Source: Microgenomates group bacterium Gr01-1014_5
Lineage (GTDB): Bacteria > Patescibacteriota > Microgenomatia > UBA8517 > UBA10165
Length of the DNA stretch: 64,000 nt
Direction: 5' to 3'
Assembly (NCBI GenBank): GCA_007376395.1
Contig: VMGE01000004.1
Span: 6,431-70,430, forward strand
Each line of letters starts with the position of its first letter. The first letter of the stretch is position 1. Of the stretch, positions 1 to 64,000 are shown piece by piece. The notes beneath the pieces were generated by a model. It was not told the DNA's origin. It ran no database searches and worked only from the letters and a program-made list of their open reading frames with translations. Both the position numbers and the translations under genes were made by a program.

Positions 1-218
1 AAAATTTTCTAAATATCGGGATGAAGTTCTAGGTTTTAAACAGGAAGTGCTCGGCGAGATTGAGAAGTTGAGAGAAGAATCCTCAGTCTCGGCATATCAA
101 TAGAAAAGAATAACAGATCGCGTTGAGGTGGTAGAGAAGCATTTGAATATTACTCCGCAAGACTAATTTTCCTGATCAAAAAGTTGCTACAAAAAGCTTC
201 GTTTGAGTACAATTAGTT

Positions 219-1163
219 ATGTTGAAAAAATTCCTTTTTGTGAGCCTTATCGTATCAATTGTTGCTGGCGGGCAATTGACAGACGCTGTCAAAGCAGGGA
301 AGATTCCCACAAAGTTCGAGTACTCCGCTTGTGACACTCCGATTTATTACAGCGTTGGCGAAGTAGACGAGAAATTCGGGGTTAAAAAGGAAAATTTTTT
401 ATCTTCTGTGAACCGCGCGGCGCAAATTTGGAACAAAGAAGCAGGAAGAGACATTTTCCGTTATACAATGAACGAGAACTTAGCCTCAAAAGGTGAGACC
501 CTGCAGATTCATTTTAAGTACGATAAACGTCAGGCATTAACGACACAAATAGGTCAAATTACAGGGAAAGTTTATAAAGACGAAAGTTCGTTAAGGGCGG
601 CGATTACAGACTATGAAGGCAAAGTTGCGGATTTTAACTCGCGCATGGAAGCTTTTAACGCCGAAGTGCAGAAATGGAATGAAAAAGGCGGCGTTTCGCC
701 AGAGGAATACGAACGGTTGCGAGGCCAAGAGCGCCAATTACAGGAGGAGGCAACTTCTCTTGCCAATCTTGCCAAGGAGTTAAGCCTATCGTCTGAGAAA
801 TACAGCTCGCAAGTGGGAAAGCTAAACTCAACAATTGAGGCTTTTAATTCGGAACTTGCGCGCCGGCCTGAAGAAGGACTGTTTAATCCTAACAATAATA
901 CAATTGAAATTTATTTTTTCGCCAACCAAACAGAGCTTTTACACACCCTGGCTCATGAACTCGGACACGCGCGGGGACTAGAACATATAAATAACGAGAG
1001 TGAGATTATGTTCCCATACACAACTGATGTTTTAATGCCGGGAGAAGAAGACAGGCTTCAATTGAATGAAATCTGCCGCGAGAGAGATATTATTGACGAG
1101 ACATTGCAGACGGGAAGGGCTTTTATTGAAAAATACAAACTACTTCTAATTCAAAATTTTTGA
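219..1163 (+). CDS. secreted zinc metalloprotease, metzincin/matrixin-like
   Basis: N-terminal hydrophobic signal-like segment. Extended zinc-binding motif HELGHARGLEH (HExxHxxGxxH) near the C-terminus. Long coiled-coil-like insert. Confidence 0.55.
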   Translation: MLKKFLFVSLIVSIVAGGQLTDAVKAGKIPTKFEYSACDTPIYYSVGEVDEKFGVKKENFLSSVNRAAQIWNKEAGRDIFRYTMNENLASKGETLQIHFKYDKRQALTTQIGQITGKVYKDESSLRAAITDYEGKVADFNSRMEAFNAEVQKWNEKGGVSPEEYERLRGQERQLQEEATSLANLAKELSLSSEKYSSQVGKLNSTIEAFNSELARRPEEGLFNPNNNTIEIYFFANQTELLHTLAHELGHARGLEHINNESEIMFPYTTDVLMPGEEDRLQLNEICRERDIIDETLQTGRAFIEKYKLLLIQNF

Positions 1164-1186
1164 ATTGACAATTCGGGATTGGAAAG

Positions 1187-1846
1187 CTAAAAATCTTGTA
1201 GAATAGAGGCAATTGCTTGAGTTCTATCTGGCTCTTTCGGCCAACGCTGCATATCTTCATTGTAGTTAGCTTCTTTTGGAAACTTGAAAGGGTCATCAAA
1301 TCCTCTTCTTTTATACCAATGGTAAATATCTCCCTGGCCCAATTTACCCCCCTTGTCAACCGGATTTAAGTATACCCTCCATGATTTAATATCAGCCAAG
1401 GTACACAGATTCTGCATAAGAAAACTTCCGACACCCTCTGCACGGCTATATCCAAACTCAGGTGGTAAATGCTCTGTTTCAGTTCGAACCATGTCTACTC
1501 TAATCGCCAAAGCATTGTCTGGAGGGTCTAGATTCTCAATTTCTAAAAATCCTACTTTCCCATTGCCCAAGTTGTGTCTCTCGAGCCATTTGTCAAAACC
1601 GGCACTAATTTTCTCAGTTCTCATCATTTCGTCAGCTGCGGGTTTTTGCTCCTCCCAATTTGGAACGCTAACCGACCACACAAAGTCTGCCGGTTCAACA
1701 GGGATATCTCCTTCAAAAATATAGCGCAATCCTTTTATCACAACCTCTTGTTTAAAGTGTAATGGTTGAGGAGACTCAAGTTCTGCGGATTGAAGATCGC
1801 CTCCTGTCTCTGATGAAGTTGCAGACATCTTATATAAGTATATCAC
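1187..1846 (-). CDS. hypothetical protein
   Basis: 219-codon ORF convergent with the protease gene. No motif I recognise. Confidence 0.35.
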   Translation of the reverse strand: MIYLYKMSATSSETGGDLQSAELESPQPLHFKQEVVIKGLRYIFEGDIPVEPADFVWSVSVPNWEEQKPAADEMMRTEKISAGFDKWLERHNLGNGKVGFLEIENLDPPDNALAIRVDMVRTETEHLPPEFGYSRAEGVGSFLMQNLCTLADIKSWRVYLNPVDKGGKLGQGDIYHWYKRRGFDDPFKFPKEANYNEDMQRWPKEPDRTQAIASILQDF

Positions 1847-1910
1847 CTGCAGTTTCTTGGAACTTAGGACGAAACTGGGTTTGGCTGAGGGATTGTTGTA
1901 GAATAATACT

Positions 1911-4118
1911 GTGAACCAAGTAAAAAATAACCAACCTCAAAACTCACTCGCTTTTTTGTTTGTTAAAATCCCTGCTAAAAACGAGGCCAAAGCTTCAGAG
2001 ATGGAGGAGTTTTTGAAGGCTTTGCATCGCGTCCTTCCGAACGGATCTACCATCTCTTTGGAAATGATGTCTCGGGATCAATTTTTACGTTTTTATATTG
2101 TCATTGAAAGAATTTACAAATCAGCTTTCGAATCTCAGTTGTATTCCCAATATCACGATGCGGAAGTCGAAGAAGCGGTAGAATATGTGCCCCAATTCGG
2201 AGTAAATACTGCTTTTGCAGAGGTTACTTTCCGCCACCATAGCATGCGGCCAATTGCGACACATAAAGAAAATCAGGAAGATTTCTTGAAAAGTTTTACT
2301 GCCTTTTTGTCTAAAACAGATCCTGGTGAAGAAATTTACATGCAGCTTGTAGTTAATAGAGTAGGATCGAAGCCCTGGAACCGGGGTTTATCTGGCATCG
2401 CTTCTCTGTTTAGTGGTAAACAATACACAAAAGAAGGAGAGGCAACAGCATCAACCTTAAAAATATCCCAAGATTTGTTTCGGGGAAGATTACTACTGGC
2501 TTATACGGCACAGGATAAAACAGTTGCAAAACAAAAGTTAAATCTTTTAATTAACTTATACAAACACACAGATTCAGGTAACAAACTAAGGAAGAAATGG
2601 TTTAATCTTTTCAGAGACTTATCGCTCGATTTCAAAACCCGTAAAGTTTCAGGGGGAGATTTTTGGAGTCCTGCCGAAATTGCAACAATCTATCACTTCG
2701 TTCCATATAAAGGAACCGTAGTTTCAAACGTTGTGAGCACAACTTCCCGTCGTTCTCCTGCGCCTGATTTTCTCCCCCGCGAAGGTTCGACAGCAGAGAG
2801 TAAAATTTCCTTGTTTGGAGTTACAAACTACAGGAACGACAACAAAAAATTTGGAATTTTGCGCGCAGATCGGTCAAAACACCTTTATGTTGTCGGTAAA
2901 ACAGGTTCAGGAAAAACCAAGCTTTTAGAGTTGTTAGTTATTGCTGATATTTTACAGGGGCACGGTTGTTGTTTTTTGGATCCGCATGGAGATTCGGCAG
3001 ACGAAATCTTAAAATATGTTCCAGAAGCGCGTATTAAAGATGTGGTTTATATTAACCCGACAGACCGTGATTTCCCGGTGGGATTCAATCCTCTTGAGCC
3101 GACTCAAGATTATGAGGAACGTCACAGACTTGCGTATTTCTTCGTCTCAATTTTCAAGAAAGAGTTCACGGCAACTTGGAACCCTAGAATGGAACATTTA
3201 ATCCGTTTTATTGTTTTGGCACTTCTTGAGACTCCAGACTCTAATATCTTAGGCATTGAGCGGATGTTGTCAGACACTGGATTTCGGCAAAGGGTTATCC
3301 GCCAAATCCAAGACCCTGTAGTGAAAAGCTTTTGGGCAAATGAATATGGAACTTGGGCAGAACGTTACGCTAACGACGCGGTTGTACCCATCTTAAACAA
3401 AGTAGGACAATTTATTTCCAACCCTGTAATGCGCAATATGGTAGGGCAAACCAGAAACGCTCTCGATTTTGAAGCTTTTATGAATGATGGCAAAATAGTG
3501 GTTATTAATATGTCTAAAGGAAGGCTGGGCGAAGAAAACATTGGGCTTTTGGGCTCCATGTTTGTTACCCGGATACAACAAGCAGCCCTCTCCCGTTCAA
3601 AAATACGGGAAGAAGACCGCCGGCCATTTTATTTTTATGTTGACGAGTTTCAGAACTTTGCTAACGATGCTTTGGCGACCATCCTTTCTGAGGCACGAAA
3701 ATACCAGCTCTGCATGACTATCGCTCACCAATATATTGCCCAGCTTCCCCAAGCAGTTAAAGACGCAACGTTTGGAAATGTAGGATCGCTTATTTCGTTT
3801 GGAGTTGGCGGGGACGACGCTAGTTATTTAACCAAAGAGCTGTTGCCGACTTTTTCACCCGAGGATTTAATCAATCTGGACAACCGCGATATGTATTTAA
3901 AAATTTTAGTAAACGGAAAAGTGACTCCGCCATTCTCTGCCCGCACCATTGACATGCCCAAACCCGAGGTTGATAACACCCGTGAGATTTTAAGTTATTC
4001 GAGAATGACTTACGGAAAAAATAGAATAGAGGTAGAGAGGGAAATAGAAAAATGGACTGCGGTTTCAGAATCAGTAACTGCCTCAGGCGAGGATTCTTTC
4101 CCGGAACCGATTCTTTAG
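1911..4118 (+). CDS. TraG/TraD/VirD4-family (type IV coupling protein-like) P-loop ATPase with a soluble N-terminal domain
   Basis: Walker A VVGKTGSGKT, followed by FLDPHGD (the TraG-family DPKGE-like motif). Walker B-like FYFYVDEFQNF. About 300-aa N-terminal region without TM helices. Confidence 0.5.
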   Translation: MNQVKNNQPQNSLAFLFVKIPAKNEAKASEMEEFLKALHRVLPNGSTISLEMMSRDQFLRFYIVIERIYKSAFESQLYSQYHDAEVEEAVEYVPQFGVNTAFAEVTFRHHSMRPIATHKENQEDFLKSFTAFLSKTDPGEEIYMQLVVNRVGSKPWNRGLSGIASLFSGKQYTKEGEATASTLKISQDLFRGRLLLAYTAQDKTVAKQKLNLLINLYKHTDSGNKLRKKWFNLFRDLSLDFKTRKVSGGDFWSPAEIATIYHFVPYKGTVVSNVVSTTSRRSPAPDFLPREGSTAESKISLFGVTNYRNDNKKFGILRADRSKHLYVVGKTGSGKTKLLELLVIADILQGHGCCFLDPHGDSADEILKYVPEARIKDVVYINPTDRDFPVGFNPLEPTQDYEERHRLAYFFVSIFKKEFTATWNPRMEHLIRFIVLALLETPDSNILGIERMLSDTGFRQRVIRQIQDPVVKSFWANEYGTWAERYANDAVVPILNKVGQFISNPVMRNMVGQTRNALDFEAFMNDGKIVVINMSKGRLGEENIGLLGSMFVTRIQQAALSRSKIREEDRRPFYFYVDEFQNFANDALATILSEARKYQLCMTIAHQYIAQLPQAVKDATFGNVGSLISFGVGGDDASYLTKELLPTFSPEDLINLDNRDMYLKILVNGKVTPPFSARTIDMPKPEVDNTREILSYSRMTYGKNRIEVEREIEKWTAVSESVTASGEDSFPEPIL

Positions 4119-4122
4119 AAAA

Positions 4123-5046
4123 TTAATACTTGAGAGGTCCCCAGCCAAAGTTTCTGGAATTTATCTCAGCCTGTAGGAGAGGAACAATTCTTTCGTATTC
4201 TTCGCGGGTCAGCTGCCGATTTAATATGCAGTATTGCATATTTTTAAGACCTGTGCAGCCAAAACAGTATTTGCAGTTTCCGCAATCAATAACATAAGAA
4301 GAGTCTTGACAATGACCTGACCAGATAACATAGTCGCAGTTAAATAGAGAAGTCGAATCCGACACCTCATAACTCAGTTGGCACTCGCCAGAACTATCAA
4401 TGTCGAAACAAGTTTTATTATCGTGAGCGTCATAAAGATATCCCGAGTTTTCGTTCTTGCTGGCGTCAAAACAAAGATAACAATTCTTGTTGTAGTAAAT
4501 ATAATTTCCAAAACTTGAATTAATGTTACCCTGCTCATTTGTTTGTGTCCAAGGGAAGCGATGGCCTAAAGTCCCAACTTCTTTTAGAACATCTTCTGGT
4601 TTCCAGGCAAGGTATTTTGGTAATAGTTGTTTGTATTCAGCCTCAGATAATTGACGGTTAAAAATACAAAACGATTTATTTTTTAGATTTATACAACCAA
4701 AGCAGTCGTGGCAGTTGCTGGACCATGTACAGAAATACGAATCGCGCATATTTTCACAATGATTAAGGTAATTACAGTTGTAGCACTTATAAGCGTCTGT
4801 GCACTCATAGCACAGTTCAGATTCCAAGCAATAGTCGCAATCCGCACTTTTTACCGTTAGGTAGCAATTATAAAGAAACAAGGAATCGTTAGACTTTGAT
4901 GTGTCAAATGTCCAATAAACGTTCTTGCAGAAATAAGTGCTGTTTGCCCATTCAACATTTTCTGTATTCATAAGGAGTGTGGGTCTTCTTGGGCGTAGAT
5001 TATTTAATCGTACAAGCTCTTGGAAAAATAAATCTGCTGTCAGCAT
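4123..5046 (-). CDS. cysteine-rich protein with two internal repeats (putative multi-zinc-binding)
   Basis: More than 30 Cys arranged as CxxC/CxxCxxC clusters. Two roughly 110-aa repeats each ending in C..CFGC..LKN...CI.NRQL..EEY. Confidence 0.5.
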   Translation of the reverse strand: MLTADLFFQELVRLNNLRPRRPTLLMNTENVEWANSTYFCKNVYWTFDTSKSNDSLFLYNCYLTVKSADCDYCLESELCYECTDAYKCYNCNYLNHCENMRDSYFCTWSSNCHDCFGCINLKNKSFCIFNRQLSEAEYKQLLPKYLAWKPEDVLKEVGTLGHRFPWTQTNEQGNINSSFGNYIYYNKNCYLCFDASKNENSGYLYDAHDNKTCFDIDSSGECQLSYEVSDSTSLFNCDYVIWSGHCQDSSYVIDCGNCKYCFGCTGLKNMQYCILNRQLTREEYERIVPLLQAEINSRNFGWGPLKY

Positions 5047-5047
5047 A

Positions 5048-5368
5048 TTATTGTGGAGTATTTGTATCAGGTAATGGTTCGTTGACCATTAAATCGCCTT
5101 CAACATTCCATTTGTCATAATCCTCGCGGCATAATATTGGACTAGTGGCAGTTTGCGGATCATAAGAAGTAACAATATCTTTCCCGCATTTAGAACACTT
5201 AGCTCGGTAAAGTTTTCGTCCTCCACGAAGCTCCAAACGTCTCGCTTGGCGGCATTCAGGGCATTGAGAGGGAGTTGGTAAGTTCTTTTCGCGTAGAAAC
5301 TGTTGTTCTTGGTCAATGACCAAAAACTGTTTTGTACACTTTGCGCAAGTCTGTGTTATAGCGGCCAT
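5048..5368 (-). CDS. zinc-ribbon protein
   Basis: Three CxxC pairs (CAKC, CPEC, CSKC). 1-nt gap to the downstream Cys-rich gene on the same strand, so a likely operon. Confidence 0.45.
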   Translation of the reverse strand: MAAITQTCAKCTKQFLVIDQEQQFLREKNLPTPSQCPECRQARRLELRGGRKLYRAKCSKCGKDIVTSYDPQTATSPILCREDYDKWNVEGDLMVNEPLPDTNTPQ

Positions 5369-6013
5369 TTTATGATGTGATTACAGAATAATGTATGGAT
5401 TTGCGAATGTAAAGTAATTTCGACCTTGACAGGGGCTGCTGCACTCATGTTAAAGTTAATTTTAGAATGACTCCGGGCGGTAAAGAAGCAATTCTTCCCA
5501 AAACCATCCTTTCTCTTGCTCCCGATATATACACCCCTGACCACGATACACCACAGGTGAGAATAGCTTGGGCTGGCGGCAGTTTTCTTATTGCTGTTAG
5601 ACACAGTTGCCCAGAGTATTGTGAGCCAAGCAGTCCCAAGTGTAGCGGAGTGGTAGTTGTTCCTGTAGCGTCAAGGGATATCGGTGATAAAAAGCGTTTT
5701 TGCGATAATTGCCAACAAGAGGTGCTTGTTAAAGGTGTCGGAGGGTTACGGATTGAAGCTGCTTCTATTCTTCAAGCCATGCAGAAAAACAGACTATAGA
5801 GAGTAATTTTGCATTCTTCTTGCCGGTTTGCTAAAATACTTACGTTTACACACATTCGGCCTGTAATGGTTCCTGCAGAGCGATCTGTTAATCCCCAGGA
5901 CGAATGGAGGCAAAAAGGAACCTTTTAAGTAATAAGTAACAAGCGAAAAGTAAGAAGTTAAATCGCTTTAGAGAATTCTTGTTACTTGTTGCTTATCACT
6001 TTTTACTATCATT

Positions 6014-6751
6014 ATGAATATATCACTTGAACAATTATTGGAAGCCGGAAGCCATTTTGGACATCAGGTTAGACGCTGGAATCCGAAAATGGCTCCTTAT
6101 ATTTACGCCCAGCACGACGGGGTGCATGTTTTTGACCTGACTAAAACTAAAGCAGGATTAGAAGAAGCGTGCGAAGCGGTTAAAAAAGCCGTTACAGAAG
6201 GGCAAGTTATTCTTTTTGTAGCTACAAAGCGCCAGGCAAAGGATATCGTCACCCAAGCGGCTCAAAGTGTCGGTATGCCGTTTGTCTCAACCCGCTGGTT
6301 AGGCGGAATGTTAACCAACTTTGATCAAATAAAGCGTTCTTTGCGTAAGCTTCAAGATCTTAAGAAATCCCGCGATTCTGGCGAATTTGATGAATACACT
6401 AAACACGAACGTTTACTTCTTGACCGTGAGATAGCAAGCCTCGAAAGAATGCTTGGGGGAGTGGCAAGTCTTACCAAGACCCCTGATATGTTGTTTGTGC
6501 TGGATACCCACGAAGAAGCGACGGCGGTTCGCGAGGCAAACAAGATAGGAATTCCGGTTGTGGGAGTGGTTGATACTAACGGAGATCCGCAGATTATCGA
6601 TTATCCAATTCCGGCAAATGACGACGCGGTCAAAAGTATTACACTGCTTGTTAACGCTATTACCGAAGCTGTTAAAGAAGGGCAGAAAAAGATTGAGATA
6701 GAGACAGAGAAAGAGAATAAAAAGAAGGCTAAGGAAGAAAAGAAACTCTAA
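6014..6751 (+). CDS. rpsB: 30S ribosomal protein S2
   Basis: N-terminus MNISLEQLLEAGSHFGHQVRRWNPKMAPYIY is the S2 signature. Lys/Glu-rich tail. Confidence 0.95.
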   Translation: MNISLEQLLEAGSHFGHQVRRWNPKMAPYIYAQHDGVHVFDLTKTKAGLEEACEAVKKAVTEGQVILFVATKRQAKDIVTQAAQSVGMPFVSTRWLGGMLTNFDQIKRSLRKLQDLKKSRDSGEFDEYTKHERLLLDREIASLERMLGGVASLTKTPDMLFVLDTHEEATAVREANKIGIPVVGVVDTNGDPQIIDYPIPANDDAVKSITLLVNAITEAVKEGQKKIEIETEKENKKKAKEEKKL

Positions 6752-6833
6752 GCGCTAAATCCTAAATTCTAAACAATATTTAAATTACAATTTTCCAAGG
6801 TTTAAAACATTAGTATTTACAATTTGTAATTTA

Positions 6834-6865
6834 TTTAGAGTTTAGATATTAGATATTAGAATTTT
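6834..6865 (+). repeat. tandem heptamer leader (TTTAGAG/TTTAGAT/ATTAGAT/ATTAGAA) abutting the tsf start codon
   Basis: Read directly: 7-nt periodic TTAGA units ending at the ATG. Confidence 0.6.
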
Positions 6866-7318
6866 ATGAAAATAAGTATCACTCAAATTAAAAAATTACG
6901 CTCCGAAACCGGTGCCGGAATTAATGATATTAAAAGTGCCCTTGAAGAGGCTAAAGGGGATGAGACAAAAGCAAAAGAGCAATTGCGGAAAAAAGGCTTT
7001 GAAAAAGCTGATAAAAAGGCTTCCCGCGAAATAAAAGCAGGCAGAGTTTTTTCATACGTTCATCACTCGGGAACAGTAGGGGCAATGATTACCTTGGGGT
7101 GCGAGACAGATTTTGTGGCTAAAACCGATGAGTTTCAACTGTTGGGACGCGAGTTGGCAATGCAGGCGGCCTCAATGAAGCCGGAAAACAAAGAAGAATT
7201 CTTAAAACAAGACTATATCCGTGATCCGCAAAAAACAATCGAGACTTTAATTAAGGAAGTTATAGCCAAAACCGGCGAAAACTGCCAGCTTCTTGACTTC
7301 AAACGCTTCGAGGTTTAA
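6866..7318 (+). CDS. tsf: elongation factor Ts (short form)
   Basis: N-terminal UBA-like ITQIKKLRSETGAGINDIKSALEEAKGD. Follows rpsB. Confidence 0.9.
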   Translation: MKISITQIKKLRSETGAGINDIKSALEEAKGDETKAKEQLRKKGFEKADKKASREIKAGRVFSYVHHSGTVGAMITLGCETDFVAKTDEFQLLGRELAMQAASMKPENKEEFLKQDYIRDPQKTIETLIKEVIAKTGENCQLLDFKRFEV

Positions 7319-7353
7319 TTTCACTTGACAGGCGTGTTATAGTAATAATTAAC

Positions 7354-7599
7354 ATGGGTTTATTTGAACGGTTTAGGAGAAAAGAAGAACCGGTAATGCA
7401 GTTTGTTAGGGTCCTGGAAGCATCTGGAGCGCCTGAGTTGTTACAGCTAAAGTCTGAAGAGATAAGCGGAAGAACTCACACAGGAACATCCGGTCAGTGG
7501 CTTGCGTGGCAAGAGTTAAGTTGGGATAAACAGCATTCAAGCGAGAGAGCTAAAAGACTTCGTGTAGAGGCAAGTGCCTATAATCTTTTGTATGGATGA
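7354..7599 (+). CDS. doubtful small ORF in the tsf-frr spacer, where pyrH normally sits
   Basis: 81 codons with no recognisable family. Overlaps the start of frr. Confidence 0.2.
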   Translation: MGLFERFRRKEEPVMQFVRVLEASGAPELLQLKSEEISGRTHTGTSGQWLAWQELSWDKQHSSERAKRLRVEASAYNLLYG

Positions 7600-8146
7600 A
7601 AATCAGATAAAACAGAGGATGCAGCAGGTCTTGGATTTGGTGCGCCAAGATATTGGCACTATAAGAACCGGTCGGGCGACTCCTTCTTTGGTAGAAGATA
7701 TTATGGTTGACGCCTATGGAGGAACTTCGAAACTGCGTATTCTGGAACTAGCTTCAATTTCCGCTCCTGATCCGCAAACCCTAATTATCAGCCCTTGGGA
7801 TAAGCAGGTCGTTGGCGAAATCCGCAAGGGGATTGAGGCGGCAAATACTGGATTAAGCCCGGTTATCTCAGGCGAAATTATCCGTATTAATTTACCGCCA
7901 ATGACGACTGAAGACCGAGAAAAATATGTCAAACTATTACATCAGAAACTCGAGAATGGACGAGTAATGGTGCGCCAGACGCGGCAAGATGCAAACCACG
8001 AAATAAAAAAGGCATTTGAAGATAAAAAGTCTTCCGAAGATGAAAAAGACAGGCGGGAAAAGCAGGTGCAGACGTTAACCGATCAGTTTATTGGTCAGAT
8101 TGAGACTTTAGGTATCACTAAAGAGAACGAACTTAGACGTATATAA
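7592..8146 (+). CDS. frr: ribosome recycling factor
   Basis: RTGRATPSLVEDIMVDAYG...NLPPMTTEDREKYVK is typical of RRF. The start is probably MDENQ at 7592 rather than the upstream ATG at 7574. Confidence 0.9.
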   Translation: MDENQIKQRMQQVLDLVRQDIGTIRTGRATPSLVEDIMVDAYGGTSKLRILELASISAPDPQTLIISPWDKQVVGEIRKGIEAANTGLSPVISGEIIRINLPPMTTEDREKYVKLLHQKLENGRVMVRQTRQDANHEIKKAFEDKKSSEDEKDRREKQVQTLTDQFIGQIETLGITKENELRRI

Positions 8147-8242
8147 ATTTCTAATTGACCTAATTTACCTAATTGATCTAAACATTAGGACGTTAGAGTT
8201 TATTTAGAAATTAGAGTAATTAGTAATTAGAATAATTTTTTT
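8147..8242 (+). repeat. TAATT/TTAGA-rich periodic leader (CTAATTGAC/CTAATTTAC/CTAATTGAT, then TTAGAGT...TAGTAAT TAGAATA) abutting the rseP ATG
   Basis: Read directly. Contains CTAATTGACCTAATT, the reverse complement of AATTAGGTCAATTAG seen at 54.79 kb and 63.55 kb. Confidence 0.55.
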
Positions 8243-9310
8243 ATGACTCCTTTTATTTTTCTAATAGTTTTGTCTATTTTAATATTTGTCCATGAACTTG
8301 GGCATTTTATTGCAGCGCGCCGCTCTGGAGTTAAAGTCGAAGAGTTTGGTTTGGGTTTTCCGCCCCGTATTTGGTCGCGAAGAAGAGGCGACACGGTTTA
8401 TTCGATTAACCTTCTCCCTATCGGCGGATTTGTCAGGCTTTACGGCGAAGAACATTCGGTAAATGTCGACAAGACCCAAGCTTATTATCACAAAGGGAGA
8501 TTGGCAAGGACAGCAATTGTTGTTTCAGGAGTATTGATGAATTTTCTCCTTGCAGTGTTTGCTTTTGCGGCAATTACCTGGTTTGTCGGCGTTCCCCGCG
8601 ATTTAGGGCATGTTAAGGTGCTAAGCGTTTCCGAAAACTCTCCAGCTTCTCAAGCCGGACTTTTGACAGACGACGTGGTTGTGGCGGTTGCAGGACAAAA
8701 TGTAGTCCAGACAAAAGAGTTTATCGAGACTGTAAATAACAGACGGGGTAAAGAAACAGAGCTCGTGGTTCGCCGCGGCTCGGAAGAAGTCAAACTTAAG
8801 GTAACCCCGAGGGAAAATCCTCCGCAAGGGCAAGGGGCATTGGGGGTTGGCATAACTTCGAGCGAAATTTACAATCCGCCTTTAGCTGAAAAACCCTTTG
8901 TTTCACTTTTTGAGGGCTTTAAACAAGCAACCTTTTGGGTGAAAGCTACGGTTTTGGGAATAACAGATTCGTTAGTGAAAGTCTTTGGCGGGAAAGCGCC
9001 TGAAGGCCTTGCTGGGCCAATTGGAATTTACCAAATCACAGAAATTGCCGCCGGGCAGGGGATTTTGGCTTTACTTTCTTTTATTGCCATACTTTCAGTC
9101 AACCTTGCGGTGTTAAATATTTTGCCGATTCCGGCACTTGACGGAGGAAGGTTGTTGTTTATCGGGGTAGAAGCGCTTTTCGGCAGACGAGTTTTGCCCA
9201 CCTTTGAAAAATACGCCCACAGAGTGGGGATGATAATTCTTTTGGCTTTAATTTTCTTAATCACCATAGGGGATATCAAGCGCCTCTTCTCCGGCGGATT
9301 TAATTTTTAG
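8243..9310 (+). CDS. rseP: RIP metalloprotease RseP (site-2 protease, M50)
   Basis: HELGHFIAAR in the first TM helix. PDZ region. C-terminal LDGG motif. Confidence 0.9.
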   Translation: MTPFIFLIVLSILIFVHELGHFIAARRSGVKVEEFGLGFPPRIWSRRRGDTVYSINLLPIGGFVRLYGEEHSVNVDKTQAYYHKGRLARTAIVVSGVLMNFLLAVFAFAAITWFVGVPRDLGHVKVLSVSENSPASQAGLLTDDVVVAVAGQNVVQTKEFIETVNNRRGKETELVVRRGSEEVKLKVTPRENPPQGQGALGVGITSSEIYNPPLAEKPFVSLFEGFKQATFWVKATVLGITDSLVKVFGGKAPEGLAGPIGIYQITEIAAGQGILALLSFIAILSVNLAVLNILPIPALDGGRLLFIGVEALFGRRVLPTFEKYAHRVGMIILLALIFLITIGDIKRLFSGGFNF

Positions 9311-9375
9311 GTGTTGACCCCGCTGAGCGGGGTTGACCCTTCGACTTCGCTCAGGGCTTGACAGCGCGTATTTTT
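9311..9375 (+). repeat. GC-rich palindromic element (terminator-like) after rseP
   Basis: CCCCGCTGAGCGGGG hairpin plus GACCCTTCGACTTCGCTCAGGGC, a motif shared with 60.83 kb and 63.01 kb. Confidence 0.6.
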
Positions 9376-9699
9376 GAGGAGTAAGCTATATATCAGTTTA
9401 CAAATTACCTCGGGATTGGTTTCGGGGTTTATTTTTGCGTCGCGAAGCAAAGCATAAAACAAGCTTCGCTTATGTTTGGTTAAAACAGCAATGAATAAAC
9501 AAGAAAATCTATATGTACACGTAGAACCATTAGTAGGATATGTATCCCCCGAAAACGGGGAGTATATTACAATGGCGGATATAAAAAGAGCCAGAGCTGA
9601 GCTTGCAATAACTGGTCCTACTCCTCGCGTAACACCACGACCAACGCCTTTTGACCCTGAATCTCTAAAGAAGAGACTGCCATCTCAATATATCCACAC

Positions 9700-9925
9700 T
9701 TGACTTCTGAGAGGGTGAGTATTATATTTATTTTAACGCAATGAAGGAGTTCCCAGCTTTTTCAAACCCTGAGTGAAATCGAAGGGGGAGCGGGCAAGGA
9801 TTAAGTAACTTGCACGGGTAAGCCCGAAATAGCAGTAATAAGTCACGACCAGGTTTATGGTTGTGTAAACAAAGGTGGTACCACGGCATAGCCGTCCTTT
9901 ACTAAAGGATGGCTATTTTTGTTTT
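9700..9925 (+). promoter_or_regulatory. putative T-box leader (promoter, Stem I region, canonical antiterminator/terminator)
   Basis: -35 TTGACT 9700-9705, -10 TATATT 9723-9728. AAAGGTGGTACCACGG 9871-9886 matches the T-box consensus with the 7-nt UGGUACC bulge. A1 helix AAAGG/CCTTT and A2 helix ACGG/CCGT. The competing terminator AGCCGTCCTTT..AAAGGATGGCT is followed by ATTTTTGTTTT. Confidence 0.5.
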
Positions 9926-9928
9926 AAG

Positions 9929-10189
9929 ATGATAAAACCAACAATTAAATACGAAGATTTTGAGAAGGTCGATATGCGAGCTGGCAGGGTCACACGTGTC
10001 GAGGACTTTCCTGAAGCCCACAAGCCTGCATATAAACTTTGGATTGACTTCGGGCCAGAGATTAGGACAAAGCAGTCTAGTGCCCAGGTGGTTAAGCATC
10101 AAACAAAAGAAGATTTATTGGGAAAACTTGTGGTTTGTGTAGTCAATTTTGAACCAAAACAAATTGGCCGTTTACTTCTGAGGTATTAA
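9929..10189 (+). pseudogene. CsaA/Trbp111-like tRNA-binding domain protein, apparently frameshifted near the 3' end
   Basis: [28 protein letters not shown] matches the OB-fold tRNA-binding domain. The ORF stops at 10189, but the +2 frame continues as [31 protein letters not shown] to 10279, a typical C-terminus. Confidence 0.55.
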
Positions 10190-10280
10190 CCTTAGGGGTT
10201 GCAGATGAAACCCAAGATGCAAGCAACTGGATAATCTTGCGACCTTTTAAAGAGGCGCCGTTAGGAGGTATGATTAAGTA

Positions 10281-11720
10281 ATGGCGGACAAAATAACCAA
10301 AAAGTCTGAAAATATTTCTTCTTGGTATAACGATGTAGTTTTGGCGGCAAAGCTTGCCGAACACGGGCCAGCGCGGGGAACGATTATTATCCGCCCCTAT
10401 GGATATGCGATTTGGGAAATAATCCAGCGTTATCTGGATGCTAAGATCAAAAGCTTCGGGGTTGATAATGCTTATTTCCCTTTATTTATTCCAAATTCTC
10501 TTTTACAAAAAGAAAAATCACACGTCGAGGGATTTTCTCCAGAACTTGCAGTTGTAACTCATGGCGGAGGAGAAGAACTAGCCGAACCTCTTGTTGTGCG
10601 TCCGACATCCGAAACTATTATGTACGATGCTTATTCTCACTGGATTTCGTCTTACCGAGATTTACCTTTAAAAATTAATCAATGGAATAATGTTGTCAGA
10701 TGGGAAAAAAGGCCGTACCTTTTCCTGCGCGGGACAGAATTTTTGTGGCAAGAAGGGCACACTGCGCATGCAACTCACGAAGACGCAATTGATATGACTA
10801 AAAAAGCTTTGGATGCTTATGTTGATACTTACCAAAACCAAATGGCTTTATTTGGCTATGCTGGCCGCAAGTCTGAAAGCGAAAAGTTTGCCGGTGCCGC
10901 AGTTACTTACACTTATGAAACTTTAATGCCTGATGGGAAAATTGTGCAAAGTTGTACATCCCACGATTTAGGGCAAAATTTTGCGAAAGCTTTTGATATT
11001 AAATTCCAGGACCAAAATTCTGAAAATCAGTATGTCTGGCAGACTTCTTGGGGGCTTTCAACGCGTTCAATTGGAGTATTAATTTTGGCGCACGGTGACG
11101 ACAATGGCCTTGTCTTGCCTCCTGCGGTTGCACCGTACCAGGTAGTGATTGTTCCTATTCATGGTAAAGACGGCGATCACGAAAAAATTGGGCAATTATC
11201 GCAACGTGTCTTTGAAGTTTTAGAGACTTCCAGTCTCCGGGTTAAAGTGGATAGTACAGAAAATTCTACTGGTTGGAAGTTTAATGAAGCAGATTTGCAA
11301 GGAATACCCTTGCGAATTGAAATAGGGAAGACAGAGATAGAGACAGAGAAAGTGAAGGTTGTGGTCAGATGGCCTGAGACCCGAGATGTGTTCAACTTTG
11401 GAATCAGCGAGTTGGCGCAAGAAGTTGAGAAGCTTTTGGACACAATGCAAAAAGATCTTTTACGGGCTCACAAAGACTGGACCCTTGCTAATACCAGGGA
11501 GGTAGGAACATACGATGAGTTCAAAGAGATTATGTCAACTGTCCGCGGATTTATTAAGGCTTACTGGTGCGAAGAAGCCGAGTGTGAAGCAAAGATTAAA
11601 GAAGAAACAAAGGCGACTGTACGCGTTTTACCTTTTGATGAGGAGGTTGAGACAGAAGGTAAGTGTGTCCAATGCGGCAATAAAGCTTTTCGCCGTTGGC
11701 TCTTCGGCCAGAGTTATTAA
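10281..11720 (+). CDS. proS: prolyl-tRNA synthetase, archaeal/eukaryotic type
   Basis: Class II motifs. C-terminal zinc-binding CxxC...CVQCG and conserved terminal Y (..RRWLFGQSY). Confidence 0.9.
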   Translation: MADKITKKSENISSWYNDVVLAAKLAEHGPARGTIIIRPYGYAIWEIIQRYLDAKIKSFGVDNAYFPLFIPNSLLQKEKSHVEGFSPELAVVTHGGGEELAEPLVVRPTSETIMYDAYSHWISSYRDLPLKINQWNNVVRWEKRPYLFLRGTEFLWQEGHTAHATHEDAIDMTKKALDAYVDTYQNQMALFGYAGRKSESEKFAGAAVTYTYETLMPDGKIVQSCTSHDLGQNFAKAFDIKFQDQNSENQYVWQTSWGLSTRSIGVLILAHGDDNGLVLPPAVAPYQVVIVPIHGKDGDHEKIGQLSQRVFEVLETSSLRVKVDSTENSTGWKFNEADLQGIPLRIEIGKTEIETEKVKVVVRWPETRDVFNFGISELAQEVEKLLDTMQKDLLRAHKDWTLANTREVGTYDEFKEIMSTVRGFIKAYWCEEAECEAKIKEETKATVRVLPFDEEVETEGKCVQCGNKAFRRWLFGQSY

Positions 11721-12311
11721 GTTTGCCTTCTCTTTAGCTTCAGATAGTAGAATTATTGAAGAAAAATCCTTAGGTGCAAAGCTGTTCCACAGCCTGTCTG
11801 CTTCCTGCTTCAATGTTCTGGTAAAAGCAAGAGAAAGGTCTTTGTTAGTTCGGGGATCAATTGCGCCGTTCTTGTTGCGGGTAACATAATCTTCTGGATA
11901 CAATACAATCAGCGCTTTTCTAAAAGGGGTTGCTCCGAGGTCTTTAACTAAATCTCTATTCCAGGTTTCAGTGGCTTCTAAGAGGTAATTATTTCTTTGC
12001 TGTACTGACGACTGCGCTCTTGTAAAAAACACGGCGATAGCTGTTCCGTCTGGAATTTGAGCTCCGTTTGGATCAGCAAGTAGAACCTCTATAAATCTGG
12101 AACTTATACTCATTCCTAAGTTAGGAAAGTCATTGTAAAGGTAAATTTTCTTCTTGTAGTTTTTTGCTTGAGCTGGCTCAAGGTTAAATCTTTGATCTAT
12201 AGAAAGATTAGCTTCGGGTTGGGTGCAAGATAGGGCTGTAACTGCGGAACCAAGACCTAGTAAAGTTAAAAATTCTTTTCTTGTAAATTTCCTTCTATTT
12301 TGTTCAGCCAT
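11628..12311 (-). CDS. putative lipoprotein
   Basis: N-terminal signal with lipobox ALSC. The 3' end overlaps proS by 93 nt. Confidence 0.4.
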   Translation of the reverse strand: MAEQNRRKFTRKEFLTLLGLGSAVTALSCTQPEANLSIDQRFNLEPAQAKNYKKKIYLYNDFPNLGMSISSRFIEVLLADPNGAQIPDGTAIAVFFTRAQSSVQQRNNYLLEATETWNRDLVKDLGATPFRKALIVLYPEDYVTRNKNGAIDPRTNKDLSLAFTRTLKQEADRLWNSFAPKDFSSIILLSEAKEKANLITLAEEPTAKSFIAALDTLTFCLNLLIKR

Positions 12312-12314
12312 GGT

Positions 12315-13010
12315 TCATTTTAACAAATTTGAAAGAAATTCGCCATTAAGTCTTACCTTGATAGGTTTATATTTATCTTCAAAATCGATAAGAATTTTTA
12401 ATTTACCCGACTGAATATCTGTTTGTCCTCTGGACATAGTGCGTGCAATAGAACCGAATATTGCCAAAGATAAATAAGTGCCAAGCAGAAGTTGAAATTG
12501 ACAACCTTCTTTTTCCTGATTTTCGGAAGCGAACCTATCCTCCACTCTTTTTATTGCATCTGGAATCGAGATGAGGATATTGACAGGTTTTTGTGGAGAT
12601 AACTTTTTGTTTTGTTTTTCCAGCTCCCTCATTCTTTCTCTTAAAAGAGTAATATCAGAAGCTACGTTTGTATACTTTTTAGTTGCCTGGTCTTGCAACT
12701 CTTTTGACATCAGGCTTGTCGGAACAAAATGCACAAGAAAGACAACGTTTTCAGGTAAATTCAAAGCTCCTAAATTAGGAGAATTGACATACTCCTGAAG
12801 TTTTTTAGGATCGACTGATATTGAATTATTTACATCGTGGTTTACGACAGTTAAATTTATCGAGACGGCAATTTTTTCAAAACTACGAAGAGCAACGTGC
12901 TCCGGTGTTTTAGCAACAGGAGAACATTCTTGAAGAGGCTGTTGTCTTGTGTCCCGACAACCAGCGAGTACAGCGCCAGTTAAATATGCCAAAACTCTGC
13001 GTCTTTCCAT
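12315..13010 (-). CDS. putative lipoprotein
   Basis: MERRRVLAYLTGAVLAGC lipobox. Coiled-coil segment. Confidence 0.4.
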   Translation of the reverse strand: MERRRVLAYLTGAVLAGCRDTRQQPLQECSPVAKTPEHVALRSFEKIAVSINLTVVNHDVNNSISVDPKKLQEYVNSPNLGALNLPENVVFLVHFVPTSLMSKELQDQATKKYTNVASDITLLRERMRELEKQNKKLSPQKPVNILISIPDAIKRVEDRFASENQEKEGCQFQLLLGTYLSLAIFGSIARTMSRGQTDIQSGKLKILIDFEDKYKPIKVRLNGEFLSNLLK

Positions 13011-13090
13011 AGTTAATTGTAACACTAAAAACACTAAATATCAACCCATAGTAGAATTTGACAAGCAGTGTCAAGTAAGGGACAATTTGA

Positions 13091-14073
13091 GGAAATCGAT
13101 GGCAAAGAAGCGTGTTGTAGTTATTGGCGGAGGGACAGGGGCTTACCAAGTACTTGTAGGTTTGAAAAAATATCCGGTAGATCTTTCTGCCGTTGTAACC
13201 ATGTCGGATTCGGGTGGGTCTACCGGAAAATTACGCCGTGAATTTAGCATCTTGCCTCCAGGGGATGTCAGGCGTGCACTAAGTGCCTTATCAAATCTTC
13301 CATTGGCTGAAAAAACACTAGAAACGCTCTTTGATTTCCGCTTCCACTCTAAAGGGTCCTTAGGCGGGCATTCAGTTGGCAACTTGTTATTGGCCGCTTT
13401 AACCCAAATTACAGGCCGGGAAGATCTCGCCATTAAAGAGGCTGGGAAAATTTTGGCTGTTTCGGGTAACGTCTGTCCTGTAACGCTGGACAAAACAACT
13501 CTTGTTGCTGAGCTTGAGAATGGTAAAAAGATTGTCGGAGAGACAAAAATTGATTTGCGCTGGCAGGGTAAAGAATTTGCCGAAGTGCCGATTAAAAAGG
13601 TTTATCTCCGTCCTGGGGCAAAAGTTTTTAAAGAGGCCTCTGAGGCGATAAAAAAAGCCGATCTTGTAATCTTGGGGCCGGGAGATTTATACACCAGCAT
13701 TATCCCAAACCTGCTCGTTGACGGAGTAAACGAGGCAATTGCCGCCTCCCGCGCAAAAGTTGCTTTAATTGTAAACCTGATGACCAAGCCCGGGGAAACA
13801 GATAACTTTACCGCTTCTGATTTCATACGAATTATCAGGCAATATTTGCAAAAGGCCGGTAATAAAATTTCGCATGTTGTGGTCAATACAAAATTTCCGG
13901 AAGACGTGCAAACATTGGCTTGGTATCTGAAGCACTCTTCAAAACCTGTGCTCGACGACGTAGATTCAAGGCGGGAAAAGATAAAACTTATCCGCGGAGG
14001 GTTTACCCAGCGTGGGGAATTATTGCGCCATGACCCCGCAAAACTTGTTCGGGTATTGACAAAGTTATTATAA
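13091..14073 (+). CDS. YvcK/CofD-family (gluconeogenesis factor / 2-phospho-L-lactate transferase-like) protein
   Basis: KKRVVVIGGGTGAYQVLVGLK...VTMSDSGGSTGKLRREF is typical of the UPF0052/YvcK family. Confidence 0.7.
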
Positions 14074-14103
14074 ATGCTATTTTGAAACCACTGTTCACAA
14101 AAT

Positions 14104-15561
14104 ATGCCAGCTTGGAATGAACTACTAAAACCGCCACTTGAAGCCCTCCGTTACCTTTCTCCTTTTACGATCAAATACGGATCTGATGAAATGCATGCTG
14201 TATGGTCTGAAAAAAGTCGTGCTCTTGCAGTACGAGATCTTTGGATTGCAACGGCATACGTTCAGATGGAAGCAGGTCTTGTAACACAAGAGCAGTACGA
14301 CGACTTAGTTGTTAATAGAGAAAAGTTAGACATTAGAGAAGCTTATCGGATGGAGTTAGATAGAGACTATTCGAGATTTACAGGACACGATATAGTCGCA
14401 GCAAGTCGAGAATACGGAGATAAAGCAAAAATCGGCGGTTCTATTATAGGAAAAGGTGAAACTTCTGAAGAACCTCTTTCTAATTCAGAGATTTTATTAA
14501 CCCATAAAGGGATAGATATTCTTGATAGAAGGATTGTAAGTGTTTTAACCTCACTAGTGAGCCCAATTAGAAAGTATAAAGATTTAATTTGTATGGAATG
14601 GACTCATCTACAAGCTGCTGAACCCACAACTGTTGGTCTTCGTTTAGCCGGATATGCACAAGACTTACTTAATGATTTGAGTATACTTCGTTTTTTTAAG
14701 ACATTAATACTGGGAAAGGGGATTAAAGGTGCTGTTGGGACTTCTGCTTCTTTTACACACATGTTAGAGGGTAATCCGATGACAGCACGAGAAATGGAAG
14801 ATAAAATAATGGCAAGATATGGCTTGACTCCAGCCTTAATTACCACTCAAACATATCCTCGCAAATTTGCCTTAATGGCGGTAACCGCGAACGCTTTTAT
14901 GGGGCAAAGTGCTTATAAATTTGCAAACGATTTAAAGATTCTTCAATCTACTCCATTTGGTGAATGGGCTGAACCTAGACGTAGAGATCAAGTTGGTTCA
15001 TTTGCTATGCCTCACAAAGAGAATCCTAATAACGCTGAGGGAATAAAAGCTTTGGCAAGAGGTTTAGCTTTCCATGTTGCACATATGTGGTTTATTGCAG
15101 CAGATACTACTTTAGGCAGGGGATTGGAAGATTCAGCAGGAAAACGAAGTGTTATACCTGAATCTTTCTTGGCTGCAGATGAAATTTTAGTGAGGATGGA
15201 TAGAATGGTTAAGGGACTACAAATAAGAGAAGTTCCTATTGCAAGAAATTTGGCAGCGTATGGACCTTTTGTGGCAATGGAAATTATTCTTTCAGAGTTA
15301 TCAAGAAATCCCAATGTTGATCGTCCAGCAATGCATGACTCGTTAAGAGAAAAAGCTAGAACTGCAAATGAAGCCGTAAGACGAGGCGAACCAAATCCAT
15401 TACAGGACCTAGTAAGAACTGATTCTGAATTAACGAAATATTTGTCAACAGAAGAGATTGACTCGGCATTTACTTCTGTTAATAAATATATTGGAGATGC
15501 ACCAGAAAGGTGTCATGAAATGGCTGATATAATTGAAAAGGAGCTAGTAAAAACAACATGA
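14104..15561 (+). CDS. purB: adenylosuccinate lyase
   Basis: Lyase class I signature region GSFAMPHKENPNNAEG (GSSxMPxKxNP). Confidence 0.75.
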   Translation: MPAWNELLKPPLEALRYLSPFTIKYGSDEMHAVWSEKSRALAVRDLWIATAYVQMEAGLVTQEQYDDLVVNREKLDIREAYRMELDRDYSRFTGHDIVAASREYGDKAKIGGSIIGKGETSEEPLSNSEILLTHKGIDILDRRIVSVLTSLVSPIRKYKDLICMEWTHLQAAEPTTVGLRLAGYAQDLLNDLSILRFFKTLILGKGIKGAVGTSASFTHMLEGNPMTAREMEDKIMARYGLTPALITTQTYPRKFALMAVTANAFMGQSAYKFANDLKILQSTPFGEWAEPRRRDQVGSFAMPHKENPNNAEGIKALARGLAFHVAHMWFIAADTTLGRGLEDSAGKRSVIPESFLAADEILVRMDRMVKGLQIREVPIARNLAAYGPFVAMEIILSELSRNPNVDRPAMHDSLREKARTANEAVRRGEPNPLQDLVRTDSELTKYLSTEEIDSAFTSVNKYIGDAPERCHEMADIIEKELVKTT

Positions 15562-16604
15562 GAGAAAGATGTAGGAGGCTATTTCCGGATGTTCCCCCCG
15601 CTAATTTAATGAACGGGCTAGTCTCTTTTGTTATGCCTGAATGGGGGCCTCCGATCCGTGGGAAGGTAAGAGAGAGTTGGGTGAGAGAGCACGGCGGGAG
15701 AAGTGTCCGCGTGATGGTCACGACTGACCGTAAATCAGCTTTCGACAGAATAGTTGCCACGGCTCCTGACGTCGGCAGGGTCTTAAACCTTCTTTCTGCT
15801 TTTTGGTTTGAAAGAACAAGCCATATTATTCCAAATCACATGATTGACGTGCCCCATCCAAACGTCTTGATTGCCGAACAGGTTGACATAACGCTTCCTG
15901 TGGAGCTTGTTTTGCGCCGTTATATGGCAAAAAGTTCAACTTCAACATCAGTCTATGTAAACTATGTAGATTTAGGGAGAAGAAATATTTATGGCGTGGA
16001 CTTTCCTGACGGGTTGAGAGCAAACGAGGCATTTCCTGAAACACTTGGAAAGAGTGGAGTAATTGTAACTCCTACAACCAAAGCAGGGGAAGGAGAACAC
16101 GACCAGGAGCTGAAGGATGAACAGGCGCGAAGCATAGTCGATGCTAGGTGTGGCGCGGGTACTTGGGATAAAGCAAAAAGAGGCTGTTTAGATGTGTTTC
16201 TATGTGCGGCAGATTGGCTTGAAAAACAAGGGATCGTGTTAGTTGACACAAAAATAGAAATGGGGATAAAAGACGGTCGGATTATGATTATAGACGAACT
16301 GTTTACTCCCGACTCTTCGCGTTTTTGGCTTAAGAGTACTTACCAGCAAAGGTTGCGAGCAGGTCAAAACCCGGAAACGTTCGACAAAGAATTACTTAGA
16401 GGTGTTTTAGTTCAAAAAGGATTTACCGGTGAAGGCCCTGTTCCTGTTTTAGAACAAGAGGCTATCGAAAGGTTATCTGTGGTATACAGGGAAATATTCC
16501 ACAGAATCACGAGTAGTGAATATGTAAAAGGCAGATCGTTGTCCCCCACAACAGCAACAGCAATTAGGGCATCTTTAGTTGATTACTTTGGTCTTGCTGC
16601 CTAA
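15558..16604 (+). CDS. purC: SAICAR synthetase
   Basis: GKVRE..., DRKSAFDRIV, VLVDTKIEMG and ELFTPDSSRFW match conserved PurC blocks. Confidence 0.8.
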   Translation: MRERCRRLFPDVPPANLMNGLVSFVMPEWGPPIRGKVRESWVREHGGRSVRVMVTTDRKSAFDRIVATAPDVGRVLNLLSAFWFERTSHIIPNHMIDVPHPNVLIAEQVDITLPVELVLRRYMAKSSTSTSVYVNYVDLGRRNIYGVDFPDGLRANEAFPETLGKSGVIVTPTTKAGEGEHDQELKDEQARSIVDARCGAGTWDKAKRGCLDVFLCAADWLEKQGIVLVDTKIEMGIKDGRIMIIDELFTPDSSRFWLKSTYQQRLRAGQNPETFDKELLRGVLVQKGFTGEGPVPVLEQEAIERLSVVYREIFHRITSSEYVKGRSLSPTTATAIRASLVDYFGLAA

Positions 16605-16713
16605 CTTCTTGAAGAAATCCCGATGTGCAAACGTAATCCACACCTGGTGTGGAATAGCTTTGCACCTGCGTACCCTTGCCTCTAGAAATATATCGCGTTA
16701 TACTGAGAGCCAA

Positions 16714-17274
16714 ATGGCTGATCAGCCCCAAGAACCAACAATTGTCCAACCCAGCCCGCCAGTAGCTATTCCTACAGCTCCAGCAGAAGACTGTATTTTT
16801 TGTAAAATAGTCCGTGGCGAGGCACCTGTACATAAAATTTGGGAAGATAGCGAACACATGGCTTTCTTAAGCATATTTCCCAACACACCAGGATTTACTG
16901 TGGTAATTACCAAAGTTCACCACCCAAGCTATGCTTTTGCCAACTCTGACGAAATATTGACTAAATTGACGCTTGCCGCAAAGAAAGTAGGAGAGCTTTT
17001 GGATTTGGCTTTTGAAGACGTGGGCCGTACCGGATTAATGTATGAAGGGTTTGGGGTTAATCATTTGCACGCTAAGTTGTTTCCTATGCATGGAACCGGC
17101 AATATGGAAACCTGGGAACCAATCAAAAGCCCGTTGAAAACGTTTTTTGACCAATATCCCGGATTCATGTCTTCGCACGACGCTGACAAGGCAGACGATG
17201 CCCAGCTTGAGGCACAAGCTTCCAAAATCCGCAACAAAGCAAAACAGGTTGCAGAACTGGGCGGGAAGATTTAA
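16714..17274 (+). CDS. HIT-family hydrolase
   Basis: DCIFCKIVRGEAPVHKIWEDSEHMAFLSIFPNTPGF.VVITKVHH followed by a NHLHAKLFPMHG His cluster. Confidence 0.65.
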   Translation: MADQPQEPTIVQPSPPVAIPTAPAEDCIFCKIVRGEAPVHKIWEDSEHMAFLSIFPNTPGFTVVITKVHHPSYAFANSDEILTKLTLAAKKVGELLDLAFEDVGRTGLMYEGFGVNHLHAKLFPMHGTGNMETWEPIKSPLKTFFDQYPGFMSSHDADKADDAQLEAQASKIRNKAKQVAELGGKI

Positions 17275-17341
17275 CTAGAGACTAGAGACTGGAGACTAGA
17301 GACTGGAGACTAGAGACTGGAGACTGGAGATTAGAGGCTAG
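17275..17341 (+). repeat. about 9.5 tandem copies of the heptamer CTAGAGA/CTGGAGA, running from the stop codon of one gene to the ATG of the next
   Basis: Read directly: CTAGAGACTAGAGACTGGAGACTAGAGACTGGAGACTAGAGACTGGAGACTGGAGATTAGAGGCTAG. Confidence 0.85.
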
Positions 17342-17788
17342 ATGTTGAAAGATGAACTGTCAAAGCAAATTATAGAATCCCTTAAATCCGGGAATTCAGT
17401 GCGTGTTTCAACCTTAAGACTTCTGGCAAGCGCGCTTCACAACGAAGAAATAGCCAAACAAGCACAACTCTCTAACGACGACGAAGTGGTGATTATCAAA
17501 AGACAATTAAAGCAAAGAGAAGAAGCCGTAGAGGCTTATGAAAAAGCAGGAAGAACCGAATCGGCAGAAAAAGAAAGGTCAGAGGGAGAAATCCTGAAAG
17601 AATTCCTGCCAGAACAGATAGGAGAAAATGAATTGAGCGATATAGTTAATAAAGCGATTGAGGAAAGTAGCGCACACTCAATGAGCGATTTTGGAAAGGT
17701 AATGAGTGCGGTTATGGCTAAAGTTAAAGGACAAGCAGATGGGAAGCTTACCTCAGAGCTAGTTAGAGCAAAACTATCGGGTGGTTAA
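17342..17788 (+). CDS. yqeY: GatB/YqeY-domain protein
   Basis: Typical YqeY N-terminus (LKSGNSVRVSTLRLLASAL) and length. Confidence 0.7.
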   Translation: MLKDELSKQIIESLKSGNSVRVSTLRLLASALHNEEIAKQAQLSNDDEVVIIKRQLKQREEAVEAYEKAGRTESAEKERSEGEILKEFLPEQIGENELSDIVNKAIEESSAHSMSDFGKVMSAVMAKVKGQADGKLTSELVRAKLSGG

Positions 17789-17808
17789 ATTACGCATGTT
17801 CCAAATAT

Positions 17809-17837
17809 GGCCTCATAAGGTCTCACCTTGCGAAGCT
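17809..17837 (+). repeat. degenerate copy of the AGCTTCGCAAGG-TCTCT-CCTTGCGAAGCT palindromic element
   Basis: GGCCTCATAAGGTCTCACCTTGCGAAGCT. Right arm intact, left arm decayed. Confidence 0.45.
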
Positions 17838-17863
17838 AAGATACAAACATATAATCTTATAAG

Positions 17864-18250
17864 ATGATTAGAATATTAATCACTCGCCAGGCTCGGTACC
17901 CGACAGATATCCGCGAATTAAGAGAAAGGGTAAAAACAACCTTGACCAAACAAGGAGTGGGACAAGCAGAGGTGAGTGTCGCGTTGGTTGGAGAACGGAA
18001 AATGCGGGAGCTGGCACAAAAGTATTTAGGAGAAAGCTCCAAGTACCCAGTCCATGAGGTTCTTTCGTTTCCCTCGTCTGGTGATATTGCTTTTCCCGAC
18101 TCCGGCAAACTGACACAGCTTGGTGATATAGTGATTTGCTATCCCGAAGCGCGCAAAATTGCTATCAAAAGAAACAGAATGATGGATGATGTTATTGGGG
18201 AATTGGCCCAGCACGCGACTTTGCATTTGTTGGGGATACACCACGACTAA
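17864..18250 (+). CDS. ybeY: rRNA maturation endoribonuclease YbeY
   Basis: C-terminal HATLHLLGIHHD matches the H..H..GxDH metal site. Confidence 0.85.
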   Translation: MIRILITRQARYPTDIRELRERVKTTLTKQGVGQAEVSVALVGERKMRELAQKYLGESSKYPVHEVLSFPSSGDIAFPDSGKLTQLGDIVICYPEARKIAIKRNRMMDDVIGELAQHATLHLLGIHHD

Positions 18251-18261
18251 TTTTTAATTTT

Positions 18262-19803
18262 ATGTCATCGACTTATTACTTGAAGTATCGTCCGCAAAGA
18301 ATTTCTGAACTTGATCTTGAAAGTGTCCGTGGTCAGCTGCAAAAGATTGTTTCTTCCGGGCGCATGCCGCACGCGTTTTTGTTTCCCGGTCCCCGCGGCG
18401 CAGGTAAAACTTCAACCGCCAGGATTTTAGCGAAAGTGCTCAACTGTGAGCACTTAGAACAAAGTTACGAACCCTGTAACGAGTGCTCTCAGTGCAAGGA
18501 AATAACACGCGGCGCAAGTTTGGATGTGGTCGAAATAGACGCCGCTTCAAACCGCGGAGTTGACGACATCCGCTCTCTTCGCGAAACAGTCAAGCTTGCC
18601 CCAATCGGAGCAAAGAAAAAGGTTTATATCATTGACGAAGCTCACATGTTAACTACTGAAGCGGCAAATGCTTTATTGAAAACTCTTGAAGAGCCGCCCT
18701 CCCACGCAGTTTTTATTTTAGCGACAACTGCGCCTGAGAAACTTTTAGATACTATCCGTTCCAGGTGTACGACTATTTCTTTCTATAAAGGGAAAGAAGC
18801 AGAAATTATCCGGGCGCTTAAAAAGGTTGTAGAGGGTGAAAAGTTAGAGATTAACGAGGAGGCTTTGACTGAAATTGCCCGCGGGGTTGACGGTAGTTTT
18901 CGCGAAGCTCATAAGATTCTTGAGCAATTGTCATTCACAAAAGGCGCGATTACACAGGAAGCTGTGCGCGGGCTTACACAAGAGAATTTTGCCGACCCCG
19001 CGACTTTACTCGCGCTTCTTGCCAAAAAAGAAACCAAAGCCGCGCTTTCCGAGGTTGATGATTTGGTCAATAAAGGGATAAACCTTAAAACTTATTTAAC
19101 AGGCGCCATGGCAGTATTGCGTAAATCTCTTTTAACAAAAATGGGGGCAATAGAAGACGTGGTTATCGAAGGTTTGGAAGTTCGAGATCACCAAGTTTTG
19201 ATTGAGTATCTTACGGACGCGGCACGGCTTTATCCGACTGCTCTTATTCCGCAACTGCCTTTGGAGATTGCGGTGGTGAAGTGGTGTGTGGGAGGTAAAG
19301 AGAAGTTAGAAGTTAGAAGCGAGAAGCTAGAGGAAGAAGTGGGAAGTGGGAAAGAAAAAAAAGAGGTATCAGAAATATCCCACGTCTCACCTCGAAACGA
19401 AGTGATTCCCACGTCCCAAGTCACACCTCTCATGTCCAAACTCAGCCCATCTGAGTTGGACAATCTCTGGCCGCAGATTATGAAACTTACAAAGGAAAAG
19501 AATCATTCCGTGGAAGCCTTGTTGCGCGCGGCGCGCCCGACTGCGTTTGACGGAAAGTTTTTACAAATCGAAGTTTTTTATAAATTTCATAAGGAACGTT
19601 TAGAAAAAGAGCCTTACAGAACTTTAGTCGAAGAGGTTGCCGCCAGTCTCTTGGGAGGACCTTTAAGACTGACCTGTGTTTTAACAGAAGGACAAAAACG
19701 GGCGGCAGATGTGCGGAATGTGACAACCCCCGAAGACGAAGAATTGGCAAAACTCGCAGAAGATATTTTCAACACTGCGTCCGGCAACGGTAAGATTCAT
19801 TAA
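18262..19803 (+). CDS. dnaX: DNA polymerase III subunit gamma/tau
   Basis: YRPQRISELDLESVRGQL...FPGPRGAGKTSTARILAKVLNCE, zinc module C..C..C..C, IIDEAHMLT. Confidence 0.9.
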   Translation: MSSTYYLKYRPQRISELDLESVRGQLQKIVSSGRMPHAFLFPGPRGAGKTSTARILAKVLNCEHLEQSYEPCNECSQCKEITRGASLDVVEIDAASNRGVDDIRSLRETVKLAPIGAKKKVYIIDEAHMLTTEAANALLKTLEEPPSHAVFILATTAPEKLLDTIRSRCTTISFYKGKEAEIIRALKKVVEGEKLEINEEALTEIARGVDGSFREAHKILEQLSFTKGAITQEAVRGLTQENFADPATLLALLAKKETKAALSEVDDLVNKGINLKTYLTGAMAVLRKSLLTKMGAIEDVVIEGLEVRDHQVLIEYLTDAARLYPTALIPQLPLEIAVVKWCVGGKEKLEVRSEKLEEEVGSGKEKKEVSEISHVSPRNEVIPTSQVTPLMSKLSPSELDNLWPQIMKLTKEKNHSVEALLRAARPTAFDGKFLQIEVFYKFHKERLEKEPYRTLVEEVAASLLGGPLRLTCVLTEGQKRAADVRNVTTPEDEELAKLAEDIFNTASGNGKIH

Positions 19804-19826
19804 AAATTGTAAATTGAAAATTAAAA

Positions 19827-19849
19827 ATTCCCAAATTATGTTATAATTT
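19827..19849 (+). promoter_or_regulatory. perfect 10-bp inverted repeat containing TATAAT (CCCAAATTATgttATAATTTGGG)
   Basis: Read directly. Lies between dnaX and the ybaB-like ORF. Confidence 0.4.
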
Positions 19850-19855
19850 GGGCAT

Positions 19856-20081
19856 ATGTTTCAAAAGATGCAGCAAGCCAAACAGCTTTGGGATTTACGC
19901 AACAAAGCTATGGCGATGCAAAAAGCGCTCGCGCAGGAATTTGTCACTATTGAGAATTGACGGAACGGAAAACCGCAATGTCGCAGAAGCGGTGAACGAG
20001 GCCATTAAAGAGTCGCAGAAAATCGCCGCTAAAAAAATCCAAGAAATGGGTGGAGGGTTAGGCGGATTGCTGGGAGGTTAA
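19856..20081 (+). pseudogene. ybaB: degenerate YbaB/EbfC-like gene (frameshift plus internal deletion)
   Basis: Frame 1 MFQKMQQAKQLWDLRNKAMAMQKALAQEFVTIEN* matches the YbaB N-terminus. A second frame carries IDGTENRNVAEAVNEAIKESQKI...GGGLGGLLGG, the YbaB C-terminus. The central beta-core is absent. Sits in the conserved dnaX-ybaB-recR position. Confidence 0.5.
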
Positions 20082-20093
20082 TTAAAATAGCGC

Positions 20094-20396
20094 GTGGTAG
20101 CAATGACTGAACTAGCTGAAGGAGTTAAAAGGACACCTTTGCCTGCCGGGACGTGTATCAGTACCGGGCCGGATTTTGATGGAATGCCTCTTGAGCGCCT
20201 ACCTGAAAATGCAGTTTTAGTGCATATTGATAATGGTAAACGTCCGGCCAGAGATGGCCGAGGTAGGGGTATTTGGTTTTATGGAGAAATCGAATCTCCG
20301 CCGGAGTTGAGAAATTCATATCCGGGTAAGGTTTGGGCTCGCTTGGAGGTAAAAAAAGGCAGGCAAGGTGGGCACTGGCGCGGTTCTAATGTATAA
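20094..20396 (+). CDS. doubtful ORF in the ybaB-recR spacer
   Basis: ORF only. No recognisable motif. Confidence 0.2.
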   Translation: MVAMTELAEGVKRTPLPAGTCISTGPDFDGMPLERLPENAVLVHIDNGKRPARDGRGRGIWFYGEIESPPELRNSYPGKVWARLEVKKGRQGGHWRGSNV

Positions 20397-20404
20397 TTTG
20401 AACA

Positions 20405-21028
20405 ATGCGCATTCCCCAAGCCATAAAGCGTTTAATTGAAGCCTTCGAGAAACTTCCCGGCATAGGTCCAAAAACGGCACAGCGTTTAACTTTTTATCTT
20501 CTGCATGTTCCCCAAGGACAATTGGAAGGTTTTGCCGAAGCTTTAGCGAGCCTTAAGAAAAATACAGTTCTTTGTTCTGTCTGTAAAAATGTGGGTGAGA
20601 CAGACCCGTGTTCAGTATGTGCCAACTCTGCGCGGGATCACAGTACGATTATGGTTGTTGAACAGCCGTTAGACCTATTGGCTCTTGAGCGGACAGGTAA
20701 ATATCATGGTGTTTATCATGTTTTGCATGGCGCGATTAATCCAATGGATAATATCGGCCCTGATGAGATATTTATCGGGAAGTTAATTGAGAGAACTAGA
20801 GAATTAAGTGAATCAACCCCAAATATCGAAATAATCCTTGCTACCAATCCAACAATGGAAGGCGAGGCCACAGCAATGTATATAAAAAAACAGCTTCAAG
20901 AACTGGAAAATGGACATTGGAAATTGGAAATTTCCCGTCTGGGCGTTGGGTTGCCGACCGGAGCGGATTTAGAATACGCAGACGAAACAACACTAATGCG
21001 GTCAATAGAAGGACGAAGAATTTTTTAA
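20405..21028 (+). CDS. recR: recombination protein RecR
   Basis: HhH IGPKTAQRLTFYLL. C4 zinc finger CSVC...CSVC. Toprim region. Confidence 0.9.
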   Translation: MRIPQAIKRLIEAFEKLPGIGPKTAQRLTFYLLHVPQGQLEGFAEALASLKKNTVLCSVCKNVGETDPCSVCANSARDHSTIMVVEQPLDLLALERTGKYHGVYHVLHGAINPMDNIGPDEIFIGKLIERTRELSESTPNIEIILATNPTMEGEATAMYIKKQLQELENGHWKLEISRLGVGLPTGADLEYADETTLMRSIEGRRIF

Positions 21029-21031
21029 AAT

Positions 21032-21484
21032 ATGCAACCGACTGCCAAAAAACCTAAAGATAAAAAAAGAATATACACACAAAATCCTTTCGAGGAACCT
21101 CTAAAGATTTTAGAAGAGGCAGGAAAACAACTTTCTGGAGATTATTCTCCTGCGAACCAGCAAGAACAGCAAACAGAAAATACATCAGCGGTAGATCATG
21201 CTGCAATTAAAAAACGCGAACAGAGACATTATCAGACTTTCCAAAACGAACTAATCGAAATTAGAAACATTCAAAAAGAGAGAGAACAAGAGCGTCAACA
21301 ATTGAGGGTGCAGGAAGAACGGCAAAAACAGATGCAAGAAGAACAGAAAAAGAAAAAAGAACAAGAAGGGCTAATTGAACCAATTACCCGCAAGGCAAGA
21401 GGAATGCTCGGGGGTGCAGGGGCAATGCTGGGGGTTAAAAGAAAACAGCGAAGCACAGAATTGGTAAAAACGCCGAGCAACTAG
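21032..21484 (+). CDS. hypothetical Lys/Glu/Gln-rich coiled-coil protein
   Basis: Low-complexity ORF. Its stop codon TAG is the first unit of the downstream heptamer repeat. Confidence 0.35.
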   Translation: MQPTAKKPKDKKRIYTQNPFEEPLKILEEAGKQLSGDYSPANQQEQQTENTSAVDHAAIKKREQRHYQTFQNELIEIRNIQKEREQERQQLRVQEERQKQMQEEQKKKKEQEGLIEPITRKARGMLGGAGAMLGVKRKQRSTELVKTPSN

Positions 21485-21514
21485 AGACTAGAGATTGGAG
21501 GTTAGAGGCTAGAC
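21481..21514 (+). repeat. tandem heptamers CTAGAGA CTAGAGA TTGGAGG TTAGAGG CTAGAC abutting the ATG at 21515
   Basis: Read directly. Confidence 0.8.
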
Positions 21515-21874
21515 ATGGCAGTTGATTTTACAGAGCTAAGAGTTTGGCAGATTGCACATAAACTAACTATCGATATTTATCTTCTTACAAAGAAGTTCCC
21601 TAAAGAAGAAATCTACGGACTAATTAGCCAACTTAGGAGGGCGGCGGTTTCTGTGGAAGCTAATATTGCAGAAAGTCATGGACGGTTTCATTCGGCTGAT
21701 ATTGTCAGATTTTTACTAGATTCTCGAGGGTCTATATATGAAGTTCAAAGCCTACTAATGATATCCCAAGACGTGGGCTATTGCACGAGTCACAGTACAG
21801 ACGCTTTGTTGAAACAGTATTCAGATCTTGCGAAACAAGTTAACAGTTTAATTAGATACAAAAGAAACAATTAA
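21515..21874 (+). CDS. four-helix-bundle protein (23S rRNA intervening-sequence protein family)
   Basis: WQIAHKLTIDIYLLTKKFPKEEIYGLISQLRRAAVSVEANIAES is the family signature. Confidence 0.65.
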   Translation: MAVDFTELRVWQIAHKLTIDIYLLTKKFPKEEIYGLISQLRRAAVSVEANIAESHGRFHSADIVRFLLDSRGSIYEVQSLLMISQDVGYCTSHSTDALLKQYSDLAKQVNSLIRYKRNN

Positions 21875-21944
21875 AACAAGTTCTGAGTAATCCAGCCTCC
21901 AGTCTCTAGTAGTCTAATCTCATCTGTTGTACAATTAGCTTCAG

Positions 21945-23363
21945 ATGATTACTCTCTACAACAGCCTAACTCGCTCCAAAGAGGAATTTACTCCCATAAA
22001 TCCTCCTCACGTTTCGCTCTATACTTGTGGGCCGACGGTTTATGATTATCAGCATATTGGAAACTGGCGGACCTTTGTTTTTGAGGATATCCTGCGCCGG
22101 ACTTTAGAGAAAAACAACTACAAAGTTAACCATGTAATGAATGCAACAGACGTAGGGCACTTGTCAGGCGACAACTTGGGAGACGCCGACACAGGTGAGG
22201 ATAAAATGGAAAAAGGGGCTAAGCGCGAGAAGAAAAACGTTTGGGATGTGGCCCAATTTTATTTGGATGACTTTGTTCAAACCCGCGAATGGCTAAATAT
22301 TCTTCCTCCGGCAAAGTTTGTCCGCGCAACTGAATTTATTCAAGAACAAATCGCGCTAATCCAAAAACTGCTGGACAAGGATTTAGCCTACGAAACCGAG
22401 ACAGGCGTGTTTTTCAGTGTTGACAGCTATCCTGAGTATGGGAAACTATCAGGACAAAAGTTGGTTGATAAAAGGGTGGCTTCAAGAGAGGAAGTAGAAG
22501 AAGACAAATTAAAGAAAAACCCTGCCGATTTTGCGCTTTGGTTTAAGACAGTCGGTAAATTTGCAGACCACCAAATGCGCTGGCCTGCTCCTTGGGGAGA
22601 AGGGTTTCCGGGATGGCACATTGAATGTTCGGCTATGGCTATGAGTTTGTTGGGGGAACAAATTGATATCCACACAGGAGGCGTTGACCATGTAGCAATT
22701 CATCACACGAATGAAATCGCGCAATCTGAAGGAGCAACGGGTAAGCCTTTTGCTAAATACTGGATGCATGGAGAATTTTTGATGGTTGACGGGGGGCGTA
22801 TGGGAAAATCTTTAGGCAACGCTTATACGTTACACGACATTAAAGGAAAGGGCTTTGACCTTTTAGCTTTGCGCTATTTATATCTTGGGGCACATTACAG
22901 AGATAAATTAAACTTTACTTGGGATTCTCTAGAGGCTGCGCAAACGGCGCTGGTAAGGCTAAGAAATCAGTTCATAGCGCACAGCGAACAGCGTATAGGT
23001 GTGGAAGCAACTTCAGATACGGGAAAGATGTATTTACAAAAATTTATGGATGCTATAAATAACGATTTAAACACACCCCAAGCTTTAGCTGTCGTTTGGG
23101 AAGCTGTAAAAAGCGACTTACCTCAAGAAGCAAAAAGATCTTTACTGCTCGGTTTTGATAAAGTACTGGGGCTAGGACTGGAGACAGAAATAGTGACGGA
23201 AGCAGAAACCTCCCAGGAAGTACAAGAGCTGGTAAGCGCGCGGGAAGAGGCGCGCAGAGAGGGGGATTTTGCAAAAGCGGATCAGGTTCGACAACGCCTT
23301 GAAAATTTGGGTTATACAGTAAAAGATACTAAGTCCGGACCGCTGGTTGTACCGAAGGTCTAG
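21945..23363 (+). CDS. cysS: cysteinyl-tRNA synthetase
   Basis: YTCGPTVYDYQHIGN (HIGH region) and KMGKSLGN (KMSKS). Confidence 0.9.
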   Translation: MITLYNSLTRSKEEFTPINPPHVSLYTCGPTVYDYQHIGNWRTFVFEDILRRTLEKNNYKVNHVMNATDVGHLSGDNLGDADTGEDKMEKGAKREKKNVWDVAQFYLDDFVQTREWLNILPPAKFVRATEFIQEQIALIQKLLDKDLAYETETGVFFSVDSYPEYGKLSGQKLVDKRVASREEVEEDKLKKNPADFALWFKTVGKFADHQMRWPAPWGEGFPGWHIECSAMAMSLLGEQIDIHTGGVDHVAIHHTNEIAQSEGATGKPFAKYWMHGEFLMVDGGRMGKSLGNAYTLHDIKGKGFDLLALRYLYLGAHYRDKLNFTWDSLEAAQTALVRLRNQFIAHSEQRIGVEATSDTGKMYLQKFMDAINNDLNTPQALAVVWEAVKSDLPQEAKRSLLLGFDKVLGLGLETEIVTEAETSQEVQELVSAREEARREGDFAKADQVRQRLENLGYTVKDTKSGPLVVPKV

Positions 23364-23952
23364 CCTTTTGTATGACTACTACTTCTGCTATGAACCTATA
23401 ACCTTTCCCGAGTACCGTTACAATAATATCTTCTGGTAGACCAAACTCTTCAAGTTTCCTTCTTAAATGATGAATACTTGTCTTAATATTTTGTTCAGAA
23501 GAAGAGAACCCAGCGTCATTAAGTGCGCACCTAACATTGTCGTGGGTGGCAATATTTCCTTGTTTAGAGATAATAGCTGAGAAGAATACTGAGAGTCGAT
23601 TCGTAAGAGTAAAACGCCCTTCCGGTGTGTTGATAGTTCTGATTTCAGGATAATATGCGCTGTCTAGAAATTGATAGACTGCGCCTGAAGATAAAGGCTC
23701 TTTTCCTGTGTTTGTTGTTTTTAGACGCACCTCCTTCGGTGTAAACACGCCGAGTTCCACAAGACCTTGTCCCATCGTGTTAACGAAATCTGCATAGGTT
23801 ATTTTTCCGTTAGATCCCCTTAGACCTGGTACCTCATTAACCGCCTCGTAACATCTCTCTATCAACCTTTTAACGTATTCGTAATATGCTTCCGTTTTTT
23901 CCCGTTCTGTTATCATGTTGGGTATTATATCAAAAGGTAGCGTTTTGCGCAC
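23329..23952 (-). CDS. OmpR/PhoB-type winged-helix DNA-binding protein without a receiver domain
   Basis: C-terminal NIKTSIHHLRRKLEE...IVTVLGKGYRF matches the trans_reg_C domain. N-terminal 110 aa unassigned. 35-nt convergent overlap with cysS. Confidence 0.5.
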   Translation of the reverse strand: MRKTLPFDIIPNMITEREKTEAYYEYVKRLIERCYEAVNEVPGLRGSNGKITYADFVNTMGQGLVELGVFTPKEVRLKTTNTGKEPLSSGAVYQFLDSAYYPEIRTINTPEGRFTLTNRLSVFFSAIISKQGNIATHDNVRCALNDAGFSSSEQNIKTSIHHLRRKLEEFGLPEDIIVTVLGKGYRFIAEVVVIQKARPSVQPAVRT

Positions 23953-23989
23953 CTTTTTGTGTGCTACAATCAGTTAAAGCCCTGCCTAT

Positions 23990-24625
23990 ATGCAAGAGTT
24001 CTTTTGGAAGCACGACGCCTCAATAAAGTCTGTTTTTGTAGTTATTCTTCTTGTCTTAGTGATGTGGATTGTTAGTTTGCAAAGCCAGCTGACCTTTGTT
24101 CCTGCAACACCTCCCGAAGTAATTACAAATGACGTTTGCGGGGAAGATTGCAAGAAGACGATACAAGAAATTGTTACAGAGTCAGTCTCGTCGATTTCTG
24201 CCTCGCCGAAAATTGTTTATGCAATTCCAAAACAAACCGGTAATCAGCAAAAAGTAACTTATAACCAGCAGGTTACATATATTCCAATTCCCGGAGGGTT
24301 TTCAACCCGTTTAACAGAATGGTCGGACGTGGCGCGATCCGAGGTTTATATCGATCTTGCGGAGTATTCCAGCGAGCCATATATTGACTGGGAAGCAACG
24401 GTAAGAGCAGTGAGCGGCAATATACAGGTACGTTTGTTTGACGTGACACACACGATCGCTGTGGGGGAAAGCGAAATAAAAAGTGTCTCCAGTACCTTTA
24501 CCACTATTTCTTCTGGAAACATAAGTTTGTGGAGAGGTAAAAATTTGTACCGAGTACAGGTAAAATCATTGGACGGATCCGAAGTTTTCTTCGATTCAGG
24601 GAGAATAAAAATAGTTTCAAAATAG
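23990..24625 (+). CDS. membrane-anchored hypothetical protein
   Basis: Single N-terminal TM helix. No motifs. Confidence 0.4.
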   Translation: MQEFFWKHDASIKSVFVVILLVLVMWIVSLQSQLTFVPATPPEVITNDVCGEDCKKTIQEIVTESVSSISASPKIVYAIPKQTGNQQKVTYNQQVTYIPIPGGFSTRLTEWSDVARSEVYIDLAEYSSEPYIDWEATVRAVSGNIQVRLFDVTHTIAVGESEIKSVSSTFTTISSGNISLWRGKNLYRVQVKSLDGSEVFFDSGRIKIVSK

Positions 24626-24680
24626 TAAGCAGTGGTCAGTAACCAGTAGTCAGTGAGTTAGTAGTGAATAGAGTGATTAG
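24626..24680 (+). repeat. heptamer-periodic leader (CAGTGGT CAGTAAC CAGTAGT CAGTGAG TTAGTAG TGAATAG AGTGATT AG) abutting the ATG
   Basis: Read directly. Confidence 0.75.
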
Positions 24681-25040
24681 ATGGACAATTTAGAATTTGC
24701 AAAAAGGCTAGAAGTAAGGACAGAACGATTTGCCGATGACGTGTATGTTCTTTGTCGTGCGTTGGAGAAAGTAGATCTAGTTGTAAAAGAAATTATATCT
24801 CAATTAGTAAGGTCAGCAGGTTCTGTAGGATCAAATTACATAGAGGCGAACGAAAGTTTAAGCAGGAAAGACTTTTTTCATAGGATCAGGATATGTCGGA
24901 AAGAGAGCAGAGAATCTCGTTTCTGGCTTAAGAGACTATTAATTTTGTTACCAGAGAAACACACTAAAGAAGTCAATCGCTTAATAAGTGAATCTTCAGA
25001 ATTCATTTTGATTTTTTCTAAAATATTAACTAAAGCATAA
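24681..25040 (+). CDS. four-helix-bundle protein (second copy, same family as 21515..21874)
   Basis: LVRSAGSVGSNYIEANESLSRKDFFHRIRICRKESRESRFWL is the family signature. Confidence 0.65.
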   Translation: MDNLEFAKRLEVRTERFADDVYVLCRALEKVDLVVKEIISQLVRSAGSVGSNYIEANESLSRKDFFHRIRICRKESRESRFWLKRLLILLPEKHTKEVNRLISESSEFILIFSKILTKA

Positions 25041-25099
25041 CTGTTTACTTTATTTACTGATTGTTTACTGTTAACTGAATACTGGATACTTTAATACAT
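25041..25099 (+). repeat. TACTG-periodic leader (..TTAACTG AATACTG GATACTT TAATACA) abutting the ATG
   Basis: Read directly. Confidence 0.6.
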
Positions 25100-25753
25100 A
25101 TGAAATACAGTGCTGTTCTTTTTGACCTTGATGGGACAATTTTAGATAACGAGGATGTTTACGGCAAGGCTTTTGCCGCTGTTTTTAATAAACATAAAAT
25201 TCCGCCTCTTGATAGCGAATACCCGCACACTCCGGGAATCGGCATGGAGGCTAACTGGAAAGCTCTAAAAGAAAAATACGATGAGTTACGCGATGTTTCG
25301 GTTGTACAGCTGGTGCATGAAACCCAAGGAGAGTATCACGACAGAATTAGAGACGTGGTTATCCGTCCCGGATTTTTTGAATTCCACCAAGCATTAATTG
25401 ACAAAGAGGTTGTTGTGGCTCTGGCGACCTCAAACGACTGGTGGCTGGTCGAGGACGAATTGGACGACCTGGATTTACACCGGTATTTTGAAACAATTAC
25501 AACAGGTGAAGAGGTCTATGAACGCAAACCTGCGCCCGATATTTTTATTCTTACTGCCCGCAAAATTCACGCCGAACCGGAAGATTGCATTGTTATCGAG
25601 GATTCGCGAGCAGGAGTTAAAGCCGGAAAAGAAGCAGGAATGAAAGTTGTGGTAATCCGCAATTCACACAACACACAAGAAGATTTTTCAAATGCAGATT
25701 TAGTCGTTGAAGGTTTTTACGACCTTAACCCGCAGGTTCTTGAAAATCTTTAA
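25100..25753 (+). CDS. HAD-superfamily hydrolase (beta-phosphoglucomutase-like)
   Basis: Motif I FDLDGTILD. Motif IV region IEDSRAGVKAGKEAGM. Confidence 0.8.
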   Translation: MKYSAVLFDLDGTILDNEDVYGKAFAAVFNKHKIPPLDSEYPHTPGIGMEANWKALKEKYDELRDVSVVQLVHETQGEYHDRIRDVVIRPGFFEFHQALIDKEVVVALATSNDWWLVEDELDDLDLHRYFETITTGEEVYERKPAPDIFILTARKIHAEPEDCIVIEDSRAGVKAGKEAGMKVVVIRNSHNTQEDFSNADLVVEGFYDLNPQVLENL

Positions 25754-26943
25754 TCCTCGTCGTCTTCTTCTTGGGTAAATTCAACACCTTTTTTCAAAAA
25801 ATAGTTAAGCGCTCTTTTATTGTTACCCACGATCTCTTTTAAATTTTTAATAACTTGATTTAAAGGCATTAGATTTCTGCGTACATATTTCCCAATAAAA
25901 TTAACCCATATTTTTTGCTCCTCTTCTGTAAATCTGTTGCCAACGAACTCACTGTTTGAGAAAGTAAATTTGAAAGGTATGACTGGAATGAGTTTATTAA
26001 TTCCAACTATGAAAATAGCAGATGCGATGCCGAGTGCCTTAGGCACTTGTCTAGTCTTTTCTTTTGCTAAAAACGCATATCCTGTCGCGGGATTTTTAAA
26101 GACTGTACCAAATTTTTCTGCCAATTTATCGATAAATAAACACAAAAAATCATCTGCGTTATCAACTAGTTTAATAATGCCAGCAAGATCTATTACATCT
26201 TTTATGTCTACGTTAGTGTCTAATTTGTGACAAATTTTAGAAATTGCTCTTAAAACTGGTTCACCAGCTATTACAAATCGCTCTTTGCTGGTTTGATAGT
26301 CCGGAAGAGTCTCAATTAAATAAGTATCAACTTTATTCCAAAGTTCTATCATCGGTGATTCGAAAATATCTCTCTCAACAACGTTTTGAATAATTGCCAT
26401 CAAAGGTTTTTCCTCATTGCTTAAGCCGCTAGAAAAAGATAAGCGTTGAGAGAGATTGCCCGCTTTTTTGACAAACGTTGCGTACCAAACTTTATCCAGG
26501 ATCTCTACAATAACTTCTGTGTCGTTATTTTCAAAAAACTTGATTTGTATGCCTTCTTTGAGCGGTTGTTCGTGGTTTCTCGTAGAAATACGCACGTAGA
26601 CACCACTTAACAAACTATGCACTTTTATTGATTTTGGATCTTTAGCCTTTATTCCGAGCGCATAACACTCGGCTGTAAATTCATTTGTGGAATCTGTCAA
26701 ATTATCTATAATAATTTGCCTGTTAGGATTTCCTGGTTCTCCTAAAAAAATCTTTCCGCTATCTGAGGTAATTTTAATACCTCTTGCTAACATTCCTCCA
26801 AAAATTGCTGCTTGATGTAATTTATCTGCGAGGTCTACAGTTGCTGTTTCTATCCATCCGACAGAGAGAATAGATGCAGGTATTTTTTCGCCCAGCAAAA
26901 CTGCTTCTTGAGGTAAAATGCGCGGACTTCTTTCTGAACTCAT
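25750..26943 (-). CDS. hypothetical protein
   Basis: 397-codon ORF. No motif I can assign. Confidence 0.4.
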   Translation of the reverse strand: MSSERSPRILPQEAVLLGEKIPASILSVGWIETATVDLADKLHQAAIFGGMLARGIKITSDSGKIFLGEPGNPNRQIIIDNLTDSTNEFTAECYALGIKAKDPKSIKVHSLLSGVYVRISTRNHEQPLKEGIQIKFFENNDTEVIVEILDKVWYATFVKKAGNLSQRLSFSSGLSNEEKPLMAIIQNVVERDIFESPMIELWNKVDTYLIETLPDYQTSKERFVIAGEPVLRAISKICHKLDTNVDIKDVIDLAGIIKLVDNADDFLCLFIDKLAEKFGTVFKNPATGYAFLAKEKTRQVPKALGIASAIFIVGINKLIPVIPFKFTFSNSEFVGNRFTEEEQKIWVNFIGKYVRRNLMPLNQVIKNLKEIVGNNKRALNYFLKKGVEFTQEEDDED

Positions 26944-27034
26944 GAAGCTATTATATCAATTTTGAAGCCGATAGTAAACTGTTATTTGCAGGTGTTGACA
27001 AAGTCTGATATATAGTTAACAATTGTCTTGTTAA

Positions 27035-27823
27035 ATGTCTGCCAAGAATAAAAGTATACAAACGACGGACGAGTCGGTTATAGTTGAGGAAGTACAACCT
27101 GCTGAAGAGACAGAGCAGACAGACACATCTGGCCAAAGTAGTACCGAAACAGCAGATACCCCTGCCATAGACACTTCTGCCCAACCAAGTGCTGATGTTA
27201 CGGATTCGTCCGCTAGCAACACGCCCGAGACAGAACAACAACCAGAAATGGAACAACACGATACAGAACAAACACAAACCCCTAAAGCAAATGATTTTTT
27301 TGGTGCTCCTCCTGAGCCGTCAAAGGGCGGAATCCCCAAAGTCTTAATAGCAGTTATCTTACTTATTGTTGCCGGAGGCGCGGCAAGTTTTATGTTCCTT
27401 GGCGGTGGAGGGCAGTTTTTAGGGGTTAAAACAGAAGCAACTCCCGCTCCGATTACGGAAGAAATTCCAACCCCCATGCCTTCACCAGAGACAGAAGTGA
27501 TTGATTTAACAGAATTTACTGTTAGAGTTCTTAACGGGACAGGAACTGCCGGAGAAGCGGGCAAAGTAAAGGTTTTATTAGAGGAAGCTGGATTTGAAGA
27601 AATTAAGACGGGTAATGCGCCTTCAGATGACAATACTATAACCACAGTTTCTGCAAAAGCAGACGTTCCGGCAGGAGCGGTAAAAGCTATAGAAAATGCC
27701 TTGAAAGGCACATTTACAACCGAGGCTGGAGACGCGCTGGCAGAAGACTCTGATTATGACATCGTGGTAACTACCGGCGGCGCGAGTGCAAAAGACGCTA
27801 CCGGATCTGCAGAAGAAGAGTAA
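27035..27823 (+). CDS. LytR_C-domain (cell-envelope-related) protein with acidic low-complexity N-terminus and a TM helix
   Basis: TVRVLNGTGTAGEAGKVKVLLEEAGFEE...TTVSAK matches the LytR C-terminal domain. Confidence 0.6.
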   Translation: MSAKNKSIQTTDESVIVEEVQPAEETEQTDTSGQSSTETADTPAIDTSAQPSADVTDSSASNTPETEQQPEMEQHDTEQTQTPKANDFFGAPPEPSKGGIPKVLIAVILLIVAGGAASFMFLGGGGQFLGVKTEATPAPITEEIPTPMPSPETEVIDLTEFTVRVLNGTGTAGEAGKVKVLLEEAGFEEIKTGNAPSDDNTITTVSAKADVPAGAVKAIENALKGTFTTEAGDALAEDSDYDIVVTTGGASAKDATGSAEEE

Positions 27824-27837
27824 CGGCCCATTAAAAT

Positions 27838-29940
27838 ATGGCAGTTCAAGCAGAAACACTCAGAGAATTAACTGCCGAAAGACTTCAATTTATAAGTGCC
27901 GCACTAGCCAGAAAAGCTGCTAATGAATACTCAGAAGGAAACCCCGATATAGCTGACGCAAGCTTGCGATTAGGTGTTGACATAGCTGAAACAAGACAGC
28001 GTCTTCGAGTAGAGTTAACAGAAATTGCCGCCAGGTTGCGTGGTCTTGGGTTAGACGATCTCGAAGGAACAACAATATCTCCACCGGTTGTTCCTGCAAA
28101 GGAAAATTTACCACCGGAAAATCCCTACGGAAAGCTTTGGATAGGATTGGGAAGAAAACCAGTTAATGTATATGCGATGGGCACGGCTCTTTTCTCATTA
28201 AACGAAAATGGCACTTTATTACACAAGTCAAAAGATGAAGTAGTAGACGCTGCAAATTTAGGGAGTCATCCTAATTTTCAGACCACAAGAATAGATTTAA
28301 GAGATAAAATGTTGAAAATTGGTGAAGAGGAGTGCCTGACAATCTTTTCGGGTTTGAATAAATGCCTTGAGATAGCCAGAAAAGAAGTTCCCAATAGACC
28401 GTTTGCTGATTGCTTACAATATTTAATGTATGACAGGTTTTATCCCCCTTCGCGAACCGAGAGCGTTAGCTCGCAGGTCAGAGCGAAGTGTTGTTCGCTT
28501 CGGAGGGATTCCGCTCCCGACGAAGCGCGGGGAGAAGATACTCCGACCGTCAGGTCGTGGGAGCTTCATGGCGTGGAAAAAGAACCTGTTGAATCAGCCA
28601 CAGAGCCTAATAAAAGGAATGGGCAAAGACAGGAAACGCTAGTCAGAGAGTTATTCGCTTTGAACGAAGAACAGACAGGTTTGCGTCATCAGGATTTTAA
28701 CCAGGTGGTCGAGTCAGCATACGCTGATAAGTTAAAAGGCATAGATGGTCAAAGAAGGGAAAAGCAGATCAGAATTAATCAATCGAGCGGTTATCAATCC
28801 AGGAACTTGATAAGGAGTCGTATTGCAATGCAAGGCGAAGAATGGGTAGTGTTTAAATATCCGGACGTAAAAACGTTTCTTGTTTGGGCAAGACAACAAC
28901 CCCAATTTGCCAAGATGTGGAGTTTTCTTGATTTGGTAGATTATGGTCTAAGGCTCAAGAAGGTTGAGGTGGCAATTACGCCTGTTCAGCCTGTGGTTGA
29001 AACCCCAATTATTGCACCAAGTCCAAACGGCGCAGTCGCGGAAACTGAGCAAACTATTTATTCTGCACCTCTTGAGCCAAAAACCGAACCAGAACCAGAA
29101 CAGCCGAGCGTTACTATTAATAATTCTACTTATTTCCACTTACTGACTATTTTGCGTGAAGTTGATTCTGAAAAAGGAAGAGAGTTTAACCTAAGCTTTA
29201 CTAGAGAAGATAGAAGTTTGATAGCTATTTACCATTCAAGACTCCGCTCTGTGCTTTCTTTAAGAGATTTATCACGAGAAGGTATTAATATTCTCATCCA
29301 GGCTGTACGTTTACTGCAAAACAAAGCCATGGTTGTTAACGAGGTTGCTGTTGCGGGTGTAGAAAGCTCAAAAATACTAGCCGAAGTAGCAAAATCAAAC
29401 GCAGACTTTATAAATTTTATTAGGAGCAAGAGAAAAACTTTCAAACCAAGTGTGCAAGTTGTTGAGCGGGTGGAAGCTAAGGAAGCCCCAAAAACCCTAA
29501 AATTAAGTACTGGTGAGAGGTTTTGGTTGGTCAAGGCTGCTTGTGAACTGCCTCCGGCTGATTACAGATTCTCAGGTATTCCGGATTCGCATCTTCCGAC
29601 AAATACTTGGAGGTTAAGAATTGGAGAAGAAGTGTTGGGACTTTTATCTGAGCCTATTTTGCTTGAACAAAAAGACGAAGACATAGAAAGTCTTAGGGAA
29701 AAAATCTGGGGTGCGTACTGTGAAGGCAGAAAGAGTGAATTTTTTCACGCAAACAGCGCTTATAAAGCAAAAGAAGTTTTAGAACTTTTGTTTAGCATTG
29801 ATGATAAAAGAAGTTTTGCTACAATACTTGATCGTCTAATAGAAGTCGCAAGGAAAGCCTCGACCGATAAGGTTGTGGTTGATCCCAACTGGATGATTCA
29901 AGCAAGACATATGTCCCCTTCGATAGCTCGACAAGCCTAA
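27838..29940 (+). CDS. large hypothetical protein carrying an in-frame GC-rich element
   Basis: 700 codons. Segment 28441-28570 is abruptly GC-rich and palindromic but preserves the frame. Confidence 0.5.
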   Translation: MAVQAETLRELTAERLQFISAALARKAANEYSEGNPDIADASLRLGVDIAETRQRLRVELTEIAARLRGLGLDDLEGTTISPPVVPAKENLPPENPYGKLWIGLGRKPVNVYAMGTALFSLNENGTLLHKSKDEVVDAANLGSHPNFQTTRIDLRDKMLKIGEEECLTIFSGLNKCLEIARKEVPNRPFADCLQYLMYDRFYPPSRTESVSSQVRAKCCSLRRDSAPDEARGEDTPTVRSWELHGVEKEPVESATEPNKRNGQRQETLVRELFALNEEQTGLRHQDFNQVVESAYADKLKGIDGQRREKQIRINQSSGYQSRNLIRSRIAMQGEEWVVFKYPDVKTFLVWARQQPQFAKMWSFLDLVDYGLRLKKVEVAITPVQPVVETPIIAPSPNGAVAETEQTIYSAPLEPKTEPEPEQPSVTINNSTYFHLLTILREVDSEKGREFNLSFTREDRSLIAIYHSRLRSVLSLRDLSREGINILIQAVRLLQNKAMVVNEVAVAGVESSKILAEVAKSNADFINFIRSKRKTFKPSVQVVERVEAKEAPKTLKLSTGERFWLVKAACELPPADYRFSGIPDSHLPTNTWRLRIGEEVLGLLSEPILLEQKDEDIESLREKIWGAYCEGRKSEFFHANSAYKAKEVLELLFSIDDKRSFATILDRLIEVARKASTDKVVVDPNWMIQARHMSPSIARQA
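28441..28570 (+). repeat. GC-rich palindromic mini-element embedded in-frame in a CDS
   Basis: CCCCTTCGCGAACCGAGAGCG...CGCTTCGGAGGGATTCCGCTCCCGACGAAGCGCGGGG. Composition and palindromes contrast with the AT-rich flanks. Confidence 0.5.
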
Positions 29941-29948
29941 TTTAATTC

Positions 29949-30686
29949 ATGCATTTTCTGGTAGTTCTTATAATTTCTCTAGCTGTTGCGGCCTTCGCGT
30001 TTTTTGGAAGTGGAAATATAAATAAACCCGAGGCGCCAGCCGACGGAGTTTACTCCCCGCAACCAGTTATTTCTGCGTCACCCTCCCCGGTTTTAAAATC
30101 AAAGGTTTTATTTGATGTGCCGTTTGTATCCCAAGCACCCACAGGAAACTGGGACGACCCGCGCCAGCAAGACGGGTGCGAAGAAGCTGCGGCTTATATG
30201 GTTATGTTGTGGGTAATGGGTAGTGAGGCACCAAAAACTCAAATAGAGCAAGAGAAGAAAATTGTTGAGATAGCGGATTGGGAAGAAGAGGAATATGGAA
30301 ATTATCACGATACAGCAGTTGAGGATACCGTCGAGAGGGTTTACCGCCAATACTTTAAATACGAGAAAGTAAAGGTGGTAAAAGACGTAACAGTAGAAAA
30401 AATAAAGCAGGAACTCTCAAGCGGCAATTTAGTTCAGGTTCCGGCAGACGGCAGAGCACTGGGTAATCCGAATTACACGGCACCTGGCCCCGAGCGCCAC
30501 AACTTACTGATAATCGGTTATGACGAGGCGAACGGCGAATTTATCACTAATGATAATGGAACCAGGAAGGGTAAAGGTTATCGTTATAAATACGAGGTGA
30601 TGATGTCTGCTATCCGCGATTATCCGACAGGTTATCACGAACCAATCACAGGTAAGCACAAGGCGATGATAGTAATTTCTAAATGA
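29949..30686 (+). CDS. papain-like C39_2-type peptidase-domain protein (secreted or anchored)
   Basis: N-terminal TM helix. VPFVSQAPTGNW...DGCEEAAAYMVMLW (putative catalytic Cys) and HNLLIIGYDEANGEFITNDNG (putative His). Confidence 0.45.
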   Translation: MHFLVVLIISLAVAAFAFFGSGNINKPEAPADGVYSPQPVISASPSPVLKSKVLFDVPFVSQAPTGNWDDPRQQDGCEEAAAYMVMLWVMGSEAPKTQIEQEKKIVEIADWEEEEYGNYHDTAVEDTVERVYRQYFKYEKVKVVKDVTVEKIKQELSSGNLVQVPADGRALGNPNYTAPGPERHNLLIIGYDEANGEFITNDNGTRKGKGYRYKYEVMMSAIRDYPTGYHEPITGKHKAMIVISK

Positions 30687-30761
30687 TAATATTTAAATTT
30701 TCTCCGTTCTACGTAGAATGGTAGAAAACAAGAAAAGTTAGACCTTTGATATAATTGATTT

Positions 30762-33194
30762 GTGTTCAAGCGTGAAAATATTTTAATTGCGAAGCAACAA
30801 GCTTTGCTTATCCTTCTTATTACACTTCTTCTGACAGGTATTGTTTTTAGGCAGTTTTTCACTAAAGGCTTTTTGCCTATCCCGGCAGATATTATTACGG
30901 CTGGATACTATCCTTGGGCAGATTCCTCCTGGGGTTATCCTGTCCGTGTCCCAATTAAAAATAGTTTGCCGTCTGACGTCCCCTCGCTTCTATACCCCTG
31001 GCGCGTCCAGGCTTTAGAAATTTTTAAGTCAGGCTATCTCCCTCTTTGGAATCATACAATTCTTTTAGGTACTCCGCTTTTTGCTAACTTTCAGTCTGCA
31101 GTTCTAAATCCTGTCAATGTTTTGTTTTTTGTCTTACCGACGAAACTTGCCTGGAGTTGGCAAGTCATTTTACAAATACCTTTATTATTTTTAACTACGT
31201 TTCTTTTTCTTAGGAATTTAAAACTTTCCTTGCCGGCGACTGTATTCGGCGCTTTATGTTTTACGCTTTCCGGACAAGTATTAGTTTGGCTTGAATATAA
31301 CACTCTAGTTTACACTTATATTTACTTTCCCTTATTGTTTTTTCTAGTAGATTCTGGTTATCCTTTGAACACGCTTTACACCTTGGTTTTTCTTGCTCTT
31401 TATTTTTTATATCGAATACTTCGTTCTGGAAATGTAACCCCCGGGAAATTCATTCTCTTGTTTCTGGGAATTATTGGGGGTTTAGGTTTATCAGCAATCC
31501 AACTGATTCCCGGGCAAGAAATGGCTAACCTTTCTGTCCGCGCGTTTGATAATACCGCTATTGCAGGAGACGTCAAATATTTACCCCTTTCTCATATTCT
31601 TAGTTTTTTTATGCCCGACTTGTTTGGCAACCCCGGTACGCAAAATTATTGGAGTTCGGGAAGTTTTGATAACTTTTCGTTTTTTATACCTGCAGTAGGG
31701 GCTTACTTTTTTCTTCTCTCACTTTTTACCAGGACTGCCTTTAGAAGAGGGAACTTGATCTTTTTACTATTTTGCGTCATATCTCTTTTTTGGGCGGTCG
31801 CGAGTCCGTTAACAGAAGCTTTTGGAAGTTTAAGTTTTGCAGGAATTGGAGCGGCAGTTAACACTCGGGTATTGTTTATTTTTACTTTTAGCGCCTCGGT
31901 TTTGGCAGCATTTGGATTTGAGGAAGTCTTAAAAAACAAGGTGAGTTTATTCTGTAAAATTTTGCCTTTAACTGTCTTTTTTGCAATTGTTTTAGCTTTT
32001 TTAATAGCTTATCAGGCTTCCCAAAAGTTAGAAAAAGAAGTAGAGGATCTTGTGGCAAGTAATATTTCTCCTAGTGCACTTTTTACAGACGCGGGTGAAA
32101 ACGCACTAAATTCTGCCCGAGAGGGAATTAGTAATTTCAAAATTGGTTTGCGCAACACTGTAATTCCAACCTCGGTTGCCCTCCTAACCTTTGCCCTGAT
32201 AACAATTAATTTTAGGAGGTTTAATATGTTGGTAATTCCGCTTTTGGTTTTAGCAGTCTTGCCGACGTTTGATAAATATCTTTCGTTCGTGCGGCCTGAT
32301 TTAGTTTTCCCAGAGACTCAAGCAATGACTCGTTTGCAAGAGTTAACAGGAATTCATAGATTTGAACGCGAAAAAGCAGAGATATTACCTTCCAACACGT
32401 GGTCATTATATGGATTGAGCTCTCCTTCCGGACAAAACGCATTTGCCCCGCTTTCTGCTGTTCGTTATCTAGATATGATCAATCGTGGAAAACTTGACGA
32501 CCGCTTGTTAACCCGTTTTGTGCATGTTGAAAACACAAAGTCGCCCCTTTTCGATACGTTGGATATCGAAACTGTGGCTTACTTGGATCGACACGTAAAA
32601 GAATCCATACCTTACAAAGACGGTAGGCCATTCCCCTGGATTATGCCAAACGATTTTACCGAACTTGCCAATATCGATACTGTCAGAATTTATAAAAATA
32701 CGAACAATTTAGGTTCCGCCTGGTTTGCCAAGAATGTTATTTGCGAACACGATTTGGCAAAAAGTTCTCAGATTTTGACGGCAGAAGGTTTTAATCCCCG
32801 CGAGACTGCTGTGGTTTCCTGTAGTCAGGGTATAGTTGACGCCGACCTAGGCGAGGCAAAACTATTAGAGAAACAGCCCAACGGTCTGAATTTTTTAGTT
32901 AACACGCCGGAAGGGAATTATTTAGTTCTTTCCCAAACTAACTTTCCCGGTTGGAAGGCGTATATTGACGGAGGAGAAAGCTCAATAACACCAGCCAACA
33001 TCGGCCTCTCTGCCGTGTATGTCCCGCAAGGCAAACACGAAATAGAGTTAAAATACGAGCCTTTGAGTATTAAGGCCGGCTCTGTTATTTCTGGTTTTAC
33101 CTTAATTGGTTGGATATTGATTTGTTATCTGAATGTAATTAAAATCAGGTCAACTGCTCGCAATATATGGCAAAAGAAAGATGGGCTTCATTAA
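30762..33194 (+). CDS. YfhO-family polytopic membrane protein
   Basis: More than 12 predicted TM helices. N-terminal YPWADSSWG...LPLWNHTILLGTPLFANFQSA is typical of the YfhO family. Confidence 0.65.
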   Translation: MFKRENILIAKQQALLILLITLLLTGIVFRQFFTKGFLPIPADIITAGYYPWADSSWGYPVRVPIKNSLPSDVPSLLYPWRVQALEIFKSGYLPLWNHTILLGTPLFANFQSAVLNPVNVLFFVLPTKLAWSWQVILQIPLLFLTTFLFLRNLKLSLPATVFGALCFTLSGQVLVWLEYNTLVYTYIYFPLLFFLVDSGYPLNTLYTLVFLALYFLYRILRSGNVTPGKFILLFLGIIGGLGLSAIQLIPGQEMANLSVRAFDNTAIAGDVKYLPLSHILSFFMPDLFGNPGTQNYWSSGSFDNFSFFIPAVGAYFFLLSLFTRTAFRRGNLIFLLFCVISLFWAVASPLTEAFGSLSFAGIGAAVNTRVLFIFTFSASVLAAFGFEEVLKNKVSLFCKILPLTVFFAIVLAFLIAYQASQKLEKEVEDLVASNISPSALFTDAGENALNSAREGISNFKIGLRNTVIPTSVALLTFALITINFRRFNMLVIPLLVLAVLPTFDKYLSFVRPDLVFPETQAMTRLQELTGIHRFEREKAEILPSNTWSLYGLSSPSGQNAFAPLSAVRYLDMINRGKLDDRLLTRFVHVENTKSPLFDTLDIETVAYLDRHVKESIPYKDGRPFPWIMPNDFTELANIDTVRIYKNTNNLGSAWFAKNVICEHDLAKSSQILTAEGFNPRETAVVSCSQGIVDADLGEAKLLEKQPNGLNFLVNTPEGNYLVLSQTNFPGWKAYIDGGESSITPANIGLSAVYVPQGKHEIELKYEPLSIKAGSVISGFTLIGWILICYLNVIKIRSTARNIWQKKDGLH

Positions 33195-33667
33195 TCAGTG
33201 GCGGCGGTTCAACGATGTTTGAAATGGCCAGCGCAATTCAGAGCGGAGAAATAGAGATGGAGGCAGCCTGTGTAATTGCGAGCACTCCCGAGGCAGGTGG
33301 GCTGATAAAGGCTCAAACTTTAGGTATACCTGTTGAAGTTGTTAACCCAAAGGATTATACAGGGGCAGATGGCAAAGTAGACTTATACGCTTTTGGAGTT
33401 GCAAACCTCGCTGTATTAAGAAAGTATGGAGCAACAGTAGTTACTCAAAACGGCTATCTTGCCCGCACTTCTGATATTGTCATCGACGCCTTCCGCGACT
33501 CAATTTTTAACCAACACCCAGGGCCCAAGCGTGAAACCCACGGAACCAAAGGTACGCAACCCCACGCGATTATGCTTTATATTGCGCAAGCTACCGGGCG
33601 CAACCGCGGTACAGAAGTTATTACTCACCGCGTTAACTCTAAATGGGATGATGGGCTCTTCCGGTAG
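33167..33667 (+). CDS. purN: formyltransferase-domain protein, PurN-like (phosphoribosylglycinamide formyltransferase)
   Basis: LISGGGS...GIPVEVV...FNQHPGP resembles the PurN N-x-H catalytic region. Shorter than canonical PurN. Confidence 0.45.
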   Translation: MAKERWASLISGGGSTMFEMASAIQSGEIEMEAACVIASTPEAGGLIKAQTLGIPVEVVNPKDYTGADGKVDLYAFGVANLAVLRKYGATVVTQNGYLARTSDIVIDAFRDSIFNQHPGPKRETHGTKGTQPHAIMLYIAQATGRNRGTEVITHRVNSKWDDGLFR

Positions 33668-33709
33668 AGCATAAACTCCAAATTACGCTTTTACAGCAAA
33701 TTGTAAAAG

Positions 33710-35137
33710 GTGAAGTTTGTGAGGTTGAAATTGCAAGACGATATACGGCCATACGCGAAGAGGAAATTTTACGGTCTGCACGGGTTTATGCCCGAAAAAG
33801 ATATCCTAATGGTTAAAGAAAGAGGGCAGACAGTTTTAGTTGTGGACGGTGGTGGAAGGGGGTCGGCTCTAGTACATAAATACTCGCTCTCTCACCGAGT
33901 CTCCAGAATTTTGTGTATCCCAGGAAACGATCTAAACGGACTTAATTCTAAAAAACCGGTCAAGATTTATCCTCACCTTGAGACAACTTCAGTCAGCCAA
34001 ATAGTTGAAATTTGTAAAAAAGAGAAGGTCGACTTGGTTGACGTTAACCAAGATAACGCAGTAGAGGCGGGTTTGACTGATGAACTGATTAAGAACGGAA
34101 TTAAGGCAATCGGACCGTCAAAACTTGCCGGGCAGATTGAATGGGACAAAGCTTGGGCTCGGGATTTTATGAAGAAATATAAAATTCCGCAACCAAAATA
34201 CCACGTATGTAATTCTCAAAAAGAGGGGATTACTTATATCAAAAAACAAAAAGACGGGAAGTGGTTTGTTAAAGCAGCAGGACTGGCGTTTGGCAAAGGA
34301 GCGCTTCCTGCTGAAAATAATAAACGGGCAATAGAAAGGATTAAGGAGATGAATAAATTTGGTAAATCTGGTGACACTTACGTAATTGAGGAGTGGTTAG
34401 AAGGTGAAGAATTTTCATTGTTCGTGCTTTGTGATAGTATCTCATACCACATAGTCGGTTGTGCTCAAGATCACAAACGAATGTATAACTGGGATTTAGG
34501 AGAAAACACCGGTGGTATCGGTTGCAGTACTCCACCTTTAGTTGTTGCTCCGAAAGTTTTGCGCGAGACCGATAGAAATATAATTAAAAAGACAGTTGAC
34601 GGGTTAAAAAAAGAAGGAAGAGAATTTAAAGGAATTTTGTATTTGGGAGCTATCATAGTCCGTGGTAAGGTATACGTAATTGAATTCAATGCTCGCTGGG
34701 GGAGCCCTGAGGCAGAAGTTTTGGTTCCGGCAATTGTGAATGATTTATTTGTAGTTTCAGATGCGATGGCCGAAGGTAGATTGTCAAAAATACATGTAAG
34801 GGTAGATAAAAAAGCCAGAGTAGCGGTGACACTTTCCTTAAGGGAAAACCCGACACCCGTGAACTCTAAGGTTGGTAGAAGAATTTATGGTATAGACCAA
34901 GTAAAACTAATTCCAGGTGTTACGCTGTATGGGGCAAGAGTTAGTAAGAAGGGTAACAAATACTATGCCGGATCCGGAAGACTGCTTCATATTGTGGGGG
35001 AGGGAAAAAATGTAATTGAGGCAAGGGAGAAAGCGTATCAGGCCGCATCACTTTTTTCTGTTGAAGGAAATAATCTTCATTATAGAACCGACATCGGCTG
35101 GCGGGACGTGGAGAGATTAAGGGTGGGAAACGCTTGA
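33710..35137 (+). CDS. purD: phosphoribosylamine--glycine ligase
   Basis: VLVVDGGGRGSALVHK. ATP-grasp segments EEWLEGEEFSLFVLCD and VIEFNARWGSPE. The true start may be an internal Met. Confidence 0.8.
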   Translation: MKFVRLKLQDDIRPYAKRKFYGLHGFMPEKDILMVKERGQTVLVVDGGGRGSALVHKYSLSHRVSRILCIPGNDLNGLNSKKPVKIYPHLETTSVSQIVEICKKEKVDLVDVNQDNAVEAGLTDELIKNGIKAIGPSKLAGQIEWDKAWARDFMKKYKIPQPKYHVCNSQKEGITYIKKQKDGKWFVKAAGLAFGKGALPAENNKRAIERIKEMNKFGKSGDTYVIEEWLEGEEFSLFVLCDSISYHIVGCAQDHKRMYNWDLGENTGGIGCSTPPLVVAPKVLRETDRNIIKKTVDGLKKEGREFKGILYLGAIIVRGKVYVIEFNARWGSPEAEVLVPAIVNDLFVVSDAMAEGRLSKIHVRVDKKARVAVTLSLRENPTPVNSKVGRRIYGIDQVKLIPGVTLYGARVSKKGNKYYAGSGRLLHIVGEGKNVIEAREKAYQAASLFSVEGNNLHYRTDIGWRDVERLRVGNA

Positions 35138-35167
35138 TCAAGCTCTGAAAGACAATGTCGTAAATTT

Positions 35168-35196
35168 AGCTTCGCAAGGTCTCTCCTTGCGAAGCT
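35168..35196 (+). terminator. perfect 12-bp-stem hairpin AGCTTCGCAAGG-TCTCT-CCTTGCGAAGCT after purD (member of a dispersed palindromic family)
   Basis: Read directly. Confidence 0.6.
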
Positions 35197-35210
35197 GACT
35201 TCAGCGCACT

Positions 35211-35233
35211 GTTTAAGGCGCCCCCTTAAACAA
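35211..35233 (+). repeat. 21-bp hairpin GTTTAAGG-CGCCC-CCTTAAAC, left copy flanking the 618-aa gene
   Basis: Near-identical copy at 37131-37153. Confidence 0.7.
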
Positions 35234-35271
35234 CCCAAACATTTTAGAAAAATGTTATATATACTTAAATT

Positions 35272-37128
35272 ATGAGTGAAAATGGCGAATCTGGCTCAAT
35301 ACCAAAAACTACTCCACCTTTTATTCGAGAATTTTCAAAAGTTAACAGTAAAGATGACCGCCTCGCTCTTGCACAGGAATTGAGAGCAAAACGGGCAGAA
35401 TATTTTGAGAGAAAAAGTTCTTTAACACAAAAATCATCAGAGGTTGCAATCAACATAGAGCAAACAGGAGAGCAGAAAAAAGCTGCTTTGGAAAATTTAG
35501 GAAACACACTTGAGGCAATCAATTCACTTCCAAGCCGCTGGTACGATAAGGTTTTAAATCTGTATAGAATTGTCAAATTAAATGCTCAAAAAGGAACCGA
35601 AAGTAGAGTTGCCAGTGAATTGCAAAAAGCAGAAGAGAGCCTGAATGAAGAGGAAAGTAAAATTGAAAAAGAGCTTAAAATACCTGGAAAAGATTTGGAA
35701 TTGGGAGAGGCTCGGCGCATGCTTGCTGGTTTTTACGAGAGACAAACCAAGCTTTGGCAGGAAGCGCCAATTGATCCAAAAGATCTCGAATATCTGCACG
35801 AATCTTATTTATCAAAACTAAATTTAGATCAATATATAACTTTGTTAAAAAAGTTTCCTTCCCGATTTTTAACACATGTAACAAGGCAGGGAATTAGGGA
35901 TCATATATCCCACCACGCGGTTCATCATGGCGATTTTATTGACGGTTTTGTTGATATTTTAAAAGCAGGAAAGCTTGATTCGGTTGTGAGCCAAATATTT
36001 AGAAACGGATTAAAAGATGAAGCAGTTGCAGAATTTTTAGGTCTTGAGAGGTACAAAAAATATGAAGAAGAAAGTTTAAAAAGACAATATGCGGATGAGC
36101 AGATGATGGGAGTTTATATTAGGAATATGGGTACTGAGCCTGCTATGCAATTTGTTAAGAAGAAGGTAAGAGACGAAACATTGAGCTCAGTTATACAAAA
36201 TCCTAATTCGCCTAGAATTTTTAGAGACAAGTCGTCTATACATTTCGCGTTTGACTGGGTTGCGGATTGTTATTATGGAGGTGAATCGGGAAACGAAATA
36301 TTTTTTGCGCTTCCTGCTGTATATGCGGCTTCAGAGTTGGGGTTAACAAGCGGTATTTCAAGAGAAAAAGAAACATATGAAAATTTTTCAAGAGTAGAAG
36401 CCGATGGTTGGAATGATGTTTGGGTTAATGGCGTCAAAAACGGAATAAACATTAATACTGCCATAGTTTTTATTCCGGCAAATACTCAAGTAGATAGAAA
36501 TACAGGTTCGCAATATGAATTGGATGAGAATTTAAAACCGGTTGAAAATAGCGAGCTGATAAACGAGGTTGTTAAACTCATGCGCAGGCCGGATATAGTT
36601 GATTATGCAAAAAAAAGCTTGCTTGCACATACTGCAGATTATGAAAAAGTGTCAGACCTAGAAGAATTAACCGGACTTAAAAGTGATTTGCTTTACATTG
36701 TTGCTAGAAATTTATCTACTGTAAGATTTCTTGACGAATTAGAATCACGCGACCCTTCAATTGATCCAGGGGGCGGCAAACAAAACTATATAAACAATGG
36801 CGGCGCATATAATGAGGTGAGGAAGATGCTATCCCAAGGCGGATATAATTTTAAGCTAAGCTCTGACACAATTTCTTCAAAAGATTATTGGGAAGACTTT
36901 TTTGCCAAAAATCCGAACCTGAAGCCAACAAAAATTGTTTATTACAGAGGTAGTCCTGAACGGGCTTTGGATGAATTTTACAAAAATAACGGGCTAGGGA
37001 CGGGGGACGCAGGTAAATTTTCCAATGTTGAAAAAGGTAAATTAAACGATCAGGAAATAAACGACGACTATAAAAGATTTATGGATATCGCCAAGGGAGT
37101 TATTGAGCGGTATTTTGCAGACAATTAA
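35272..37128 (+). CDS. large hypothetical protein (618 aa)
   Basis: Long ORF with coiled-coil N-terminus. Bracketed by two near-identical hairpins. Confidence 0.5.
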   Translation: MSENGESGSIPKTTPPFIREFSKVNSKDDRLALAQELRAKRAEYFERKSSLTQKSSEVAINIEQTGEQKKAALENLGNTLEAINSLPSRWYDKVLNLYRIVKLNAQKGTESRVASELQKAEESLNEEESKIEKELKIPGKDLELGEARRMLAGFYERQTKLWQEAPIDPKDLEYLHESYLSKLNLDQYITLLKKFPSRFLTHVTRQGIRDHISHHAVHHGDFIDGFVDILKAGKLDSVVSQIFRNGLKDEAVAEFLGLERYKKYEEESLKRQYADEQMMGVYIRNMGTEPAMQFVKKKVRDETLSSVIQNPNSPRIFRDKSSIHFAFDWVADCYYGGESGNEIFFALPAVYAASELGLTSGISREKETYENFSRVEADGWNDVWVNGVKNGININTAIVFIPANTQVDRNTGSQYELDENLKPVENSELINEVVKLMRRPDIVDYAKKSLLAHTADYEKVSDLEELTGLKSDLLYIVARNLSTVRFLDELESRDPSIDPGGGKQNYINNGGAYNEVRKMLSQGGYNFKLSSDTISSKDYWEDFFAKNPNLKPTKIVYYRGSPERALDEFYKNNGLGTGDAGKFSNVEKGKLNDQEINDDYKRFMDIAKGVIERYFADN

Positions 37129-37130
37129 CT

Positions 37131-37153
37131 ATTTAAGGCGTCCCCTTAAACAG
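37131..37153 (+). repeat. 21-bp hairpin TTTAAGG-CGTCC-CCTTAAAC, right copy, 4 nt after the stop codon
   Basis: 20/21 identity to 35211-35233. Confidence 0.7.
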
Positions 37154-37428
37154 TTTTGCCGGCTTTACCGTTTGGATTTTCACTTTGAGCGTTGCGAAAA
37201 GCAAGGTTCTGCGGAGCAGATTCTTATTTCTCCATTGTTAATTTCAACCGTAAAATTATTTTCCTGCGGCATTTTGGAAAGCTGATCATTCAAAAGTTGC
37301 TGGCCGATACCTCCAAAAATATCGGGAAAGGGGTTAAAAGAGAGACCGCCTAAGCTAATTTTTGTTATCTGTTGCACTTCCATATTCTACTACTGGAAGT
37401 GTCGGATATTTAAGTTGAATACAACGCG

Positions 37429-37460
37429 GGTTTGACAAGTCAGTACATTGTCAGTACAAT
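37429..37460 (+). promoter_or_regulatory. toxin-antitoxin promoter with overlapping direct-repeat operator
   Basis: TTGACA, 17-nt spacer, TACAAT. GTCAGTACA occurs twice (GTCAGTACAttGTCAGTACAatg) across the spacer and -10. Confidence 0.5.
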
Positions 37461-37466
37461 GTTTGT

Positions 37467-37709
37467 ATGTATATTCAAAAACTCTATAAAAACGGCAATT
37501 CAGTGGCCGTTACCATACCTAAACAGGTTTTGAGAGAACTTGACCTTCGTGATGGCACAAAGGTTGTGGTCGAGAAGCGGGGACAAGAAGTAGTGCTTAA
37601 ATCTGCAAGGAAGGTTAAAGCTCCTGGAGTGGATGCAAAGTTTATGAAAATGGTTGACGAGTTTATGCTGGGACATGAAGACGTCCTTGCAGAACTTGCA
37701 AGAAAGTGA
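37467..37709 (+). CDS. AbrB/MazE/SpoVT-type antitoxin
   Basis: KNGNSVAVTIPKQVLRELDLRDGTKVVVEKRGQEVVL is a swapped-hairpin signature. Overlaps the toxin start by 4 nt. Confidence 0.7.
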   Translation: MYIQKLYKNGNSVAVTIPKQVLRELDLRDGTKVVVEKRGQEVVLKSARKVKAPGVDAKFMKMVDEFMLGHEDVLAELARK

Positions 37710-38095
37710 AAATCAATTACCTCAACGTTCCTCAGGTTTTGGCCATTCACGATCAAGCGGTAAGGAGGTTTGGCGGATCGTTTGGTGTTCGTGATATTGG
37801 TCTTGTTGAGTCGGCTATTGCCAGGCCGCGTGCGACCTATGATGGAAATGACCTTTATCGAGATATTTTTGATAAGACAGCGGCTCTTTTGCAATCTCCT
37901 TTAAAGAATCATCCCTTTATTGATGGCAACAAACGGACAGCCCTGTCTTCAGCTGGCATCTTTCTTAAAATGAATGGGTATAGTTTGCAAAACAAACATG
38001 AAGAAGAAGTGAAATTTGCAATTAAAGTCGATAATGAACACCTAAGTTTAGAACAAATTTCCTCCTGGTTAAAAAAGAATTCAAAGAAAAATTAA
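37706..38095 (+). CDS. doc: Doc (death-on-curing) Fic-fold toxin
   Basis: HPFIDGNKRTA motif. Confidence 0.8.
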   Translation: MKINYLNVPQVLAIHDQAVRRFGGSFGVRDIGLVESAIARPRATYDGNDLYRDIFDKTAALLQSPLKNHPFIDGNKRTALSSAGIFLKMNGYSLQNKHEEEVKFAIKVDNEHLSLEQISSWLKKNSKKN

Positions 38096-38102
38096 CATAG
38101 GT

Positions 38103-38396
38103 TTAACTTATCCTTACACCAATGAAGTCGATCTTGGAAAAATGGGTTCGCACCTCGCTTCTAAATTTGTCTGCTAGATTTCCCGAAAAATTAGAATAAA
38201 CCCCGCGCTCGGTTTTGCCGCAAAGCCGCGCCTCGTGCTCCCGGAGAACCGGCAAAACTCTTTTCCCTACCTTATTGAAGCGGTAAGAGTATGCATCGGG
38301 GTTTTTGACAAAATTGTCGTGTATAACCTTGAAAGAAGCAAAAAGTTCTTTATTTTGCTCAAGCATTTCCTGGACTGCCTTTTTGTATCTTGTCAC
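38103..38396 (-). CDS. hypothetical protein
   Basis: ORF only. Confidence 0.3.
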   Translation of the reverse strand: MTRYKKAVQEMLEQNKELFASFKVIHDNFVKNPDAYSYRFNKVGKRVLPVLREHEARLCGKTERGVYSNFSGNLADKFRSEVRTHFSKIDFIGVRIS

Positions 38397-38434
38397 GAAA
38401 TGTATTGTATCAGACGGGAGAGAAATGGAGTTAA

Positions 38435-38965
38435 TTATCCGGCAAAAATGCCAATTAAGTTTGCTTTGCGAACCATTTTTCTAAATTCTTCTTCTGAGTA
38501 GACGACGTCATGATGTTTGACTGTAACCCTAAAACCCTGATCTGATAATATACGTTTTGTTTTATCTGTTTTACTAAGCGAATTATTAAAAATACCTCCT
38601 ACAAGAGACTGAGCAGGGTATGCACGCGGTAGGGCATATGTATCAGTAGTTTGCGTAAAGCTTATCCTTTTGCCCCATAATCCCTTTGCCGTAAATTTTG
38701 TGTAGTATTCCCATTCGTCATACCCTCTGGGCAATGATATTTGTTCATCCGGTTGGACAAGAACTTTTCTTTCGCCGATTTGTGCCAGAACTTCCTTTGC
38801 TCTTGCTAACCGCGCGACTTCAATAAAATCCCCAAGGGTTCCTATTTTTATTTCTGGGCGGAAATGTTCTACAACAGTTTGTCTAAATCTTTCTAACCTT
38901 CCAGCCATGCAAGGATTATACTCCGGCAAACAGGCATAGTCAAAAAAACTGCAAATGTTTGACAA
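38435..38965 (-). CDS. hypothetical protein
   Basis: ORF only. Confidence 0.35.
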   Translation of the reverse strand: MSNICSFFDYACLPEYNPCMAGRLERFRQTVVEHFRPEIKIGTLGDFIEVARLARAKEVLAQIGERKVLVQPDEQISLPRGYDEWEYYTKFTAKGLWGKRISFTQTTDTYALPRAYPAQSLVGGIFNNSLSKTDKTKRILSDQGFRVTVKHHDVVYSEEEFRKMVRKANLIGIFAG

Positions 38966-39555
38966 TTAAAATGGAGTGCCTATACTATGAGACTATGGAA
39001 CTTATACTAGGTAATGTTCTTGAAGGTGTTAACCCGGAAAATCTATCTTCACGCGCAATGTGGAATAAGATCAATGCAATTATTGATGTTGATCAAGAAG
39101 CGGCAAGAAGCTTTGCAGGGGTAATGGTTCACCCAACTCTTAAAGGAAAAACAAAGCAGGAAATTATAGAAGGTTTGAAACAGAGAGGTGGAGATTTAAT
39201 AAGAACAAGTGTTATGACAGGACATCTCGAAACATGCTTAGATTGCGGAAAGCATTATGTAGCCGGTTCAATTGAATTAGAACGGGTAATGCCGGATGAT
39301 TCTACCCAAAATCCATATATAGAAAGAGGGCCAAATTACACAAGAGTTACATCGTTCGTAGATGCAATAAATTGGAAAAGGAAAAGAAAAGACCAGAGAA
39401 CATTTTCTATTCCCGCTGCTGTAGGACACGCAATGCAAATACATAATAGTTGTGCAGCAAGGTTTAGGGCGCCAGCCAGCGAAGATTACCCTGTACTTGT
39501 TAATAAGACGTCGAGTATAAACCCCCATGAACTTAAGACATTTTTAGGGGTATAA
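38959..39555 (+). CDS. hypothetical protein
   Basis: ORF only. One CxxC. Confidence 0.35.
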   Translation: MTIKMECLYYETMELILGNVLEGVNPENLSSRAMWNKINAIIDVDQEAARSFAGVMVHPTLKGKTKQEIIEGLKQRGGDLIRTSVMTGHLETCLDCGKHYVAGSIELERVMPDDSTQNPYIERGPNYTRVTSFVDAINWKRKRKDQRTFSIPAAVGHAMQIHNSCAARFRAPASEDYPVLVNKTSSINPHELKTFLGV

Positions 39556-39572
39556 TATCTCTACCTTTCTAA

Positions 39573-39989
39573 ATGAAAAAGTATTTAATTATTCTGCTTC
39601 TTGTAACGTCAGGCGTTTTGGCTTTTGGAGGTAATAACTTTGCATTTTTGAAATCAACATTGTCTCCCGCTATGCCAGCTTCCGAAGTTGCCCGCGAGGT
39701 GAAGAAAGCAACTGTCGAAATTGTCGATAGAGGTGAGTTGCGAAAATATCCGGATCTTGAGTTTAAAGAGGGTGAAACAGCGCTTGGCTTAACCCGCTTA
39801 GTCGTGGAAGTTGAGACCAAAGGGGAAGGGGAACAAGCATTTGTAACCGCAATTAGCGGAAAGTTAGCCGATTCGGTCAAGAAAGAATTTTGGTCGTTTT
39901 TAGTCAACGGTAAAATGGCAGAGACAGGGGCGGGAAGTTATAAAGTGCAAAATGGCGACACAATTACTTGGAAGATATCCACATTTTGA
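39573..39989 (+). CDS. secreted DUF4430-like small protein
   Basis: Signal peptide. C-terminal YKVQNGDTITWKI resembles DUF4430 domains found beside ECF S-components. Confidence 0.35.
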   Translation: MKKYLIILLLVTSGVLAFGGNNFAFLKSTLSPAMPASEVAREVKKATVEIVDRGELRKYPDLEFKEGETALGLTRLVVEVETKGEGEQAFVTAISGKLADSVKKEFWSFLVNGKMAETGAGSYKVQNGDTITWKISTF

Positions 39990-40507
39990 TGTTAATTTAC
40001 GGACTTATTGCACTAGGCGCGTTATTTAGAATCGTTTCGCACCTTTCTGGATTTGAAATTTTTCCACCAAACTTTGCGCCGATTGGGGCAATGGCTCTCT
40101 TTGGCGGTTTTTACCTTCCGCGGAAGATGAGTATAGTTATGCCGCTCGCGGCTATGTTTATCTCGGATTTAGTTATCGGATTTTACTCGCTTCCCGTAAT
40201 GTTCTCAGTTTACATAAGTTTTATTTTAATTAACTTTATTGGACAAGCACTGAGACAAAAGAAAAACACAGTTTTGACTTTTGGCGGGGTAATTAGTTCT
40301 TCTGTTTTGTTCTTTTTAGTTACAAACTTTGCTGTTTGGGCAATACCGAATTCTATGTACAGCCACAACTTCCAAGGATTACTCGCAAGCTATATTGCAG
40401 GTTTGCCATTTTTGAAATTTACTTTAGCAGGAGACCTTTTCTTTAATGGTTTGTTTTTTACAGCCTATGCTTTAGGAAGCCAGAAGAAGTTTTTAAGAGC
40501 TTTTTAG
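39968..40507 (+). CDS. small polytopic membrane protein, ECF-transporter S-component-like
   Basis: About 6 TM helices, 179 aa. Overlaps the preceding gene. Confidence 0.35.
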   Translation: MEDIHILMLIYGLIALGALFRIVSHLSGFEIFPPNFAPIGAMALFGGFYLPRKMSIVMPLAAMFISDLVIGFYSLPVMFSVYISFILINFIGQALRQKKNTVLTFGGVISSSVLFFLVTNFAVWAIPNSMYSHNFQGLLASYIAGLPFLKFTLAGDLFFNGLFFTAYALGSQKKFLRAF

Positions 40508-40560
40508 GGTTTGTAAATTGATATGTAGAGAAAGTTGCAAACGTAGCATATAATTCCTAC

Positions 40561-41694
40561 ATGAGTTTAGAAAACAGAATCGGGATTGTTGGCGGCGGTC
40601 AGTTGGGTCGAATGATGACTTTGGATGCCAAGCGTTTGGGATTTGAGGTAATAGTGGTTGACTCAACACCAAACAGTCCCGCAAAGCAAGTTGGCGCTGA
40701 GCAGATTGTTGCACCTCTTACAGACGAAGCCGCAACAAGGCAATTGGCTGAGGTTTCCGACTTTCTCACTTTTGAAATAGAACACATTAACACAGACGTG
40801 CTTCGTGAACTAAGAGAAAGTGGAATAAGAGTAAATCCTTCTCCGGAAACATTAGAGACGATTAAAGATAAGTTAAATCAAAAACGATTTCTTCAAGGTT
40901 GGGGTATACCAGTTGTTGAGTTCTCCGAAGTGACCGACAGAGACGGAGCATTGGAAGTAGCCAGTTTGTTTGGTTTTCCCTTTGTTCTCAAGTCTCGTTT
41001 TGGCGGTTACGACGGGAGGGGGAATTTGGTGGTTATGGACGGAAAGGAGCTTGATTGGGCTCTGGAAAAATTTGGAAAGCAACCGCTCTATGCAGAGAGA
41101 TACGTTCGTCTTGAAAAAGAGCTAGCTATAATGGTTGCCAGAAGCATGAGTGGGGAAATAGTGACTTATCCTGTAGTTGAAACTATTCATAGAAACAACA
41201 TCTGCCATATCGTGCTTGCTCCTGCGCCTGTTGACATAAAGGTATATCAACAAGCGGAGAATATTAGTAGGGAAATAATGCGACATCTTAAAGGAGCCGG
41301 TGTGTTTGGAATCGAGATGTTTATGACAAGAGACGGAGAGGTTCTTGTCAATGAATTAGCGCCTCGTGTACATAATTCCGGTCATTATACAATTGAGGCT
41401 TGCAGAACCTCGCAGTTTGAACAGCATGTGCGGGCAATAACAGGCCTGCCGCTTGGTAGTACAGAGATGACAGTGCCGGCCGCTGTAATGGTAAATATTT
41501 TAGGCGATAGACAAGGGAAAGCTCAGGTTCTTGGCCTTAACGAAGTATTAAAAATCCGTAACGCAGGTGTGCACATCTACGGGAAGGCAGAAACAAAACC
41601 AGAGAGGAAAATGGGCCATATTACCGTAGTTGCAGACAGTATCGAAGAAGCTCGAAGAAACGCCGAATTAGCAAGAAGTTTAATTTCAATTTAA
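40561..41694 (+). CDS. purK: N5-carboxyaminoimidazole ribonucleotide synthase
   Basis: IGIVGGGQLGRMM. ATP-grasp core. Length fits PurK. Confidence 0.8.
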   Translation: MSLENRIGIVGGGQLGRMMTLDAKRLGFEVIVVDSTPNSPAKQVGAEQIVAPLTDEAATRQLAEVSDFLTFEIEHINTDVLRELRESGIRVNPSPETLETIKDKLNQKRFLQGWGIPVVEFSEVTDRDGALEVASLFGFPFVLKSRFGGYDGRGNLVVMDGKELDWALEKFGKQPLYAERYVRLEKELAIMVARSMSGEIVTYPVVETIHRNNICHIVLAPAPVDIKVYQQAENISREIMRHLKGAGVFGIEMFMTRDGEVLVNELAPRVHNSGHYTIEACRTSQFEQHVRAITGLPLGSTEMTVPAAVMVNILGDRQGKAQVLGLNEVLKIRNAGVHIYGKAETKPERKMGHITVVADSIEEARRNAELARSLISI

Positions 41695-41736
41695 ACATAA
41701 TTTGACAGAGAGTAAAAATTTGCTTATTGTTAAACA

Positions 41737-42699
41737 ATGCCCAAGAACTCTAAAACACAAGCCGGTATAGTTCACTTACTAACACTTCTTGTCATAGCAG
41801 GATTGGGTTTATTTGTTGCAGGTAATATTCCAACCACGAAAAATCTAGCTTCAACCCAAAGCGTTTTAGGAGAAAACGAAGAAGCTAAAAAGGCTGAAGA
41901 ACAGGCAAAAGAAGTAGCCAAGAAAACAGAAGAACGGCAAAAAGAAGACAGTAAATCAAATTCTGGTTCGGGAAACCCTAAAAAATCTGAGTCAGAAACT
42001 ATTTCTTCAACAGGCACAAAATCGAAAACCAAGATAGAAGGTAATAAGCAAGAAACAGAGATAGAAACTGCCGATGGGCAAAAAATCAAGACAAAGGTCG
42101 AAGACGACGGTACTGCAAAGGTAGAAATTGAGCGCGGTCAGCTTAAGGTAAAGTATGTATTCGAAAACGGTGTGTTAAAACTAAAGGCGGAGAATGAAAG
42201 TGGCAAAGAAGTGGAATTGGAAGACGACGAGCTTGACGAAGTTGAATCAGAGCTGGAAGACGATGGAATTAAAATTGCCTCAGCCTCAGGCAGACCTGTT
42301 CTTTCGAGAAATAAAATTGGAGCGCAAACCGATTTCCCGCTTTCAATTGATATTGGAACCAATCAGTTGATAGTTAGTACTCCGGCAGGGCAAAAAGTAG
42401 TTACAGTTTTACCCGATCAGGCGGTGCAAAATTTACTGGCGACTAATATTATAAATAGTGTAGATTCTACAGGCACGGATGCTGCAGGAGAGTTGGGGGC
42501 GTTGGATAGCGTAGTAAAGCTGGAGATGAGAAACGACGAAGTTGTCTATAGGGTCAAGGGAGTAAAGACACGAAGATTATTTGGGTTGTTTAGCGTCAAC
42601 AATTCCACCACTGTCTTTGTGTCTAGTGAAAGCGGACTGCCTGTTGCCCAAGAACAATCTTTGCTGGCTAATATAGTCGACTCCCTTTCTCCTCAATAA
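41737..42699 (+). CDS. secreted hypothetical protein with Lys/Glu-rich region
   Basis: N-terminal TM/signal. Low-complexity charged repeats. Confidence 0.4.
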   Translation: MPKNSKTQAGIVHLLTLLVIAGLGLFVAGNIPTTKNLASTQSVLGENEEAKKAEEQAKEVAKKTEERQKEDSKSNSGSGNPKKSESETISSTGTKSKTKIEGNKQETEIETADGQKIKTKVEDDGTAKVEIERGQLKVKYVFENGVLKLKAENESGKEVELEDDELDEVESELEDDGIKIASASGRPVLSRNKIGAQTDFPLSIDIGTNQLIVSTPAGQKVVTVLPDQAVQNLLATNIINSVDSTGTDAAGELGALDSVVKLEMRNDEVVYRVKGVKTRRLFGLFSVNNSTTVFVSSESGLPVAQEQSLLANIVDSLSPQ

Positions 42700-42704
42700 C
42701 CTTC

Positions 42705-42923
42705 TTAAGGTAGTTTTGAAGTAATTTCTTCGATTTCCGGATAGCGGCCTTGTTCATGTTTTGAAAAAACCAGTTTGTCGTTTACCCAAACATCAAACAC
42801 GCCTCGGTCGCCTTCAACAAGTTCAACCTCACCCCCTTTTTCTTCTAGAGCTTTTTTAAATTCTTCTGCTTTAGCAAGGTATCCGCACGGAACACAGTAC
42901 TTAATTTTAATTTTTGTTGTCAT
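42705..42923 (-). CDS. Rdx-family (SelW/SelT-like) redox protein, Cys form
   Basis: KIKYCVPCGY places CxxC at the Rdx position. 72 aa. Confidence 0.6.
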   Translation of the reverse strand: MTTKIKIKYCVPCGYLAKAEEFKKALEEKGGEVELVEGDRGVFDVWVNDKLVFSKHEQGRYPEIEEITSKLP

Positions 42924-42956
42924 AAGTAATTATAGTATTATTTACTCAAGATATAT

Positions 42957-44066
42957 ATGGCTGGAAAACCAATAACATATGCATCAACAGGCGTCAATTA
43001 TGGCGCCATGGATCCTTTTAAAAGATTAGCTCAACTTCGAGCTAGAGCCACCGCTCGAAACCTTGAACGCTTTGGCATGAGAGAAGTAGAAGCAAGCCGC
43101 GGTGAATCAGCTTATGTTTGGGAAGAGCCTGATAGTTTTAGAGCATTTGTTATAGAAGGGTTAGGAACTAAAAATAGAGTTGCAGATGAAACGAGAAAAA
43201 TAACTGGTAAAACTTATTATGATGCGCTTGCTCAAGATACAGTTGCCATGATTGTAAATGACTTAATTGTGGTTGGAGCAGAACCCCAAGTAATTAATGC
43301 TTATTTTGCGGTGGGAAGTTCAGACTGGTTTTTAGACGAAGAACGGGCAAGAGATTTAGTTGAAGGCTGGGCTAAGGCGTGTAGTCTTGCCGGAGCAGTT
43401 TGGGGAGGTGGAGAAACACCTACATTAAAAGGAATTATAGAACCTGATACTATTGATTTATCTGGTTCGGCTGTTGGCATAATAAAGCCCAAAGAGCGTT
43501 TAACATTAGGAGAAAAATTAACTCCAGGTGACGCGATTTTATTGGTTGAAAGTAGTGGAATTCATGCAAATAGCTTAACTCTGGTCAGAAAAATTGCCTC
43601 AAAACTTCCTGATGGGTATGCAACTCCTTTACCGGGTGGAATTAGCTATGGTGAATCCATCCTTGCCCCTACACACATTTATGCAGGTTTGGTAAGAGAT
43701 TTATTTGAAGCGGAGATAGACATTCATTATATGGTCAATATTACAGGTCATGGTTGGAGAAAATTGATGAGGGCTACCAGAGATTTGAGTTATGTAATTG
43801 ACCAAATTCCAGAACCTCAGCCTGTTTTTGGGTTTATTCAAAAACACTCGGGTAATGACGATACTGAGATGTATGGAAATTTCAACATGGGAGCAGGTTT
43901 TGCAATCTTTTTACCGGAAAAGGCTGTTGGATTGGCTCAACAAATTGCTGTGGAAAACCATTCACTGAGTTCATTAAGGGCAGGTTGTGTCGAAGAAGGG
44001 CAAAAACAGGTTGTTATCCGACCCAAAAATGTAATTTTCAAAGGCGAGACACTAGGTGTTCGTTAA
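42957..44066 (+). CDS. purM: AIR synthetase (phosphoribosylformylglycinamidine cyclo-ligase)
   Basis: YASTGVNYGAMD, EGLGTKNRVA and DTVAMIVNDLIVVGAEP align with PurM blocks. Confidence 0.75.
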   Translation: MAGKPITYASTGVNYGAMDPFKRLAQLRARATARNLERFGMREVEASRGESAYVWEEPDSFRAFVIEGLGTKNRVADETRKITGKTYYDALAQDTVAMIVNDLIVVGAEPQVINAYFAVGSSDWFLDEERARDLVEGWAKACSLAGAVWGGGETPTLKGIIEPDTIDLSGSAVGIIKPKERLTLGEKLTPGDAILLVESSGIHANSLTLVRKIASKLPDGYATPLPGGISYGESILAPTHIYAGLVRDLFEAEIDIHYMVNITGHGWRKLMRATRDLSYVIDQIPEPQPVFGFIQKHSGNDDTEMYGNFNMGAGFAIFLPEKAVGLAQQIAVENHSLSSLRAGCVEEGQKQVVIRPKNVIFKGETLGVR

Positions 44067-44152
44067 GCTTCTAACATACTCCTCCATCAGTACCGCAAGA
44101 ACCGCCAAAGTTTTTTGTTGTCAAGAACTGGTTCAAATGAGATAATACGCGC

Positions 44153-44683
44153 ATGCAGCTAAAAAATGTTTTTGCCTTTATTGACGCCCAAAATTTAAAT
44201 CTTGGGGTACGCTCGCAGGGGTGGAAGTTGGACTGGCGTAAGTTCAGACAATATCTACGCCATAAATATGTTGTGGTTAAGGCATATCTTTTTATTGGTC
44301 AAGTAGCCGGAAACGAAGCTTTATACACCTTTTTACAGGAAAGTGGCTATATTTTAATTTTCAAACCCACGATGGAGCTACCCGATAAGATGGTAAAGGG
44401 AAATGTCGATGCGGAGCTGGTTTTACATTCGATGATACAGTATAAGAATTATAGTAAGGCCATTATTGTTTCAGGAGACGGAGATTTTCATTGTTTAGTT
44501 GAGTACTTAGATCAGCAAGGGAAACTTCTACACATTCTCACCCCAAATAGACACTATTCTGGACTTTTGAGAAAATTTAACCAACATGTAGTACGAGTAG
44601 ATCTGCTTAGAAGCTCTTTAGAATTAAGCGGAGCTTTTCTTCGAATAAAAAAGACCGAGATCAGCGGTCGGTCGAAACCTTAG
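44153..44683 (+). CDS. NYN/LabA-like PIN-domain protein
   Basis: FIDAQNLNL...IIVSGDGDF. Confidence 0.65.
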   Translation: MQLKNVFAFIDAQNLNLGVRSQGWKLDWRKFRQYLRHKYVVVKAYLFIGQVAGNEALYTFLQESGYILIFKPTMELPDKMVKGNVDAELVLHSMIQYKNYSKAIIVSGDGDFHCLVEYLDQQGKLLHILTPNRHYSGLLRKFNQHVVRVDLLRSSLELSGAFLRIKKTEISGRSKP

Positions 44684-44760
44684 GCTGCTTAGCTCGGTCA
44701 TCGTGATAATAGTATGATACTACAAATATATAGGAAAATCAAGTTAGAAGGGCTAGAAAC

Positions 44761-45069
44761 ATGAGTCTAAAAGTTGGGATAGTAGGTTTGCCAAATGTTG
44801 GGAAAAGCACGTTGTTTAACGCACTCTTAAAAAAACAACAGGCATATGTTGCGAATTTTCCGTTTGCTACCATTGAGCCGAATGTCGGTATTGTTCCGGT
44901 TCCTGACGCAAGGCTGGATGAATTGGCGCGAGTTGTCATGGCCTCTGAAAACATGGGAAGCGTACCACCTAAAGTTCCCGCAACCGTAGAGTTTGTTGAT
45001 ATCGCAGGCCTAATTGCCGGCGCACACAAAGGCGAAGGTTTGGGTAATAAATTTTTAACTCTAAATTAA
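44761..45069 (+). pseudogene. ychF: 5' fragment of a divergent ychF copy (encodes residues 1-98)
   Basis: [23 protein letters not shown]...[14 protein letters not shown] is about 80-85% nucleotide-identical to the start of full-length ychF at 47862. Similarity ends near 45055, followed by TLN*. Confidence 0.75.
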
Positions 45070-45095
45070 TTAGCTTTTATATTAAACAAAATTAT

Positions 45096-45338
45096 AGTGT
45101 CCTTGGAATTGATGGTGGGATAAATTTTACTACTGATCTGATTGATAAACTACCCTTTCCAGACTTTAACCCAAAAGACACAAAAAATAGAATTATTGAG
45201 TTAACTAATAATATTTTGAATTCTAAAGTTGAAGGTAAGGTAAAAATATTCAAATCTCAGATTGATGAATTGATTTACAAACTCTACGGCCTCACGTCGG
45301 AAGAAATTGCAATTGTGGAAAATTCAAATAATAAATAA
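45096..45338 (+). pseudogene. 3' remnant of an N6-adenine DNA methyltransferase (type IIG/BREX-like) gene
   Basis: Frame without a start codon encodes ...IDELIYKLYGLTSEEIAIVENSNNK*, the characteristic C-terminal LYGLTxEEIxxIE motif. Confidence 0.5.
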
Positions 45339-45343
45339 TTTTT

Positions 45344-45691
45344 ATGTCAAACAAATATGGCATTTCTGAAAAAGAATTAATAAAGATTAGGGAAAGAGAC
45401 AAGACTTGTGTGTATTGTCACAAAGTAATGATCGATCCTAGATCAAGGGGTAGGCGAATCGATTGGGCGACAATTGAACATTTAAACTTTATGCCCCCAT
45501 GGAACAACGCTTCTACTGTTGCAATCTGCTGTTGGAGTTGTAACTCAAGTCGTGGTAGCAAGAAATTGTTGGATTGGTTTAAAGGAGAATATTGTTTGAT
45601 TAAGAAAATAAATGAAAAGACTGTAGCCAAGCCCGTCAGAGAATTTATCAAAGTTCAAGTAAAATCGGTATTGACAATATTATCGAATTAG
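45344..45691 (+). CDS. HNH-type nuclease
   Basis: CVYCHK...IEHL...CCWSCNSSRG Cys/His pattern. Confidence 0.5.
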   Translation: MSNKYGISEKELIKIRERDKTCVYCHKVMIDPRSRGRRIDWATIEHLNFMPPWNNASTVAICCWSCNSSRGSKKLLDWFKGEYCLIKKINEKTVAKPVREFIKVQVKSVLTILSN

Positions 45692-45727
45692 TGTAATATC
45701 GATAACAAGGAAATACTAATTATCGAT

Positions 45728-46912
45728 ATGAATATTATTAATAATCGAGCAGGTATATACAAAAAAATCTTATCAGGGAATATTGCATACAAAGCATTTG
45801 TTCCTAATTTTTTGCCACTCTATCCGTCAATAAAGATGGATGACACGATTCAAATGCTATTATCTAACGCGGATAGAGCGATAGGTGGCCTTAATATAGT
45901 TACCGAACTATTGCCGGATTCAGATTATTTTATCCTTTCGTATTTAAGAAAAGAAGCTACTTTATCAAGCCAAATTGAAGGTACAAAAGCTACCTTTATT
46001 GATGTTGCTAAAGCAGAGGCAGGAGAGATAGATAGAGAAACTCCTCAGGATTACCCTGAAATCGTTAATTATATTAATGCTATAAATTATGGACTAAAAA
46101 GAATTCGTGAAGATGATTTTCCTATGGCATTACGTTTACTTAGAGAGATTCATGAAAGAATTTTAAAAGAAGTTCGTGGTCAATATAAAACTCCGGGAGA
46201 ATTTAGAAAATCACAAAATTGGATTGGCGGTGCATCTATCAACACAGCATCATATATACCTCCAACGGCTGAGGATATGAACGCAGCACTAGATAACTTG
46301 GAAAATTTTATGAACGACAAAAAACCAATGCCCGTACTAATTAGAATAGGATTAATTCATTCACAGTTCGAAACAATTCATCCCTTTTTAGATGGAAATG
46401 GTAGAGTTGGAAGACTCATGATTACTTTATTGTTATGCCATTATGGTTTGTTACCAAAACCAGCCCTTTATTTATCAGAGTATTTCAAAGCTTTTAGGAA
46501 TGAGTATTACGATAGATTAAACGCTGTACACGAAAAGGGAGATTTTGAAGGTTGGTTAAAATACTTTTTAGAAGGTGTTTGGTTGGTTGCAGAAGAGGCT
46601 ACAAGTACAGCTATGAAAATTAAAGCTTTAAAGGATAGAGATATTATGAAACTATCGGGTTTAAGCGCTCAAACTTCGCGTAATGCGATTAAATTACTTG
46701 AGAATTTATTTAGTAGCCCTATCATGACAGTGAAAGACGTTTCAAAATACACAGGATTGTCTTATGCTAACGCAAATAACCTTGTTAAAAAGTTAATAGA
46801 TTTAAAAATACTAGAACCTCTTGTTGAAAGAAAAAGGAACAGAGTTTTTGCTTATTCTGAGTATATGAACCTATTTAAAAATAGAGAATCTTATAAAAGA
46901 CAATTAAACTAA
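45728..46912 (+). CDS. Fic-family protein with C-terminal winged helix
   Basis: HPFLDGNGRVGRLM Fic motif. Upstream inhibitory-helix-like region. Confidence 0.85.
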   Translation: MNIINNRAGIYKKILSGNIAYKAFVPNFLPLYPSIKMDDTIQMLLSNADRAIGGLNIVTELLPDSDYFILSYLRKEATLSSQIEGTKATFIDVAKAEAGEIDRETPQDYPEIVNYINAINYGLKRIREDDFPMALRLLREIHERILKEVRGQYKTPGEFRKSQNWIGGASINTASYIPPTAEDMNAALDNLENFMNDKKPMPVLIRIGLIHSQFETIHPFLDGNGRVGRLMITLLLCHYGLLPKPALYLSEYFKAFRNEYYDRLNAVHEKGDFEGWLKYFLEGVWLVAEEATSTAMKIKALKDRDIMKLSGLSAQTSRNAIKLLENLFSSPIMTVKDVSKYTGLSYANANNLVKKLIDLKILEPLVERKRNRVFAYSEYMNLFKNRESYKRQLN

Positions 46913-46967
46913 TATGTCTAAATATTACCCTCCAAACAGAACACAGGAAGATATTTAGCTTCATAAC

Positions 46968-47003
46968 TGATAAAATACTCAAATGTCATTAAAAGTTGGG
47001 ATA
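46968..47003 (+). repeat. 36-nt copy of the ychF upstream region plus first 7 codons (att-like direct repeat)
   Basis: TGATAAAATACTCAAATGTCATTAAAAGTTGGGATA against TGATAGAATGATCAAATGTCATTAAAAGTAGGAATA at 47847-47882, 31/36 identical. Confidence 0.7.
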
Positions 47004-47143
47004 CGCCACACGCTATCCTATCTTTAGACTTCAGCTTCAAATTCTCACTTCCTGATCCTAAAAAGCAAAGGATTATTCTTCAGAGAGACGCTAAAGGTCG
47101 AATTTTACATTCAACTACTCAAACCTAAGCTTTTTGTCTAGTC

Positions 47144-47818
47144 TTATTCTGATATTTTCCAACGTTCTGTATCAACTAAAATTATTTTTGGTTGTTCGCT
47201 GGTGATTATGTATCCAAAATTGTCAGTATCAAAAACTCCCACTTCGTGTAATTTATCGACGATTTCATTATATTCCTTTTCCCAACTGGTTCCCCTCATT
47301 TCAAAACGGGGAGAATTTGATAGAGTTGGATAATATCTATATATCATATAGTTCTTTGTTGAATTAGCATCAGTATAATAAGCTAGTAATTGCTCTACTG
47401 GCAAATCTTCAGAATAGGCTTGCTTATAGCGTTTACTGGCTTCATTGACGATTCTAATTTGAGCTAATGGAATATTTGCCTCTAAGCGTCTCTTATACCA
47501 AGGTTCCCCTTTTTCGTTGTGGACGTCATAAGTAGAATATGCCATCTCTTTCACTAGAATTTCTGTATTACCAATTGAAAACTTTTCTACTCTCCTGGTT
47601 GATTTGCTTATTTCTTCTCCACCCTTATTTTTCCAATTAAGTGGAATTCCATTTTTTCGCCAAGGTGTTTCTGCTAATAATAGTTCCTGAAAATCTGCAG
47701 ATAAATCAGGTGGAAGAGATTTTAATACGAATAGATGTCCATCAGTGAATTTGACCCTTTCGAAATGAGGCCACTGAATCGTTGGAGTTGTATTATCGAC
47801 ACCCTCTGACATAATCAC
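47144..47818 (-). CDS. hypothetical protein (224 aa), cargo of the segment bounded by the 36-nt repeats
   Basis: ORF only. Possible kinase-like ILVDTERW. Confidence 0.4.
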   Translation of the reverse strand: MIMSEGVDNTTPTIQWPHFERVKFTDGHLFVLKSLPPDLSADFQELLLAETPWRKNGIPLNWKNKGGEEISKSTRRVEKFSIGNTEILVKEMAYSTYDVHNEKGEPWYKRRLEANIPLAQIRIVNEASKRYKQAYSEDLPVEQLLAYYTDANSTKNYMIYRYYPTLSNSPRFEMRGTSWEKEYNEIVDKLHEVGVFDTDNFGYIITSEQPKIILVDTERWKISE

Positions 47819-47861
47819 AATTATATATTAAATAATTGTGAAAATTTGATAGAATGATCAA

Positions 47862-48866
47862 ATGTCATTAAAAGTAGGAATAGTCGGTTTGCCAAATGTA
47901 GGGAAAAGCACATTGTTTAACGCTCTTCTAAAAAGGCAACAGGCATATGTTGCGAATTTTCCGTTTGCTACCATTGAGCCGAATGTAGGCATTGTTCCGG
48001 TTCCAGACAGTCGGCTCGACAAGCTCGCCGAGGTGATTAGTGATTCTTGGATAGTGAATGGTGAGAAGAAAAAACCACCCATTGTCCCCGCAACTGTAGA
48101 ATTTGTAGATATCGCAGGGTTAATTGCCGGAGCTTCCAAGGGCGAAGGGCTGGGGAATAAGTTCTTATCCCATATCCGCGAAGTTGACGCAATTTGCCAT
48201 GTTATCCGGCATTTCAAAGATAAAAATATTATTCAAACAGGAACTAATCCCAAAGAGGACTTTGAGATTGTCAAAACCGAATTAGATTTGGCAGACTATG
48301 AAATGGAAGAACAGCACAAAGAAAGAAATAAAGGAAAGGTTGACGAAAACCTACCCCTCTTTAAGAAGAAACCGATTTTAGTTGTGCTTAACGTTGACGA
48401 AGAGGATTTAATAAACGCAAAGAATATCGAGGCTGGGTTTGCGACTTCTGTGGGGCTTAATAAAGAGCAGGTGATTGCAATTTGTGCTAAAACTGAAGCG
48501 GAATTGGCGGATCTTTCAGAAGACGAACAAAAGGAATATTTAAGTGACTTGCGAATTGACAAACCGGGTTTGGAAAGGCTGGCGCAAAGCGCTTTTACCA
48601 CCCTTGGTTTAATTACGTTTTTAACCGCAGGAGAAAAGGAAGTGCGGGCTTGGACCATTCGGCGAGGTGCGACGGCTCTAGAGGCTTCCGGGGAAATCCA
48701 CACCGACTTTATGGCTAAGTTTATTAAAGCGGAAGTTGTGAAGTATGAGGATTTTGTAAATTCAGGAGGATGGAAGAAATCCCGCGATGTCGGTAAAGCC
48801 AGACTTGAAGGCAGAGATTATATCGTCCAAGACGGTGATGTGGTTGAATTTAAGATTGGCGCTTAG
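47862..48866 (+). CDS. ychF: ribosome-binding ATPase YchF (Obg-family GTPase)
   Basis: G1 [16 protein letters not shown]-terminal TGS domain (KARLEGRDYIVQDGDVVEF). Confidence 0.9.
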   Translation: MSLKVGIVGLPNVGKSTLFNALLKRQQAYVANFPFATIEPNVGIVPVPDSRLDKLAEVISDSWIVNGEKKKPPIVPATVEFVDIAGLIAGASKGEGLGNKFLSHIREVDAICHVIRHFKDKNIIQTGTNPKEDFEIVKTELDLADYEMEEQHKERNKGKVDENLPLFKKKPILVVLNVDEEDLINAKNIEAGFATSVGLNKEQVIAICAKTEAELADLSEDEQKEYLSDLRIDKPGLERLAQSAFTTLGLITFLTAGEKEVRAWTIRRGATALEASGEIHTDFMAKFIKAEVVKYEDFVNSGGWKKSRDVGKARLEGRDYIVQDGDVVEFKIGA

Positions 48867-48881
48867 TATAGTTAACTTGTT

Positions 48882-51116
48882 ATGCCAGAACCATCTGCCG
48901 ATACTCCGCAATTATCATTAAGAGACAGGCTCGAGAGAATTTTCCATAAACCAATGACGCGGAGAGAGGTTGTTGCCGCCGGAGCCGGGGCGGGTTTAAG
49001 TTTAATCGCAACAGGAGTTATTGGAGTCCCCAAATTTCTACAAATGGAGGCAAGCCTAGAAACTTCCCGGAAGGAAACAAACGAAGCAAGGGCAGGATTG
49101 GAAGAGGCTAAGGATCGGGTTGAAAAAGCTCAAGATCGGGCTCAACAAGCTCAGGAAGAAACAGCAGTTCTGCAAAAAGACTTGGAAAAAGTCAATCTTT
49201 CTGAGGAGAGAGCCAGGATTGTAGCTGATCAGGCCAAAATTGAGAAAATTGAGTCAGAAAAAGAGCGGGGTCTTGCATTAGAAGAAATGTCGAGATTATT
49301 CGTTAAAGATTATGATCAAAATGTAAAAGCATCAAATACATTGGTTGATACATATGTTTATGCTCAAGAGGTAAGAAAGTCGGGTGGTAATGCCAGTTCT
49401 TCAGGATTGGAATTGCGAATAGCCTTTGAAAGGGCATGGTTAATTCTTGAAAGAGGGGTTGCCTTGACTTCAGCTTGGCAAAGGCTAAAAGGGGAGAAGA
49501 ATCCTGTGGGTTTTGATAAAGACGGCAGATTGATAATTGAAGGAAAAAAACTGCAGGTTAACGAAGATGTGTGTGATTATCACCTAGCACTAAACCTTTT
49601 AAGGGCAAAAATAGATTTAGCAAGTAACAACGACTCTGACAAGCGGGCTTTGGCAGATGAAGATATTCAAAATCTCTTGCGTTTTATTGACATTCGTCCG
49701 AAAGTTGATATTGAAAAAACAGCATGGGCAGTTATGCCGCCTGACTGGGCAGGGGCTCTTGCGCGTTTTACGATCTTTTTAGACGAACGGAGAATTCCAC
49801 CACCCCAACTATATAGAATTTATCGCGATGTCCTCCTGGACGGGAGCCGATCCGGTGGGGGATTTTACGTCGGCGGTAAAGAGAAGTTCCCGCAGGCATC
49901 TCAGTTTTTACAATTGGGATCCCGTATGGATGCAACTGTTGTTTTCCACGAAGGGGGGCATTATATTGCTGACGCCTCTTCAATAAAAGAGAGATTAATT
50001 GGGGCCGGACGATTACAGGGGCATGCTGATTATCAGCGAGACTTTGATAGTCTGACAGCTAGAATGCAGAAAACTCTATTGTCTGCGGCTCGGAAGTCGG
50101 GAAAAAATTTAGGGGTATGGATGTCCAAAAGCTTTGTGAGCGCGTATGCCAGTTCCAATACAGCAGAAGATTTTGCGGAAACGTTTCGTGAGTTTTTAGG
50201 TTATGGCCCAGCTTTTAGAGAGAAGATAGAAAACCTGCGTAAAGAAGACCCTATTGCCGCATCTCTGCTTGAGGTTAAGTATGAATTTATGCGTGTTAAT
50301 GTGGCTCAGGGTGTTGAATATGGCATGAATGGTAGAAAAGCGGGTGCGCCTTTACTTTTTGAAGATAAAGAAAAGATAAAGGGTCGTAATAGTAAGTTAA
50401 ACTCACTTGCCTCATTACTTGAAGAAACGGGCAAGAGGTTTACAGAATATCTCTCCAGAGAGTCTGCTTTTAAAAATGCACAAGGTAAACTTGTGATACC
50501 GGAGTCTGATTTTGACCTTGATACCGCTCTGCTTGAGCCTAGAATTTGGAACGATATTATTGATTCGTTCAGAGGAGAAGTGATAGATGTATCTTCGGTT
50601 GTTCCTGTTCCTCATTATGAATTTCAAGGGGTAGCAGATATTGCCGTTAAATTAAAAAATGATAAAACAGTACGTTTAATTTTGGACACAAGAATCTCGG
50701 AAAGCGCCCAAAGTCTTATAAAATTAATTCCTGAATTTACAGACAAAGAGATCATTAAAACAAGAATGGTAAACAATGACCGCGGCCGTTTTTCTCAGGA
50801 GAGTTTGGATTATTTTAAGGCGCAAGGAGTTAAAAGCCCTCATGTTGCCTTTTCCGGAATATGGGAATCTTCTTATCCTCCAAGCCATGTCGACCGAGAA
50901 GGTGTGTTGTTTGTAAGATTTCAATATGAAAACGGGGAGTGGAAGCAAAAGCCGCTGGATGTACGCAGGACGAACCTTTTTATTAAGTCTGTGGCAGATG
51001 GGAAAGAAGAGGTTAGATCTTCCGGATATCACACTATAACTTTAGGAGAGAAAGATATCCTTTTTGGGTTTAATATAGACGGAAATCTTCGTGAGGTAAG
51101 AACCCACAATATTTAA
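48882..51116 (+). CDS. large hypothetical protein with twin-arginine-like N-terminus and an HExxH motif
   Basis: MTRREVVAAGAGAGLSLIATG signal-like segment. Coiled-coil. VVFHEGGHYIADA (HExxH) with a downstream AEDFAETFREF segment. Confidence 0.45.
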   Translation: MPEPSADTPQLSLRDRLERIFHKPMTRREVVAAGAGAGLSLIATGVIGVPKFLQMEASLETSRKETNEARAGLEEAKDRVEKAQDRAQQAQEETAVLQKDLEKVNLSEERARIVADQAKIEKIESEKERGLALEEMSRLFVKDYDQNVKASNTLVDTYVYAQEVRKSGGNASSSGLELRIAFERAWLILERGVALTSAWQRLKGEKNPVGFDKDGRLIIEGKKLQVNEDVCDYHLALNLLRAKIDLASNNDSDKRALADEDIQNLLRFIDIRPKVDIEKTAWAVMPPDWAGALARFTIFLDERRIPPPQLYRIYRDVLLDGSRSGGGFYVGGKEKFPQASQFLQLGSRMDATVVFHEGGHYIADASSIKERLIGAGRLQGHADYQRDFDSLTARMQKTLLSAARKSGKNLGVWMSKSFVSAYASSNTAEDFAETFREFLGYGPAFREKIENLRKEDPIAASLLEVKYEFMRVNVAQGVEYGMNGRKAGAPLLFEDKEKIKGRNSKLNSLASLLEETGKRFTEYLSRESAFKNAQGKLVIPESDFDLDTALLEPRIWNDIIDSFRGEVIDVSSVVPVPHYEFQGVADIAVKLKNDKTVRLILDTRISESAQSLIKLIPEFTDKEIIKTRMVNNDRGRFSQESLDYFKAQGVKSPHVAFSGIWESSYPPSHVDREGVLFVRFQYENGEWKQKPLDVRRTNLFIKSVADGKEEVRSSGYHTITLGEKDILFGFNIDGNLREVRTHNI

Positions 51117-51130
51117 AGAGAGTAATACAG

Positions 51131-51145
51131 CTTGCTAACCAGCCT
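51131..51145 (+). repeat. 15-bp direct repeat CTTGCTAACCAGCCT, left, overlapping the Fic stop codon
   Basis: 14/15 match to 52171-52185. Confidence 0.55.
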
Positions 51146-52109
51146 GGTAGTAAACACCTCTCGTCGTGCCTAGTTTTCGAATTAGCCGCTGGTCGGCTAA
51201 CTTTTTTAAGTCATAGCGTAAGGTTCTATCATTTACTTTGCTAAATCTTCTTTTAATTTGGTCAAAATTTACTAGCTTTTGCTCTTTTACGATGTTTAAA
51301 ATCTCTGCACGCCTAGGGAGTAAATAGTCTTCAGGGGTTAAATCTTTCTTTTTTAAGACTTGATCTTTTGCTTTATTTGCGCTCTCGGCTATTGCTTCAA
51401 GCATAAATTCGACATAATCTGTAACATCCTTTTGGCCTTCAGAGAGCATCGTATAGTATGTGCTTCTGTATTTATCGAGGTATTCCTCTATAGCTAAAAG
51501 CCCTTTCATTCCATAACCGCTCTTTTGTAAAGATAATTGGATTAATAATCTTCCGACCCTGCCATTTCCATCTAAAAAGGGGTGGATTTTTTCAAAAGAG
51601 TAATGGGCAAGTACAGCTCTAATTGGTACAAATTGTTCCTTTGGGCTGTTGGCAAACTTTATAAGCTTTTTTAGTAATCCTGGGATTTGTCTAGGAGGTG
51701 GCGGTATGTACACTGCAATACCGGCGGAGTTAAAAATAGCACTTACCTCGGTTCTGAATTTTCCGGGTGTATCGGTAAGTTTCAACATTGTGATTTTATG
51801 CATATCTAGAACGATACTTTGGGTAATATCGCGGAGCCCTTGTTTCTGAACCTTATTTAAGGCTTTTAAGATGTTAAACACTTCTTGCCTTTTTTGATCA
51901 GTTGAAGTTTTTCCTAACTCTTCAATTGTGAGCGGATTCCCCTCAATTCTTGCTGAAAAAAGGGAACTTTTTAACGTAGATTGGCGCCGGATATTGGTCT
52001 CTACTTCTGGTGGAATATTGATGGAGTCAATAACTTGTTTTGCAGCTTCAATTTGGCTTAATAACTCTGAAATTTTTGGGGTATGGATATACTTTGGAGG
52101 AATTAGCAT
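51135..52109 (-). CDS. Fic-family protein (second copy)
   Basis: IHPFLDGNGRVGRLLIQ motif. C-terminal wHTH. Confidence 0.8.
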   Translation of the reverse strand: MLIPPKYIHTPKISELLSQIEAAKQVIDSINIPPEVETNIRRQSTLKSSLFSARIEGNPLTIEELGKTSTDQKRQEVFNILKALNKVQKQGLRDITQSIVLDMHKITMLKLTDTPGKFRTEVSAIFNSAGIAVYIPPPPRQIPGLLKKLIKFANSPKEQFVPIRAVLAHYSFEKIHPFLDGNGRVGRLLIQLSLQKSGYGMKGLLAIEEYLDKYRSTYYTMLSEGQKDVTDYVEFMLEAIAESANKAKDQVLKKKDLTPEDYLLPRRAEILNIVKEQKLVNFDQIKRRFSKVNDRTLRYDLKKLADQRLIRKLGTTRGVYYQAG

Positions 52110-52170
52110 GATTTACCAGATATTACCAAATATATCCTAATATTACCAGATGTTACCCAAAATTCCGATT

Positions 52171-52185
52171 CTTGCTAGCCAGCCT
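52171..52185 (+). repeat. 15-bp direct repeat CTTGCTAGCCAGCCT, right
   Basis: See the left copy. Together they bracket the Fic gene and its promoter. Confidence 0.55.
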
Positions 52186-52209
52186 CGGAATTGGTATACT
52201 TCCATTTAG

Positions 52210-52629
52210 ATGAATACTTACGAATTAACAATTGTTTTGGCGGGTTCCATGACAGAGCCGAAGCAAAAGGCAGTTTTGGATAAAATTAAGAAAGCCGTTG
52301 CCGATTCTGGAGGTAAAGTCGACAAAGAAGATAGTTGGGGCAAAAAGCAATTTGCTTATCCTATAAAACACGAAAAAGAAGGCTATTATTTTTTCTTCGA
52401 GCTTACACTTCCTCCTGACCATGCCAACGGGATCAAGCGTTTAATTGAAAACGATGAACAAGTGGCGCGCCACCTCTTGATAGTAAAACGTGACAAGGTA
52501 CAAGTAACAAGTTCCAAGAAGGTAGAAACTCCGAATAGTGCAAGCACAGTAGCGCCAGAAACAGAAAAACAGAGTGTTGATAAAGAGAAAAAAGTGGTAA
52601 AATCTAAAAGGAAAGCAAGGAAAAAATAA
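52210..52629 (+). CDS. rpsF: 30S ribosomal protein S6
   Basis: MNTYELTIVL...YFFFEL. Basic tail. Confidence 0.9.
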   Translation: MNTYELTIVLAGSMTEPKQKAVLDKIKKAVADSGGKVDKEDSWGKKQFAYPIKHEKEGYYFFFELTLPPDHANGIKRLIENDEQVARHLLIVKRDKVQVTSSKKVETPNSASTVAPETEKQSVDKEKKVVKSKRKARKK

Positions 52630-53132
52630 TGGCGTCACGTTCTTTAAACAAAGTAATACTCATTGGTAATTTAACCCGGGATCCGGAATTGCGCTACACT
52701 CCTCAAGGAACCGCTGTTTGTACTTTCGGCCTTGCTACAAACCGTTCTTGGAAAACTGAAGATGGAACACAAAGGGAACAAACCGAATTCCACACAATTG
52801 TTACCTGGACCAGGCTTGCAGAAATTGTAGCTGAGTATTTAACCAAAGGTAAGCAGGCATACGTTGAAGGTCGTCTTTCAACCCGCGAGTGGGAAGGTCA
52901 AGATGGACAAAAAAGGCGCACGACAGAAATTATAGCCACAGAAGTTATTTTCTTAGGGTCACCGGGCGCGCGACCTGAGTCAATAGACGTTCCAGAGGAC
53001 TTGGGGATTAACGAGCAAAAGCCAGAAACAGAAACAGAGCCAGATACAGAGAAAGGGACAAAAGAAAAACCCGCAACTAAAACCAAAACTGAAGAAACAC
53101 CAGTTGTTGAAGGGGAAGATATTCCTTTCTAG
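52629..53132 (+). CDS. ssb: single-stranded DNA-binding protein
   Basis: LNKVILIGNLTRDPELRYTPQG OB fold. C-terminal acidic DIPF. Confidence 0.9.
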   Translation: MASRSLNKVILIGNLTRDPELRYTPQGTAVCTFGLATNRSWKTEDGTQREQTEFHTIVTWTRLAEIVAEYLTKGKQAYVEGRLSTREWEGQDGQKRRTTEIIATEVIFLGSPGARPESIDVPEDLGINEQKPETETEPDTEKGTKEKPATKTKTEETPVVEGEDIPF

Positions 53133-53203
53133 AGGCTAGAGAGCTGGAGGCTAGAGGTTAGATTCTAGCCTCTAATCTCTAATTATCTAGTAATCTAATT
53201 TTT
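53133..53203 (+). repeat. CTAGAGA/CTGGAGG heptamer-related repeat plus 8-bp-stem hairpin (AGGCTAGA..TCTAGCCT) and TAATCT repeats abutting the rpsR ATG
   Basis: Read directly. Confidence 0.7.
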
Positions 53204-53467
53204 ATGGCCAAGAAAAAAGACAAAGATAAAAACCGACCGCAAAGAGAAAAGCGCAAACCAGTGAACGAGGTTTGTCCTTTTTGTGAATCGCACAGGGCTC
53301 CTGATTACAAGGATGCGGTAAACTTAGACAGGTTTGTCAGTGAGCGCAGGAAAATTTGGAGCAGGGCGCGAAGCGGAGTTTGCGCCAAACATCAAAGGGC
53401 ACTTTCCCGGGAAATTAAACGGGCACGCCATTTAGCCCTACTTCCCTTCTCGCAAACTCCGTATTAA
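53204..53467 (+). CDS. rpsR: 30S ribosomal protein S18
   Basis: CPFCE...DYKDAVNLDRFVSERRKI. Confidence 0.9.
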   Translation: MAKKKDKDKNRPQREKRKPVNEVCPFCESHRAPDYKDAVNLDRFVSERRKIWSRARSGVCAKHQRALSREIKRARHLALLPFSQTPY

Positions 53468-53533
53468 TGCGTTAAAATAACTCTTGCTGATGTTCTTGTT
53501 ACTTTTTACTTATTACTCATAACTCTACTCTTT

Positions 53534-54751
53534 ATGAAGCTGACACTTCCCAAAATCCGGCTCTACACAATAATTCTCATTTTAATCGTTGTCTCTTTCG
53601 GCGGCGGTGTTTGGCTTGGGAAAAGGGATGTTTCTCTCCAAGCCGAAGGGCTAAAGTCTAAAATTACGATTAGCCGCAATATTCCCGAGCGGCACGCAGA
53701 TGTAGATTTCAATCTTTTCTGGGAAGTTTGGGATCGGCTTGAAGGTTCATACTTTGACAAGTCAAAAGTCGACAAAGCTAAAATGGTTTATGGCGCAATT
53801 TCAGGCATGGTTTCAGCAGTAGGTGATCCCTACACTGTTTTCCTTCCCCCTGAAGAACAAAAGAGAACGAAAGAGGACTTGGGAGGGGAGTTTGAAGGCG
53901 TCGGAATTCAGATAGGTTTCAAAGGCACCCAGCTTGCAGTCATTGCGCCTCTTGAGGGTACTCCAGCTTTTAAGGCGGATGTTAAGGCGGGAGATTATAT
54001 TGTTGGAATAAAGGATAAAAATAAAAATCTGGAACTAGGGACAGTTGGAGTTTCCTTGCCCGACGCTGTTAACGCGATCCGCGGGCCTGCAGGAACGGCT
54101 GTGGCCTTAATTTTAACCCGTGAAGGGGTAGACAAGCCGTTTGAGGTAGAAATTGTCCGCGAAAAAATTGACGTACCTTCAGTAATTCTGACAAAAGAAG
54201 GAGAGATAAGTCACCTAAAATTACTCAAATTTGGTGATCAAACTGATGGTGAATGGGATAAGGCAATAGCTAACATTAAAAAGCAAAATCCCAAAGGCTT
54301 GATTCTTGACCTGCGGAATAATCCCGGGGGATATCTCAACGGAGCGGTTACTGTGGCTGGAGAATTTATCACGCGGGGCAACGCTGTTTTACGCGAAGAC
54401 AGTAAAGGAACCCGAACCGGTATCGCGGTTAACGGTAAAGGTCAATTAATAAATACTCCATTGGTAGTGTTGGTGAATAAAGGAAGTGCTTCAGCGTCAG
54501 AAATTGTCGCGGGTGCTCTTAAAGATTACGGAAGAGCAAAGATTGTTGGTACTAAGACGTTTGGAAAGGGAACAATACAAGAATCTATTGATTTAGGGGA
54601 AGCTGGCATACACATCACTACCGAGCGCTGGCTGACACCAAACGGAACATGGGTAAATACAGTTGGACTCACGCCTGACGTGGAAGTTGAAGATGATGTC
54701 AAAACAGAGGAAGATGAACAAGTCGAAGCCGCGTTGCAGCTTCTTAAATGA
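53534..54751 (+). CDS. ctpA: carboxyl-terminal processing protease (S41)
   Basis: TM anchor. PDZ. LVVLVNKGSASASEIVAGALKDYGRAKIVGTKTFGKGTIQ. Confidence 0.85.
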   Translation: MKLTLPKIRLYTIILILIVVSFGGGVWLGKRDVSLQAEGLKSKITISRNIPERHADVDFNLFWEVWDRLEGSYFDKSKVDKAKMVYGAISGMVSAVGDPYTVFLPPEEQKRTKEDLGGEFEGVGIQIGFKGTQLAVIAPLEGTPAFKADVKAGDYIVGIKDKNKNLELGTVGVSLPDAVNAIRGPAGTAVALILTREGVDKPFEVEIVREKIDVPSVILTKEGEISHLKLLKFGDQTDGEWDKAIANIKKQNPKGLILDLRNNPGGYLNGAVTVAGEFITRGNAVLREDSKGTRTGIAVNGKGQLINTPLVVLVNKGSASASEIVAGALKDYGRAKIVGTKTFGKGTIQESIDLGEAGIHITTERWLTPNGTWVNTVGLTPDVEVEDDVKTEEDEQVEAALQLLK

Positions 54752-54821
54752 CAAATTATTCTAATTTCTAATTGCTCTAAAAGTTTAGAAATTAGGTCAA
54801 TTAGGTTAATTAAAAATCATT
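54752..54821 (+). repeat. TAATT/TTAGG periodic leader (..TTAGAAATTAGGTCAATTAGGTTAATTAAAA..) abutting the htrA ATG
   Basis: Read directly. Shares AATTAGGTCAATTAGGTTAATTA with 63.55 kb. Confidence 0.7.
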
Positions 54822-55970
54822 ATGCTTATAAAAAAATACCTGCTTCAAACGGCCATAATATTTGTAATCCTGGTTGCAGCTTTGGGAGGAGCTGTCTCTG
54901 ATCGTCTTTTTGGTCTTCGCCCTTTAGATTATATTTTCCCCAGGTCTGCCACCTCTGATACAGGATTTCAAGCCATAACCGAGCGTCAGGTGATCAAAGA
55001 GGAATCTCTCGTTATAGAAGCGATCAAGAAAGCTTCACCTGCCGTGGTAACAATTTCAGTCCAGACTCCGAAGAGGAAGGTTTTACAATTCAATCCGTTT
55101 GGCGGTTTGGACGTACGCGAGCAAGGAGGCGGACAGCAGGACTTGGCAACGGGATTTATCGTCTCTGCTGACGGACTTTTGGTTACCAATAAACACGTAG
55201 TGTCCAACTCAGAATATAAATATATTGTTATTGATAAAGACGGAAAGGAATACGAAGTCAAGAATATTTACCGCGACCCGGCCAACGACCTGGCACTTTT
55301 GAAGATTGAGGCTACGGGTTTACCTATAGTTGAACTTGGCGATTCTGAAAATTTGCAGGTAGGGCAGACTGTCGTGGCTATCGGTACGCCTTTGGGCGAA
55401 TTCCGCCAATCTGCGACATCCGGCATTATCTCGGGTTTGGGGAGGGGAATTGATACAGGTAATCCGTTTGAAGGATATGTAGAGCGGCTGGATAACATTA
55501 TCCAAACTGATGCCGCTATTAACCCCGGCAACTCGGGTGGGCCGCTTTTGGATAGCGGCGCGCGCGTAATCGGGATTAATGTTGCAGTAGCCGCGGGGGC
55601 GCAAAACATTGGGTTTGCAATTCCGATTAATGTTGTCAAAACTTCAATCGAACAATTCCGTCAAACTGGTGAATTTGCCAGGCCATTCTTAGGAGTACAG
55701 TACCAAATCATTTCAAAGGAGGCGGCTCTGGCAAATGATTTGCCGCAAGGAGCTTACGTGCGGGGTGTGGTTGACGGTTCGCCGGCAGCGCTTGCTGGAA
55801 TTAAAACAGAGGATGTAATTACAAAATTCGGTGGGGAAAAGATTGATGCTGAAAAAGGAGGACTTGCACAATTAGTAAATAAACACAAAGCAGGAGATGT
55901 TGTCCAGGTAGAACTATGGCGTAATGGCAAAACTCAAACTCTCCAAATCATCCTCCAAGAAGCAAAATAG
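54822..55970 (+). CDS. htrA: HtrA/DegP-family serine protease with PDZ domain
   Basis: Catalytic H (TNKHVV), D and GNSGGPLL. C-terminal PDZ. Confidence 0.85.
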   Translation: MLIKKYLLQTAIIFVILVAALGGAVSDRLFGLRPLDYIFPRSATSDTGFQAITERQVIKEESLVIEAIKKASPAVVTISVQTPKRKVLQFNPFGGLDVREQGGGQQDLATGFIVSADGLLVTNKHVVSNSEYKYIVIDKDGKEYEVKNIYRDPANDLALLKIEATGLPIVELGDSENLQVGQTVVAIGTPLGEFRQSATSGIISGLGRGIDTGNPFEGYVERLDNIIQTDAAINPGNSGGPLLDSGARVIGINVAVAAGAQNIGFAIPINVVKTSIEQFRQTGEFARPFLGVQYQIISKEAALANDLPQGAYVRGVVDGSPAALAGIKTEDVITKFGGEKIDAEKGGLAQLVNKHKAGDVVQVELWRNGKTQTLQIILQEAK

Positions 55971-55984
55971 GCTATAATCCTCAC

Positions 55985-56518
55985 ATGACTACACCAGAAA
56001 GAGAATCTGTAAGGTTTAAGTCCAGACAGATTACAGCCTTGAACGACCTTGTTAATGAAGTTGCTGAAAATAATGCAGGTTTATCTTCGAATGATATTGA
56101 AAGAGCGTTTGTTTACAAACTGCAACGCGCTCTTGGCGTAGAAAGACTAGAGAGTTTGCCGTTACATGACGAGAAGATCATAACAGTTGGCGGCATAACT
56201 CTTTATCCCGAAAGAGGTATTGTGATCTTGCCAGACGGAACGAGAAAAGACTTCTCTAGACAAGAGGTTAGATTTTTATGGCCTTTAATTTCTAATCCCG
56301 GAAGGGTTATTCCGTACAATTTAATTGCAAAGTCTATGTTTGGAAGAACTCGTTCGATTGGGGATTTTGCAATGGGTGATTTGAGGGTTTATGCGCAATA
56401 TGTACGAAAAAAGATTGGGGATTGTCGTATTAGCAGTTCAGGATCAGGTGCCAAATTTCGCTATATCAATTCAGTTATGGGCCACGGTTATATTTTTACG
56501 CCAGAGAGCGAATTATGA
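55985..56518 (+). CDS. OmpR/PhoB-type winged-helix DNA-binding protein without a receiver domain
   Basis: FSRQEVRFLWPLISNPGRVIPYNLI...LRVYAQYVRKKIG...VMGHGYIF. Confidence 0.5.
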   Translation: MTTPERESVRFKSRQITALNDLVNEVAENNAGLSSNDIERAFVYKLQRALGVERLESLPLHDEKIITVGGITLYPERGIVILPDGTRKDFSRQEVRFLWPLISNPGRVIPYNLIAKSMFGRTRSIGDFAMGDLRVYAQYVRKKIGDCRISSSGSGAKFRYINSVMGHGYIFTPESEL

Positions 56519-56522
56519 ATAG

Positions 56523-57221
56523 TTAAATTCCTTTTGTCGCTTCGACAATCTTATCCAAACTTCCGTCGACAACTGCTTCTAAATTGCCGAATGATTTTCC
56601 CAGTCTGTGGTCTGTTACCCTGTCTTGAGGAAAATTATAGGTACGGATTTTTTCCGCACGGTCTCCTGAGCCGATTGCTGATCTAAAATCCTTAACTTGA
56701 GCATTTCTTTCTTCCTCCCGGCGCTGATAAAGTTTTGCGCGCAAAAGTTCGAGGGCAATTTGGCGGTTTGCTTCCTGAAAACGTTCTGTTTGCGAGGTAA
56801 CAATTACTCCAGATGGCTTGTGGGTAAGCCTGACAGCGGTAGAGACCTTGTTAACGTTTTGTCCCCCTGAGCCGCCTGAGCGGTAAAACTGCCACTCTAA
56901 ATCTCCGGGGTTGATTTGTAATTGCGATTGAGAAATCTGCGGAACGACGGCTATGGTCGCGGTTGAGGTGTGGACGCGTCCTCTTTTTTCCGTTTGAGGG
57001 ATTCTTTGTACCCTGTGTACTCCGCCTTCGTGTTTTAGGGCTTCAAAACATCCCTGACCGCTGATCATCAAAGTTCCCTCATCAACTTGGGTTGTTTTCC
57101 AGTTTTTCTTAACCGCGAACCTGGCATACATGCGCAAAAGGTCAGAAGCCCAAATTTTAGCTTCGTCGCCGCCAGCCGCACCGCGGACTTCTAAGTATAA
57201 AGTTGAGTTTTGACTATCCAT
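56523..57221 (-). CDS. prfA: class-I peptide chain release factor lacking N-terminal domain 1 (RF1-type PxT motif)
   Basis: Begins at LEVRGAAGGDEA, which aligns to about residue 110 of E. coli RF1. Tripeptide motif PQT (RF1 P-x-T). GGQ motif in RSGGSGGQNVNKV. C-terminal RTYNFPQDRVTDHR. Only 51 nt separate it from upstream rpmE. Confidence 0.7.
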   Translation of the reverse strand: MDSQNSTLYLEVRGAAGGDEAKIWASDLLRMYARFAVKKNWKTTQVDEGTLMISGQGCFEALKHEGGVHRVQRIPQTEKRGRVHTSTATIAVVPQISQSQLQINPGDLEWQFYRSGGSGGQNVNKVSTAVRLTHKPSGVIVTSQTERFQEANRQIALELLRAKLYQRREEERNAQVKDFRSAIGSGDRAEKIRTYNFPQDRVTDHRLGKSFGNLEAVVDGSLDKIVEATKGI

Positions 57222-57272
57222 ATGGTGGGGTAGGTAATGGGTTGTGGGTAGTTGGGTGAGCCCAACAACTAA

Positions 57273-57599
57273 CTACTTACTCCCCACTACCGTTTTACGT
57301 ACTTCTTCTAGCGAGGTTGGCCGTGACATTTCTTCCTCGACCTTTTCTTTTCGTTTTGCCGCCCTGCGCTCTTTTTTGGAAAGACCTTCTAATTTATATG
57401 CATTCTCTTGTTTTGCTTTAAATTTATCTACTCGTCCTGCTGTATCTACAAAACGCATTTGCCCTGTGTAGAAAGGGTGACAGGCAGAACAAACCTCGAC
57501 ATGAATATTTTCCATGGTCGAGCCTGTGATAAAGGTGTTGCCGCAGGTGCAAACGACTTTTGCCGCGGGAAACCACGCTGGATGAATTTGTGCTTTCAT
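57273..57599 (-). CDS. rpmE: 50S ribosomal protein L31 with Lys/Glu-rich C-terminal extension
   Basis: [10 protein letters not shown]...[30 protein letters not shown]...[10 protein letters not shown]. Confidence 0.85.
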
Positions 57600-57640
57600 A
57601 ATTAGAAACTGGAGACTAGATACTAGAGGCTAGGTCCAGT
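57600..57640 (+). repeat. AGACTAG-type heptamers (AAACTGG AGACTAG ATACTAG AGGCTAG) abutting the rpmE start on the opposite strand
   Basis: Read directly. Same unit family as 17275-17341. Confidence 0.7.
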
Positions 57641-57704
57641 AATTTATTATACCCTAAATTTAGTTTAGCTTCAAGACCGTTATTTAATGTCTAGCCTCAA
57701 AACT

Positions 57705-58673
57705 CTACTTATGGTGTGCAAGGTGGTGTCCGTCTAGGCTCGGTCTAGCCGAGACTGATCCGCGTACTCTATGGGGAGAGTTAAGTAAACCTTTTTTGTA
57801 TTCGGCGATGATTATTCCCACCAAAATCAACAGAGAACTGGCAAGCAGGGTAAAATCAAATTTCTCTCCCAGCCAGATAATAGCCAAGGGAATAGACCAA
57901 ACTGCCGCCAAGTATCCAAAAGGATCTGCCTGAGAAGCATTAATTTTAGATACAGCAACTTCGTAAGCTGTGTAGGCAATAAGCGAGGAAAAAACAGCCA
58001 TGTAAATAATCGGAAGAATAACGGGTTTTGGAATCGAGTATAGGGAAAAACTTATATTTTGAGTAAAAAGGGTGATAAGAAAAAAACTAAGCAAACCCAC
58101 GAAGAAAGAGAAGGAAACAATATGAAAAGGTTTGAGGTCCGGATGTTCCCATTTTTTAGACAACAAGACAAATCCCACCCAGGCGAATCCTCCCAAGACT
58201 AACAATAAGTTACCCGAGAAGTTCGAAAACGCTCTTCCTTGTAAAAGAGGCTGGAAAATTGTAAGCGTACTACCCAAAAGTGCTAATCCTAATCCGAGCC
58301 GCATTCTCCGGCTTATTTTTTCGTGCAGAAAAAAGCTTGAGAAGACAACTACAAGCAGGGGAGTTAGACTCCCAATCAGGGTTGCTTCGATTACAGTCGT
58401 TTTAGAAAGTCCGATGAGCAGAAAACTTAAGTTAATCGTGGTGCATAATAAACCAAGAACAAATAGCTTCACATAGTCATGAGTTTTAAGAGGATGTTTT
58501 TTAAAATACCAAAACATTATTGGAAGGGTAACAATACAGGCTAGAAGAAAGCGCCAAAAAAGGAATTCAAAGGGAGAAATGTAGGCAAAGGAATATTTAA
58601 GGATTGGTCCGGCAAATCCCCAAATAATGGAGGTGATAAGTAATAAAAGATATGCAAAAAGACGAGTATTCAT
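57705..58673 (-). CDS. EamA/DMT-superfamily transporter
   Basis: 10 TM helices with two EamA-like halves. Confidence 0.7.
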   Translation of the reverse strand: MNTRLFAYLLLLITSIIWGFAGPILKYSFAYISPFEFLFWRFLLACIVTLPIMFWYFKKHPLKTHDYVKLFVLGLLCTTINLSFLLIGLSKTTVIEATLIGSLTPLLVVVFSSFFLHEKISRRMRLGLGLALLGSTLTIFQPLLQGRAFSNFSGNLLLVLGGFAWVGFVLLSKKWEHPDLKPFHIVSFSFFVGLLSFFLITLFTQNISFSLYSIPKPVILPIIYMAVFSSLIAYTAYEVAVSKINASQADPFGYLAAVWSIPLAIIWLGEKFDFTLLASSLLILVGIIIAEYKKGLLNSPHRVRGSVSARPSLDGHHLAHHK

Positions 58674-58711
58674 AGGGCAGATGTATGATATATCAATATA
58701 TCATACAAAAA

Positions 58712-59950
58712 TTAGAACGAGAGTTTCCTAACCAGCTCATCAATTTTAACTGTTTCTTGTTTGCCTGTTTGCATGTTTTTTAACTGTATAACACCTTGTT
58801 CGTTTTCTTCTGGACCGATGATTAAAACGAACGGGATGCTCTTTAGATCTGCGTATTTTAGTTGTTTTTCCATTTTTTCATTATCCGAGGGATAGACTTC
58901 TGTGTTTACACCCTTTTCTCTTAATCCACTCGCAATTTTAAGCGCTTCTTGAGCTAAGTTTTGGTTGAAAATTGTAACAAGAACTTTGGAAGCAGTTTTG
59001 GGAAGATTGGGCCAAAGATTTAATTCTTCAATAACATCACAAACCCGATCCAGGCCTATTGTGGTTCCTGTTGCCGGTAAATCCGGACCCCCAAGAGTTT
59101 TGAGTAGTCCGTCGTATCGGCCGCCGCCTGTCAGCGAGCCGATTTTGGGCTCTTCTACAACCGACTCAAAAATAGGTCCGGTGTAATAATCTAAACCGCG
59201 TGCCAGGGTCGGGTCAAAAACTAATGTATTTTGAATGCCCAAACTTCTTGCATATGCAAGAGTTGTGGTCAGAAAGTCATCGGGCTTTGCTTTAGAAATT
59301 GCCTCAAAAACGCTTTTAATTTGTTCTTTTGTTATGCCTTTGGTGTCTAGTTCAGCTTCAACTTCCACGCGGGTTTTTTTGTCCAACTTATCTATTGATC
59401 GGATAACTGTCAACCACCTAGGCTGTTCAACTCCTGCTTTTTCCATAATTGAAAAAAGAACTTGCCGGCTGTTAACTCTTATCTTGTAATTTGTGAATCC
59501 TAGAGCCGATAAGCAATCGTTTACAACAGCAATAATTTCGGCGTCAGCCATGGGAGAGGAAGAGCCTGCAATGTCGACGTCGCACTGATAGAACTCGCGG
59601 TAACGGCCTTTTTGTGTGTTTTCGGCGCGGTATGCAGGTTGGATTTGGTAGCGCTTAAATGGTTTTGGCAGGGCGGGATTATTGGCAATTGCCCGGGCAA
59701 AAGGGACTGTTAAGTCGTAGCGCAAGCCCACTTCCCGGTCGCCGGGATCACGGAAGAGATACATTAACTTTTCTGCCTCCTCGCCGTATTTTCCTGTTAA
59801 GACTTCGGCATATTCAAGAGCCGGAGTTTGCAGCTCGTCAAAACCGTATTTTTCAAAAACAGCACGCAAACGTCTAATGGCTTCATTTCTGATCACCATT
59901 TTCCCGGGTAAGAAGTCCCTAAATCCTTTAAGTGTTTGCAGTTTATCCAT
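58712..59950 (-). CDS. hisS: histidyl-tRNA synthetase
   Basis: GFRDFLP. Motif 2 region YRYDLTVPFAR. C-terminal anticodon-binding domain. Confidence 0.9.
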   Translation of the reverse strand: MDKLQTLKGFRDFLPGKMVIRNEAIRRLRAVFEKYGFDELQTPALEYAEVLTGKYGEEAEKLMYLFRDPGDREVGLRYDLTVPFARAIANNPALPKPFKRYQIQPAYRAENTQKGRYREFYQCDVDIAGSSSPMADAEIIAVVNDCLSALGFTNYKIRVNSRQVLFSIMEKAGVEQPRWLTVIRSIDKLDKKTRVEVEAELDTKGITKEQIKSVFEAISKAKPDDFLTTTLAYARSLGIQNTLVFDPTLARGLDYYTGPIFESVVEEPKIGSLTGGGRYDGLLKTLGGPDLPATGTTIGLDRVCDVIEELNLWPNLPKTASKVLVTIFNQNLAQEALKIASGLREKGVNTEVYPSDNEKMEKQLKYADLKSIPFVLIIGPEENEQGVIQLKNMQTGKQETVKIDELVRKLSF

Positions 59951-60099
59951 GTGATATTCCTTACTTTAGCATTTTTAACAATAAAAAAACCAGCTGTTGG
60001 CTGGTTTTAGGATACGAAATCTCAGCCAACTCTTACGCTGGTTGAAAATGATGAGCTTGTGACAAAATTCTTAACACTGTATAGTAATTATACCATTTT
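59951..60099 (-). promoter_or_regulatory. hisS leader: extended -10 promoter plus antiterminator/terminator attenuator
   Basis: On the minus strand, TGGTATAAT (extended -10). GTTGGCTG can pair with CAGCCAAC, the 5' arm of the terminator AAAACCAGCcaacaGCTGGTTTTTTT. Confidence 0.45.
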
Positions 60100-60804
60100 A
60101 TGGTTAAATACGCAATTATTTTGGCAGGAGGCAAGGGAGAGCGTTTAAGGCCCCATACTGATGACAAGCCTAAACCGATGATTCCCTTAGCAGGCAGACC
60201 AGCAGTTGAAAACCAAGTACTTCAATTAATAAAAGCGGGTGTTAAAGAGATCGTTTTTGCCGTTTCTTACAAGAGAGAGGTGTTGATGAAACACTTTGGC
60301 GACGGTTCGCGCTGGGGGATTAAAATTAGTTATTCGGAAGAAAATGAACCTTTGGGGCGGGGTGGGGGAATTAAAAAAGCAATGAGTTTTCTGCCTGAAA
60401 CTTGGGATAATGTATATGCTACAAATGGCGACAATCTCTGGCGGGTGGATTTCGAAAAGTTTCAGGAAGTACACTGCAAAAACAAAGCAATAGTTACCAT
60501 GATGGTGACCAAGCTAAAAAGCCCTTATGGGATTGTGCATATTGACGATTTGGACCGGATCGAAGGGTTTGTTGAAAAGCCGCTTCTTCCTCACTGGCTT
60601 AACGCCGGAGTATATTTATTTAATCGCGAAATTTACGATCTTCTGCCCGATAAAGGAGACATGGAAGACAGTACTTTTCCCGAGCTTCCAAAAGAAAAAT
60701 TCCTAGCTTTCAAGTCAGAAGGGTATTGGAAAGGCTTTGATACGATAAAAGACCTAAACGAGGCTGAGACGGAAGCTTCCGAAATCTTTGCCGACCTTGT
60801 TTGA
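60100..60804 (+). CDS. sugar-phosphate nucleotidyltransferase
   Basis: AIILAGGKGERLRPHTDDKPKPM N-terminal NTP-transferase signature. Confidence 0.8.
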   Translation: MVKYAIILAGGKGERLRPHTDDKPKPMIPLAGRPAVENQVLQLIKAGVKEIVFAVSYKREVLMKHFGDGSRWGIKISYSEENEPLGRGGGIKKAMSFLPETWDNVYATNGDNLWRVDFEKFQEVHCKNKAIVTMMVTKLKSPYGIVHIDDLDRIEGFVEKPLLPHWLNAGVYLFNREIYDLLPDKGDMEDSTFPELPKEKFLAFKSEGYWKGFDTIKDLNEAETEASEIFADLV

Positions 60805-60809
60805 ATTTT

Positions 60810-60870
60810 AGCTTCGTAAGGTCTCTCCCCTTCGAGGCTCAGGGTCTACGACTTGCGAAGCTAGTTTTTG
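60810..60870 (+). terminator. composite palindromic element: the AGCTTCGyAAGG...CTTGCGAAGCT hairpin interrupted by CCCTTCGAGGCTCAGGG, followed by a T-run
   Basis: Read directly. Combines both GC-rich element families. Confidence 0.6.
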
Positions 60871-60910
60871 TGTTAAATCGAAAAAGCTAATAGCTATAAT
60901 AAACGCAACT

Positions 60911-61606
60911 ATGAGTTGGCATGAGCAAGAACCACAGTATCAAGAAGCCCCAGTATGTCTTCCTCATCACGATTTTTTCGAGTTTGACCCTAAAAATTGG
61001 ATGTTTATTGTTCGCAGCGCGACTTCAGGATTGCGTTTTGAAGCGTCTCCCGCAAGCGATCTCGTTCAGGATATTTGGGATTTAAAAGTCACGCAAACTA
61101 CACAAAAAGAGATTGAGAGCAATAATCCCATAACCCCAGAGCCGTTACTAATTATGCCCTTAACTGGAACTTTAATTATTTCTCAGTCTTTGAGGAAGTG
61201 GCTTAAAGATTCCGACCAAGAGCGAGTAGCTGAGGTATTTGAAAGTACGAGAAAAGTAATCGAGGCTGTTTGTTGTGAACTTATGAAAAGGCAGGGCATT
61301 TCTTTCTCAAGAAGGACTGCAGCTAGATTTATAAAAAACGATGGTACAAAAAAATATTCTGGAGGGACTTTTATTTTAAATACAGTTGGCAGTTGTGCAT
61401 GCTTAGGACCAAATCCATACCCGACTTTTATGGCTTATAGGGACTCTCCCGTATCTGTTTACGACGATTTGTCTTTGCCGGTTGAAATGGTATTGCACAA
61501 CGCAGACTATCCTTATCAGAGTTTGAGTTTATATGCAGGCGCGGGAACAATAGCTCATTTCGCCAGGGAAGATATGATTAAGGCTGGGATGTTGGAGACG
61601 GCTTAG
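60911..61606 (+). CDS. hypothetical protein
   Basis: ORF only. Confidence 0.4.
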   Translation: MSWHEQEPQYQEAPVCLPHHDFFEFDPKNWMFIVRSATSGLRFEASPASDLVQDIWDLKVTQTTQKEIESNNPITPEPLLIMPLTGTLIISQSLRKWLKDSDQERVAEVFESTRKVIEAVCCELMKRQGISFSRRTAARFIKNDGTKKYSGGTFILNTVGSCACLGPNPYPTFMAYRDSPVSVYDDLSLPVEMVLHNADYPYQSLSLYAGAGTIAHFAREDMIKAGMLETA

Positions 61607-62351
61607 GTGAAGGTTTGGCTGAGGCTTTTGGGCTTGGAGAAGGGCTTACGGTTGGGCGTGGCGTACCTTTAGAACCGGGAATTACTTGGACTAAAGTAGC
61701 AACAAGCGTTTTGTCTTTCTTTGCGTTCAGTGTTCCAACGGCTACAATTCTATCTCCTTCTTCAATCTCTTTAGCCTCAATTTTTCCGTCCAGCCTTTTA
61801 ACAATTTCAGTTTTAACTGACGTTTCAACTGTCCAGACCTCTGCCGTTTTAAGATGCTTAATGGTCAAAACACCTTTTTTATTTGTCTCAACCTTGCCGT
61901 AGACTACTTGCTTTTGCAAGAAAGGGGTTTCGTCAAAAGCTAAAACACGTTGGGCGCCTAAAATATCGTCTCCGTTTTTATATCCCAAGGCGGCAATAAA
62001 ATCACCGATAGCCAAGTCAACAAACTTAACTTCCGCCTGTTTACCTTTTATGGTTTTAATGTATTTAGTATCTTTGTTTGTGGCAACCAAGACGAACTTT
62101 CCATCATCGGTTTTTATAGCGGAGCTGGTTTTTATCTTTAGTGTTGAGTCTGTAACACTATCCAGAGTGCCGATTACAGCTTTTGGTTTTTTAATCAGAT
62201 TTTCTATAGTTTTGCGGACTTTGTCGCGTACCGCATCAGTTCCAGAAGGGGAAGACTCGTCTTGGGCAGAAACGGTTGGAATTAGGAATAAAGAAGCAAG
62301 AATTAAGGAAAAAGACACGAGCGAAACCTTAATTCGTAATTCGTAATTCAT
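61578..62351 (-). CDS. secreted hypothetical protein with C-terminal Pro/Ser/Lys-rich tail
   Basis: Signal peptide. C-terminal TPRPTVSPSPSPKASAKPSPKPSP. Confidence 0.4.
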   Translation of the reverse strand: MNYELRIKVSLVSFSLILASLFLIPTVSAQDESSPSGTDAVRDKVRKTIENLIKKPKAVIGTLDSVTDSTLKIKTSSAIKTDDGKFVLVATNKDTKYIKTIKGKQAEVKFVDLAIGDFIAALGYKNGDDILGAQRVLAFDETPFLQKQVVYGKVETNKKGVLTIKHLKTAEVWTVETSVKTEIVKRLDGKIEAKEIEEGDRIVAVGTLNAKKDKTLVATLVQVIPGSKGTPRPTVSPSPSPKASAKPSPKPSPTSQP

Positions 62352-62779
62352 TATTCTGTTTCTCCCAATTCTGTTGTATAAACTACCACCAGTCTTTTTT
62401 GAGACTCGCTGCCGGAATCGTCAAAGCTAATAACTTTAATTTCATTCAGACCTACTTTAAGCTCAATTTCCTTTTCAAAACTTCCGTCTGCATCTGCCTC
62501 TAGGATGTACTCATCTATCCCTGTGGTAACAACGACCGTTGCCCGAGGGGTAGCAGCGCCTTTTATGAGTGTTGTGTCTTTTGTAACGACTAAATTATTT
62601 TCAGGTTGGGTAATTACGAGTTCGGAAAAATTATCAGGTTCCGGAGAAGCAAGCGGCGCCTCAGTTTGCAGAGCTCCAAGTTTCGGAGCAAGGGCTAAAT
62701 TTGCACGCCAAATCCCAAAGGCAACAGCAAGCCCTAACCCGACCCCAAGGATTATTGCAACAAGAACTTCCTTGCGCAT
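62351..62779 (-). CDS. membrane-anchored hypothetical protein
   Basis: N-terminal TM helix. Abuts the downstream gene, so a likely operon. Confidence 0.4.
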   Translation of the reverse strand: MRKEVLVAIILGVGLGLAVAFGIWRANLALAPKLGALQTEAPLASPEPDNFSELVITQPENNLVVTKDTTLIKGAATPRATVVVTTGIDEYILEADADGSFEKEIELKVGLNEIKVISFDDSGSESQKRLVVVYTTELGETE

Positions 62780-62847
62780 TCTTGTGCAATATAACTTATG
62801 ACTGATATCTTGTCAACCAAGTTGGCAAGTGATATATTGCAAATTAC

Positions 62848-63516
62848 ATGGAAATTCAATATCTCGGTCATTCCTCATTCCGCATAAAAGGTAAAACAGT
62901 AACCATTGTTACTGATCCTTACGATTCCGAAAAAGTAGGTTTTAAGTTTCCCAAACTTGAGGCAACAATTGTCACTATCTCACACGACCACTTTGATCAT
63001 AACCAAGCGCAATTGGTCGACCCTTCGGCAGGCTCAGGGCAAGCTCCGAAAGTTGTTTCAGGCCCGGGAGAGTATGAAATTGCCGGTGTTTCCATCTTTG
63101 GCACACATACTTATCACGACAACAAGAATGGGGAAGAAAGAGGTTCAAATACGGTCTATACAATAACTATTGACGGGGTTAACATTTGCCACTTGGGCGA
63201 TTTAGGACACAAGTTATCAGACGAACAGCTTGATTCGATAGGGAACGTTGACGTGTTGCTTGTTCCGGTTGGCGGGGTTGATACTATTGATCCATCAGAA
63301 GCAAGTCAGGTGATATCACAAATTGAACCAAAAATAATTATCCCCATGCACTACAAAGTACCAGGGTTGGCGATTTCTAAAAGAGATGATATGTCAGACG
63401 TCGAGGCATTTGTTAAGGAGATTGGCATAGAGCCAGTCAGAGACAATAAATTCGTAATTACTCCCGACAAAATGCTGGAAGAAGTACAGCTTGTCGTCTT
63501 GGAAAGACGATCTTAA
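62848..63516 (+). CDS. MBL-fold metal-dependent hydrolase (UPF0173-like) carrying an in-frame GC-rich element
   Basis: SHDHFDH metal motif. Segment 63005-63050 is homologous to the intergenic GC-rich element at 9327. Confidence 0.7.
   Translation: MEIQYLGHSSFRIKGKTVTIVTDPYDSEKVGFKFPKLEATIVTISHDHFDHNQAQLVDPSAGSGQAPKVVSGPGEYEIAGVSIFGTHTYHDNKNGEERGSNTVYTITIDGVNICHLGDLGHKLSDEQLDSIGNVDVLLVPVGGVDTIDPSEASQVISQIEPKIIIPMHYKVPGLAISKRDDMSDVEAFVKEIGIEPVRDNKFVITPDKMLEEVQLVVLERRS
63005..63050 (+). repeat. GC-rich element GTCGACCCTTCGGCAGGCTCAGGGCAAGCTCCG inside the MBL hydrolase ORF (in frame, encodes VDPSAGSGQAPK)
   Basis: About 24/31 identity to GTTGACCCTTCGACTTCGCTCAGGGCTTGAC at 9327-9357. Confidence 0.6.
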
Positions 63517-63593
63517 ATTTCTAATTTCTAATTACTCTAATTTCTAAAATTTAGGTCAATTAAAATAATTAGGTTAATTAGGTCAATTTGCAT
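63517..63593 (+). repeat. CTAATTT heptamer repeats plus AATTAGGTCAATTA motifs abutting the dnaB ATG
   Basis: CTAATTT CTAATTT CTAATTA CTCTAATTTCTAAAATTTAGGTCAATTAAAATAATTAGGTTAATTAGGTCAATTT. Confidence 0.7.
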
Positions 63594-64000
63594 ATGGCAA
63601 ATATCCAAGTTAAAATTCCTCCTCACTCGTTTGACGCAGAAGCCTCAATTTTAGGCGCTCTTCTTTTGGATAAAAACGCAATAGTAAACGTGGCCGAGTT
63701 TTTACAGGCTGACCATTTTTACGACAACAGACACTCATTTATTTTTGAAGCGATGATTGAGCTTTATGAAGCCAGAGAGCCAATCGATGTTTTGACTGTT
63801 TCTGATAAATTAAAGAAAAAGAAAAAACTGGTTGAAGTAGGCGGAGTGACTTATTTAGCAGATCTGGTCAATAAAGTTCCGACGTCGGCACACGTTGAAC
63901 ATTACGGGAAGATTGTCAAAGATTCGGCGATTAAACGCTCTTTAATGCGGTCTGCCGCGAGGCTTGTTGAGCTTTCCATGGACGAGGGAACAGCGACAGA
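63594..64000 (+). CDS. dnaB: replicative DNA helicase DnaB (N-terminal part; continues beyond the window)
   Basis: FDAEASILGALLLDKNAI...HFYDNRHSFIFEAMIELYEAREPIDVLTVSDKL is the DnaB N-terminal domain. Confidence 0.8.
   Translation, partial: MANIQVKIPPHSFDAEASILGALLLDKNAIVNVAEFLQADHFYDNRHSFIFEAMIELYEAREPIDVLTVSDKLKKKKKLVEVGGVTYLADLVNKVPTSAHVEHYGKIVKDSAIKRSLMRSAARLVELSMDEGTAT

Follow-up and report, generated by a model that had tools for sequence, protein, structure and literature searches.

The window, as we call the whole 64-kb stretch of DNA that was analysed, is standard-code Patescibacteria DNA of 41% G+C. Its source is an uncultured groundwater bacterium belonging to the Blackburnbacteria (Microgenomates, Patescibacteria). 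On the minus strand, rpmE is followed by a prfA gene whose product comprises release factor domains 2, 3 and 4. The features of the locus, in the order of transcription, are as follows.

57646..57674, minus strand: sigma-70-like promoter candidate, TTGAAG-17-TATAAT (consensus scan, 10/12 matches), for a putative rpmE-prfA transcript
57273..57599, minus strand: rpmE, encoding a 108-aa ribosomal protein L31 of the Zn-ribbon type (Pfam Ribosomal_L31 1–63; NCBIfam L31)
57273–57275, minus strand: TAG stop codon of rpmE, read from the sequence
57222..57272, minus strand: rpmE-prfA spacer of 51 nt, 17 sense codons in the rpmE frame
56523..57221, minus strand: prfA, encoding a 232-aa RF1 without domain 1 (domains 2, 3 and 4 only), with an ATG start and a TAA stop
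57162..57173, minus strand: G17-G18-D19-E20 helix tip, aligned with GGDEA/GGEEA of solved RF1s
56991..56999, minus strand: P75-Q76-T77, the RF1-type PxT tripeptide ‘anticodon’, read from the sequence
56859..56867, minus strand: G119-G120-Q121, the GGQ peptidyl-tRNA hydrolysis motif, read from the sequence

With no ATG, GTG or TTG in the spacer, prfA cannot start upstream of the ATG at 57221. No Shine-Dalgarno sequence is found in these 51 nt, and the majority of genes in this genome likewise lack one. The consensus scan that yielded the promoter candidate upstream of rpmE found none between rpmE and prfA, and the upstream candidate putatively drives a joint rpmE-prfA transcript. Besides rpmE, the neighbours of prfA encode an EamA protein, a winged-helix regulator and a trypsin-like protease.

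Comparison with profile models identifies both the family of the prfA product and the part that it lacks. Pfam PCRF (PF03462) matches over profile positions 99–194 of 194 only (110 bits), and the GGQ domain model RF-1 (PF00472) is covered in full (3–116 of 116, 131 bits), which bears out the absence of the N-terminal domain proposed in a preliminary description of this DNA. Alignments to the NCBIfam RF1 models (TIGR00019 / NF001859) start at position 103 of 347 (103–338) and 111 of 361. The corresponding scores, 305 bits (equivalog cut-off 400) and 297 bits (cut-off 423), fall below both thresholds, as expected for a protein missing ∼105 residues. When aligned to solved structures, residue 7 of the query corresponds to residue 110 of E. 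coli RF1 and the alignment runs to residue 342, in agreement with an earlier placement of the start at the equivalent of residues 107–110. Other release factor models fit less well. The product scores 212 bits on the RF2 model (TIGR00020; cut-off 370) and carries PQT, not SPF; it scores 70 bits on the PrfH model (TIGR03072; cut-off 167) through residues 91–195 only, and 55 bits on the ArfB model (NF006718; cut-off 100) through residues 98–134 only. It therefore has the PCRF and RF-1 domains, the PxT and GGxE motifs, the GGQ motif and the rpmE-prfA position of an RF1, lacks domain 1 and an equivalog-level score, and does not qualify as PrfH, RF2 or ArfB. An AlphaFold model of the 232-aa protein (pLDDT 70, moderate confidence) superposes on the compact free RF1/RF2 structures 1RQ0, 2IHR and 1GQE with TMq 0.66–0.69. 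Judged by its sequence, the ORF product is an RF1-type factor in which domain 1 is absent and the codon-reading and GGQ motifs are intact, as the preliminary description had it. Nor is there room for domain 1 upstream, where rpmE ends 51 nt away, again as first described. All facts stated in that description were borne out.

The decoding and catalytic motifs are strongly conserved. Residues G17–E20 form what we take, from established RF1 structures, to be the tip of the helix reading U1 of the stop codon. Across 42 aligned family members, G17, G18 and E20 never vary, and conservation of D19 is 90% or more. P75 and T77 of the tripeptide are likewise invariant, and its middle residue may be Q, A, D, E, N, V, S, T or K; all of G119–Q121 is invariant. 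The alignment, whose members share 66–90% identity, has 70 invariant columns, including E20, P75, T77, H84–T89 and G119–Q121. With every catalytic and decoding motif among the invariant columns, the pattern indicates that the truncated RF1 is under purifying selection.

Relatives of the source organism share the truncation. A survey of the kind suggested in the preliminary description, run here against 5.8 billion proteins, returned as its best 120 homolog clusters only proteins of 227–268 aa. These clusters carry the names Blackburnbacteria, Woesebacteria or Patescibacteria. The nearest has 98% identity, and contigs as long as 786 kb and 926 kb are among those encoding them. When 1.84 billion cluster representatives were searched exhaustively with HMMER, several distinct 50%-identity clusters were found to consist of complete truncated forms (e.g. 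P0124, P0125 and P0128). The top two hits of the representative search, P0121 and P0126 (∼480 aa), are not fusions; they contain internal tandem duplications and are probably assembly artefacts.

To place these proteins among other RF1s we used 80 loci of ∼20 kb each from GTDB species representatives. RF1 occurs in three main forms.

RF1 with full domain 1: PCRF 1–194, ∼105–115 residues before domain 2; non-CPR bacteria and Peribacteria/Peregrinibacteria
RF1 with shortened domain 1 (∼75 aa): PCRF from ∼37–42, ∼65–85 residues before domain 2; Levy-, Curtiss- and Saccharibacteria, Parcubacteria and WWE3
RF1 with no domain 1: PCRF from ∼98–101, at most 14 residues before domain 2; the window, Woese-, Blackburn- and Gottesmanbacteria, and a separate Parcubacteria-like group (L023, L030, L041, L054 and L067)

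A few RF1 sequences carry 27–59 N-terminal residues. All truncations end at a common domain boundary. The C-terminal tail also differs, with 1–10 aa past the last conserved helix in truncated forms versus 13–28 aa in domain-1-bearing forms. In a neighbor-joining tree of domains 2–4, truncated forms occupy two separate regions, each nested among domain-1-bearing forms, which argues that RF1 domain 1 was lost independently at least twice across Patescibacteria; the tree carries no support values, and we limit the claim to two or more losses.

Genomic position points to orthology. In nearly all of the 80 loci rpmE lies directly upstream of the RF1 gene, whatever the length of RF1, and the order hisS-EamA-rpmE-prfA is kept among Blackburnbacteria relatives. 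Because full, short and truncated RF1 genes alike follow rpmE, the truncated gene sits at the ancestral prfA position. Codon usage points to a need for its product. TAG ends 29% of the ORFs in the window (TAA 40, TAG 20, TGA 9). In loci with truncated RF1 the share is 23%, and loci with the shortened form show an equal share. With 23–29% of genes ending in TAG, RF1 activity is needed. Taken together, the rpmE-prfA position, the strong conservation across the clade and the frequency of TAG make it most likely that the domain-1-less RF1 is the housekeeping factor, as the preliminary description had suggested. We hold with considerable confidence that this gene is the orthologous, working prfA of a Blackburnbacteria genome, and that its product has lost domain 1 and keeps domains 2–4.

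The reading that most directly competes with this one makes the gene a specialised paralog, a PrfH-like or rescue factor, and leaves housekeeping termination to a full-length prfA at another site of the genome. Domain 1 is absent from PrfH too (PMC1586002, PMC6514570), and the window covers 64 kb only. Nevertheless, the RF1 score of the product (305 bits) stands against a PrfH score of 70 that is far below its cut-off, the PxT and other decoding residues are canonical and invariant, and RtcB is not among the neighbours. The gene also lies next to rpmE, at the ancestral prfA position, where other lineages have a full-length RF1, and the best 120 homologs are all truncated. No second release factor gene occurs in the window or in the 80 loci of ∼20 kb; rplK is absent from every retrieved locus. 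We consider a paralog improbable, and the PrfH-like identity raised earlier is not sustained.

A second alternative is provision of domain 1 in trans. Its source could be a small gene of its own (a split prfA) or, in function, the extended C-terminus of L31. L31 is encoded immediately upstream and does end in a K/E-rich, helical-looking extension of ∼40 aa. We rejected the idea that this extension is left over from domain 1 or stands in for it, as it is equally present in loci where RF1 keeps part of domain 1. L31 is located at the bridge between the central protuberance and the head, far from the L11 stalk, which further counts against such a role. Moreover, L31 is listed as generally enlarged in CPR bacteria (Tsurumaki et al., bioRxiv 10.1101/2022.01.07.475337). 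As for a split gene, we searched the window and 25 truncated loci, translated in all six frames, with a profile built from 56 domain-1 segments, and no hit came up at E ≤ 10. Provision in trans is thus very unlikely.

The frame shared by rpmE and prfA raises a third alternative. As noted in the preliminary description, L31 and the release factor lie in one frame, interrupted by a single UAG, an RF1-specific stop, and separated by 17 further sense codons. Read-through of this UAG would yield an L31-linker-RF1 fusion, either as the relic of an ancestral fusion or as autoregulation that senses a shortage of RF1. A shared frame is indeed found in 29 of the 55 loci with rpmE upstream, above one third, and in ∼40% of the 19 such loci with truncated RF1. 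However, this excess is clade-structured. Spacers of one clade often differ in length by multiples of three, as expected when point mutations move a stop or start codon and the frame is kept among clade members; the 55 loci are therefore not independent. Across these loci, a shared frame is no more frequent after a TAG stop than after a TAA stop. Close relatives also vary in every relevant respect. Against 51 nt in the window, the spacers of Blackburnbacteria relatives measure −1, 22, 36, 36 and 49 nt, and rpmE and prfA overlap by 8 nt in GCA_030649455.1; the spacer sequences are unrelated, and rpmE ends in TAA or TAG. A search with a fused L31+linker+RF1 query returned, among its best 120 hits, only proteins of at most 268 aa without PF01197, that is, no L31-RF1 fusion. 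A functional RNA in the spacer was considered and rejected; its fold has z = −1.45, which is not significant, and neither length nor sequence is conserved in relatives. From these comparisons we conclude that the shared frame is a coincidence without function, one of the two explanations offered at the outset; the other, read-through or fusion ancestry, retains very little probability.

Finally, the gene might be suspected of being an artefact of assembly or annotation, or a pseudogene in decay, because the source is metagenomic and the score lies below the RF1 equivalog cut-off. This has next to no likelihood. An identical protein with the same neighbours is encoded by three contigs that were assembled independently (two in ENA, one in Logan; one of the three is 124 kb long). 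Hundreds of intact homologs have the same length, and 70 columns are invariant. The rpmE gene 51 nt upstream would leave no place for a missing exon, such as the exon-like N-terminal domain that, according to the preliminary description, correction of a local assembly error might reveal.

Does the loss extend to RF2? We reached RF2 genes of these lineages by a metagenome scan for DNA encoding GGQNVNK, and six of them then made a search profile. The Microgenomates-type RF2 genes have the SPF motif and CPR-like GGQ domains and lie in a prfB-ftsE-ftsX context. Their products match PCRF over 2–194 and score 447 bits on the RF2 model (cut-off 370). The best 120 Microgenomates RF2 clusters found with the profile, one of them named Woesebacteria, are all 334–380 aa long, with the proviso that the profile was built from full-length RF2 and any truncated RF2 would rank lower. 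One assembly, GCA_030649455.1, contains both a 357-aa RF2 (P0367, contig JAUSKI010000015.1) and a 233-aa truncated RF1 in an EamA-rpmE-prfA context (P0076, contig JAUSKI010000006.1). This pair was made by assembly accession, pairing by domain-3 similarity being ambiguous, and it comes from a metagenome bin, in which contigs can be mis-binned. Because RF2 in the same lineage keeps domain 1, the loss appears specific to RF1. The truncated RF1 had initially been said to fit a minimal translation apparatus; a full domain 1 in RF2, including in an assembly with truncated RF1, speaks against a termination apparatus that is minimal in general.

Homology with solved termination complexes predicts that U1 of the stop codon is read by the GGDE tip of the protein, that PxT together with the strand after it recognises A2 and the third base, and that GGQ brings about peptide release. 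Domain 1 is the part of the factor that contacts the L11 stalk and RF3. We conjecture that prfA is co-transcribed with rpmE from the promoter upstream of rpmE and translated from its own ATG. The truncated RF1 would then enter the A site at UAA and UAG, where it would read the codon through the GGDE helix tip, PQT and the HTSTAT strand, and would release the peptide by positioning GGQ in the peptidyl-transferase centre. Lacking domain 1, it could neither dock on the L11 stalk nor be recycled by RF3, and would leave the ribosome on its own or during ribosome recycling. We infer that the truncated factor is active, that it is the cell's only RF1, that RF3 is absent, and that recycling follows the route just outlined.

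Earlier work bears on the feasibility of such a factor. According to the summary in PMC1586002 of Mora et al. (2003, Mol Microbiol 50:1467), E. coli RF1 without domain 1 retained codon-specific release in vitro and functioned in vivo, and its interaction with RF3 was lost. In a reviewer comment in PMC1586002, Tate mentions that RF1 of E. coli has been reported to show no activity on ribosomes without L11. Loss of the domain that contacts L11 might therefore carry a cost, unless some change in the ribosome makes up for it. Of 191 bacterial genomes surveyed, 72 lack RF3, those of Bacillus and Mycobacterium among them, and the release factors of these two nevertheless keep domain 1 (PMC1780047). 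The absence of RF3 alone thus does not explain the loss of domain 1.

More broadly, we think it rather likely, though with appreciable doubt, that a domain-1-less RF1 is the only RF1 of Blackburn-, Woese- and Gottesmanbacteria and, independently, of some Parcubacteria-like lineages, that it terminates all UAG and part of the UAA codons, and that RF2 keeps the domain. If so, these lineages would represent a natural separation-of-function experiment in which domain 1, with its L11-stalk docking and RF3 coupling, is dispensable in vivo for RF1 and not for RF2. The ∼75-aa domain 1 of most other Patescibacteria would then be an intermediate stage of the same erosion.

In the truncated RF1 we see a known protein in a variant form that is natural and shared by a whole clade. 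Nearly all bacteria and organelles have domain 1 in both RF1 and RF2, among them some lineages devoid of RF3 (PMC1780047). Burroughs and Aravind (2019, PMC6514570) describe PrfH as the release factor without domain 1, and RF1 and RF2 as uniformly three-part. Tsurumaki et al. (2022, the bioRxiv study cited above), who treat the small ribosomes of CPR bacteria, leave release factors unmentioned, and in the open-access literature we found no paper describing truncation of RF1 in CPR/Patescibacteria. In the database the truncated RF1s are named ‘PCRF domain-containing’ or ‘release factor-like’. Because they fail the equivalog cut-off, annotation pipelines may report RF1 as missing from these genomes, which gives the finding practical relevance for annotation; for researchers of termination its interest is moderate. 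Translation termination would join the reduced ribosome-associated features of CPR bacteria. The proteins also offer natural material for testing what domain 1 contributes to L11 docking, accuracy and recycling rate, and a compact RF1 for in vitro systems.

The window RF1 can be compared with several known systems. Its domains 2–4 are 42–55% identical to those of canonical RF1 from E. coli, T. thermophilus and T. maritima (1RQ0). It shares with them PxT, GGQ and GGxE, adjacency to rpmE (as in many bacteria) and a predicted UAA/UAG specificity. It differs in lacking the N-terminal helical domain 1 of ∼105 aa and in its shorter C-terminal tail.

A different relationship, with RF2, concerns the GGQ domain. 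Microgenomates RF1 and RF2 are 57–74% identical there versus 22–38% in domains 2 and 4. Gene conversion between RF1 and RF2 has been described (Ishikawa et al. 2015, PMC4530459), and the identity of the GGQ domains fits such an exchange between paralogs. The process concerns domain 3 only and leaves the loss of domain 1 unexplained, as RF2 keeps that domain.

Among factors without domain 1, the closest in architecture are the engineered E. coli RF1 and RF2 of Mora et al. (2003, as cited in PMC1586002), which have the same domains 2–4, keep codon-specific release in vitro and, in the case of truncated RF1, work in vivo. Those proteins are laboratory deletions in a host with RF3 and full RF2, and growth is slow, whereas the deletion seen in the window is natural, fixed in its clade and under purifying selection. 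PrfH (RFH, TIGR03072) is a class-I release factor homolog that, like the window RF1, naturally lacks domain 1 and keeps GGQ. However, PrfH differs in its altered codon-recognition region and its pairing with RtcB, and is a sporadic, horizontally spread factor of rescue or repair, whereas the window RF1 has canonical decoding residues and no RtcB beside it. Finally, ArfB, ICT1 and C12orf65 have the GGQ domain in common with the window RF1. They have a basic C-terminal tail and no codon-recognition domains, whereas domains 2 and 4 are complete in the window RF1.

Within Microgenomates, the two release factors are much more alike in one domain than in the others. Domain 3 of the window's RF1, which carries the GGQ motif, was compared with five RF2 sequences (L104, L118, L184, P0361 and P0367, the last being the 357-aa RF2 of GCA_030649455.1).

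56859-56990, minus strand: RF1 domain 3 (GGQ domain)

The RF1 and RF2 GGQ domains share 57–74% identity, and domains 2 and 4 of the same factors share only 22–38%. Motifs common to both GGQ domains include LEWQF(Y/F)R..GGQNVNKVSTAVRL.HKP, and motif variants co-vary between RF1 and RF2 (LEWQF versus IEFEAF, and also SQGGQ). Taken together, the likeness of the GGQ domains and the co-variation of their motifs point to gene conversion between prfA and prfB or to their concerted evolution. The prfB gene itself lies in a conserved Microgenomates block (prfB, small ORFs, ftsE, ftsX, an M23 peptidase gene and tsaE/tsaD; L211–L216), and the prfB ORFs are single-frame, with no sign of a +1 frameshift site. 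The RF1 sequences P0121 and P0126, the two top matches in the cluster-representative search, are ∼480 aa long because domains 2–3 are repeated exactly, in tandem, within the protein; both probably reflect faulty assembly in the public data.

Directly upstream of prfA lies the gene for ribosomal protein L31.

57273-57599, minus strand: rpmE, encoding a 108-aa L31 whose C-terminus bears a K/E-rich extension

This K/E-rich tail of ∼40 aa is kept across Microgenomates loci. Gene callers often place the L31 start at an internal Met, yielding an 80-aa product that lacks the first zinc-ribbon Cys pair. At 29 of the 55 loci with rpmE upstream (among L001–L080, drawn from GTDB species representatives), prfA lies in the reading frame of rpmE, and 24 of these 29 junctions contain no intervening stop. 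The same-frame share exceeds one third, yet it is clade-structured, and the frame varies among close relatives.

Several further features of the window were recorded.

21515-21874 and 24681-25040: two paralogous 119-aa ORFs
44768-45057 and 47869-48167: duplicates of the ychF 5′ end
17276-17341, 21482-21512, 53130-53174, 57624-57633 and 57691-57700: sites of the intergenic motif TAGAGGCTAG

A 124-aa homologue of the paralogous ORFs, found in a relative, matches the Pfam four-helix-bundle family 23S_rRNA_IVP. The ychF duplicates are 80–88% identical and lie ∼3.1 kb apart. The interval between them holds three ORFs, one of them HNH-like and another a Fic-family gene; the region looks like an insertion accompanied by partial gene duplication. 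The motif TAGAGGCTAG occurs 13 times in the window against 2.9 expected (≤1 mismatch allowed). It is present in both orientations at two sites, one inverted pair flanking the sigma-70-like candidate promoter of rpmE (57646-57674, minus strand), and may represent a dispersed repeat or serve as an operator. Over the window as a whole, a Shine-Dalgarno sequence is missing in front of most predicted genes, and many genes have TATAAT 7–12 nt 5′ of the ATG, a pattern that suggests mRNAs with very short leaders or none.
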